From positions 32,178,001 to 32,242,000 of the forward strand of contig OZ024752.1 of the NCBI GenBank assembly GCA_964016885.1: 64,000 nt of DNA. Reading direction: 5' to 3'. The first letter of the stretch is position 1, and each line of letters begins with the position of its first letter. Below are positions 1 to 64,000 of the stretch, piece by piece. Both the position numbers and the translations under genes were made by a program. Under the pieces are notes generated by a model. The model had not been told where the DNA came from. It saw only the letters and a program-made list of their open reading frames with translations, and did not search any database. This DNA is from Eledone cirrhosa. Lineage: Eukaryota.

Positions 1-254
1 GAAAATAATTTAGAGTAGTTTAAGAAAATGTTTCCGTTCAATAAAAGTTAATAGTTAAAAGAAAATGGGCGTTATTTTTGTTGCAACCTGTGTGTGAATG
101 TGTGTATGTATATATATATACGAATATGTATGTATGTACATGTGTATATATGTATGTAGGTATATATGTGTATGCGTATGTATGTATATGCGCGGGGACA
201 TAGGAATGATCGGGCTGGATACCCTGTCGCACTGTTAAACCACTGGGAGTGAAG

Positions 255-538
255 GACCCCTAGCCTTTGTCAGGGCATTCTTCTAGCAGAAGGCAACTCA
301 GGAAACTGGGATAACTCCGATATAAAACATGCGCCTCGGTGGTTACCGATGATGTTGATCTTTTCTTCTTTTCAGGTTATAGCTACTGTCGCTCAGAGAG
401 TGGGATTGGCTCTGTGCACAGTCTTTCCTCATTTAAAAATAAACCGTCATGCACAGGCATTGCACGATAGCTTTAATTGATAATTATTAATAATGTTATA
501 TCATGCAATGGCCATACTCGATAACGAGGCGGCAGCCA

Positions 539-540
<2 letters not shown>
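255..540 (+). mobile_element. Non-autonomous RTE-like LINE/SINE fragment (same family as 18780-19388)
   Basis: Shares GACCCC(T)TAGCCTTTGTCA..., GATGTTGA and the 3' end TGGCCRTACTCGA.AACGAG..GGCAGCCA with 18990-19388; ends in a (CA)n tail. Confidence 0.55.
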
Positions 541-579
<39 letters not shown>

Positions 580-633
580 ACTCTCAAGAGCGTGAAACTA
601 ATAAACCTTTGTTTGTACTGCCTCTCTGTGTAT

Positions 634-1053
634 ATATGTATAAATATTTCGTATCTCCGAAGAAATACAGTTTTAGGAAGCCGTAGCTATGCAAACACCG
701 GGGGGGGGGGGGGGGGGCTAACGCCCTCTGGTGATGTCCAGCAGAAGCAAGGGGGACAACCCTCTATGCATTTCAAGCTTAGCTGGCCTTCGTCAGGACG
801 GTCCCTCCCGCCGCTTGCGACTGCTGGACTAGAAGACAGATGAGAATATATACTTTTCTCGTCTGTGTAAATGAGGTGATTAATCTCATTTGCATATGAA
901 GCTGCATAAGTTGGCTCAACTTATAATAAAAAAGAAATAGGATTTCGCTTCAAGCATAGCTTTATACAATATGTATAAATATTTCGTATCTCCAAAGAAA
1001 TACAGATTTAGGAAGCCGTAGCTTTGCAAACACCGGTGGGGGGGGGGGGGCTA
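634..1053 (-). mobile_element. 335-bp partial tandem unit carrying a hammerhead ribozyme (retrozyme-like or Penelope pLTR-like)
   Basis: ~86-bp direct repeats at 634-720 and 969-1053 (period 335) bracket an HHR at 759-802. Confidence 0.6.
759..802 (-). ncRNA. Type I hammerhead ribozyme
   Basis: Minus strand accgtc-CTGACGA-aggc cagctaa gctt-GAAA-tgca-TA-gagggt; stem I 5/6 bp, stem II 4 bp, palindromic stem III ATGCAT; flanks 736-756 and 801-829 extend the pairing. Confidence 0.75.
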
Positions 1054-1504
1054 CTCTTAATGTAAAGGAAACGTCGAGCATATTATAACTGGAAACAGAG
1101 AAAGTATACTTTGGTGGGATTTGAACCCAGAACGCAAAACAGCCGGGATGAATAACGTAATACATTAGAATCTTTACAGTCTGCCAATCGATTGCTTTGT
1201 GTGTGTATTCATTTCAACTTTTTTAATGCGACATTATGTAACATCCTTACAGATCTGCACTTCTAAAATACCAATACGAAATTGTATAGAGCCAGCTGGC
1301 ATACAGCAAACCTGTAATTATTTCTGTGACAAAGATAACAATGGTATAAAAATAATTGACATCACAATACAGAGTGGAAGGTAGATAAAGTTAAGAAATG
1401 TCTTAAGCTGTTGAATTGAAATAATTGCAAAGTGTCCATCATTCCTTCTATTTACAAGTGAGAGGAATGGAATAATGAAAAAAGTTACATCATTAAAGAT
1501 ATGA

Positions 1505-2020
1505 AAAAATTGACGTTACGTACGTTTCGAGATACCCACCTCTCAGAAAATTGACGTTACGTAAGTTTAGAGATACCCACCTCTCAGAAAATTGACGTTA
1601 CGTAAGTTTGGAGATATCCATCTCTCAGAAAATTGACGTTACGTAAGTGAAGATACCTACCTCTCAGAAAATTGACGTTACGTAAGTTTGGAGATACCCA
1701 CCTCTCAGAAAATTGACCTTACGTAAGTGAAGATACCTACCTCTCAGAAAATTGACGTTACGTACGTTTGGAGATACCCACCTCTCAGAAAATTGACGTT
1801 GCGTACGTTTCGAGATACCCACCTCTCAGAAAATTGACGTTACGTAAGTTTAGAGATACCAACCTCTCAGAAAATTGACGTTACGTAAGTTTAGAGATAC
1901 CAACCTCTCAGAAAATTGACGTTACGTAAGTTTAGAGATACCCACCTCTCAGAAAACTGACGTTACGTAAGTTTGGAGATACCCACTTCTCAGAAAATTG
2001 ACGTTTTCGTAAGTTTGGGG
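1505..2020. repeat. 41-bp minisatellite, ~12 copies
   Basis: Unit AAAATTGACGTTACGTAAGTTTGGAGATACCCACCTCTCAG, with occasional 39-bp variants and no spacers. Confidence 0.95.
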
Positions 2021-2082
2021 ATTGTTACCTCTTTCGCGGGGCTCGTTTTCCCAACCCCCCATATTCTTTCATTCGTGTTGAC

Positions 2083-2255
2083 CAGACCTGTCAAATCTCC
2101 TACCCACTTTGGAGTCGGTGAGAGATGTCTTCTCTTGTAAAAATGGGTATAGCTTTCATTATGTAAAATCGCCCCATTTTGCCTCATTTCTTCCCGTTTT
2201 GGGACACTTTTTTCATGGTACTTCCCGTTTGGGTTTTTAGAGGTTGGCAGGTCTG
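2083..2255. mobile_element. hAT-like MITE
   Basis: TIRs CAGACCTGTCAAATCTC / GAGGTTGGCAGGTCTG; near-identical flanks tgttgac / tgttgat. Confidence 0.6.
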
Positions 2256-3045
2256 TGTTGATGGTCTATATTTAATTGAATTGACACCAGAATATTACCG
2301 GTACTTTCCTAGTTTTCTGATCTACGTAGGAATTATGAAAAACTAAGTCGATTAAAAAGCGATTTTAACTCCAAACACAAAGACAAACCTAAATCATGTA
2401 TATTAGAATATTGGAGTCAATAGTCTACTGTTTGAGTCAACCCGTTATAACTTATTTCACGGACCACAGCTAGATTTGTATCTTATATAACTCCCATCAG
2501 ATTACATTAAAATGAGGGAGTTCATGGATCATTAATTTACGTGGTTTTGTCTTTGCGTGCAATTGTTCTCCCCGCTCCACATATGACGTATTATCTTCGT
2601 TTTTTCCTTTCATTGCCAGAGAACGTCTCTATGAACCACTAATAGAATATTAGTCTACGACTTCTTTTATACCATAAACGTGGTTTTGTCTTTGCGTGTA
2701 ATTGTTTTTCATCGCTCCAAATAATGACGTATTATATTCGTTTTTTCCCGTTCTTTGCCAGGGAACGTTTCCATGAACGTCTTCCTGTCTTCCTCCGGTT
2801 GCAACGTTTTTTTGAAATATTCACTTCAGCGTTCACAGATTGACTTTGTTAGTTTCAGAAGATCCCGTTAAGGGTGAAAGCAGCGATTCTTTGCTTAAAC
2901 ATTAATCTGTTGTTTTAATAAATAAATATATATATATATATATATATGACCAAAGATTAATATGGTTCATTGTTTACTCAATGAATATAGTTTTACAATA
3001 GATTAAAAGCACTCAACAAAGAAGTTTTCTGGAGTTATTAATGTT

Positions 3046-3316
3046 TTTCAGAATATTAATAAATGAAGACATTCACATAATCAAAATATATGTTTTATTA
3101 TATATATTTCGAAGGTACTGTGCTGTTTTTTCAGTACTGGAATTGACTGCTAATACTTGAATTGAACCATCAAGACCGTTGAGGTATGTCATACATCAAT
3201 TCATGTATTTTATCTGACGAGGATGTACTGAAAAAACGGCACAGTACCTTTGAAATATATATAATAAAACATATATTTTGTTTATGTGAATGTCTTCATT
3301 TATTAATATTCTGAAT
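3046..3316. repeat. Fold-back inverted repeat (~90-bp arms) containing an HHR
   Basis: 3047-3138 is the reverse complement of 3223-3316; followed by (TA)n. Confidence 0.85.
3208..3269 (+). ncRNA. Minimal type I hammerhead ribozyme
   Basis: ttttat-CTGACGA-(gtactg..cagtac stem II)-GAAA-tatata-TA-ataaaa; 6-bp stem I, palindromic minimal stem III. Confidence 0.7.
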
Positions 3317-3344
3317 AATATATATATATATATATATATATAAA

Positions 3345-3542
3345 ACGAAGGAAATGTGGCAAGGAACCAGGTGGACCATAACGCACAAAAGTACTCAATA
3401 CTTAGGGTAGTAGAGTGGGTAATAGGAACAAGTAGGACCCCGACGGCTGAGCTCAAGCCGTTTCGACGGCTAATTCCCGACGGCTAATTCCAGAATTAGC
3501 CGTCGAAACGGCTTGAGCTCAGCCGTCGGGGTCCTACTCGTT

Positions 3543-3546
<4 letters not shown>
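3345..3546 (-). mobile_element. Penelope-like pLTR remnant, family 'GUC' (half-hammerhead with snap-back); other copies at 12618-12820, 19430-19580, 26303-26445, 53266-53457, 61422-61635
   Basis: Conserved GAAACGGC..GCCGTC^GGGGTC followed by the tail ATTACCCACTCTACTACCCTAAGTATTGAGTAC...CCACA; flanked by (TA)n on both sides. Confidence 0.65.
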
Positions 3547-3577
<31 letters not shown>

Positions 3578-4213
3578 AGAGATATACTTTAACTTTAATT
3601 ATATCTCATAAAATAATACAACTGGTTTTTCCACATTATACATATTGTTAGCACCCCAAACACTTAAATTGGGTTTATATTTTAATATAACCTAATGTTT
3701 TTTGAGTGAGATGGTTACCAGTTAGAGTTTAGCTTTAAACTATCTCTGTTATTGTATTAAATATATATATATATATATATATAATTATAAATTTGGATAA
3801 ATTTTGTCTGACTATTCTTCAATCTTTTTCTCTTTAGTCTGTAGAAAAGCAGATAAATAGTCATTTAAACGGAGCTAAGTTTAAAATGTAACTTTGAAGA
3901 AATAACAGATACATGTTATCGATATTCCTCTATGAGGAACAGACAGATGAAATTTATCTAGTTTTATATATATTTATATAATATATATAAATATTATATG
4001 TATTTATATTATATTCATACGAAAAGCGCTACCTAAGGTTTCAAGGCCCAATATTGATATCCCCAGAATATAATATATCAGCCCTCATTCCTGATTGAAC
4101 ACTGATCTCCTTTTTCACACCTACAGATATGTTCTCTCTCTCTCTCTTTCACTCTCTCTCCCCCTCTCTCTCTCTCTCTCTCTCTCTCACATACATATAT
4201 ACACATATCTATA

Positions 4214-4273
4214 TTGGGTCGTCAAGTATGAAATTTGTAGAAATTTGTACAAATTTCATACTTGACGGCCCAA
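4214..4273. mobile_element. Tiny mariner-like MITE (copies at 31909-31978 and 44626-44706)
   Basis: TIR TTGGGTCGTCAAGTATGAAATTTGTA; TA flanks; three dispersed copies of 60-80 bp. Confidence 0.7.
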
Positions 4274-4282
4274 TGTATATAT

Positions 4283-4670
4283 AATTGTTTCTACTTTTGG
4301 CACAAGACCACCAATTACCTCAGTACATTACTGGTACTTTATTTTATCGACCCCGTAAGGATGAAAGGCAAAGTCAACCTCGGCGGGATTTGAACTCAGA
4401 TCGTAAAGGGACGTAACTATGCTGGAAAGCATGGCGTCCGACCCTCCACCGATACTGCCAATCCACCGCCTTTGTATATATATATAATTGTTTCTACTTT
4501 AGGCACAAGGCCAGCAATTACCCAGTGCATTACTGGTACTTTATTTTATCGACCCCGTAAGGATGAAAGGCAAAGTCAACCTCGGCGGGATTTGAACTCA
4601 GATCGTAAAGGGACGTAACTATGCTGGAAAGCATGGCGTCAGACCCTCTACCGATACTGCCAATCCACCA
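4283..4670 (-). mobile_element. Two tandem copies of tRNA-derived SINE family A (Meta-SINE-like central domain)
   Basis: Reverse complement of GGCGGTGGATTGGCAGTATCGGTAGA..GAGTTCAAATCCC..GCCTTTCATCCTTACGGGGTCGATAAAATAAAGTACCAG..GAAACAATTAT. Confidence 0.85.
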
Positions 4671-4798
<128 letters not shown>

Positions 4799-5217
4799 AG
4801 AAAACCGAGTGATAGATAGAAAGTGTGTTTATATGAACGAGGAAGAGAGAGATGTTGAATTTACATGTGGTTATATTTATTCTACTAAGAAGAATTAATA
4901 TTATCGATCTGCGAAAAGATGAGCACGACACGTCTGCCCTAGTATTCACCTCCGGTATTTATAAAGTTTTTTTGTTTTTTTTGGCTTCTACTCTTAAACA
5001 ATCTTTTAAGTAAGTTTGAAATGACCAAACATTTTCAAGTGATAGTTAATCTTTCCTTTGGAGATTAAAGACTTCAGTAGTGCTACGGAATGATGTTCTA
5101 GGTTTATCCATCTTCTATCTTTTATTTCACTCTCATTTTTGGTTCGAATCTTTAAGCATCGAACAAGAAATACATCAATCATAGTTTTTGTTTTGTTTTG
5201 TTTTGTGTTTTCCTTGT

Positions 5218-5256
<39 letters not shown>

Positions 5257-5493
5257 TTATTATTTTATTTTTTTCATCACTATAACACACATTACACTTT
5301 GAGCTTTTAATATCAACCGTTTCTCAAAATGCATTTTGGTTATATTAAATTCTAGCGCTTTGATGAAAATAGATATTCCTTCACATTAAGAATATTAAGA
5401 AAAGTTATAATGCAACACCTATTCAGCTATTGCCTCGGGGAAAATCTTTTCAAAATAATAGACTGGCTGACTTAACATATCGACTGAATAGTT

Positions 5494-5583
<90 letters not shown>

Positions 5584-5650
5584 TGAGAGAGAGAGAGATT
5601 CATTCTACGATATATATATATATATATAAATCAAAATTTCTATACAAATG

Positions 5651-5694
<44 letters not shown>

Positions 5695-5929
5695 AAAAGC
5701 ATATGTATAGAAATTTTGATTTACAATCGTGTATAAAAATTTACGCAAAAATTAATGTTAATACTTAACAATATACATACATGTTTATATTGTGTTGTGT
5801 GGTTTTTGTTCCTTCATAAACCACATATAGTAGAAGTATTTGTTGAGTCTTCAATGAAAGGTTTTACCCTGGGGTCAGTTTTAAAATGTGTGGGTTAATA
5901 GTTGTAGGTTTTGTTTCTAAGGCCATGCG

Positions 5930-6662
5930 CATACACACACACACATGTTCGTACACACACGTACATGCACTGACATATAGCCAGTCACTTCGTCCCTATC
6001 TCCTCCTACACATACATGTACGCATACACACACACAGACACACGAACACACATACACATAGTTTATTTCTCCCTCTCTCCTCTCGCACTCACAAACATAC
6101 GTAAACAAACGCATATGCACAGGCACACCCACAATCACCTACACACGCACACAGAGACACTCTCTTTCTCCCTCTCTCCTCACACACACATTTATAAACC
6201 CACTCACAAACGCAGACATACACAGGCGTACACAGGCACAGACATAGACATACATACACACACACACATGCACACACACACACATACACACACAGGCATG
6301 TACAGGCATATTACAGGCATACACTGATATACACAGACGCACGCTGTCACACACTGATACACACAGATACACACAGACATACACACATACACACACACAC
6401 ACATACACACATACACACAGACACACACGGGCATGTACAGGCATATACAGGCATACACTGATATACACAGACACACGCTGTCACACACTGATACACACAA
6501 ATACACACAGACATACACATAAACATACACACACACATACACACATACACACACACACAGACACACACAGGCATGTACAGGCATATACAGGCATACACTG
6601 ATATACACAGACACACACTGTCACACACTGATACACACAGATACACACAGACATACACACAG

Positions 6663-6709
<47 letters not shown>

Positions 6710-7575
6710 CATGTACAGGCATATACAGGCATACACTGATATACACAGACACACACTGTCACACACTGATACACACAGATACACACAGACATACACACAG
6801 ACATACACACACACACACACAGATTCACACAGACATACGGAGACTTACACAGATACACACCAACACACACAGACATACAGACATACAGAGACTTACACAG
6901 ATACACACACACACACACACACCGACACACCCAGACACACCCAGACACACCCACACACACCCACACACACCCAGACACACCCAGACACACCCAGACACAC
7001 CGAGACACACACACCGACACACCCAGACACACCCAGACACACCCACACACACCGAGACACACGCCGACACACCCAGACACACACACACACACACCGACAC
7101 ACCCAGACACACCCAGACATACACAGATACACCCACACACACACCGACACACCCAGACACACCCAGATACACACACACACACACCGACACACCCAGACAC
7201 ACCCAGATACACACACACACCGACACGCCCAGACACACCCAGACACACACAGACACACCCAGATACACACACACACACACACCGACACACCCAGACACAC
7301 CCAGATACACACACACACACACACCGACACACCCAGACACACCCAGATACACACACACACACACACCGACACACCCAGACACACCCAGTCACACCCAGAC
7401 ACACCCAGACACACCCAGACACACCCAGATACACACACTCACACACCGACACACCCAGACACACCCAGACACACCCAGACACACCCAGATACACACACAC
7501 ACACACACCGACACACCCAGACACACCCAGTCACACCCAGACACACCCAGAGACACCCAGACATACACAGATACA
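5930..7575. repeat. CA-rich compound micro/minisatellite
   Basis: (CA)n-derived units such as CACACCCAGA and GGCATGTACAGGCATATACAGG; source of the HT/CV ORFs. Confidence 0.9.
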
Positions 7576-8019
7576 ATCCCACATTTTTACTGATCTAAAA
7601 ACATTAACAATACTTTGTAAGTAAAATCGGGCCGACGGAAAATCAGGTCACCAGAAACAAAAGAGTTTTCTTACTCAGAGGTTGTAACCGATAGATAATA
7701 TCAGCAAAGGAACCACCTCTGGAAACATTGTTTCCTTGATCCGATTTGACAAGTTCCACCCCACTCGGTAAACGAATGAGATCTGGGATCTTGTCGATCG
7801 AACTCTATGCTGTGTAGTATAAAACAATCAACTCAAATTTTATTTCACTGGACCGAGACCTTTGGCGGTACTCAGTAACAGAGAAGACCTGCCTTACCTA
7901 AATACATAGTAAAACCTACTACAGCCAGTAGGCATCTCTAACAAAATACCCACCACCCCTACCCCATCCACACCACCCCGTTCTATGTAAAGTTATGTTG
8001 GTGCCACACCATCCAGGCC

Positions 8020-8280
8020 GAAACAAATGAGATCGTGTAGGTGTCACGACAAAAAAACACACAGTCCACGCTGTAATGTGGCCGTGTAGGCAACACGGTA
8101 AAAACCTCCCAGACCCACACTGTAAATGTGGTTGGTGTTAGGAAGGGCATCCAACTGTAGAAAACCTGCCAGACAGTCCTATGCGAGCAAGACAATCACT
8201 CTTGCCTCAAGTGGGACTACCCCCGTCCAAACCCATGCAAGCGTGGAACACGGACGTTAAACGTTGATGATGATGATGAT
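8020..8280 (+). mobile_element. SINE 3' portion with RTE-like tail (second copy 38415-38720)
   Basis: GGTTGGTGTTAGGAAGGGCATCCA.CTGTAGAAA ... AACCCATGC..CGTG..A..GGACGT.AAACG(ATG)n shared by both copies. Confidence 0.65.
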
Positions 8281-9857
8281 ATACTGTAAAGTTGGTAAAA
8301 ATCTGATGCAGCATAAATGACTTAGGTTTATGACATTATTTTGAAAGTAACTGGTTTGTTTCTAGCCGGGATTAAATAACTAAATATTTTGAAAGAGCAG
8401 AATTCTGATTGATTTTAAAGGATTTTAAAGGAGTTATAACTATATTGTAAGGAAGTGTTTATATTACACCTGCACGCTTCAGAATGAAAGAGCCGAAGCC
8501 ATAGCATTTATTAGCTCCCTAAGGTGCAATGATTACAAGTTCAACAATAAACATTACTATTCCATGTGTAACAGAAGCGTTAACAGAAATAGATCTTAAA
8601 GAAAAGCAGAGTGTAATATTTGGAGTGATATAGAGAAATACACACTTATAGAGAATTAGAAAACATTCACGACACAGATTTAGATAATTATAGTTCAGTA
8701 AATATATCCGAAGAGATAGAAAATGTAATTAGTATTGGTAGACATATCCAGAAAACTGAGAAGATCGAAGGAGGATTGAACGAAGAAATAATTTCGTTTA
8801 GTTAAGAAGAAAAACCCACCAGTTTGTAACATTGTACATGATGCCAAGTTGTCATAGCTGTAGAATTGGTTTTGGAAGTAAAATGAAATAAATACAAAAA
8901 TAAGAATGTAAAAATATAAAACTATAATGAAAGTTTTAAAGAAAATTCCGAAATTGCTAGAAAGCTTCCATTTGAATTCATGAAAACTTCTGAGGATTCC
9001 ACATAAGCGACAAATTTCTATCATCCAAGAATAAATTCGCGCTCATAAATACATTATGCATATTCATAGCATATTTCCTGTCTAAGAACCTGTTTCAGGA
9101 AAGCTGCAATGTTTTATTATCAGATTATTTCAAACGTAAGATATTTTCAGTTCTAGTTATTTATAGGACACTCTAGTAAAATGTACTGTTATAACAACTA
9201 GGTATAGAACTTCTCTAAATATGCATGAGTTTAATAAAAGCTGTTTACTGGCTTGTACTTTCTGCTAGGAGGTATTCTCCAATATCTTTAATCGTGGGGG
9301 GGGGGGGGAACTACTGAGAAGTATTGAAAGCAATAAAGTGAAACAAGGGTAAGTATACAGGGATTGAGGTTGGGTGGAGGTTCTCTTTGTTTTTCCAGAT
9401 TGTGGATCGGGTTTAGATCAGTGTTTGAAATTTAAAAAAAAAATGTATATATATATATGTATTTTATTCCTACCAATCCTATCAATATTTTTCAGTAACT
9501 CCCTATATACTCACTCCCACTCTCACCACTAACTCCTTCATTATTAAGTTAATGTTTGGAACATATTTAAACTGAAATAAGCTTAGTCAAACAGTTCTCC
9601 TACAAATGACATTTTCAAGTTGTGTCGTCTTATGGAACCCATTTACAACTCGTTGTAAAGGGTCGTTGGGAATTAAATAAATTTCTACGGAAGAAATGTG
9701 GCTCCTTTGAATGAAAACTAAATGGGACCCTTCAGAAAACAGATAGTCCCTTACTTTACCGACTTCATCAGTAGCGACTATAAGAAAATCAATGATATTC
9801 TGTTTCAATTAAAAATTAAAATAGACAGTGTTGGTTTTTATTATCTCATCTTTAGAT

Positions 9858-10455
9858 GCCGGTCAATTGGCAGTATCGGTAGAGAGTCGGACGCCATGCT
9901 TTGCAGCGTAGAGTTACGGCCCTTTATGAACTGAGTTCAAATCCCACTGAGGTTAACTTTGCCTTTCATCCTTACGGGGGTCGATAAAATAAAGTACCAG
10001 TCACGCTCTGGGGTCGATTTAATCGACTTTCCCCTCACCCAAAATGGCGGGCCTTGTGCCTATATAAGAAACCATTATCTCATCTTTAGAGGAGTTTAAA
10101 TCCTGCCACGGTCAGCTTTGCCTTTCATCCATCAGAGGTCAATAAAATAAAATACCAGTGAAGTACTGGAGTCTATTTTAATCGTCTTCCCTATGCACTC
10201 AAATCGCTGGCCTTATGCCAACATTATGAACCATTATCTCAGCTTTACATTCTTATGTTCTTATTATTTTCCATTGCCAGTATCGGTAGAGGGTCGGGCG
10301 CCATGCTTTGAAGCATAGAGTTACCTCCCTTTATGATCTGAGTTCAAATCCCGCTGAGGTTAACTTTGCCTTTCATCCTTACGGGGTCGATAAAATAAAG
10401 TACCTGTAATGCACTGGGTAATTGCTAGCCTTGGGCCAAAAGTAGAAACAATTAT
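9858..10455 (+). mobile_element. Cluster of three SINE family A copies
   Basis: Three GCCTTTCATCC..GTCRATAAAATAAA.TACC domains. Confidence 0.85.
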
Positions 10456-10652
10456 TTTCCATTTTAATACGAAGTGGTTGATATATCTCCTTAGTAATTG
10501 GAGTTATGTTGTTTCTGTAATGTCTTCAATATCTTGGATGAAGCTATGCTGTCAAATGTATATCAGCAATCAATCCATGCTGTGTTGAGATTATATGATT
10601 TATTTTGTCTTTAACAACTATTAGATATACAAATATTTATTCTATACGTGAC

Positions 10653-10895
10653 GACGAGTGACTTAGTGGTTAGAGAATTGGATTCGCAATCGTGAGGTTG
10701 TGAGTTCGATTCACACCAAGGAAATAATGTTTCCATTGGTTTTTCCATTACTGATACTGTCTACCGGTCACAAATCCTGGCACAAAGAGCAACGTGAAAT
10801 AAATTCTCTTGCTCGAGGACATAACGCATCACCCGGTCCTGGAATCGAACTAGCAACATCACGATTGCGAATCTAAGTCTTTAACCACTAAGCTA
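10653..10895. mobile_element. Two convergent SINE family B (CORE-SINE-like) heads
   Basis: tRNA-like A/B boxes TTAGTGGTTAGAG..GTTCGATTC on + (10653-10715) and on - (10780-10895). Confidence 0.6.
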
Positions 10896-11869
10896 CAATA
10901 GACTATAAGAAGGCTGCAGAATATTTCCAGAACATTGATCCTAAAATCATTTATTGAGTTCGCTTAATTGGGAAAGTCATAGCTTCAGTTTTCTCACATT
11001 CCGGAACAGATTTAGATTCAGTGTTATAAAAGTCTACTACTTTAAAGTTGAATGAGGAAAACAAAAACAAAAAACAACAGGAAATACAATTCTGTAAAGA
11101 AAGTAGAACCCAAACCATAGCAAACTTCACTGTTTAGTAGTCAATGGAAGTGTATTAATTAATTGATGTTCGATGGGGGGGGGGGGGCTAATTAATGAAA
11201 GGTTGTGGTGGCAAGGTAGCAATTTTAAAAAAATGAAAGCTGTGATTAGTGAAGGGAAATTTGATCTCAATTTTTTTTTTTTTTTCCCAAACATTTTACT
11301 TTTCAATTAACACGCATTCATTGCTTTTAATATAAATCTGACTCAAAATCTCATGCGGTTTCAAATGGGATTGATGTTTTTAAAACGAGGAGAGGTAAGG
11401 GTGTTGTAGATCTTTGAACGAAGATTGGTTGGCAGAGAAGATGAACATATTGCATGCAGCTTGTGAGAGGAAAGTGAGGGCATATAGTGTAAGAATAAAA
11501 ATAAAAATAAATATAAAAGAATAATTAGGAAATCGAGGGAGAGAATTATTGGCGGGTATAGGAAGTAATTACAATTAAAAGAACACACGAGATTGCATGT
11601 AAGGAGGGGTGAATGAATATAGAAAGGCAAGGAGATGGTGAGGTTAATTTAAACAATTTATTTTTTTTAGTTATTAAAGAGAAAATAAGAGAACGTGAAC
11701 TATAACGGAGTGGCAGTAAAGGTGGAAAGAATGTAGAAATGGATGGGGAAAAATACATAGCAAAAGCAACAACAAAAAGAAATTTCATAGTTCGTGGATG
11801 TTTATAATAGCGAAGATGGAAACGAACAGAAATTAAAGATTATTTGTGATAATGAATTGCGAAAAGAGC

Positions 11870-12115
11870 AAGAAAGATAGATGAAAAGAAGAAAGATAGA
11901 TAATAAAAAAAAACAAGACAGACAAATGAAAAAGAAAGATAGATGAAAAAGAAGAAAGATAGATGAAAAAGAAGAAAGATAGATGAAAAAGAAGAAAGAT
12001 AGATTTAAAAAAACAAGAAAGATAGATGAAAAAACAAGTCAGATAAATGAAAAAGAAGAAAGGTAGATGAAAAACCAAGAATGATAGATGAAAAAGAAGA
12101 TAGATAGATGAAAAT
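11870..12115. repeat. ~20-bp purine-rich minisatellite
   Basis: Unit GAAAAAGAAGAAAGATAGAT. Confidence 0.8.
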
Positions 12116-12461
12116 TAGAATATGGAAAACAAAATAAAAGAAAAATAGCATTGGTGAAATAATAGAATAAATAAATAAATCACATTTAGAATAATGCAAA
12201 AGTTAGTTTTCATCGGGGAATCTATTAATAAAATATTCAATTTTAGGTTTTCAGCAGACGGATTATTGTAACCAATGCCATGGTAACAAAACCATCAATA
12301 TCTATAGACAGGGCCTCACCACTTTACTCACACCACTTCCTCATTATTCTTTCATATTCCATTATTCTTTCATATTCCACCACAGTTTTTTTTTTTTCCT
12401 ACACTCTATTCTCTCTAATCATATATATATATATGTGTGTGTACACACACACACACACACA

Positions 12462-12492
<31 letters not shown>

Positions 12493-12617
12493 CAAATATA
12501 TATATATATATATACATACATATACATGTATATAAATATATATATATATATTATATTTATATATACACATGTATATAAGTATATATATTATATTTATATA
12601 TATATATATATATATAT

Positions 12618-12820
12618 AACGAAGGAATTGTGGTAAGGAACCAGATGGACCATAACGCACCAGAGTACTCAATACTTAGGGTAGTAGTGTGGGTAATAGG
12701 AAAAAGTATGACCCCGACGCCAGAGCTCAAGCCCTTTCGGCGGCTATTTCTGGACTTCAGAGTCCATAAATAGCCGTCGAAACTGCTTGAGCTCTGCCGT
12801 CGGGGTCATACTTTTTCCTA
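12618..12820 (-). mobile_element. Family 'GUC' pLTR remnant with fold-back
   Basis: Near-identical to 53266-53457; hairpin 12696-12820; (TA)n flanks. Confidence 0.7.
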
Positions 12821-14418
12821 TATATATATATGCACTCGTGTGTGTGTGTTTACAATTATTTCATAGATAAAGTATAAACTTTAAAAACTGTTGTGTGGGA
12901 GGTTAATGGTATAAACCATGAAGAAAGGAAATTGTGTAAGTATGATTTTGTATGTATGTATGTATGTGTGTGTGTGTGTATGTGTGTGTGTATGTGTGTG
13001 TGTGCATTTAAATGTATGTGTGTGTGTGTTTATTTGTTTGTATGTATTAAAATGTATGCGTTTGTCTGTTTGTGTGTGTGTGTATGTGTACATGTGAATG
13101 TTTCTGTCTGTATTAAAATGTATGCGTTTGTCTGTTTGTTTGTATGTGTATGTGTCTGTCTGTTTCTGTGTATTAAAATGTATGCGTTTGTCTGTTTGTG
13201 TGTATATGTGTACATGTGAGTGTGTCTGTCTATTTCTGTGTATTTAAATGTGTGTGTGATGTGCTGTATTTTAAGACCGTCTATTTCACAGGTTGTTATA
13301 TAAGATTGTCTCTTTAACAATATTACTTTGGTTCTCTTGTAAGATCATTTTATTTGACAACAGTGTATCAATTGTTTTATGTCTCCTATGTATCTTTTCT
13401 AGACAAACAAGACATCTCGTCTTATCGTGCCAATCCGATTAAGCTGCCATTTCTAAGCAGCATTTATTCGAAAATATCACGCAAATGTCAATGTCAATGT
13501 CAAGATTTTCCAAATTAAAATATTTTATTAATTGTAGAACATGACATTTAAATATGTTTTTGTTGCTGTTTTTTTTTTGTTTTGTTTTTTGTATTTTTTT
13601 TATTTTTATTTCAAATCAGCAAAAATCTGGAATTTTAATTTCAATTATAATTCGTTAGATTTTTATATATTTTCAATATTTGAACAAAATTAAACTTAGA
13701 TGTACAACAATTGTTGGAGAAACATTGTAAAATCGATAAATTTGACTCAAAATCTTAGTTTGACTCAAGTTATTGGATTCTAGTTTTGTGAATTCAAACT
13801 TGTTACCGAAGTTTCATTGTTTAAGAATACAATATGTATCTTTGCGCGCTTCAGATTACCTACTGGACAGAAACTAGTTCCTGGTGCTTTCGTAATATTT
13901 CTTATAGATCATGCTTGTCTGGATAAGATACAGACAATCCTGTTTCATCTCAGCCCCAGAATATCAGCTTCGAGAAAATTTTGATGAAGATGCTTCATAT
14001 CCAGCAGGAATATCTGTGACTCGAGTGTTATTCTAACTTTTTATAAAAACTTAATCATTTTATTTCATATTTTCCTTTAAGGACTGTACTTAGAAAGTTG
14101 AAGTTGTTTGTTTGCTTTCCTTATGGTTTCGAAAAGAGTGTGAACGTGGCAATAATCTTGAATTATATGAGCTTGATGGCTTTCCATTATCAGATTTGAG
14201 GTTTGAAAATGGTTACGATGCATACCAATTATACATACCACTAATATCTTGTTGCTTATTCTAGTACATTATATATTTGGCTGTCTATAACCATGCTACG
14301 GATCTTCTGCTAAAATTACTGTTCATGTATGTATATAATATATATAACGTTTCACTTCAATCAGATGTATGGAAATCATGGTTATAATACCTCATGTATT
14401 TTTCTTATATATTTACAG

Positions 14419-14478
14419 GGGCGGTAACTGTGTTCATAGGGGCTCTGCTGCTTCTTCCATTACTTATGAGTGCAATAG
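14419..14478 (+). CDS. TMEM272: TMEM272-like protein, internal exon (first TM helix)
   Basis: tttacAG|GG GCG...ATA G|GTgaga; phase 1-1 exon encoding xAVTVFIGALLLLPLLMSAI(G); joins in frame to 30125 giving ..LPLLMSAIGVKYLDECP.., matching the family pattern LPLSMxxIGxKxLxxCP. Confidence 0.8.
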
Positions 14479-14646
14479 GTGAGAAGGATTCCATTACACT
14501 TCTACTCTTCAGTTTAGACTGCACCTTTCCCGTTAAAGTCTTTGTGCGAAATTGATTGTGTAATGATATCTTCCTTTAATACGTTTGTCACAAACTATGT
14601 AAAAGTTATTTCGTTTGACAACATCACACACCTGTCGTCCATGCGA

Positions 14647-14721
<75 letters not shown>

Positions 14722-15003
14722 GGAGGTGAGTTTTATTGTAGTACAATAAAGCAATGCAGATATCGGATAAGAAGCACTCTACAGTTTGTGGGACTGGAGT
14801 ATACATAATATATAAGAACAAAAGATGGTTAAAGGAGTTCCATGTATTTTATTATGCGCATTTCAAAAACAAATATCATCATGCAATAATATTTGTGTTT
14901 TCATCAGATAAAACAGGAGGACATGATATGAAGGCTAAAAAACACTTGTGGATAGTTCAGTTTTAAATCAACATATATATATATATATATATATAATATT
15001 AAT

Positions 15004-15183
15004 AATTGTTTCTACTTTAGGCACAAGGCCAGCAATTACCCAGTACATTACTGGTACTTTATTTTATCGACCCCGTAAGGATGAAAGGCAAAGTTAACCT
15101 CGGCGGGATTTGAACTCAGACTGTAAAGGGACGTAACTATGCTAGAAAGCATGGCGTCCAACCCTCTACCGATACTGCCAATT
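15004..15183 (-). mobile_element. SINE family A
   Basis: Full consensus match, reverse orientation. Confidence 0.85.
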
Positions 15184-15398
15184 CGTGTGTATAGTTCTGC
15201 TAGTCAGACACAACGACGACGCCAAAGAATTTTTAAAAAATAATGTAATAGTCACCAAAATGACCCAGAAAAGTGAGAAGTATATTTTCTTCAAACTTTA
15301 CTAATTGGGAGATAGAAACTTCACAAAAAATAAGGTATATAATCTAATACGATCTTTTTACATCATCTGTGCAGGTGTTGTTATCGCCTCTAGATTGT

Positions 15399-15399
<1 letters not shown>

Positions 15400-15443
<44 letters not shown>

Positions 15444-15537
15444 GTGTTATATGTATCGGAATCAGAGTTGCAAAAAATAAACTCTTCTATTCTTATATAT
15501 TTTTCCTGGGGCGGAAACTGTGTATGTATGTATATAT

Positions 15538-15608
<71 letters not shown>

Positions 15609-15772
15609 GGTGTGTGTGTGTATATGTGTGTTTGTATATATGTGTGTGTGTGTATATATGTGTGTGTGTATATATGTGTGTGTGTATGTGTGTGTGTGTA
15701 TATATATATGTGTGTGTATATATATGTGTGTGTATATATATGTGTGTGTATATATATATGTGTATGTGTATA

Positions 15773-15822
<50 letters not shown>

Positions 15823-15930
15823 CATATATATATATGTGTGTGTATATACATATACATATATATATGTGTGTATATGTATGTATATATGTATGTATATATG
15901 TATGTATATATATGTATATATATATATTTG

Positions 15931-15961
<31 letters not shown>

Positions 15962-15978
15962 GTATATATATATATTTG

Positions 15979-16030
<52 letters not shown>

Positions 16031-16190
16031 TGTATATATATATTTGTATATATATATATGTATATATATATATATTTGTATATATATATTTGTATATATA
16101 TATGTATATATATATATTTGTATATATATATGTATATATGTATATATATATATATGTGTATATATATATATATTTGTATATATATATTTG

Positions 16191-16222
<32 letters not shown>

Positions 16223-16584
16223 TTTGTATATATATATATTTATATATTTGTATATATATATATATTTATATATTTGTATATATATATATGTATATATTTA
16301 TATATTTGTATATATATATATGTATATATTTATATATTTGTATATATATATACGTATATATATATGTATATATATATATTTGTATATATATATGTATATA
16401 TATATATTTGTATATATATGTATATATATATATATATGTGTATATATATATATATTTGTATATATATATATATGTATTTATATATATATTTGTATATATA
16501 TATATATATTTATATATTTGTATATATATATATGTATATATTTATATATTTATATATATATATATGTATATATTTATATATTTG

Positions 16585-16616
<32 letters not shown>

Positions 16617-16675
16617 TGTATATATATATACGTATATATATATCTATTTGTATATATATATATGTATATATATAT
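15400..16675. repeat. (TA)n/(TG)n compound microsatellite
   Basis: Direct inspection. Confidence 0.95.
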
Positions 16676-17157
16676 TTTTTTTTTACTTGTAAAAGGTTCT
16701 TAATATATAAAAAAAACATTTTTTTGGAATCGTATTTACTATATATAGAGAGAGGAAGGGGGAGAAGAATTAGGAAGTAGAGGGACAAACGGGGATGGAA
16801 GGAGAGGTAGAGATGGAAGGATTCATCGATCAGTTTTGATTCGTAGACTTGTTGTCGTCAAATTACAGTGTAAGGAGTTAAAGAGAATTAAATCGTTTAT
16901 GGTGGGAGCAAGAGAGAGAGAGAGAGTGGGGGATAGAGAGATAAATATATATATATAAAAAAGAGGGAAGATAAAAAAAAAAGAAAAGAGAACAAAAAAA
17001 GGGGTGAGAAGAACAGAAGAAAACGAAAAAAGAGAAAAAGGAATGAAGGAGGAGAGAGGGACATAAGTATTGGTTGTTGTGGGTAATTAAAGGGGTAAGA
17101 TTCAATAAGAGAGAAGAAAGTCTAAGTATATGCAGTTTGTCAGGTGGTAGGAGGAGG

Positions 17158-17610
17158 TTAAGGGTTCGATTTGCAGTTGTAGTGCGAAAATTTTTCTTTA
17201 AGTCTATGGGTGCAATAAATTGATATTTCGATTTTAATGTTGAGTAACTTTTTCTTCGAACTCAAAATGTGAAACAGTTCAAGGTCACACAACCGACAGC
17301 TTCTCATACCACTCCGATATGCAGGCGCGTTCGATAGTTTCTTCCACTTCAGGGTGTATTGATGGTTACTTTCCCTCAGTTGCCAGGTCTTGTTCGCAAG
17401 GGTAGTTACATAACGATGCTGGGAATGTTTCATTGCGTAACGGTGTGTATATCAACGAGCTTTAAATGTATTCCAGTCGCTCCGATGTAATACCCCTTCT
17501 GGTTGTCTGATTCGACCGTGTATTGGTAAACCAGGTTAGACTGCATACATTCATTATGCAATGGACAGGTTTCAGGTAGTAGGCAGTTACAATTCTTGTC
17601 ATGGGCAACT
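17158..17610 (-). pseudogene. Penelope-like element C-terminal GIY-YIG endonuclease, decayed
   Basis: Translation CNCLLPETCPLHNECMQSNLVYQYTV..GYYIGATG/(frameshift)FKAR*YTH..TTLANKTWQLRE..LKWK..APAY..CRLCDLE..LLN..E..CTH; one frameshift and one stop. Confidence 0.85.
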
Positions 17611-17807
17611 TTGGCATAATTACTTTGGCTTACCTCTGTTTTCTCTTTTATTATTTATACTCCAAGATTGAACGTGATTTACTAACCACATTGTTGCAAA
17701 CTTGTGGAGTTACCCCTAACCGTACGTTGGAAACCGTCCAAGAAACTGGGTTACCGTCCAAGAAACTTGAAATTGGATTACAATAAGCAATTTTCTGCTT
17801 CCCTAAC

Positions 17808-18343
<536 letters not shown>

Positions 18344-18491
18344 GATTTTGAGTTTATGTTGGTTGTATACCAACACCTCAGTATGCAGGCCGGAGCACTC
18401 GACGAAGTGCGCAGGTTGGTTTGGTTACTCCGGAGTAGTGTAAAATAAAGTTAAATAAAAGTCAAATGATTAAAATTTAGCTTCGTTTATT

Positions 18492-18546
18492 ACTGCTATA
18501 TATATTTCAGTGACAGCCATCTTTGGCTGTGACCTCTTCAGGCAGT
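18492..18546 (-). ncRNA. Minimal type I hammerhead ribozyme (same family as 37625-37680)
   Basis: actgc-CTGAAGA-ggtcacagcca aaga tggctgtcact-GAAA-tatata-TA-gcagt. Confidence 0.8.
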
Positions 18547-18779
18547 TTGAATTAGTATGGTATAGACAAGTACATATGTTGTTTAGGTGTATAATATTGT
18601 CAATACTCTGATATGTCCAGTTCCTTGTTGGGTTGTTAATTCACTGAGGAACTGGAGTCATATGAATTCAAACAAACGAATTTCAGTGTCAAAGGTCCCC
18701 TTCTCCTCTCATTGGTCAGTTATTAGAACATTCCTCATTCTAAGTGTTGTTATTGTTGGAGTTAGCTTATATATATATA

Positions 18780-19385
18780 TGTCAGGTCACCAGTTGGTGC
18801 TACTGGTAACCTGTATCCCAGTACAACCTGTCTCATGGTCGGGTCGTTGGTGACTAAACTGGCAACCCCACCAAGGTTTCTTGGTGAGGAGGGTGACTTT
18901 GGACATCCTGCAGGACTAAAAACAAAACCTGTCAAAGGGCAAAGGAGCTCTTAAGAGTCAATGGCCATCCAAAATCATCGGGAGAGATGACCCCTTAGCC
19001 TTTGTCAAGGCAGAATTCTAGGAGAAGGAAAACTCTGATATAACACCTGCAACTCTGATGGTATCCAATGATGTTGACTTGTTCTTCTTTTTGGTAAATA
19101 TCATCTTGGTTAAGAGAGTTGGACTGGCTTTGTGCAGTGCCTTTGCTCACTATAAAAGCTTCACGGCACAGGCATTGCTTTATATCTGGAGATCTCTCTG
19201 CACTTGTCATCACATGGTACCATGGCCCCGCACTATGTGTCAATAGTTGTCACAAGTGTAGTGTTTGTACCAAAGTTTTCAAGTCGCTGGCTGGACTAAA
19301 AATTCACACTCTTTCAGTGCATTGGTAGGGTTTCTCCTACATGGATATAAAGTAGTGGCCGTACTCGAAAACGAGTTGGCAGCCA

Positions 19386-19388
<3 letters not shown>
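18780..19388 (+). mobile_element. Internally deleted RTE (BovB-like) LINE derivative
   Basis: C-terminal C2H2 remnant CSVCTKVFKSLAGLKIH (~19257-19310); 5' part repeated on - at 58930-59045; 3' end shared with 255-540. Confidence 0.55.
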
Positions 19389-19432
<44 letters not shown>

Positions 19433-19817
19433 AAAAGAGTCAGCAGATCTAGCTGTTGAAAAGGCCGGAGCTCAGCCGTCGGGGTCCGAACTCTTTTCCT
19501 ATTACCCACTCTACCATCCTAAATATCGAGTACGCTGGTACGTTATTGTCCACATTGTATCTTACCACACCTTCATTGTTAATATATATAATATATATAT
19601 ATATATATTAAAGTGAAATGACAGGAGAACAAATGCGTAGAATTTCCTTAATTATTTATTTCTGCAAACACTATGCACATTTCAGTGACCAGGTTGCGTA
19701 AGACCAATTCTACCCAATGGTAAACCACCAAATTTTAAACGTGTATATATATATTTATATATTTATATATATATATAGGAGGAAGTTATAGTTCACTTGA
19801 AGCATTGTGTAATGAGG

Positions 19818-20213
19818 TATAAACGTTTGTATATGTATAATAAAGCCAAAACAATACAGGTATGGACATAGAATAAAGAATGCAAATGCAAAAGATATTG
19901 TTGACAATTAGTCTTTTACCTTAGATTTATTTAATTGTCCTTAATTTTCGAGATATCTCTCCTTCGGAGGGAAGTAAAGTTGTCAAACCAGTGTTCTAAA
20001 TAGCTTGCCAAATGACTTGGCAAGCTATTTAGAACACTGGTTTAACCGCTTTACTTCCCTCCGAAGGAGAGATATTATTTCGAAAATTAAGGACACTTAA
20101 ATAAATCTAAGGTAAAAGACTAATCGTCAACAATATCTTTTGCATTTGCATTCTTTATTCTATGTCCATACCTGCATTGTTTTGGCTTTATTATACATAT
20201 ACAAACGTTTATA
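19818..20213. repeat. ~195-bp-arm palindrome with 5-nt loop
   Basis: Arms 19818-20011 and 20017-20213; degenerate HHR-like core CCGAAGG..GAAAATTA in the right arm. Confidence 0.9.
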
Positions 20214-20629
20214 TATACATCGCTATTTCAGAGCACCAATTCTAATACCTAATTTTTGCTGGACCGGCAATTGCTCTGTATAATCAGCTCCTGATTATTA
20301 CTGAAATTCTATAAGAATCCAGCTTCTAAAATTCTCGGCAAAGGCAACGGAGTGTGTGGTCTTGATAAACGCTCAAAAGCGAGAAACAGACTGTCGATCA
20401 AACTTAGTTGTTATTTGCTGAGATAAAGTAAGTGACATAGTCACTACTTTAAAACCCATAGCGAATGGTCTTCTAAATGTTTTTAATTAAACATACAGTA
20501 TATTGCCAAATATACTATACATAATTTCACGTATACATCGCTATTTCAGATTATCAATACTAATATTTATATATATATATATATATTAAAAGCAAAGTGA
20601 GGTTTCACATTAAGGTCTTTATTGATTAT

Positions 20630-20720
20630 ACACAGTTACCACCATTTCACAGATGGAGGGCTCAGGATCTATATCAATGCTATAGACCCGACTCCAGCCC
20701 GATCTGTTCATCAGACTTGT
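20630..20720 (-). ncRNA. Type I hammerhead ribozyme with long branched helix II
   Basis: caagt-CTGATGA-acagat..(gggct/agccc, ggtctat/atagatc)..atctgt-GAAA-tggtgg-TA-act; stems I and III are weak. Confidence 0.55.
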
Positions 20721-20889
20721 TAATCAGACAAAACCAAAATCTCATCTGACTGCACCCCGTACCAGACGAGGTGCGCACACCACCAACTATGGGTATCTAC
20801 CATAGTTGGTGGTGTGCGCCAACACCGAGAGACATGCACTCAACCAAGTGTGTGGGTGTATGATTGAGTATTTGTCTCTAGGTGTGCGA

Positions 20890-21100
20890 GGTGATATCAC
20901 CATAGTAACTAACTACACAGCAAGTCATGCTTTCCCGCTGATACCCCAAGCTTATTGCCAACCGTTGTTGCCGACCGCTTGCGTGTTCGTTCCTCGAGAC
21001 ACCGTTTGTGAGCCGAGACATTTTATCTGCGGAAAGATTGTTCGTGAACCAATTTAATCTAGTTCAAGATGGGAGGCGTTCGTAAACCGAGGTTCCATTG
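20890..21100. mobile_element. Tigger/pogo-like MITE fragment (family of 44834-45155)
   Basis: Shared CTTGCGTGTTCGTT.CTCGAGACACC..; ends GTTCGTAAACCGAGGTTCCATTG|TA. Confidence 0.6.
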
Positions 21101-21752
21101 TAGTTACAAAAAAAAAAAGAAAAAAATGATAAGAGAGAATCATTGAGTTTCATTCGTTTTCCAATATTACTGTACTTCGATTTGCGTAGGAAAATATAAT
21201 TGATCTAAAACTAATGCTAATATAATTTGATCTGAAATAAAATATAACAAACGAAAAATCACATAGAAGCTAGTACTAACATATTTAATGCAGTAGGGGA
21301 TTAAAAAGCTAACAAAAGATAATTAAATGGCTAAGCAGAAACTATAGTTTTCAATGATTAGTATTTGTCTATCACTCGTACTTAACAGAATAATTGAAAC
21401 AATATTAGCCATGGACAAATATTGTCTTTTTTTCATATTATTTCTGTTTTATTTTCCTGACTACATAATTATGTCTATTATTTTTTTTTTTTTTTTTGCT
21501 CACTGTATTAAATTTATTAATACAAATCGGGCTTTTTATTTATTAGTAGCTATCTGGTCACAAACGGTACCACGAAACCACTAGAGTCCGGTGGTTTGAG
21601 AGTTCGGGTCCAATTTCTGGCACTTCGGGCAAATGTCTTAGCTTCGGGGTCGTTAAAATAAAGTTTCAGTCACGCACTGGCATCGATTTGATCGACTTTC
21701 CCTTCCCCCAAATTTTCTGGCCTTGTACCTAAATCAGAAATTATTATATATT

Positions 21753-21822
<70 letters not shown>

Positions 21823-22114
21823 TCAGTTCAAAGAATCATTACATAAAATATATACAGTAATTTCCTCTCCCAATCAGTATAAATCAACCATACAAAAAAT
21901 CATTTAAACGAGGCTATAAGTTTAAAATGTACTTATGAAGAAACAATAGACAAATGATACAGCCTCCTCTCCGCGACGTATAGCTACATGATATTTATCT
22001 AATATTTCTACTAGCCTGTAGAAATTGACTAGACATACAGTTAACTACACGTAATTAGGTACAAAATCGAAGTTAGAAAAAAAAATGTACATACACTCTA
22101 TCAAAGTCCTCATA

Positions 22115-22200
22115 ATCTCTACCACCCGGCGGTTTCGTTCCATTTTTTGGATATATCCGGTCTTGGATAAATCCACGAGGCTCGGAACTCATCAGGAGAT
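22115..22200 (-). ncRNA. Canonical type I hammerhead ribozyme
   Basis: atctc-CTGATGA-gttcc(42-nt loop)ggaac-GAAA-ccgc cgg gtgg-TA-gagat; all three helices paired, G-C closing pair of helix II present, GUA cleavage triplet. Confidence 0.85.
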
Positions 22201-22280
22201 ACCTCAATTGGACAAAGATTTTTCTACAATGATCCCCGCCAGAAATGAATTCAAAATGGCTAAGAACCATCACGTGGCCA

Positions 22281-23307
22281 GTGTAGTTAACTATATGTCT
22301 AGTCAATTTCTACAGGTGTGTAGTTAACTATATGTCTAGTCAATTTCTACAGGCGTGTAGTTAACTATATGTCTAGTCAATTTCTACAGGCGTGTAGTTA
22401 ACTATATGCCTAGTCAATTTCTACAGGTGTGTAGTTAACTATATGTCTAGTCAATTTCTACAGGTGTGTAGTTAACTATATGTGTAGTCAATTTCTACAG
22501 GTGTGTAGTTAACTATATGTCTAGTCAATTTCTACAGGTGTGTAGTTAACTATATGTCTAGTCAATTTCTACAGGCGTGTAGTTAACTATATGTCTAGTC
22601 AATTTCTACAGGCGTGTAGTTAACTATATGCCTAGTCAATTTCTACAGGTGTGTAGTTAACTATATGTCTAGTCAATTTCTACAGGTGTGTAGTTAACTA
22701 TATGTGTAGTCAATTTCTACAGGTGTGTAGTTAACTATATGTCTAGTCAATTTCTACAGGCGTGTAGTTAACTATATGTCTAGTCAATTTCTACAGGTGT
22801 GTAGTTAACTATATGTGTAGTCAATTTCTACAGGCGTGTAGTTAACTATATGCCTAGTCAATTTCTACAGGTGTGTAGTTAACTATATGTCTAGTCAATT
22901 TCTACAGGTGTGTAGTTAACTATATGTGTAGTCAATTTCTACAGGTGTGTAGTTAACTATATGCCTAGTCAATTTCTACAGGTTTGTAGTTAACTATATG
23001 TCTAGTCAATTTCTACAGGTGTGTAGTTAACTATATGTCTAATCAATTTCTACAGGTGTGTAGTTAACTATATGCCTAGTCAATTTCCACAGGTGTGTGG
23101 TTAACTATATGTCTAGTCAATTTCTACAGGTGTGTAGTTAACTATATGTCTAGTCAATTTCTACAGGTGTGTGGTTAACTATATGTCTAGTCAATTTCTA
23201 CAGGTGTGTAGTTAACTATATGTCTAGTCAATTTCTACAGGTGTGTAGTTAACTATATGTCTAGTCAATTTCTACAGGTGTGTAGTTAACTATGTCTAGT
23301 CAATTTT
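22281..23307. repeat. 37-bp tandem array, ~27 copies, with one inverted copy at 22014-22050
   Basis: Unit GTGTAGTTAACTATATGTCTAGTCAATTTCTACAGGY; 22014-22050 is its reverse complement with 1 mismatch. Confidence 0.95.
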
Positions 23308-23435
23308 CTGTTTTTCTCGTTGCTGATGTTAACCTGTCTGTCTGTGTGTTGTTTTTGTTCTCGCATTGTCCCCATTTTCTTGGGCCCTTGTGGCCAATAA
23401 AAGAAATCATCAACATCAGTATTATGTTTGTTGAG

Positions 23436-23630
23436 GGGCGGTGAATTGGCAGTATCGGTAGAGAATCGGACGCCATGCTTTGCAGCATAGTTACGTCCCT
23501 TTACGATCTGAGTTAGAACATTCCCGCCGAGGTTAACTTTGCCTTTCATCCTTACGGGGGTCGATAAAATAAAGTACCAGTAATGTACTGGGTAATTGCT
23601 GGCCTTGTGCCAAAAGTAGAAACAATTATT
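23436..23630 (+). mobile_element. SINE family A
   Basis: Consensus match; similar copies at 25075-25262, 26051-26215, 28672-29057, 36409-36627, 38775-38920. Confidence 0.85.
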
Positions 23631-23804
23631 ATTTTTGTTGTTATTGTTGCTGTTGTTGTTGTTATTATTTTGCTTCGTTGTTGATATTTTCTTTGAAAAA
23701 AATATCTCTTGACATCAAACGGCAAATATATTAACACCACGTCAGATTAATATGAATATCGAGTAGTATATATACACACACACACTCTCACACACACACA
23801 CACT

Positions 23805-23861
<57 letters not shown>

Positions 23862-23926
23862 CACACACACACACATATATATATATATATTATATATACA
23901 CACACACATATATATATATATATTAT

Positions 23927-23982
<56 letters not shown>

Positions 23983-24032
23983 CACATATACACACACATA
24001 TATATATATATTATATATACACACACATATAT

Positions 24033-24081
<49 letters not shown>

Positions 24082-24211
24082 CAGATACTCTAAAAAATAT
24101 ATACACAAAGTTTGTGTATTCTAATAAATATTGCCTGTACAGGTAATCAAAGTGGATACATTTTTGAGGGACACTATATATATACATATGTAAATACATG
24201 TACACACACGT

Positions 24212-24317
<106 letters not shown>

Positions 24318-24417
24318 TTATTAAAATAACCGATTAAAGTTTAAGCAAAGAATCGCTGCTTTCACCCTTAACTTATCGAGCCCTCTTTGGATTTTAGTCT
24401 TCAATTTTATTATTATT

Positions 24418-24478
<61 letters not shown>

Positions 24479-25599
24479 TAGTTATTTTTCTTGTTAGTTT
24501 TCTATTTAGTTTTTTCAATTATCTATTAATACGAAATCAATAGCAAGATATTTTTGTTGCTATTCACTGATTGAAATTTCCATCTAGTGAGAATTTATTT
24601 TTAATGATGTATAAACATATCCAAGTATTGAAAATATCAGCTATGAGCAGTATATTGTATATTTTATTGCTTCATCAGATATATGATTTTCTGGCAGGAA
24701 TACCTGATAGAGAAATTTAATTCTCTCACCATCCATCGTGTAGGAAAATATTGATTTATGAATCAACAAAGCACAACGGTTTCCGCTTGTTCGGATAAAT
24801 TATGTGCTATTTAGATGGGTGAACACATCGAACTAAAGGAAGAAAATAACACCTTTAGTGTTGATAAAAATTATGTCTTCTTTCCTTTAAACTACATTAA
24901 GTAGCCGTTTGTTAATCGGTGGTAGAAAACTAATATCTGTCGTTTACCTAAAACCGTGCTTGTAATGAAATTGACCGATTATTTGACAAAAAAAAAAGAG
25001 CAGTGTTTGTCGGTAAGTATCAATGTTGTAGCAAATAAATTAATATATTTTGAACAAATATTATATTTGGAATGTAGGTGGATTGGCAGTATCGATAGAG
25101 GGTCGAACGCCATGCTTTCTAGCATAGTTACATCCCTTTATGATCCGAGTTCAAATCCCGCCGAGGTTAACTTTGCCTTTCATCCTTACAGGGTCGATAA
25201 AATAAAGTACCAGTAATGCACTGGATAATTGCTGGCCTTGTGCCACAGGTACAAACAATTATATTTGGAATGTATAAAAGTACACAAGTTCAGATTATAC
25301 GTTACGAGTGTGTATGTATATGTGTGTATATTCGTGTGTGTGTATATATTGTGTGTGTATATATGAGTGTGTTTTTTTTATATATATGTGGATATGTGTG
25401 TGTATGTATGTGTATTTCATATATATATATGTGTGTGTATATAATATGTGTGTATAGAAGTGTGTAATATATATATATATATATGTGTGTGTGTATATAT
25501 ATATGCGTGTATATGTGAGTGTGTTTTTCATATATATGTGTGTGTATTTCATATATTTGTGTGCATATATGTGTGTGTATGTATCAGTGTGTATTCCAT

Positions 25600-25636
<37 letters not shown>

Positions 25637-26240
25637 ATTTGTATGTATTTCATATATTTGTGTATATATATGTGTGTGTGTGTATTTGTGTGTATTTCAC
25701 ATATATATATGAGTGCGTGTTTTGTATGTGTGTATTGATATATTTCTGTGTGTATATGTGCGTGTGTGTATATATATGTGTGTGTATTGTATATATATAT
25801 ATATATATGTATTGATATATTTGTGTGTATATATTTGTGTGTATATATATGTGTGTATATATATATGTGTATTGATATATTTCTGTGTGTATATGTGTGT
25901 GTGTATATATATGAGTGTGCATTGTATATATATGTGTATTGATATATTTGTGTGTATATATGTTTGTGTATATCACAGTCTTCCTGGTATTTTCTTTCAC
26001 CTCAATAGGTAATTACTGTTGGATACTCCACCAACACCACAACGTTGTTAGGGCGGTGGATTGGTAGTATCGCAGAGAGTTACGGCCCTTTACGTTCTGA
26101 GTTCAAATTCCACCTAGGTTAACTTTGCCTTTCATCCTTACGCAGTCGATAAAATAAAGTACCAGTAATACACTGGTTGGGATAATTGCTGGCCTTGTGC
26201 TCAAAAGTAAAAACAGTCATGGTAATTAATATACATGTGT

Positions 26241-26291
<51 letters not shown>

Positions 26292-26831
26292 CATATATAT
26301 ATTTGCGAACGGATCTAGCTGTCGAAACGGCCGGAGCTCAGCCGTCGGGGTCCTCACTCTTTTCCTATTACCCACTCTACTACCCTAAGTATCGAGTACT
26401 CTGGTGCATTATGGTCCACCTGGTTTCTTACCACACTTTCTTTATTATATATATATATGTGTGTGTGTTTTTTTATCATTTATTTTGTTTTGACCTGTTT
26501 AGCTTGATTTACTTTTTGGCTTATGTGGCTGATGCTTTCTTGACCACTATTTCAGTTTTGTATGGCCTCTTAACATATTGTTTAGCTCTGGGTTTTTTAA
26601 CTATGGAGTGCTTGCCAGCATTATTTCTGATTTTTGCGTTTCGTTTCGCCTTTTCTACCCGCTGAAATGCGATTCTCGGTAAATCTATACTTATATACAT
26701 ATATATATCGCCAATAAAATGTATACACACTTCAGGAAAAGAAAAATCTGTATAAATATTTATTAATAAGCTAAATATTTATACAAGGTTTTCTTTTCCT
26801 TGAGTGTCTATACATTTTGGGGGGTGAACGC

Positions 26832-26863
<32 letters not shown>

Positions 26864-26946
26864 CGTTATTCCGGGTTGAATCGGAGGTAACCACAGTAAG
26901 TAAGGTACTCAATACATTGCAGAGTATAAAAGTTTTAATATAGATG

Positions 26947-26997
26947 AGATTCTACAGGACTAGAACTGTTTCATTCTTTAGAAATCATCAGGAATCT
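26947..26997 (-). ncRNA. Type I hammerhead ribozyme (mirror copy)
   Basis: Reverse complement of 27336-27386. Confidence 0.75.
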
Positions 26998-27335
26998 GGG
27001 TATCAAAAAATAAATATGGTATTTATAGGTCTCTTCAGGTGGTAGGAGAGGGTGGGGAGTGGGATGGGTGTAGGTCATTGGTTGATAGAAAAGGGAATTC
27101 ATTAAAAGCTAATTCTTCAAAGCTATAGTTTATATTTAGAGTAACAAAGGCAGAAAGAATTCTATAAACAAGTTAATATAAACTAAATATAAACTAAATA
27201 TAAACTATAGCTTTGAAGAATTAGCTTTTAATGAATTCCCTATTCTATCAACCAATGACCTCTACCCATCCCACTCCCCACCCTCTCCTACCACCTGAAG
27301 AGACCTATAAATACCATATTTATTTTTTGATACCC

Positions 27336-27386
27336 AGATTCCTGATGATTTCTAAAGAATGAAACAGTTCTAGTCCTGTAGAATCT
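27336..27386 (+). ncRNA. Type I hammerhead ribozyme
   Basis: agattc-CTGATGA-tttc taaa gaat-GAAA-cag ttctagtc ctg-TA-gaatct; GUA site, predicted cut after 27380. Confidence 0.75.
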
Positions 27387-27401
27387 CATCTATATTAAAA
27401 C

Positions 27402-27480
<79 letters not shown>

Positions 27481-28248
27481 ACACAGCAACTCGCACGAAG
27501 CTTTATTCGTCTTCGTTCTCATTCTTTAAAAACTAATATTTTGAACTGTAAAATAAATTATTGAATATTTATAGATAATTGATTAGGTTTTATTTGTTAT
27601 TCATAAGGGATTGCATTTTATTCAGCAAGAAAATAAATGATGGAAAGACCAGATCATATCCGTGGAAAACAATTTTGAAAATAAACTGGCGGTTTTGAGA
27701 TTTTTTTTTCTTTTCGTTTTATCACGTATATCTTTTACCGTTATTGAAAATATTTTCCTTCTCAAAAACTTCGAATTGACGTATAAAGAAATATAGAAAT
27801 AAACGTGAGGCATTTTGTTCAATGCCATTTACAGTTATAATTAGTATTTTAACTTCTTAAAGATTAGAAAATAATAATATTTATGTATGCATATAAAAGA
27901 CGTTTTATTGATGTCGAAAAACGTGGTAAACACACACTCACACACACATGTGCGTGTGTGTATATGTTGAGGGTGTGTTGGGTGCGTGGCTGTTCTCAGT
28001 CTCCGAATGGAAGAATTGATGTCATACAAGGCGGTGAATTAAATCTGTAGATTTTTTTTAGGGGGGCGGCGGGGTTGTCTTTTGGTCTTCATCTTTAACT
28101 CCTGAATACAATATTACTAATATATATATATATGTGTGTGTGTGTATATGTATATGTGTGTGTGTATATGTGTGTGTATGTGTGTGCGTGTGTATATATA
28201 TATATATATATGTGTGTGTGTATATATGTGTGTGTGTGTGTGTATATA

Positions 28249-28331
<83 letters not shown>

Positions 28332-30124
28332 TCTTTTCCTGCTTCTTCATAATTAATCCCTTTGTCATCACATGACTTCAGGTCTTCCTGTCATGGGGTT
28401 ATAACTTCCCTTTCGAACGACCGTGAAGCTGAAGCCACCCTCGAGAGGGGATTGTCCTCACAGTAGGTTATGCTTTCTGTTCTATGTGGGTACATTTTTC
28501 TTATGGAGGTGGAGAGTGGAGATCCTTTTTCCCTTTTTTTTACTCATTCCTCTGCCATTGATGTTTATCTGAGAAAGGTAATGAACCCCAATTCATCGTC
28601 GCAACACAATGCGATGAAACTGCTGGTTATAGCATAAGGAATGAGTCCTATGGGTCGTATTATTTTTGCTTTGGCGCATAGTTACGGCCCTTGCCATTCT
28701 GAGTTCAAATCCCATCGAGGTTAACTTTGCCTTTCATCCTTACGGGGTCGATAAAATAAAGTACCCTTAATGCACTGGATAATTGCTGGCCTTGTGCCAA
28801 AAGTAGAAACAACTATTTTTGCGGTGGATTGGAGGTATCGGTAGAGCGTCGGACAGCATGCTTTGCTGCATAGAGTTACGTCCTTTTATGTTCTGAGTTC
28901 AGGTACCGCCGAGGTTAGCTTCGCCTTTCATCCCTACGAGGTCGATAAAATCGACCAGTAACGTTCTGGGGTCCAGTAACGTACTGGGGTTGATTTAATC
29001 GACTTTCCCATCCCCCAAAGAATTGTTGGCCTTGTGCCTAAATCAGAAACCATTATCTCTATGGCGGGTTTTGAGAACGTCTCACTTTTAGAATCAATTA
29101 AAACTCATAGTTGACGATAGCCTAGTCTTCTGAACTCATTTGAATATGGAGAAATGGTGTGGTGATGGCTGCCACTGGATTTATTCTAATGCGGATCACG
29201 TGTCAGGGAAATGTAGAATACTAATAGCAATTATGCATAGATTCTCATCTTATGAGCCCGAAGAGAATTGTCCCTAGATAACTGCAAAAAATAATGACTA
29301 GAATAGAATACGAATTTCCAAAAAATCTAATTTATATTTGTTTTATATATTTAGAATTACTTTAAATTAACAAATATGAAATTGTCAGGTTTGGAAATGT
29401 TATCTCTTTTATATATTAATAATGATGACAGACTCTCCGGAGTTTCCAAAAAGGGATAGAAATTGAAGATGTCACAGATATGTGTGACGAAAGAAGTTTA
29501 AGAAACTATATTTATATTTATTTTTTAATTGTGAGTCAATCAATGATAAACATTAATTGCCAGCTAAATTATTTATAGAAATATAAAATTATTCTGGAGC
29601 AAACACCAAACCAAACCAAACAGTGAGTGTGTTTTACTATTTTTTTTTTTTTGTGGTGTTGTTGGGGGCAATATTAGGACAACATAACCCTCCTCAAATA
29701 TAACTATAAAAACATAATATACAGGAGTATTATTTAAATTAAATGATCGCTTCTTTGATTTTGCTCTGCTTTGTTTTGAAAATGTAAATTTCATATTTTA
29801 TCTGTCACAATCACTATTTTGAAATAATTATATTTTTCTAACTTTTGTCTGTTACCATATTTTGTCATTCTTGTTAGAAGAACCCCCCCCCCCTTTTTTT
29901 TTTCATTTGTGTAGAAAAAAAGTAATTGTTCCTTCTGAATGAATATCAACCATTATTACTGACATTTTGAATAAAGAAATATTATAAGGAAATAAAGAAA
30001 TATTATTACTGAAATTTTGTCAATAACACAATTATCTAAAACCAAATTTCCTTATGGTTATTTCTTGCTTTTTTCTTTCTTTCTTTAATATTTTATTTAT
30101 TCATTTATTTATTTATTTTCTCAG

Positions 30125-30555
30125 GTGTGAAATATCTCGATGAATGTCCCAAGGAGCCGAAAATACCAATCTACCTTTTAGTCGGCGGATCATTCGGTGC
30201 CCTCAAGTTAGTACTCGTACTTTGGCGTCAGGTGAAGTTTCACCGTTACGAATTTGACGACCATTTCAGTGATACTGAGAAATTATTTTCAGCATCACAT
30301 GTCACACAATTGGCTCTGACAGTTTTTTTAGCCATTTGGTTTGGCTTCGGTAACTATTGGCTTTATTCTATTTGGAAACCTCATTTCGAGGCTCCTCTCC
30401 ACGAACCTCGCAACTGGTGCTCAGAAACAGTGTTTCGTTTTACATTTTGGCAGCTACTATCTTGTCATGTTTTGGTTTGCTGCACTATAATTCTGACATT
30501 TGTTTTACTCATAACCTACAGATGCTATAAAATTTGTAAAATGGAGAAAAGCTAA
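30125..30555 (+). CDS. TMEM272: TMEM272-like transmembrane protein, terminal coding exon
   Basis: Polypyrimidine tract + tctcAG|GT; encodes VKYLDECPKEPKIPIYLLVGGSFGALK..FLAIWFGFGNYWLYSIWKP..PRNWCSETVF.., the TMEM272 family motifs; stop TAA 30553-30555 followed by AATAAA. Confidence 0.9.
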
Positions 30556-30669
30556 TAAATAAATAAACAACCAAAAACAGATCTAATTCTCGGAGTTTAC
30601 TACACAAGTTAACGAGAGGTTAACGAGAAATATGAAAATTAATTTCATTGAGAGAAAATTGAGACACAC

Positions 30670-32553
<1,884 letters not shown>

Positions 32554-33670
32554 CGGCTTTTTGTTTGGTAATTGAGGAGTGGAAATAAAATAAAATTTAG
32601 AGAAAAACCTTTCAACGCTTTTGTCACAGGAAAGCGTCCGTTGAAAGAGAGTTTAACGGTTTGCTGGGTGTGTCACTGGAATCAATTATATTACAGCTAT
32701 GTTTGATGGAATCTATACCTCATACGTAGACTATGGCCTGCTTAAGTATTCTTGAACGTTCGAAGGTTTACATACCTCTTTTTTTTTGTTTTAGTTCATG
32801 AATGAATCTGTTTCTGAATGGATCATGATTTTTTTTGTTATGTACACTACATGAAAATGTATTCATTACGTATGTCAGTTGTCTTATAATGCAACTATGT
32901 ACGCTGCAGTTATTTTTGTTGCAGTTGCCTGTTGTTGTTGTTGTTGTTGTTAGTGCTGTTGTTCTTGTCGTTGTTGCCGCTAATTATTTTATGATGGTCG
33001 TTGATGATGATGATGATGTTAGTTATGTTGATGCTGTCGCATTTGCTCTACCGAGATCTCATTGTTCCTTCATGGATGGATTTGGTCCACGAATCATTCA
33101 GACCTATTTGAGCTCTATATTCCTACTCTAATGTTAAGTGTCTATGGCTCTGTCTACAAACGTGACTAACCACCTTTGTACATTATACGAAGCATTCCCT
33201 GAAATATAGGGCAGTATTTCTGGTGTGTTTGATAGTACCACTGGAGGGTGTAGTGGGGGGGGGGGGTTGATAATGTTACAGTCTCCACGTGGTCACTAGA
33301 CTTTCTAGAGATAGAAAGGAAATCTCTTTCAAATCACAGCCTATTTATTTAGTAATTGTTTTAATGTTGGGCATATTATACAATATATTCTTTCGTAACC
33401 TGTTTAAACTAATGAAGTGATGGTCATGCTTGGAACGCCTTTGATCATAGATCTGCTCGGGCATTGCTGTGAAGCCAATATTGGCAAACCTCGGAAGTAA
33501 CTGGTGTATGTATATATATATATATATATACATACATAGGGAGTGTTTGCGTGTATATATACATATATATGTATTCGTGTGTGTGTTTAATGTATGTACG
33601 ATTTTATTTGAAGCAGTAACATGAACTCTGGAAATCCATGTAATGCCATCAACTAGCTACAGGTACTAAT

Positions 33671-33705
<35 letters not shown>

Positions 33706-33770
33706 TATAGATATAAACACATACACTCATATATATGTATAAAAACAAATATATATATATATATTACACT

Positions 33771-33817
<47 letters not shown>

Positions 33818-36800
33818 AGAACTCTACATAGTCGATCTGTAATATTATTGATATCTACAACTCATGCACCACACCACAAGATTATATTTCTTGAAACAAA
33901 CTTTTACATTTCTATTTTAAGATGTTCAAATTATATTCTATCAATAGATGAATATTTATAAAATATAATAATTTAACTGCATCTTTCAAATATACTAAAT
34001 TATCTGTATGGCTACTTACGTGGACAGAAAGAATCTTTTTAAAAAGTAAATGAAGAAAATCAATGAAATAAGACCATTTAAAATCTATCATTTATGTACA
34101 CAGAACGGATAGTTACTTTGTCAGTCTCACGTTCCAACAGCTATTTTAACATTTTAAAAACCAAGCTATTGTATTTTCTTGGCCATGTAAGGTATTTTTG
34201 TAAGCATTTCGCGTGGTTTTTTGCGATGCAGAATCAAAAGTATATATAATTCTTTTATGTCATTTTTTTATTTTTAATATTTTTTTCACAGTCGTTTCTT
34301 TAATTTTTTTTTTTTTTCGCCATTTCTTAAACAAGTATCTGTATAAAGAACCACTTTCGTATCTGCACTACCCATCCCCTCTCAGGTCTAATTCCTTTCG
34401 TTTATATATGTAAAAGTCTACGAAATTACATCTGAACCAATTTTACGACTCACATATGTATATTTATTCGTGACACTAGCACCAACTCTTGCAGTTAATC
34501 CTATTTCAGATCTGATTGTTATTTCTCACACCACCACGAACTCACGCAGAAAAGTTTACTTCGTGAATCACGATCATCTTTATAAAACAGGTAATTATGT
34601 CTATACCGAAACAGAAATAACAATGTTTCGTACCTCACTGTTACATCAAATTTGCTACAAAATCTCTCTCACAGCTAATTCTACTTCAGTTCTCTTCCTA
34701 TCCTCTTTGTATTGGTATTAATATCAATACTCTCAATTCTTAATGTAATCCCCATTGACAAGTGTACACCACTTCTTATAGTGGTACCGGTTTGAAATAA
34801 TCGTACATACTTCAACATTATTAAATCCATCTCAATTGTTATTAACTGCTGAACTCGTCAGAGATGTGTCAATCATTCGGTGAAAACCTTCTCGTTCTGT
34901 TTCTTTAAAACTGTAGTTTAATAACAATGATACGCTGATTTCTAACATTTGTATCATCTTGAAATTTTCTGTTTTCTGTTAATGATAGTTATCATGGCCT
35001 TTAACTTGATCAACTCAGTATTAAAATGTCTGCAAATCTCTTCACGTCCAAACGCCATACAGCTATTTGCAAAATGTATTTTATTCGATTTTTTAGTTTT
35101 GTTTTTATTTTAATAACATATTTTAGCACTTTATTGATTTGGAATAAATACAGACTTTTTTCTTATGAAAGTATAAGAAACCTCAAAACTTCGATAATAT
35201 TTTGAAATTTGTTTTCCTCTCTCACCATCAAATCAACATCATAAAATTAGTTTCCGCTCTTTTGCCAAAGACGTCGTTCTTTTACCAAGTAGCCGTTACA
35301 TTTTTAACACAGAATACTGGCAAATGTGTTGGGAATATTATAAGCAAAAAAAAAAAACAATGTATATAACCGACAAATATATTCAACACCTTTTTTCGCG
35401 TAGTCCAAATTTTTAAAAACTATAATATGGACAATGTAGTCACGGTGTTTTATTTTTAAATTTAAATGTCAGTTTTTTTTATATATTACATTCTAATTTC
35501 AGGAGAAATCACACACACACACACACAAAAAAAAGTTTATTGTAAAACGTATAAAAAGCCGTCAATATATTATTACTCGCTGACTGCTCGATTTCCATTG
35601 CAATTTGATCTGTCTGTTCGCATTTATCCTTTTGACAATGAAATGGGCGATTTCACTTTGGCGCTTCATTCCTGGGCTCTTGAACTTTTATTTTCTCTTT
35701 CACACACACACACACATATATATATATGAGAAAAAGGGAGAGTAATTTTGAAAACACTGTTACATCTATATGTTAATTAGCTTTACTTCGAGGAAACCTC
35801 CAATACATTATTAAGTGTTTCTCACTGTTAATCGTTCACACTTATATCTATGAGGAAATGCAGTGTTAATTTAAAAGCACAGTTACAGCTTACACATACG
35901 AAGCCTTCAGTTCTTAAGTAAGTGTTTCTCACCTTCAGTTATGACATTATTGAATTATGGTCGGCAGTGATGTACTCAACTTGTATTTTATGACAACTAA
36001 GGTATGTTTTCTGCTTCAGTGATATTCTTTCTATTGAATTTCAGTCTCAGAACAGACGAAAGCAATCTGAAATACTATGTATTTTATTAATTCAATCAAA
36101 CGAAATATTAGTTTTTGTTAAATGCTTTTATCTATTATGAAAATTATAAAACATTTTATTCCACACCAGTAAATAACCATCCTGCTATCACAAAATGGTA
36201 TAATATTTTAACACAAACTGAATTATGAGGCCTCTTATTACTTTTTGTTTTTCATCAACTAAATCATTTAGTTCGGCTCTACGTACGATGATACCCCTGG
36301 GATCGCTAACCTAGGATGGCCCCAGTCTCATCGAGCAAGTGCGAGAAAGAGAGAAGAAAATTAATTATTTAGTAACCTGCTGAAAGAACTAGCAGTCAAC
36401 CAAGATTAAGGATTGGCAGAATCGGTAAAGTGTCGGGCAATATGCTTTGTGGCATTACGTTACGGCCTTTTACGTTCTGAGTTCAAATCCCACCGAGGTT
36501 AGCTTTGCCTTTCATCCTTACGGGGTCGATAAAATAAAGCACCAGTAATGCACTGGGAGTTGATTAAATCGACATTCCCCTCCCCACCAAAAATTGTTGG
36601 CCTTATGCCTAAATCAGAAACCATTATTTGTTTGTCTCCTTATTGCTGTCGTTTTCAGCTTGACTGACGCTGCGAAGACAACTCAACATTTTGTGTATAG
36701 ATCTCGAATCCGAAGTGCTATATTGAAATTAAAATCGATATTGAAAAAAAAATCAAGAGTAGATGAAACTCCAATGCTATGTTGTAAAATGTTATATCTA

Positions 36801-37453
36801 TGGGTATTATCAATACGTTGAATCCACGGTATTTCTGTTGTGCTGCGTTCGTTGTTGTTTCTGTGTGTTTGCGGGATTGGGTTTTTTTTATTATTATTTT
36901 TTTTTTTTTATTACAGTGGAGAACATAAAAAAATGATTTCCATTGAAATTAGACAAGTCTGTCCATAATTCATGAACAGATTTCATATTAAATAATTATA
37001 ATTAGATCATTTATAATTGTATGCAGACACATTCAACCAAAATTATTACCCAGATTAATTGCTAATTAAGTTATTCGCTAGATTCACTCATGAAATTTAA
37101 ATAGACAGACTTGTTTTTTTTCAAATTAATAAACACATATTTGAATACAGAGATGCATGAATTACACTGGTTGAGGCACACACGTACACACACGTACGTA
37201 CACACACGTACACACACACACACATGTACACGTATACATACGTACACACACACACACGTACACACACATCCACACACGCACAGGCCCAAACGCATGTCAC
37301 ACATACACACGTACACAAAGACAAACGACTTTTTTTTTTTTTACATATAAAACAAATAAAAGAATGTCATTATGCATATCCATTTACATAAACACGCACA
37401 CACTAGCTCTCACATACATGCATGTACACACACATACATACACACATAAACAC

Positions 37454-37485
<32 letters not shown>

Positions 37486-37624
37486 TGGGTATACGGAATG
37501 GCCAGTTCTATCTATTGGTTAACCACCAAACTTAAGTGTGTGTGTGTGTATATATATATATGTCCCAAGGCTCTGATACCATCAACACCATAAACACAGA
37601 GCTGGCATATCTAAGAATTGACTA

Positions 37625-37680
37625 ACTGCCTGATGAGGTCATAGCCATTCAATGGCTATCATCGAAATATATATAGCAGT
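37625..37680 (+). ncRNA. Minimal type I hammerhead ribozyme
   Basis: actgc-CTGATGA-ggtcatagcca ttcaa tggctatcatc-GAAA-tatata-TA-gcagt. Confidence 0.8.
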
Positions 37681-37900
37681 AAATAAAGGATTATGAGTTC
37701 ATGCAATTGACTTACGTTTCGTCACTATATATAGATATAGCGGTAAAAAACCGGGAAGTTACATCTGTAGCGAGTAGAGCACTCAGTTCAGAGGACAAGT
37801 TCGGTATGTAGTTAGTTCAACTTCCAAACTCGGATTGAAAATCCGCTAGGTGAAACGCCCGTCCTAGAGTATGGTTTGCTAATTTGTTGTGAAACTCTCT

Positions 37901-37947
<47 letters not shown>

Positions 37948-38049
37948 TGTATATATATGCAAAAACTAAATGGAAATATCGAAACAAGCAATACAGCACT
38001 ATGGAAAAAAAGAAATACATTAGTATAACGCTTGAAGTCGAAAAAGATT

Positions 38050-38083
38050 CTTTACGTTTCGGAGACTAGTCCTTCATCAGAAG
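38050..38083 (-). ncRNA. Minimal hammerhead ribozyme (degenerate sibling at ~52330-52362)
   Basis: ctt-CTGATGA-aggactagtctcc-GAAA-cg-TA-aag; ACGT palindromic helix III. Confidence 0.6.
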
Positions 38084-38093
38084 GTGGAATGAA

Positions 38094-38132
<39 letters not shown>

Positions 38133-38338
38133 GCTTAAAGCATTGTGCAAAGAGTAGAAAATATGTCTAAGATCTATAGCTAAATGCAAATAACAAATCT
38201 ATTCTTTGTCATAAAAAAATCTTTCATTTCTATGAAACAGCTGAGAACAGTTAATATAAGTACATCTTGTACATGCCCTTTAAATCACAAGGTTATATGT
38301 TTAAAAGAGCATTCTCTAGAGTGTTTCGTGTATGTATA

Positions 38339-38388
<50 letters not shown>

Positions 38389-39118
38389 ATAGTGTGTGTG
38401 CGTGTGTATTACAAGTCGAAGCTGAAGCATATAGACAATATGCCCCACCTCCTTCCACTGTAAAGTGTTCGTGGAGGTGTCTTGACAAAAAAGCACCCAG
38501 CCCACACTGTAAGGTGGTCGTGTAGGCGCCACGGTAAAAAAAAAAACCTCCAGCACTCACTGTAAATGAGGTTGGTGTTGGGAAGGGCATCCAGCTGTAG
38601 AAATCAAGCCAAAATCGGTTCCCGTATGAGCAAGACATGGTCCCCCAAACTGGCATTGTCCACAACAGGACAACCCGTCTAACCCATGCTATCGTGTAGA
38701 ATGGACGTAAAACGGTAATGAATATATGTATGTATATATGAAGAGAGTCAGAGGGGAAAGATATATATTGTGGCCATTGGCAGTATCGGTAGAGGCGTCG
38801 GACGTCATGCTTTGACGCATGGAGTTACGGCCCTTTCCATTCTGAGTTCAAATCCCACCGAGGTTAACTTTGCCTTTCATCCTTACGGGGTCGATAAAAT
38901 AAAGTACCAGTAATGTACTCGCATAGCAAAACCACAAACCCTCCATCTCAATTCTACTTTTGAAAAGCACAAGAACTGTGAAACCGGTAAAGGAAACAAA
39001 TAAATATTCTTAAAAAGACTCCAGCTGTATTTTCGATTTCATCTTTTTTCCTTATACTTTCACTCGTTTTTTTTTTTTTTCATTTTGAAAAAAAAAAACC
39101 CCTCATTTTCTCATATAT

Positions 39119-39698
39119 ATATATTGTTATACTTTGGGAGGGTCATGTTGCCAATAAGAAACACACGCACCAGTTACTTTCACTTCAATTTATTATTATA
39201 AATTTAGGAATTTATAAATTTCCGGTTGGTTGGTTGGTTGGTTCCACAACCAGATGGTTGTTTATTTATATATTGTCAAAGTTCTTTCGTCACACATTCT
39301 GTGACCTCTTCAGTGACTGGGGATTCTTTTCTTTTTTTTTGTTGTGCCTCTCTTTTGTTCTGTCCTACGCCATCTTGTTTCTGTGTGTGTCACACACAGA
39401 AACAAGATGGCGTAGGACAGAACAAAGAAAAGAATCCCCAGTCACAGAAGAGGTCACAGAATGTGTGACGAAAGAACTTTGACAATATATAAATAAACAA
39501 CCATCTGGTTGTGGAACCAACCAACCAACCGGAAATTTATAAATTCCTAAATTTATAAATTTATTATAATAAATTGAAGTGAAAGGAACTGGTGCGTGTG
39601 TTTCTTATTGGCAACATGACCCTCCCAAGGTATAACAATAATATCGGTTTCAACACACGTTTTCAGATAAAGAATCTTGCTAAACAAATTCAGAAACG
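39119..39698. mobile_element. Penelope-like 3' end with ~260-bp fold-back
   Basis: Palindrome centred near 39390; 3' tail repeated on - at 49128-49222; (TA)n flanks. Confidence 0.75.
39275..39317 (-). ncRNA. Minimal type I hammerhead ribozyme
   Basis: gtca-CTGAAGA-ggtcaca gaatg tgtgac-GAAA-gaac-TT-tgac; the mirror copy at 39441-39483 has a mutated core, CAGAAGA. Confidence 0.7.
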
Positions 39699-39944
39699 AT
39701 ATATATATATATATATATATATATAAGAGAGAGAGATCAGTGACAACCACTTTGTGCTAGCTATGATCAGCAAACGGTAATTTGATATATCATATCTTTC
39801 TCTCACACTCAATGTTGAGAAGATATTCATCCAGTGTTTATATAGCTACTATCTACAGTTGGCTCAGTTGTTAAGGGCGTTGGACTTACTGACTATAATG
39901 TGTAAATAAAGAAACATCTAGTTACCTATTTAAATCTCTCTATA

Positions 39945-42900
39945 GCTGTCTCTCTCTGTATATATCTGTTTAACTCTCTCTCTCTCTACCTATCTGTCTG
40001 TCTCTGTATATATCTGTTTAACTCTCTCTCTACCTATCTGCCTGTCTCTGTATATATCTGTTTAACTCTCTCTCTCTACCTATCTGCCTGTCTCTGTATA
40101 TATCTGTTTAACTCTCTCTCTACCTATCTGCCTGTCTCTGTATATATCTGTTTAACTCTCTCTCTACCTCTCTGCCTGTCTCTGTATATATCTGTTTAAC
40201 TCTCTCTCTACCTATCTGTCTGTCTCTGTATATATCTGTTTAACTCTCTCTCTACCTATCTGTCTGTCTCTGTATATATCTATTTAACTCTCTCTCTACC
40301 TATCTGTCTGTCTCTGTATATATCTGTTTAACTCTCTCTCTACCTATCTGCCTGTCTCTGTATATATCTGTTTAACTCTCTCTCTACCTATCTGCCTGTC
40401 TCTGTATATATCTGTTTAACTCTCTCTCTACCTATCTGCCTGTCTCTGTATATATCTGTTTAACTCTCTCTCTACCTATCTGCCTGTCTCTGTATATATC
40501 TGTTTAACTCTCTCTCTCTACCTATCTGCCTGTCTCTGTATATATCTGTTTAACTCTCTCTCTACCTATCTGCCTGTCTCTGTATATATCTGTTTAACTC
40601 TCTCTCTACCTCTCTGTCTGTCTCTGTATATATCTGTTTAACTCTCTCTCTACCTATCTGCCTGTCTCTGTATATATCTGTTTAACTCTCTCTCTCTACC
40701 TATGTGTCTGTCTATGTATATATCTGTTTAACTCTCTCTCTCTACCTATCTGTCTGTCTCTGTATATATCTGTTTAACTCTCTCTCTCTCTCTCTCTACC
40801 TCTCTGCCTGTCTCTGTATATATCTGTTTAACTCTCTCTCTACCTATCTGCCTGTCTCTGTATATATCTGTTTAACTCTCTCTCTACCTATCTGCCTGTC
40901 TCTGTATATATCTGTTTAACTCTCTCTCTCTACCTCTCTGTCTGTCTATGTATATATCTGTTTAACTCTCTCTCTACCTATCTGTCTGTCTCTGTATATA
41001 TCTGTTTAACTCTCTCTCTCTACCTCTCTCTGTCTATGTATATTTCTGTTTAACTCTCTCTCTCTCTCTACCTATCTGTCTGTCTCTGTATATATCTGTT
41101 TAACTCTCTCTCTACCTATCTGCCTGTCTCTGTATATATCTGTTTAACTCTCTCTCTCTACCTTTCTGTCTATGTATATATCTGTTTAACTCTCTCTCTA
41201 CCTATCTGTCTGTCTCTGTATATATCTGTTTAACTCTCTCTCTCTCTACCTCTCTGTCTATCTATGTATATATCTGTTTAACTCTCTCTCTACCTCTCTG
41301 TCTGTCTCTGTATATATCTGTTTAACTTTCTCTCTACCTATCTGTCTGTCTCTGTATATATCTGTTTAACTCTCTCTCTACCTCTCTCTCTGTCTCTGTA
41401 TATATCTGTTTAACTCTCTCTCTACCTATCTGTCTGTCTCTGTATATATCTGTTTAACTCTCTCTCTACCTCTCTGCCTGTCTCTGTATATATCTGTTTA
41501 ACTCTCTCTCTACCTCTCTGCCTGTCTCTGTATATATCTGTTTAACTCTCTCTCTACCTATCTGTCTGTCTCTGTATATATCTGTTTAACTCTCTCTCTA
41601 CCTATCTGCCTGTCTCTGTATATATCTGTTTAACTCTCTCTCTACCTCTCTGTCTGTCTCTGTATATATCTATTTAACTCTCTCTCTCTACCTATCTGCC
41701 TGTCTCTGTATATATCTGTTTAACTCTCTCTCTCTCTACCTATCTGCCTGTCTCTGTATATATCTGTTTAACTCTCTCTCTCTACCTCTCTGCCTGTCTC
41801 TGTATATATCTGTTTAACTCTCTCTCTACCTCTCTGCCTGTCTCTGTATATATCTGTTTAACTCTCTCTCTACCTATCTGCCTGTCTCTGTATATATCTG
41901 TTTAACTCTCTCTCTACCTATCTGCCTGTCTCTGTATATATCTGTTTAACTCTCTCTCTACCTCTCTGCCTGTCTCTGTATATATCTGTTTAACTCTCTC
42001 TCTACCTATCTGCCTGTCTCTGTATATATCTGTTTAACTCTCTCTCTACCTATCTGCCTGTCTCTGTATATATCTGTTTAACTCTCTCTCTCTCTACCTC
42101 TCTGTCTGTCAATGTATATATCTGTTTAACTCTCTCTCTACCTATCTGTCTGTCTCTGTATATTTCTGTTTAACTCTCTCTCTCTACCTATCTGTCTGTC
42201 TCTGTATATATCTGTTTAACTCTCTCTCTACCTATCTGCCTGTCTCTGTATATATCTGTTTAACTCTCTCTCTACCTCTCTGCCTGTCTCTGTATATATC
42301 TGTTTAACTCTCTCTCTACCTATCTGCCTGTCTCTGTATATATCTGTTTAACTCTCTCTCTACCTCTCTGTCTGTCTCTGTATATATCTGTTTAACTCTC
42401 TCTCTACCTATCTCTCTGTCTCCGTATATATCTGTTTAACTCTCTCTCTATCTCTCTGCCTGTCTCTGTATATATCTGTTTAACTCTCTCTCTACCTCTC
42501 TGGCTGTCTCTGTATATATCTGTTTAACTCTCTCTCTACCTATCTGTCTGTCTCTGTATATATCTGTTTAACTCTCTCTCTCTACCTATCTGTCTCTCTG
42601 TATATATCTGTTTAACTCTCTCTCTCTACCTATCTGTCTCTGTATATATCTGTTTAACTCTCTCTCTACCTATCTGTCTGTCTATGTATATATCTGTTTA
42701 ACTCTCTCTCTCTCTCTACCTATCTGCCTGTCTCTGTATATATCTGTTTAACTCTCTCTCTACCTATCTGTCTGTCTCTGTATATATCTGTTTAACTCTC
42801 TCTCTCTACCTATCTGCCTGTCTCTGTATATATCTGTTTAACTCTCTCTCTCTACCTATCTGTCTGTCTCTGTATATATCTGTTTAACTCTCTCTCTACC

Positions 42901-43030
42901 TATCTGCCTGTCTCTGTATATATCTGTTTAACTCTCTCTCTCTCTCTACCTCTCTGTCTGTCTCTGTATATATGTTTAACTCTCTCTCTACCTCTCTGCC
43001 TGTCTCTGTATATAATCTCTCTATCTACCT
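39945..43030. repeat. ~44-bp pyrimidine-rich minisatellite, roughly 65-70 copies
   Basis: Unit (CT)5-ACCTATCTGCCTGTCTCTGTATATATCTGTTTAA with variable CT number. Confidence 0.95.
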
Positions 43031-43104
43031 TTCTCACTGTCAATCTAGAGTTAAAGATGTATATTTACTACGAACACGACTAACAACAAAGCTCAAATCT
43101 CAAT

Positions 43105-44430
43105 AGAAAGACAGATAGGATAGATAAATAGATGGATCGATAGATGGATCGATAGATCGATAGATGGATCAGATAATAGATGGATCTATAGGTCGGTAGG
43201 TTAGATAATCGATGGATTGATAGATAGATATGTTTCTTTTATTTGCCACCAGGGCATCAAAAGTGGGACAAGTACAAAGGGGGGAGTTTACAAAACAAGG
43301 CGTCCTCAATAAGGAGGAGTCAATAACAATCTATAAAAATAAAATAAAATATAACAAAAAATAAAATTTATAACAAAATCCTCAGGAGCACAGAGAGGGG
43401 GTGCTCCCTCGTTCCTTCCTCCTTTCCACCTATAGGCTTATGTAAAGAGAAGGCCCATTCACACGGGCCATTCACTCGGGCCATTCACACGGGCCATTCT
43501 CGATTGATAGATAGATCGATAGATAGAAAGGTTAGATAATCGATGGATCGATAGATAGATGGGTTAGATAATCGATGGATCGATAGATAGATGGGTTAGA
43601 TAATCGATGGATCGGTAGGTAGATAGAAAGGTTAGATAATCGATGGATCGGTAGGTAGATAGAAAGGTTAGATAATCGATGGATCGGTAGGTAGATAGAT
43701 GGGTTAGATAATCGATGGATCGGTAGGTAGATAGATGGGTTAGATAATCGATGGATCGGTAGGTAGATAGAAAGGTTAGATAATCGATGGATCGGTAGGT
43801 AGATAGATGGGTTAGATAATCGATGGATCGGTAGGTAGATAGATGGGTTAGATAATCGATGGATCGGTAGGTAGATAGAAAGGTTAGATAATCGATGGAT
43901 CGGTAGGTAGATAGATGGGTTAGATAATCGATGGATCGGTAGGTAGATAGAAAGGTTAGATAATTGATGGATTGGTAGGTAGATAGGTAGGTTAGATGAT
44001 CGATGGATCGGTAGATAGGTAGGTAGGTTAGATGATCGATGGATCGATAGATAGATAGGTAGGTTAGATGATCGATGGATCGATAGATAGATAGGTAGGT
44101 TAGATGATCGATGGATCGATAGATAGATAGGTAGGTTAGATAATCGATGGATAGATAGATAGGTAGGTTAGATGATCGATGGATAGGTAGGTAGGTTAAA
44201 TGATCGATGGATCGATAGATAGATAGGTAGGTTAGATGATCGATGGATATGTAGGTAGGTTAGATGATCGATGGATCGATAGATAGATAGGTAGGTTAGA
44301 TAATCGATGGATAGATAGATAGGTAGGTTAAATGATCGATGGATCGATAGATAGATAGGTAGGTTAGATGATCGATAGATAGATAGGTAGGTTAGATGAT
44401 CGATGGATCGATAGATAGATAGATAGGTTG
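43105..44430. repeat. GATA-derived ~36-bp minisatellite interrupted by an insertion at ~43232-43500
   Basis: Unit GTTAGATAATCGATGGATCGGTAGGTAGATAGATGG; the insertion ends on - strand with GGCAAATAAAAGAAAC (possible LINE 3' end). Confidence 0.85.
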
Positions 44431-44833
44431 ATAAATAGGTAGAACAATATCACTGTGATTTAGTGGATGTAAGTTTGATTATTTGAAGGAAATATAAGAA
44501 AAACTTATTACAATTGATTTTCTGTAGAATGTAACACAATTGCTGGAGTGAGAGTGAGAGTGAGAAGGTTAAGTGACACTTGTCCAATATATTACTGTCG
44601 GATGAAACCTGTCAACTAATAACTAATGGGTCGTCAAATATGAAATTTGTAGAAAAAAAACAGTTGACCATATACCTCACTACAAATTTCATATTTGACG
44701 ACCCAATAATAAGTGAATATCGAACTTCTTAAGTATTCAGCCATATTGCTTCCATATTTGGCCATACTGTTTCTGGGGATAAAGAAAAAACATACAGACA
44801 GATACATAAACAAAATCCCAGGACTTACAAATA

Positions 44834-45155
44834 CAGTCTAACCTCGACTCACAAACCTAATTCACTCCTGAAGGCCGTTCATCACCTGAAATGTTCGTAA
44901 ACCCAAACTGTTTCCCCCATACGAAATCTCGAGAGAAATACTGTGAGAGAAATGGGGGCTGTGTGTGAAAGGCAGATAGATATCACTATTGTATCTAACT
45001 ACACAAGTGATGCTTTCATGCCGATACTCCAAGCTTTTCGCTAACCGTTGTTACTGGCTTGCGTGTTCGTTACTCGAGACACCATTCGTCATCCGAGATC
45101 TTTTATATTCGGAACAGATTTGTTCGTGATGTGTTCGTGAATCGAAGTTTGAATG
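44834..45155. mobile_element. Tigger/pogo-like MITE
   Basis: TA|CAGTCTAACCTCGACTCACAAAC ... GTTCGTGAATCGAAGTTTGAATG|TA. Confidence 0.65.
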
Positions 45156-46111
45156 TATTTTAAACATACAGAATATAGCACTGCTAGGCACTGCGCACAT
45201 TACAAAGAGTTCTCTGAATACAATAGAAACCACAATACCAAAATCATCGCTGCACATACCCAAGGCACACATAGCTGTGCTCGGTAATACAATGACGGCA
45301 TGAAATAAATATACTAATAATGATTCGCTAAATCATTTTTGTTTCCTCAACATTGATTGTTCACCAACCTAGTTTTATTAAATATTGTTACACACACATA
45401 TGTCTTGCTCGAAGCAAATTATTTTCGTATGTTCCCTGCTGGTCAATTCATTGATGCAAAATGTGAAAATGAAAATGTAATCACGATTTACCTATTGTAT
45501 AATTACAAAATAAAGAAACAATGGAAATATAAAACAAAAAATATTCAAAACTCTGTAAAAAAATACAAAAAGAAAGAAAAAAAACTATTATTTCTGAGAA
45601 ATAAATATATATTTTTTTCAACAAAAACTGAGGTAGACATGCAAACTGAAAGAAAGAATTTAAGAGAGAAAGAAAAACAAGCCAAAAAAAATATATTTAA
45701 AAAGACAAGAAAAAATGTTTCTTCTCTGCAAAGAAATGAAGGAATATGTAAAAAAAACAAAATCCGAAGAACCAAAGTAAAAAAAAAAAAAAAAAAAAGA
45801 AAAGAAAAATAAAACAAAGGAAAAAAACAGAAATTACAGCTGACACTACTAAAAGAACATCTGAAGACATTGTTTTATTCCTCATATGTGGAAATAAAGA
45901 TTGATAGGTGTACTAAAATATTGGTATACCATTATTACTTCTGTTTACTGTGTTTATTTCTCGAAATCTTCAGTAAGAGCCCCCCCCCCCCCCCCAAAAA
46001 AAAAGATTTATATATAAATAAAGGAAGTCTGTTTAGAAAGCAGCAAACGAAGTTAAAGAATTGAAAGAGAAATAGAAAACCTCGTAACATTTGTCTAAAT
46101 ATACTCTAGCT

Positions 46112-46789
46112 TAGAAGTTCTCAAAATTTTGGGGCCACGTAATACTCTCAGGGCCCCCAACCCTATTTCCACAGTCCTGCCTACACACAAATTGTAAATA
46201 ACATATAATAAATATAATCGTTAATATATATATATTTATATATATATATATATATATAATAAATAATATATTTACTATGTATAAACAAATATTTTTTTTA
46301 TTTTATATTTATATTCTGGCTTAATGGTTAGAGCATTGGGTTTGCAATTGAGCTTGTGAATTCGATTCTCGAGGCCGGGTGATGTGTTATGTCCTTGAGC
46401 AATACACTTTATTTCACGTTGCTCCAGTTTACTCAGCTGTAGAAATGAGTTGCGACGTCACTGGTGTTAAGCTGTATCAGCCATTGCCTTTCCTTTGGAC
46501 AACATCGGTGGCGTGGAGAGTGAAGACTGTTATGTTTGGGCGACTGCTGGTCTTCCACAAAACAAACCTTGCCCGGGCTTGAGCCTCGGAGGGAAACTTT
46601 CTATGTGCAAAACTATGGTCATTAGTGACCGACTAGGGCCATTAATTATATTTATATATACATGTACCATTTGATATTTAATATAATATTATACCATCTC
46701 TACCGCACCCCACCCCATTAAGCTCCAACGCCTCCTGGATCTTATCAACGCCCCCAGGGTGGGGGAACCGCCCACTTCGAGAACATCTG
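46112..46789. mobile_element. hAT-Charlie-like MITE with nested SINE family B (46318-46640)
   Basis: TIRs TAGAAGTTCTCAAA / TTCGAGAACATCTG; 8-bp TSD ctctagct / gtctagct. Confidence 0.65.
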
Positions 46790-46867
46790 GTCTAGCTGAT
46801 ACCCATCTTTTTCCGTTCAGTGGGTTTCTATGCTCCGTTATTAGACTATATTATTTAGTTGAAGGTT

Positions 46868-47405
46868 AGCATAGTTACGTCCCTTTACGGTCTGAGTTCA
46901 AATCCCGCCGAGGTTTACTTTGCCTTTCATCCTTACGGGGTCGATAAAATAAAGTACCAGTAATGAACTGGGTAATTGCTGGCCTTGTGCCTAAAGTAGA
47001 AACAATTATTTAGCCGAATGGAGAGCGGTGAATTGGCAGTATTGGTAGAGGGTCGGACACCACGCTTTCCAGCATAGTTACGTCCCTTTACATTCTCGGT
47101 TTAAATACCGTCGAGGTTGACTTTGCCTTTCATCCTTACGGGGTCGATAACAAAGTACCAGTAATGTACTGAGTAATTGCTGGTCTTGTGTCAAAAGTAG
47201 AAACAATTATTTAGCTAAAGGGAGGGCGGTGAATTGGCAGTAGAACGTCACACCATGCTTTACAGCATAGTTTTGACCCTTCAAGTTCTGAGTTCAAATC
47301 CCGCCGAGGTTAACTTAGCTTTTCATCCTTACGGGGTCGATAAAATAAAGTACCAGTAATGCACTGGTTAATTGCTGGTCTTGTGTCAAAAGTAGAAACA
47401 ATTAT
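46868..47405 (+). mobile_element. Three tandem SINE family A copies
   Basis: Three consecutive consensus matches. Confidence 0.85.
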
Positions 47406-47580
47406 TTAGCTAAATGTTACGGCGACGTTTTCTATTTCGATAATATTAAATGTTTTTTTTCTCTGATAGTTTAGCTATGTTCCAGTTTTCCATCTTTCTC
47501 TCGAAATCGTTTTTATTTCAACTTATTTTGTTATTCCTTTCTTATTTGTATTCCTAATGAATTACAGTCTATCTTAATTA

Positions 47581-47747
47581 CCGTATTTCCCGGCGTCGAA
47601 GACGCTACTTTTTTCCTAAAATAAGTCTTAAAAATCTACCATGCATCCTGGAGGCCGAAGGTAGTTTATTTTTTTTTTCAAATTTTTGGTTGTCAAAATT
47701 AGGGTGCGTCCTCGAGGACGAAGCGTCTTCAGCGCCGGGAAATACGG
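47581..47747. mobile_element. Tc1/mariner (pogo-like) MITE
   Basis: TA|CCGTATTTCCCGGCG..GAAGACGCT ... AGCGTCTTCAGCGCCGGGAAATACGG|TA. Confidence 0.8.
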
Positions 47748-48754
47748 TAATTAATGAAAAAAAATTGAAAGATTTACTAAAATTATTATTTCCTTGGTAA
47801 AATGTGATTCTTTTTATAAATTGTTGTTGAAATATTTGAATTTAAATAGGATTATTTTAAAATGAGGGATTTTGTTTCACAGAACCCAGGGCCTAACCCT
47901 AACCAGTTTTGGCCGGACTCGTATCAAGAGAAACTCGATGATTTCATTTTTTTAATAGCTAAGTCATGATGTTTGCGATGCTTCTATGACTGTGTATGTA
48001 TTAGTGAGTGTGTGTGCGTGTGACTTCCATGACAGACCTTCCCAATAAAAGTGGAAAATAACCCCATCTCCTTTTCAATTTAAAAAAAAAAACTTGGCAT
48101 TGGAGTAAGTTTTGGACCCCCCACCCCCCCCAAAAAAAAATTCTAGTTTTTTTGTTTGTTTGTTTGTTTTTTTTTCAGCCAAATCCGATCGATGGTTCAA
48201 AAGTTATGAAAGAGGTTATTTTGAGATCACCTGTTGATCTCACATTTTTGAAACTGTCATAAATATTTAATGTTGGTGGCAGTTATATAAAAGATTACAT
48301 ATTTAGAATCAAAATGATCAGAAAATATTCAAAGATAAAAAATAGTATTGATTTTTATCTTTTTTCTTTATTCTTTTTCCTGTTTGTCATTATACTGCAG
48401 TCATGCTGGGGCACCGCCTTTAATCTATATATTACAAAACGTTTGATTGATTGCTTGTCTGTAATGTAATACACCCAAAAGGGCGCATAATGGGGAAATA
48501 GTTTGAAAGGAAGTTGACCCACGGGTTCCCGAGATATGAGGTTTTTCCGAGTACCTTCATAAACAGAGAGGGAGAGGAGACAGAAGGAGAATGGGAGAGA
48601 GAGAGAGCTGGTGGTGTTGTTGTGGTGTGTGTGTGTGTGTGTATATATATATATGAGTGTGTGTGTGTGTCTATGACCAGTGTATATAGATCACAGACAC
48701 CCACATATATATATACACACACACACATATATATGTATGTATACAAAAACACAT

Positions 48755-48807
<53 letters not shown>

Positions 48808-48843
48808 TATATATATGTATGTATACAAAAACACATACACACG

Positions 48844-48878
<35 letters not shown>

Positions 48879-49611
48879 GGACCTTCCAGTTTCATTTCAC
48901 ATTATATACATGTCTGTGTATATTTTAATTTAAAAATTATTTTTAAGTGAACATGATTTTTAAAAAATATTTTGAAGTGATTGTGACCCATGGGTCACGG
49001 GTGGTCTAGTGAAAACTAAAATAAATAAAAAATCACATAAATGAATATTTGAAATAACCATTTGACATTTCCGTTACTGGACTTCAGGGAAAAAAAATCA
49101 CATTATATATATATATATATATATATATTTCGTTTCTGAATTTGTTTAGCAAGATTCTGTATCTGAAATCGTGTGTTGAAACCGATATTGTTATACTTTG
49201 GCAACATGAACCTCCCAAAGTATAGCTATATATATATATAATATATATATATACACACACGTATACAAAAATACATACACACACACACACATGTATGTAT
49301 GTATACAAAAATACATACACACACGTGTATATATATGGGCCTTCCAGTTTCATTTCACATTATATACATGTCTGTGTATATTTTAATAATTTAAAAATTA
49401 TTTTAAGTAAACATGAATTTTAAAAAATATTTTGAAGTGATTGTGACCCAATGGGTCACGGGTGGTCTAGTGAAAACTAAAATAAATTAAAAAAAACACA
49501 AATAGATGAATATTTGAAATAACCATTTGACATTTCCGTTACTGGACTTCAGGAAAAAAAATCACTCGTGATAACAAATAATCTATCATTTCTCTATTAT
49601 TATCAGCTTTA

Positions 49612-51155
49612 AGGGCGGTGGATTGGCAGTATCGGTAGAAGGTCGGACGCCATGTTTTCCAGCATAGTTACGTCCCTTTACGATCTGAGTTCAAATCCCG
49701 CCGAGGTTGACTTTGCCTTTCATCCTTACGGGGTCGATAAAATAAAGTACCAGTAATGCACTGGGTAATTGCTGGCCTTGTGCCTAAAGTAGAAACAATT
49801 ATTATCAGCTTTAACACATTGAAAGACAATACTAACTTCAGCAGGATTTGAACTGAAGAAGCACAGAGCCGAAACCAGTACAACAAATCATTCTATCAGT
49901 CGTTCTAACGACTCTGACAATTCACCGCCTATCCTAAGTGTGGAGCGACTTAAATAATGACAGCTTCAAATTTATTAATTAATCCTATAATGCACGTGTC
50001 TAAATCTTAATGTACTTAAAATCTCCATTAACATTTTCTATTCTAGTGACCTCAACAGACTGGAGGTCAGTTAAAACATTTCGCCTTCTTTCAAAATAAA
50101 GTAGCATTTATCACAGTTATTTACATATATAACAGAAAGTTGAGCTTGTTTCTGAAATTCTAGAATTATAAATGTCGATAAAAATAAAGTACCAGTAACG
50201 TAATGGAGTCGATTTAATCGACTTTCCCCTCCCCGTCAAATTACTGGCTTTGTGCTTAAAGTAAAAACACAATTATTATTATTATTAGCACTATCGGAGA
50301 CAAGGATTGGTAGAATCGGTAGAGAGTCGAATGCCATGCTTTGCATAATAGTTACGTCCCTTTACGGACTGAGGTCAAATCCTACCAAGGTTAACTTTGC
50401 CTTTAATCCTTACGGGTCGATAAAATAAAGCACCAGTAACGTACTGAAGTCGATTTAATCGACTTTCCCCTCCCCCCCAATTTACTGGCCTTGTGCCTAT
50501 ACTAGAAGTCATTATTAGAAGTATCGGTAGAGGGTCGGACGCCATGCTTTGCAGCATAGTTATGGCCTTTGCCTTTCATCCTTACGGGGTCGATAAAATA
50601 AAGTACCAGTCATGCACTGGGTAATTGCTGGCCTTGTGCCAAACGTAGAAACAATTATTAGCAGTATCGGTAGAGGATCGGACGCCATGCTTTGCAGCAT
50701 AGTTACGGCTCTTTACAGTCTGAGTTCAAATCCCGCCGAGGTTAACTTTGCTTTTCATTCTTACGGGGTCGATAAAATAAAGTACCAGTCACGCACTGGT
50801 GTCATTTTAATCGACTCGCCCCTCTCCTAAAATTGCTGGCCTTGTGCCTATATAAGAAACCATTAATAGGCTTGGCGGCCTATAGTTACGTACGTCCAAG
50901 TTAATCGACTTCCCCCTCCCCAATAATTGTTGGCCTTGTGCCTAAATCGGAAATTTATTTAGAAATCATTTGGATTGGCAGTAGCGGTAGCGGATCGAAC
51001 GCCATGCTTTCCAACATAGTTACGTCCCTTTGCGGACTGAGAACAAATCACGCCGGGGTTAACTTTGCTTTTCATCCTTACGGGGTCGATAAAATAAAGT
51101 ACCAGTAAAAGTACTGGGTAATTGCTGGCCTTGTGCCAAAAGTAGAAACAATTAT
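49612..51155 (+). mobile_element. Cluster of about six SINE family A copies and fragments
   Basis: Copies at 49612-49803, 50174-50280, 50303-50515, 50520-50660, 50661-50865, 50972-51155. Confidence 0.85.
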
Positions 51156-51275
51156 TACAGGTATTATTTGTTTTCATCATCCACATTCGGGTTATTTCTA
51201 TCTCTAGATGTTTATATTTGGATAATCTCTCCATTCCCTTGGTAGATATATTATCGTCTGTGGTAATAAGTTCAG
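51150..51275 (-). pseudogene. Restriction-like endonuclease fragment of an R2/R4/NeSL-type LINE
   Basis: TDDNISTKGMERLSKYKHLEIEITRMWMMKT/(fs)IIPVII resembles the K..KY..L..EI.RMW....IIPV.VG motif. Confidence 0.7.
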
Positions 51276-51583
51276 CATTACGTAAAGCATTGACGTTAGG
51301 CCTAAATAAGTATGGCAAAAATAATTCCTATTTTTATTTTGGCTAGCAACTAAAATCGATCCTTCAGTGATTTGATTTCCCAGCCTAAAATGGTGAAAGG
51401 AAATGTATTTATTTAGTGCAACCAACTACCATTTCTGCTGTCTCTGCACATAGTCATAGAACGGAAATGTATTTATTTAGTGCAACCAACTACCATTTCT
51501 GCTGTCTCTGCACATAGTCATAGAACCGTGTTTGATTCAATATCTCTATAATTTAATCCGAGGACGATATCATAAAATCTTCG

Positions 51584-51623
<40 letters not shown>

Positions 51624-51631
51624 TTTATTAT

Positions 51632-51732
51632 AGAAATACTTCTACGGGACTAGAACTGTTTCATTCGTAAGAAATCATCAGGATTTTTCTGATGATTTCT
51701 TACAAATGAAACAGTTCTACTCCTGTCATTTC
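51632..51732. mobile_element. Back-to-back HHR cores of the 27336 family
   Basis: CTGATGATTTCTTAC.AATGAAACAGTTCTA on both strands, axis near 51685; stem I degraded. Confidence 0.65.
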
Positions 51733-51791
51733 GATATTAAAGGTCATTTTAATATACCTATATTTTACTAACGTATTTAGTACCATAGTGA

Positions 51792-51920
51792 AGGCGTATG
51801 GCTGACTGGTTAGAGAACTTGATTCGCAATCGTGAGGTTGTAAGTTCGATTCCTGGACCGGGCGATGCGTTATGTCCTTGAGCAAGACACTTTATTTCAC
51901 GCTGCTCCTTCTACCTGGAG
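51792..51920 (+). mobile_element. SINE family B (CORE-like); another copy at 62713-62925
   Basis: tRNA-like head + TGTCCTTGAGCAAGACACTTTATTTCAC. Confidence 0.7.
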
Positions 51921-52160
51921 TTGCGACCGCTAGATAGTATTAGCAATTGGAAAGACCAACGGAAACATTGTGTCCTCGGTCCGATTTGACGAAAGCCGAT
52001 CGACAAATTTTTTAGTACCCTTTTTGACAGTGGTCGCTTCCCGATTTAGATCGGGATCCTACATTCTATCTTCACAGACACACACACACACAGACGCACA
52101 CACACACACACACAGACACACACACACACACATAGACACAGACACACACACACACAGACA

Positions 52161-52231
<71 letters not shown>

Positions 52232-53123
52232 GTGTGGGGGTGTGTATGTAAAAGGTAAACAGAAATAACACAATCGGTACAGTATATGGAAGGTATATAT
52301 TAGGTTAACGCTTGATATAGCAGAAAGAGTCTTGACGTTTAGGACGCTAGTCCTTCATCAACAGAAAGAATGAGAAATAAGATAGATTGAGGGGACGGGC
52401 AGGGTGGAATTGGAAACAATGTCTTTAGATAAAAATAACAGGTCCATTCATGTTGACACCTCTATATTCTTTTATAAAATAGAATTCTGAACAACATTTT
52501 CTTAGAGCGAGTTATTTTATGTATGTTTTTACATCTCTTGTTCGATGTAGTGACCATAGTTTCACTGGCGTCTTCTTTTGATAGACAATATTACTATAGA
52601 AGTATTATCCAGCGGAAACAAGGCATTTCCTGATCAAATTCAATGAACGCCATTGTTGATCTTCTATTCTTGTTTTGTTTTTGTTGGTTTTGTTTTGTTT
52701 TTACAAAGATAAGCGCTAAGAATAACTGTTTAAATTGATCACGTAACATTACAAGATATCGTCGTCTGTTACTTATAGAAGGGAGAACGAGAGAAAGATA
52801 CACTGTGTGTTTCTGTGTATAGGAGAGTAAAGGTTGAGCAGAGGTTGAATAAAATTGAATCGAAAGAGTGAGATGATAATGATGTAGAGTTTTATATATG
52901 TGTGTAACTGTATGTAACTGTATGTAACTGTATGTAACTGTATTGTTATGTATGCATGACCGATGGTGAGACAGAAATAGGGAAAAAATTTGAAGGGTGA
53001 AGATGACTAGAGAGTTACAAAGAAGTGAAATACTGTTAGGGATATGTGTATATATATATGTGTGTGTGCATATATATATATACACACACACACACGTGTG
53101 TATGTGTATATACATATATACAC

Positions 53124-53164
<41 letters not shown>

Positions 53165-53265
53165 CATATATGTGTGTGTAAATGTGTGTGCATATGTGTA
53201 TATGTGTGTGTAAATGTGTTTATATATATATACATATATGTGTATGTGTATATATATGTATATAA

Positions 53266-53464
53266 CAAAGGAATTGTGGTAAGGAACTAGATGGACCATA
53301 ACGCACCAGAGTACTCAATACTTAGGGTAGTAGAGTGGGAAATAGGAAAAAGTATGACCTCGACGGCAGAGCTCAAGTCGTTTCGACGGCTATTTCAGTC
53401 CAGAAATAGCCGTCGAAACGGCTTGAGCTCTGCCGTCGGGATCATACTTTTTCCTATATATATA

Positions 53465-53503
<39 letters not shown>

Positions 53504-53682
53504 GTTTCTATTTTAGGCACAAGGCCAGCAATTACCCAGCGCATTACTGGTACTTTATTTTATCGACCCCCGTAAGGATGAAAGGCAAAGTCAACCTCGG
53601 CGGGATTTGAACTCAGATCGTAAAGGGACGTAACTATGCTGGAAAGCATGGCGTCCGACCCTCTACCGATACTGCCAATCCA
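53266..53682 (-). mobile_element. Family 'GUC' fold-back (53266-53457) followed by SINE family A (53499-53682)
   Basis: Consensus matches to both families. Confidence 0.75.
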
Positions 53683-53687
53683 CTGTG

Positions 53688-53751
<64 letters not shown>

Positions 53752-53765
53752 TGTGTGTGTGTGTG

Positions 53766-53929
<164 letters not shown>

Positions 53930-55734
53930 GAAAATGTTGCCAAAAACAGAAATATATCCGTGGACTGAGGTAGAAAGAAAAGGAGAGAGAGAAGTGTGAG
54001 GAAGTAGAGATAGGGTCAAAATTATTGAAAGAGTGGAATTATAGAATAGAATGCCGAGTTAGAGACAGCAGACAGTGGGGAAGGTAGAATAATTGGCCTT
54101 TTAATAATATATATATAATGGAAATTATGTAAACACACGCACAAATATAGCTTAGTGCATTAAGATTGCTTGAATAAGATAACATAAAATCTTCATAAAA
54201 TGTAAAATATGCCCATTTCCCATTTACCAATTCTCTGTCTACTACAAATGTTATGTACTAAATGCAGGATAATAGCCATGACTTATTGGGTTATTATTTG
54301 CTTTCTCTGTGAAATTACATTCGATAATAGCATCTGAAGCCCCGAGCGGATAAGATATTCATTTTTTCCTGTAATGGATTGTGATGTCTTATCACTTGAT
54401 ATAGAATGAAAGTTGAAGGATGTTTAGTGATCTTAAGTTAGTTAATTTTACTTATTTTATCTCGTGTCAAGTTAAGAGGTAAATTTAAAAAAAAACAAAA
54501 ACAAAAAAAAACAATAATAATAATAAAGTTAACTAGTTTGTTCGCTTATCCCGTTGATTATCAGCCAGTTAATTGTTTGTCTTACGTTTCTAAGTTTGGT
54601 TTCTGCCGAAAATAGCACAATGTAATGCTACAATACGCCGTAGGAAATGTCATGTATTTAATCAGGCATGTCCAAACTATCTAAAAAAGAAAATATATGA
54701 AAAGGTCTCACGCTAATTATGAGTTCGTAGATAATGTTTTTGTTCGTATATCCTGTTCTTTACTTAGGCTTTTAATGATTTTATTCTGTCTGCACAACTG
54801 GAAATAATGTCTGGGTCACATTTCTTATCGAACAATTATATTGTTTGTCAGAGATTTTCAGCTAAAATCCTTTATAATCGTATTTCCTTAATTTAATAAA
54901 GCAGTGTTTTCCGCGCTTATTTAAATACCCTTCAGAATGTTATACACCTATAAACACTCAAATCAGTCATAAATAAATATCTTTATTTTCCCTTAGAAAC
55001 AAGATTCTTAAAGAGGAGAAAGACTAATCGAATAAGATCTGTTTGGATCTGTTCTCGGTAATGCTTCTAGTTTCTTGCGAAATTATATTGAGATCTCATT
55101 TATTAACCTGTTACACCATAGGCTATGATAGTAAGAAGGTTGGGTTGGATACATAGAAAATATCTTATGGAATGTTACATCAGAACGGCTTTTCATGGTA
55201 GTATGGTGAGAGCAGAATAATACCGTAATTTCTCATCTCGAATTCGTCTCTTAGTAGTTTTAGGGATGAACATTTAAGATGATGTACGTAGGGGCTATAA
55301 AACTCTAGTTAGCAGGATTAAAGAGGTTTGCACCGTCTTGAAAATGTCTCACTGCCTGAAGAAAAAAAAAAAAGAATATTCGGGTGAGGACAATAATTGT
55401 TTCTACTTTTGGCACAAGGCCAGCAATTATCCCAGTGTATTACTGGTATTTATTTCATCGACCGCCGTAAGTATGAAAGGCAAAGTTAACCTTGGCAGGA
55501 TTTGAACTCACACCATAAAGGGACGTAACTATGCTGCAAAGCATGGTGTCTGACGCTCTACCGATACTGCCAATCCACCGCCATTATAGCGGTGAGGAGA
55601 ATAATTGTTTCTACATCTGGCACAAGGCCAGCAATTATCCCAGTGTATTACTGGTACTAAGGACAATAATGAAAGGAAGATTATAGGGACTTCTACTTCG
55701 TCGAAAACTACCAGTACTCTCTCTCACTCTCTGT

Positions 55735-56018
55735 GGAGGCACGTGGCCTAGTGGTAAGGGTGTTGGACTTACGATCATAATGTCATGGGCTCGATTCCTG
55801 GGTTACGTATTGTGTTCTTGAGCAAAACACTTCATTTCACGCTGCTCCAGTATACTCAGCTGAAAATGAGTATCAGCAGCAATAGCTGGAGGTTTAACCC
55901 TGCGATGGACTGGCGTCCTATCCAGGGAGGGAGTCTTGTACTCTCAGTCGCTTCACGCCATGAAACCGGGATAAGCACCGGCCAAATGAGCCTTCTGGCT
56001 TAAGACAGACTTTAGACT
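55735..56018 (+). mobile_element. SINE family C (tRNA head, CORE-like region, CCCTGCGATGGACTGGCGTCC..CCAGGG domain); copies at 57437-57725(-), 57840-58088(+), 60395-60675(+)
   Basis: GGCCTAGTGGTAAGGG..TCGATTCC boxes and a shared 3' domain ending AGACTTTAGA. Confidence 0.75.
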
Positions 56019-56095
56019 TATATATATATATATATATAAATGGAATAGAATGAAACGAAATTTCATTTCTCACTCTTAGTACGGCACTTACTTAA

Positions 56096-56149
56096 ATGTA
56101 AGTATGTATGTATACGTACATACATATATGTATACAGACGTACAGTAGC

Positions 56150-56208
<59 letters not shown>

Positions 56209-56519
56209 CAGGCACACATATATATATGTACGTATCAGTTTAGCGAACATTTATTATAATGTTCGCTTTGTTCGTTTGTAAACAAACGGACAGCCTGATT
56301 TATGCCGTACAGTGTTAAGGCAACCACGCTGACGATAGCTAACAAGCTTGAAACTAGTACATCGTTCCTGTGTCAGTGTTGAACAAAAAGGTGACGTGGT
56401 TGCCTTAACACTGTACGGCATAAATCAGGCTGTCCGTTTGTTTACAAACGAACAAAGCGAACATTATAATAAATGTTCGCTAAACTGATACGTACATATA
56501 TATATATATATATGTGTGC

Positions 56520-56563
<44 letters not shown>

Positions 56564-56618
56564 GCTACTGTACGTCTGTATACATATATGTATGTACGTA
56601 TACATACATACTTACATA
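56096..56618. repeat. ~230-bp-arm inverted repeat with an HHR-like motif in the loop
   Basis: Arms 56096-56328 and 56395-56618; the loop begins CTGACGA-tagct aaca agctt-GAAA-ctag-TA. Confidence 0.85.
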
Positions 56619-56777
56619 TATATATATATATGTAGATAAATCTAGCAAAATGTACGGTAGTGTCCAATCCGTATGAAGAACTCAATGTAATCCGAATATC
56701 ATGAAAAGAGAAGATGTGTTCAAAAATTTTTTTTTAGATGAAAAATACAGGAAAACAGAGTCAAGATAAATGAATAA

Positions 56778-57130
56778 AAATAATGAATAAAAACAAAGAA
56801 ACAGTTCCTTATATTAAAAAAATTCATCATTTTACGATCGTTTCTAGGATATATGTTTGTGTTGGTATGTATATCATATAGATCTATGTAAAATTTTTAC
56901 AAACTATCAGAGGGAATATACATACCTACACATATATATGCTGTCTTCAGAAATAATTATTTCTGAAGACAGCATATATATGTGTAGGTATGTATATTCC
57001 CTCTGATAGTTTGTAAAAATTTTACATAGATCTATATGATATACATACCAACACAAACATATATCCTAGAAACGATCGTAAAATGAATTTGTTAATATAA
57101 GGAACTGTTTCTTTGTTTTTATTATTTTTA
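56778..57130. repeat. Loopless palindrome, ~175-bp arms
   Basis: Centre GAAATAA|TTATTTC at 56956/56957. Confidence 0.9.
56959..57084 (+). ncRNA. Type I hammerhead ribozyme with ~100-nt helix II (mirror copy 56829-56954 on -)
   Basis: attt-CTGAAGA-[atatatgtgt/acac..catatat; ggtatgtatat/atatacatacc]-GAAA-cgatcg-TA-aaat. Confidence 0.65.
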
Positions 57131-57164
<34 letters not shown>

Positions 57165-58159
57165 TGAGAGAGAGAGAGAGAGAGATGTATATAGATATAT
57201 TCTTGATTGTGACGAATGGACAGGGTCGTTAGAGAGCCGAATAAAATGTCTTGTACTATTCTTTCCGGTTCTCTGCGCTCTGAGTTCAAATACCGTCGAA
57301 GTCAACTTTACCTTTCATCCTTCCAGGAATCAATAAATAAAAATGGTAGATTGGCGCTTAGTAGAATTGTTAGAACTTCAGACAAAACGTTTTGCGGTAT
57401 TTTTCTAACTCTTTCATTCTGAGTTCAAATTCTGCCTAAAAAGAAAGTCTGTCTCTAGACCGGAGGTTCATCAGGCTGGTGTTTATTCCGGTTTCCGTGG
57501 CGTTAAATGACTGAGAGTACAAAAGTCCATCCCTCTGGACACGACGCCAGTCCATCGCAGAATTGAATTCCCCAGCTATTGCTGGTATTTATTTTCAACT
57601 GAGTATATTCGAACAACGTGAAATGAAGTGATTTACTCAAGAGACACAACACACAACCCAGTCCAGGAATGAAACCCACGACAATTTGGAGGTAAGTCCA
57701 ACCCCCTTACCACTACGTCACGCATCTAAAAAAAAAAGAGAAGAAAAATATCAACACCTCTAACAAAAGGCATCGTGGGCAAAATAAATATCCAAAACAA
57801 TCTCAGTACCAAATAACTGGTCCTAAGTGGGGTGTATGTGGAGGCGTGTGGCCTAATAGTAAGGGTGTTCGACTTACGATCATAATGTCGTGGCTTCAAT
57901 TCCTGACCAAAACTCTTCATTTCAGTATACTTACTCCAGTATACTTAGCTGAAAAAAAAAAATGAGTTTAAGCCTGCGTTGGACTGGTGTCCTGTCCAGT
58001 GGGAAGTCTTGTACTCAGTCGCTTCACGCCACAAAAACTGGGATAAGCACCAGACTGGTGAGCCTCCGGGTTGGAAATAGACTTTAGAAACGGAGTAGAA
58101 GGCTGGAGCTACATAATCTTTTTATAGCATATTTTATACTATTATATTTTATTTACTCA

Positions 58160-59039
58160 GGGGCGGTGGATTGGCAGTATCGGTAGAGGGTCGGACGCCA
58201 TGCTTTCCAGCATAGTTACGTCCCTTTACGATCTGAGTTCAAATCCCGCCGAGGTTGACTTTGCCTTTCATCCTTACGGGGTCGATAAAATAAAGTACCA
58301 GTAATGCACTGGGTAATTGCTGGCCTTGTACCTAACGTAGAAACAATTATATTTTATTTACTCATTCAGTATCTTGCTAGATCCTTCCTTGCAAGTATCG
58401 GCCTCACTTTTCTTGTCATAACTCCGACACAGTTATATATTATTTTACATTATCAGAACTCTTCATAGCTTATTGTGATTCTTTATTTAGTCTCTAGTCA
58501 GACCTGATCGATTAAACCTGTAATCTAAGATGCTGCAGCCGTCATTATCCCGTCAGCTTTTATTGATATTTTTTAAGTTTTTACTACGATATATATATAA
58601 TGGCTGCAAACTCTGCTAAGAGTATTGCAATCGCTTGTCAGATTAGAGTTCGGTGCACTTTTAGGCTACCGTCAGCCACATAAACCTTTAACATATCCTG
58701 AACAAGCAATGCCTGGACTTTGAAGGTTTTTTTAAGTGGGGAAAGGTCTTGCACTCGACCAACCCTACTCTCTGAGCATCGAAAACACTACCTGAAAAGG
58801 GGAACTGGTCAACATCATCAGATGCTTCCAAAACCACACGTTTTTTTTGTTTTTTTTCTCAGAGTTTCCCTCTCTTAGAAAGGTGTTGTGACAACTCGGG
58901 GCCTTTCACTCCCAGGTGAAAATAAAGTACTATTTGGATGGCTGTTGACTCTGGTGAGTTCCTCTGTCAGGTCTCGTATTTCATCCCGCTGGGTGTCCAA
59001 ATATCACCCTCCTCACCAAGCAAGCTTGGTGGGGTTGCT

Positions 59040-59080
<41 letters not shown>

Positions 59081-59655
59081 TACGCTCAAAAAACGCACAC
59101 GCACTCATATTATTATTATTTTTATTATTATTAATCCCGCCGTGGTTGACTTTGCCTTTCGTCCTTACGGGGTCGATAAAATAAAGTACTAGTCACGCAC
59201 TGGGGTCGATTTAATCGACTTTCCCCTCCCCCAAAATTGGTGGCCTTGTGCCTATATAAGAAACCATTATTATTATTATGGATTGACAGTATCGGTAGAG
59301 GGTCGGACGCCATGCTTTGACGCATAGTTACGGCCCTTTCCATTCTGAGTTCAAATCCCGCCGAGGTTGACTTTGCCTTTCATCCTTACAGGGTCGATAA
59401 AATAAAGTACCAGTAATGCACTGGGTAATTGCTGGCTTTGTGCCTAAAGTAGAAACAATTATTATTATGGATTGACAGTATCGGTAGAGGGTCGGACGCC
59501 ATGCTTTGACGCGTAGAGTTACGGCCCTTTCCATTCTGAGTTCAAATCCCGCCGAGGTTAACTTTGCCTTTCATCCTTACGGGGTCGATAAAATAAAGTA
59601 CCAGTAATGCACTGGGGTAATTGCTGGCCTTCTGCCAAAAGTAGAAACAATTATT
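58160..59655 (+). mobile_element. SINE family A copies (58160-58350, 59133-59270, 59278-59462, 59468-59655) with an intervening RTE-like 5' fragment on - (~58745-59045)
   Basis: Consensus matches. Confidence 0.8.
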
Positions 59656-60695
59656 ATATATATATATACTCTTTTACCTGTTCCAGCCATCCGGCTGAGG
59701 CCATGCTGGCGCACTACATACACATGTGTGTGTGTGTGTGTGGTTAAAGGTTAGTGCCCGACGGCTGAGCTTACGCTGTTGAAACGGCGTTGGACCCTAA
59801 CCTTTAATTATATATACACTCTACTTTCCCAAGTATCGTGTACCAAGCTGAATGTGGTCTCTCAATAAAAATATATATATAGCACCCCAAACACTTAAAT
59901 TGGGTTTATACTAACATATAACCTAATGTTTGTTGAGTGAGATGGTTACCAGTCGGAGTTTAGCTTTAAGCTATCTCTGTTATTGTATTAAATTAATTAT
60001 ATATATATATATTTATTCAGGCTGAGAGGTCACTGGTTGTCGGTGAGTGTTTGTTGAGAGTTGATGTGTGGAAGACATTCTTATCATGCAATCGGTATAT
60101 ATAAAATCACGTGAATTAGTTACAAATTGACTGAGGTTTTCTTGAATGAAAAAAACTATCACTACTTCACATTATCCTCTTACTATTCCCCGCAACCAAA
60201 TATTTGCTGTGTAGCATTTATTCAACTATCTGCTTAATGTTTTACAGCTTTATCAACACGCACACGCGCACACGCGCACGCGCACACGCACACGCACACA
60301 CACACACACACACACACGTACGTACGTACGTACGTTTAGAAATGTTTATGTATGTATTTATTTAGATATATAAAATGTGGGTACTAATAAATTACTAGTG
60401 CTAAGGGTGTTGGATTTACGATCATAACGTCGTGGGTTCGATTCCTGGGTTCTGTTGTGTTCCTGAGCAAAACACTTCATTTCATATTGCTCCTGTATAC
60501 TCAGCTGAAAATGAGTACCAGCAATAGCTGGGGGTTTAACCCTGTGTGGAGGCTTGCTCCTGTATACTCAGCTGAAAATGAGTACCAGCAATAGCAGGGG
60601 ATTTAACCCTGTGTGGAGGCTTGCTCCAGTATACTCAACTGAAAATGAGTACCAGCAATAGCCGGGGATTTAAGTCCACGGGACGAGTTTGGTAG

Positions 60696-60826
60696 AAGTA
60701 GTTCCACAACAGTTAATTCACCATACCGAGAACAAATGTTTCACCGTATGCGGATTCAGACCGCGCTGAGGATCCGCATAAGGTGAAACATTTGTTCTCG
60801 AAGGTGAACTAACAGGCGTGGAACTA

Positions 60827-60830
<4 letters not shown>
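60696..60830. mobile_element. Fold-back with HHR 60762-60800(+)
   Basis: cgcg-CTGAGGA-tccgcataaggt-GAAA-catttg-TT-ctcg preceded by an inverted copy of its 3' half. Confidence 0.65.
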
Positions 60831-60865
<35 letters not shown>

Positions 60866-61131
60866 CAGCGAGAATCGTATTTCGGCTGGTAGAAAGAGCG
60901 AAACGAAACGCAAAATCGTAGAAATGCTGGTAAGCGCTCAATAGTTAAAAAAACTAGAGCCAAACAATATATATATATATGAGAGAGGAGTTAGTTAGTT
61001 CCACAACGATACACAAGTTGAAGAATCCTTCGGGTGAAACGCGTGTTCTCAAGTATGGTTTGTAGAACTAACTATGTCGAACTGAGTGCTCTACCAACTT
61101 TGGATATAACCTCCCGTTTTTTTTTTATCAC

Positions 61132-61165
<34 letters not shown>

Positions 61166-61330
61166 TTAAGGATACTATTTATGGTTATGTATATAATAAA
61201 ACCTTATATAGTTATATATATTTTAAACCCTAAATAGTGGAAGACAGTAATTCATTACTATCTTATTACCAGTAAGATAAATAGCTCAATTGTAAGCAAA
61301 TAAATGATTTAAACTGAACTTTGATTCATG

Positions 61331-61422
<92 letters not shown>

Positions 61423-61713
61423 GAAAAGAGTCAGGACCCCGAAGGCTGAGCTCCGACCGTTTCGACAGTTAGATCCGAACTCACCCACTTGTACAGTGGC
61501 GGCTGAGTTCGGATCTAGCTGTCGAAACGGTCGGGGTTCTGATTCTTTTCCTGTTACCCACTCTACTACCCATAGTATTGAGTACTCTGGTTCATTATGG
61601 TGTACCTGGTATCTTACCACACCCTCTTTGTTAATATATATATAAAGTTTATCGGGGGTAACCACAGTAAGGTACTCAATACATAGCAGAGTATAAATAT
61701 TTAATATAGAAAG

Positions 61714-61760
61714 GCTTCTACAGGACTAGAACTGTCATTCGGTAGAAATCATCAGGAAGC
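61714..61760 (-). ncRNA. Degenerate HHR of the 27336 family
   Basis: gcttc-CTGATGA..GA(AA deleted)cag..ctgTA-gaagc; compensatory change in stem I. Confidence 0.5.
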
Positions 61761-61875
61761 AGCTGTCCAAGTAATATGGTGATATTTATATCAGCATGGT
61801 ATCTTGGTGATGGTTAAGAGGAGGACAAAGAGTGCTAAAAGATAACACGGGTAGAATATATATATATATATATAA

Positions 61876-61913
61876 CGAGCTGAGGATCCGCTAAGGTGAA
61901 ACAATTGTTCTCG
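61876..61913 (+). ncRNA. Minimal type I hammerhead ribozyme
   Basis: cgag-CTGAGGA-tccgctaaggt-GAAA-caattg-TT-ctcg; palindromic helix III ACAATTGT; between (TA)n tracts. Confidence 0.7.
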
Positions 61914-61941
61914 GTATGGTGAACTAACCGTTGTGTAACCA

Positions 61942-61986
<45 letters not shown>

Positions 61987-63216
61987 CACCTGTGTATACC
62001 TATAGATTTTTTTTTTTTTTCTAAATAAAAACAAATTAACATTCATCAAACGAAACCAAAGAGAAAAAAAAAACTGAAATAACAAATAACCTCAATATAG
62101 TCATATTTTAAAAACAACAAAAACACATACTACAGGCGAAAAAAAATATTGTTTATTGTTATTACTGCAGCTGCTACTAAAGGTTTCGTTATATCTAACG
62201 ATGGTTTTTATTGATATAATTTACGTTACCTTGAATTGTGTGTGTATTTGTAAGAACTGTGTGGTTTTTTCTGGAATAAGGTACAATATATAACTATAGG
62301 CATAGTGAAACATTACTGTAGGCTTCATAGAATCATAAGTGAAATAAAATATCGTTCAGTTTTACAGGTTTTTACATTGAAAATAATATCGATTTTTCTA
62401 TTAACATAGCTTCAGACTTGTTGGAAGGGTGGTAGATTTTCCCTGTTTTTAATTTTATATTTCTTCTATTTTTTTTCCGTTTAATTCGTGTTGAAAGGTT
62501 AATTTCAATCTAGTTTCCTTTCTAGCAAGTTCGATAACAAATGTATGGGGAAAATATTACGGCTTATTCTGTTTTCATGAAGCTGTTGTTAGTTAGATGA
62601 AGTATGTCACAAAACACGGAGAGTTCCACCACCACCGTCTCTCACATAATCGGAAAAACTTCATTCGTATATAACTACATATTTTTACTTTTAGAATATT
62701 TTATGTTATGAAGGCGCATGGTTTCGTGGTTAAAACCTTATGCTTGCAATTGGGAGATTGTGAGTTCGATCCTAGGACAGTGATGTGTTGTGTCCTTGAG
62801 AAAGACACTTTATTTTGCGTTGCTCCAGTTTACTCGTCTGTAGAACTGAATTGCGATGTCACTGATGACAAATTGTATCGGCCTTTATCTTTCCCTTGGA
62901 CAACATCAGTGGCGTGGAGAGAAGAGTATTTCTCATACTGGTTGGTGAGATCAAACTTCGTGTAGCAGTTAAAGAACAGTCGATGCTTATTTTTTTTATA
63001 TCTTCAAGAATCAGGGTAACAAGAGTAGTTATCTGTAGCGAGAGGTTCTCATACTCCCATTTCTGACATTTTTATTTCACGAAGTAGACGAAGTTTCACA
63101 ATGAAGTCAATAATTCTTAATTGAAGTTTGCGACTAAGTGGGTTTTTTTATAGCTGGAAGGTGTTGGATGGACGCACAAGGGTTGCGTATACTGAGACTC
63201 CAAAGAGGGCCTAGAA

Positions 63217-64000
63217 GGAAGCAAACGTTAGCAATTGACAACTAGAAACGTTGCGGCCTTTACAGGTAAGGAGCAGGAACCAGTTGATGAGGTCAGATAC
63301 TACAGGCTAGATATAGTCAGGGTTTCCTCAACAAAGATCCCATGGCTTTGGTACTGTAGATTTGGATGTAGGGTGGAAACTCTACTACCAGGTCTGGTGC
63401 CTGAAAGGACTTCACGGGTGGGATTGGGGACACTTGCACGTCTACGACTGTCGGAATGTCTTATGGAATACATTCTAGTGGGAGGGAGGATTTGGTTGAA
63501 AGAAAGGTCTCCGAGGGTGGTGCAAGTTTATGCACCAAACAAAGAGTCCGAATATAGACCCTTCCTTGATGAAGTCACTGCAGTGTTAGATGTAGTTAAG
63601 ACTGAGTCATATATCCTAATGGAAAATTTCGATACATATGTTGATACTGACCACCTGACATGGAAAGGAGTGATTGGAGAGAACAAGGAATCTAAAGGTG
63701 AATGGAGAAGCCTTATTAGACTTCTGTTCTAATAATGGGCTATCTATTATAAACACCTTTCGTTAGCCCAAAGACATCCATAAATATATATGGTATAAGG
63801 GAAATCGAGGACTGAAATCAGAAATTGATTTTTTTTTTATTGTCTCTTTGGTTCTGTACTGTATCTTCGTGTTATGAGAGGGGCTGGGTTGTCAAATGAT
63901 CACCATCTAGTTATCTGCAACCTGAGATTAAAAATTCTAGAAAACTGGCAGCTCCAGCTCGACCTACAGGAAAAAGTAGGAAGCGCTGGCTGATTAGGAG
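63217..64000 (+). pseudogene. RTE-clade LINE apurinic-like endonuclease domain, decayed; runs off the window
   Basis: Motifs TRNV..GKEQE..DEV..YRLDIV.VSSTK, VVQVYAP, ENFDTYV, NGLSIINTF, KSEIDF, SNDHHLV with frameshifts and stops. Confidence 0.85.

Follow-up and report, generated by a model that had tools for sequence, protein, structure and literature searches.

A hammerhead-bearing copy of a many-copy repeat family beside a minisatellite built from its own inverted 37-nt segment

Introduction

How does a hammerhead motif come to lie between a single 37-nt segment and a long tandem array of the reverse complement of that segment? The question is raised by a locus in the window analysed here, by which we mean the whole 64,000-nt stretch of DNA, part of an animal genome, presumably octopus-like from its repeat features, in which (TA)n tracts and interspersed repeats abound. 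The preliminary description of the locus offered two answers, either a TIR-bounded element that carries a ribozyme, or a rod-like retrozyme whose terminal stem had been recopied iteratively by an RT of the Penelope-like element (PLE) type. Here we consider the motif itself, the repeat family in which it lies, the array and its junctions, and the origin that these together suggest. Among the other features of the window is an open frame at 30040-30555 (plus strand) that resembles TMEM272 (Atlas 0.94-0.95) and is probably a real exon.

The hammerhead motif

The motif at 22115-22200 reads on the minus strand as a type I hammerhead, with the conserved core divided between 22195-22189 and 22136-22133, all three helices present (helices I, II and III of 5, 6 and 5 bp, helix I open), a loop 2 of 40 nt, and cleavage predicted between 22120 and 22119. 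It had been called the best-formed hammerhead in the window, and this was borne out: it is the sole motif in the window in which every helix has at least 5 bp, and none of 200 block-shuffled windows held such a motif. Two companion claims fared less well. The motif is not the only hammerhead candidate of other than minimal form, given that at a loose threshold (3/3/2) weaker motifs with a 20-47-nt loop 2 are found at five other sites (37630 and 3214 on the plus strand; 18541, 20714 and 14907 on the minus strand). Nor does loop 2 appear to form the two small hairpins once assigned to it, which reach only -3.4 to -4.3 kcal/mol, while the predicted fold is a single 10-bp hairpin at -11.9 kcal/mol. 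Of the weaker motifs, 37630 plus and 18541 minus look like a single family with a hairpin in loop 2.

The Rfam model Hammerhead_1 (RF00163) aligns to 22115-22200 at 12.5 bits (E 5), below its gathering score of 34 bits, and the alignment requires a 38-nt insertion in loop 2; in an Rfam search of the whole window, hammerheads were absent among the 150 of 197 matches listed. The active hammerhead fold differs from the lowest-energy predicted fold, and its predicted share, as computed from secondary structure with tertiary contacts left aside, is 0.08 in 96 nt and 0.004 at lengths of 116 and 201 nt, falling to between 4e-5 and 1e-4 in 230-464 nt. Within its natural context, poor folding is predicted for the hammerhead of this copy. 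The 230-nt core alone folds like its shuffles (z -0.73), and addition of the arms lowers z to -9.15 owing to the inverted repeat alone. The proposed rod-like retrozyme finds no support in this value for the core, nor in the 37-nt tandem unit, from which the hammerhead core is missing.

An ATG within the hammerhead core starts a 40-codon frame, for which no homologue was found. Longer frames over the core, of 90 aa on the plus strand and 78 aa on the minus strand, had no Pfam match, and no match was returned for the 78-aa frame in a word search for longer proteins or for the 90-aa frame in a HMMER search of 1.84 billion proteins. A viral scan for hammerhead ends gave 0 matches, as did a metagenome scan with a 20-mer from the arm. 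For an 18-mer taken from the core, metagenomes gave 95 loci, and these were dismissed as chance, the longest match to the element being 30 nt.

The repeat family and its ends

The distribution of the sequence was followed in read data from relatives of the source species, of which the best run shares 0.17 of 30 words, a share too small to count as evidence on its own; none of the runs listed was of RNA. Four of the eight runs listed (X1, X4, X5 and X6) were compared with 21820-22330 at 80% likeness, which gave 1546 contigs from X1 and 1523 reads from X6, covering 28/29 bins, and 4 from X5 and 1 from X4; the mapping details given here are drawn from the 13 pieces listed out of 1566, together with 18 of the 242 loose ends and 40 of the 175 differences. 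Depth starts at 21820, and over 21820-22013, to the left of the 37-mer, it is as great as over the core, so that the family extends about 195 nt leftward beyond the 37-mer, which is therefore not a terminus. Among the 13 of 1566 pieces listed, three bridge 22014 and one bridges 22050 with at least 31 nt on each side, and none crosses 22283.

On the other side the copies in relatives depart into other sequence at two points. In X6, where the depth just before is about 243, 109 reads have loose ends behind 22278 and 90 behind 22283, and in X1 the latter point has 19 contigs of this kind. Over 22324-22330, the final bin, coverage of which depends on the tandem junction, depth is 0 in 4/4 runs of relatives. 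The depth over 22288-22323 mirrors that over 22018-22053 in X1, where 28 contigs fit two places, and is best explained by family copies whose internal 37-mer was assigned to the arm that it matches better. One diverged subfamily retains the first half of the hammerhead core and differs where helix II starts, giving a loose end before 22203 (20 contigs, 193 reads).

At its left the copy adjoins a (TA)n tract at 21745-21818 (TRF, 37 copies), which would be both the insertion target and the 3' end of the family. The preliminary description had this hammerhead as not embedded in (TA)n, whereas the repeat that bears it terminates at this tract. A second copy of the family 3' end, at about 3788-3970 and about 68% alike (shuffles as good, 0/1000), likewise abuts (TA)n, at 3786, and two loose ends among the X5 contigs carry TA-rich sequence before 21825/21832; the (TA)n end of the family is placed from these two window copies and two contigs. 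The hammerhead lies about 300 nt from that end, and its strand reads towards it.

The hammerhead therefore sits in a many-copy interspersed family that ends at (TA)n, and the 37-mer is internal to that family. The copy here, 21820-22283 on the minus strand, is 5'-truncated, being at least 464 nt long and continuing upstream in relatives, and likely represents the pseudo-LTR end of a PLE, or else of a non-autonomous derivative. No ORF for an RT or a GIY-YIG endonuclease was found in the truncated copy, the open frames of its core matching nothing, and a window-wide search for two 20-nt family continuations, with up to 4 errors, returned AT-rich or unrelated matches only. The best-covered part of the family includes 22250-22280, which lies upstream of the hammerhead and holds motifs that we take to be E-box-like and YY1-like, perhaps the promoter of the element. 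We also considered an intron-like GT..AG span at 22094-22016 (minus strand) that ends in the 37-mer, and rejected it given that the donor G is changed in most of the relatives' reads (524/629, X1).

Because in relatives the 37-mer is internal, copies depart at 22278/22283, and there is no second unit, the TIR-bounded element once suggested is not supported; a check for a TSD likewise found none, only shared words of 4-5 nt that are part of the array unit itself. The inversion and the array were unseen in the runs of relatives, and the two together likely arose through a single event at this locus. It could still be argued, from arms that are identical at 35-36/37 positions, that a young species-specific subfamily bounded by the 37-bp inverted repeat moves as an inverted repeat-hammerhead-inverted repeat unit, one arm of which was expanded here. 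However, the copy is continuous on its left with a further 195 nt of family sequence, its junction never appears in relatives, and no TSD accompanies it, and we consider such a subfamily highly improbable.

A different view of the family would make it a dispersed non-LTR retrozyme-type monomer, non-coding and spread through circular RNA, with the arm and array still specific to the locus. Animal retrozymes are described as typically carrying canonical full-helix type I hammerheads (PMC7229834), there are reports of solo monomers with a relation to pLTRs (bioRxiv 10.64898/2026.07.22.740005), and no homology was found for the frames of the core. A single hammerhead is present, though, no head-to-tail family joint occurs among the 6 joints listed, and a copy of at least 464 nt that extends upstream and has a fixed (TA)n end is poorly suited to such a monomer, so that we judge this view of the family quite improbable.

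Structure of the tandem array

The array at 22281-23306 (plus strand) is a minisatellite of 27 full units and one last unit that is both partial and diverged, the unit being the reverse complement of 22014-22050; TRF gives a period of 37, 27.8 copies and 96% matches. A 37-bp inverted repeat with one arm amplified about 27-fold, as originally described, is thus present, but the unit and the repeat do not agree exactly as had been stated. The left arm, 22014-22050 (plus strand), which both the sequence and the contigs of a relative place as an internal segment of the family and which would be the template of the inverted arm, matches the reverse complement of the array consensus at 35/37 positions, and at 36/37 the full units with a final C, which number 6/27 and one of which has one extra change.

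The C/T variant at the end of the unit falls in a CpG, with C as the template state, and would fit decay of methyl-C. At the position matching 22038 the array has retained the family base and the left arm has not (3617/4040 depth in run X1), and the left arm therefore likely changed after the inverted copy was made. An 8-bp hairpin at 22004-22025 overlaps the left end of the 37-mer.

Variation within the array bears directly on how it grew. Its 20 variant cells represent just 7 variants over the 27 full units (independent errors as few, 0/100000), and units 7-12 are an exact repeat of units 1-6 (shuffles as good, 16/20000). Given shared variants and an exact six-unit block, the pattern points to expansion at the level of DNA, with descent through block duplication, and not to 27 rounds of copying off one template. 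The idea that all 27 units were recopied iteratively is accordingly hard to maintain. In its fullest form, telomerase-like addition of every repeat from a rod-like retrozyme RNA, that idea would explain why the unit equals the inverted segment in both length and phase, and PLE RTs are described as related to telomerase (PMC8557442); set against the shared variants, the duplicated block and a core that is not rod-like, it is largely refuted, and we give it almost no credence.

The recurring variants and the block duplication also argue that the array is real. That the tandem junction is missing in relatives would be in keeping with an assembly artefact, but seven recurring variants in non-random order and a diverged last unit would be unusual for a collapsed or looped assembly, and misassembly of the exact 222-nt block, while possible, would alter the copy number alone; an artefact thus seems to us barely conceivable. 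The window has further minisatellites at 1506-2022 (41 nt), 39935-43014 (44 nt) and 43506-44434 (36 nt), the last two of which flank a retroelement-like 3' end at about 43230-43300.

Junctions of the array and its right neighbour

Where the family copy ends and the inverted arm begins, the two overlap by 3 nt, GTG, at 22281-22283 (plus strand), a fold-back junction located from the sequence and from the loose ends at 22278/22283. This GTG can pair with the CAC at 22048-22050 of the same strand, and the head-to-head piece at the break of the family copy is 37 nt only. Each array unit ends at the base that matches 22014 and restarts at 22050. A direct 5/7 match, between 22008-22014 and 22045-22051, has a spacing of exactly 37 nt; 1.9% of the 7-nt windows of the element reach such a match at that spacing, and it is disrupted by the majority bases of the relative at 22011, 22046, 22048 and 22051. 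Of this match a single base takes part in the observed tandem junction, a base that is in the template arm and absent from the start of the inverted arm, and since the junction turns on that one matching base, re-priming here would be at best weakly indicated.

To the right of the array, about 105 nt at 23307-23412 (plus strand) align to 43215-43340 on the minus strand (shuffles as good, 0/1000) and resemble the 3' end of a retroelement, with an AATAAA signal and a short tail; presumably the neighbour is LINE-like. The remainder of the inverted arm was not found in the next 3 kb (23306-26300), where 42/200 shuffles were as good. Two other accounts of the right side were rejected, a longer inverted arm suggested by a 115-nt BLAST extension at 70%, which past the array is no better than shuffles (474/500), and a Helitron/DINE-type reading, for which the right side has only a run of 2-3 copies of GTCT in the wrong order.

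These boundaries make it reasonable to consider a reading with the same family and geometry in which the inversion came later, through a host polymerase acting at a break by snap-back end joining or replication template switching; as part of this reading, the break would have joined the hammerhead element to the end of the neighbouring retroelement with deletion of the intervening sequence. Two 5'-broken elements do meet at the array, with neither (TA)n nor the rest of the arm on the right side, and the abrupt right-hand join is accounted for. Snap-back synthesis from short inverted primer repeats is described as yielding inverted insertions (PMC5728401), and 2/3 of the other reiterated turns in the window (3422-3547 and 4205-4282, see below) are in elements without a hammerhead core. 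On the other hand, the primer repeats in the available text of PMC5728401 lie up to about 30 bp from the break and the loop here is 230 nt, and head-to-head pairs are routine in PLEs. We regard later inversion by a host polymerase as possible, if unlikely.

Fold-backs elsewhere in the window

Fold-back inversions are very common in the window (19 listed), and two head-to-head pairs carry minimal hammerheads, 26931-27402, with 209-nt arms that are 99% alike and a hammerhead in each, and 51644-51726, with 38-nt arms. In the first of these, the inverted arm opens with an 11-mer that occurs in three copies at 27175-27207, and the 3-nt match that explains the 11-nt period lies in the template arm alone. 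Further long fold-backs, in addition to 51644-51726, are at 19818-20213, 39117-39644, 56093-56620 and 56766-57139.

Of the inverted structures selected from a self-comparison of the window, 3/19 had an exact tandem duplication of 10-14 nt within 70 nt of their centre, namely 26931-27402 and the hairpin-like inverted structures 3422-3547 (14 nt) and 4205-4282 (10 nt). The background is 2/313 tiles when long arrays and fold-back centres are left out, or 10/339 when only microsatellite tiles are left out, and the enrichment of duplications at turns has a P of 0.0002 to 0.017, for a test that was devised after one case had been seen and in which some of the 19 structures are paralogues. Look-alikes of the two hairpin-like structures at 12696-12821, 53342-53457 and 44624-44708 are without the duplication.

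A stretch of 14 nt is common to the pair 26931-27402 and the sequence that directly follows a broken, two-piece frame at 17158-17654 (minus strand), which is GIY-YIG-like, with a weak Atlas match of 0.94 (recognition 2268, mark 2300), and from its sequence looks like the endonuclease end of a PLE. Pfam, NCBIfam and word searches gave no match for this frame.

A bolder reading of these reiterated turns is that PLE RTs stutter on fold-back, such that a short stretch is copied, realigned and added again in the manner of telomerase before synthesis runs on, thereby seeding minisatellites. We consider this reading, in which the focal locus (37 nt) and 26931-27402 (11 nt, three copies) would be footprints of such repeat addition, improbable; among the papers listed for reiteration at retrotransposon fold-back junctions, none on PLEs describes it. 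Were the stutter reading true, the window would hold genomic traces of repeat addition by the closest retrotransposon relatives of telomerase, and should reiteration at turns hold genome-wide and be tied to PLE ends, it would offer a testable handle both on the formation of inverted junctions and on repeat addition by the RT.

Proposed origin

The best reading of the locus, in our view about evenly poised between right and wrong, is a truncated Penelope-like end whose cDNA was folded back by the RT of the element, followed by growth of a minisatellite seeded in this way. The element would insert 3' end first at (TA)n, and its cDNA would therefore be the plus strand, running from 21820 to 22283, so that a fold-back at the end of this cDNA gives exactly the head-to-head arm. 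The GTG at the cDNA end would pair with CAC at 22048-22050 and prime that arm, most likely by means of the RT of the element and during insertion, and after 37 nt synthesis would slip back to 22050 and make an at least partial second copy. Fold-back copying with re-priming may thus have provided the seed of the array, one full and one partial copy, from which turnover by slippage or unequal exchange would have taken the minisatellite from about 1.8 to 27.8 copies. At 23307 the junction with the unrelated 3' end would date from that time or result from a later deletion. The role of the hammerhead in this scheme would be to process the RNA of the element.

Several steps have precedent. PLE insertions are described (PMC8557442) as targeting (TA)n, as having hammerheads close to the 3' end, and often as having an inverted 5'-truncated copy beside the 5' end, head-to-head inversions have been interpreted as self-priming (PMC3846280), and the origin of minisatellites from TEs, seeded at short flanking repeats, is a known route (PMC6947457), by which, on this analogy, the later growth of the array likely proceeded. 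Several observations speak against the best reading, in that no RT or endonuclease is linked to the family, the arm does not reach back to (TA)n as the typical PLE inversion does, the 5-bp helix III and 40-nt loop 2 are unlike most animal PLE hammerheads, the re-priming junction depends on one matching base, and the predicted share of the active fold is small. The part given to a PLE-type RT in the preliminary description can accordingly be kept in reduced form, with a tie to Penelope-like elements that is likely and a seed perhaps made by fold-back re-priming, but with the 27 units as a whole removed from its account.

Taken as best explained, the locus is an ordinary, damaged copy of a hammerhead-bearing element together with a TE-derived minisatellite. 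The hammerhead motif is real, its family probably undescribed, and the fold-back and minisatellite probably specific to the locus; among the papers listed, none on cephalopod hammerhead families was found by title or by the start of the abstract. For a PLE-type end in an animal, the hammerhead of this family is unusually complete.

Comparison with known systems

TIR and foldback non-autonomous DNA transposons can have tandem repeats in their arms, and the locus resembles them in having an inverted repeat and a tandem array in one arm. It differs in that the repeat is internal to a family, is absent from the other copies, and has no TSD; among relatives, to which this comparison is confined, the 37-mer is internal and copies diverge at 22278/22283.

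The snap-back insertions of synthesis-dependent end joining are alike in that copying of nearby sequence starts from a short inverted match, with an inverted repeat at the junction as the result (PMC5728401), and differ in scale, the 230-nt loop and 37-nt copy here being longer than the cases in the available text of that paper. For the array, TE-derived minisatellites are comparable in that they too consist of a short internal piece of a TE bounded by a short, imperfect direct match, expanded locally and with variants shared among units (PMC6947457, in the text available). At the focal locus, in contrast, the expanded piece lies in an inverted copy and not in place.

Animal non-LTR retrozymes, as portrayed in the accessible parts of PMC7229834 and bioRxiv 10.64898/2026.07.22.740005, share with the family a canonical type I hammerhead, a many-copy non-coding repeat and an invertebrate-like genome. 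They part from it over tandem monomers. The tandem unit here is without the hammerhead core, the ribozyme is single, no tandem of monomer length was seen, and no head-to-tail joint occurs among the 6 listed.

A close comparison is with EN+ Penelope-like elements (Neptune, Hydra and Penelope/Poseidon), in which a type I hammerhead is reported near the (TA)n-anchored end (PMC8557442, PMC3846280, PMC4209133), and in which 5' truncation and a head-to-head inverted piece at the 5' break are also described. The focal copy stands apart in that no RT or endonuclease was found to be linked to it, that all helices of its hammerhead are full and loop 2 is 40 nt long, and that its inverted piece is 37 nt, stops short of the 3' end, and has been amplified. 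According to PMC4209133, as far as its available text extends, most hammerheads of animal PLEs are minimal and weak in helix III, and canonical or stable hammerheads are reported from plant, fungal and protist PLEs; the 5-bp helix III and 40-nt loop 2 distinguish the focal hammerhead from most of those in animal PLEs. An ORF of an anole PLE is reported to begin at helix II (PMC11167929), to which the ATG in the focal core, with its 40-codon frame, is loosely alike. In its general organisation the family agrees with the EN+ elements, having many interspersed copies, a (TA)n end, and a hammerhead near the 3' end that reads towards it.
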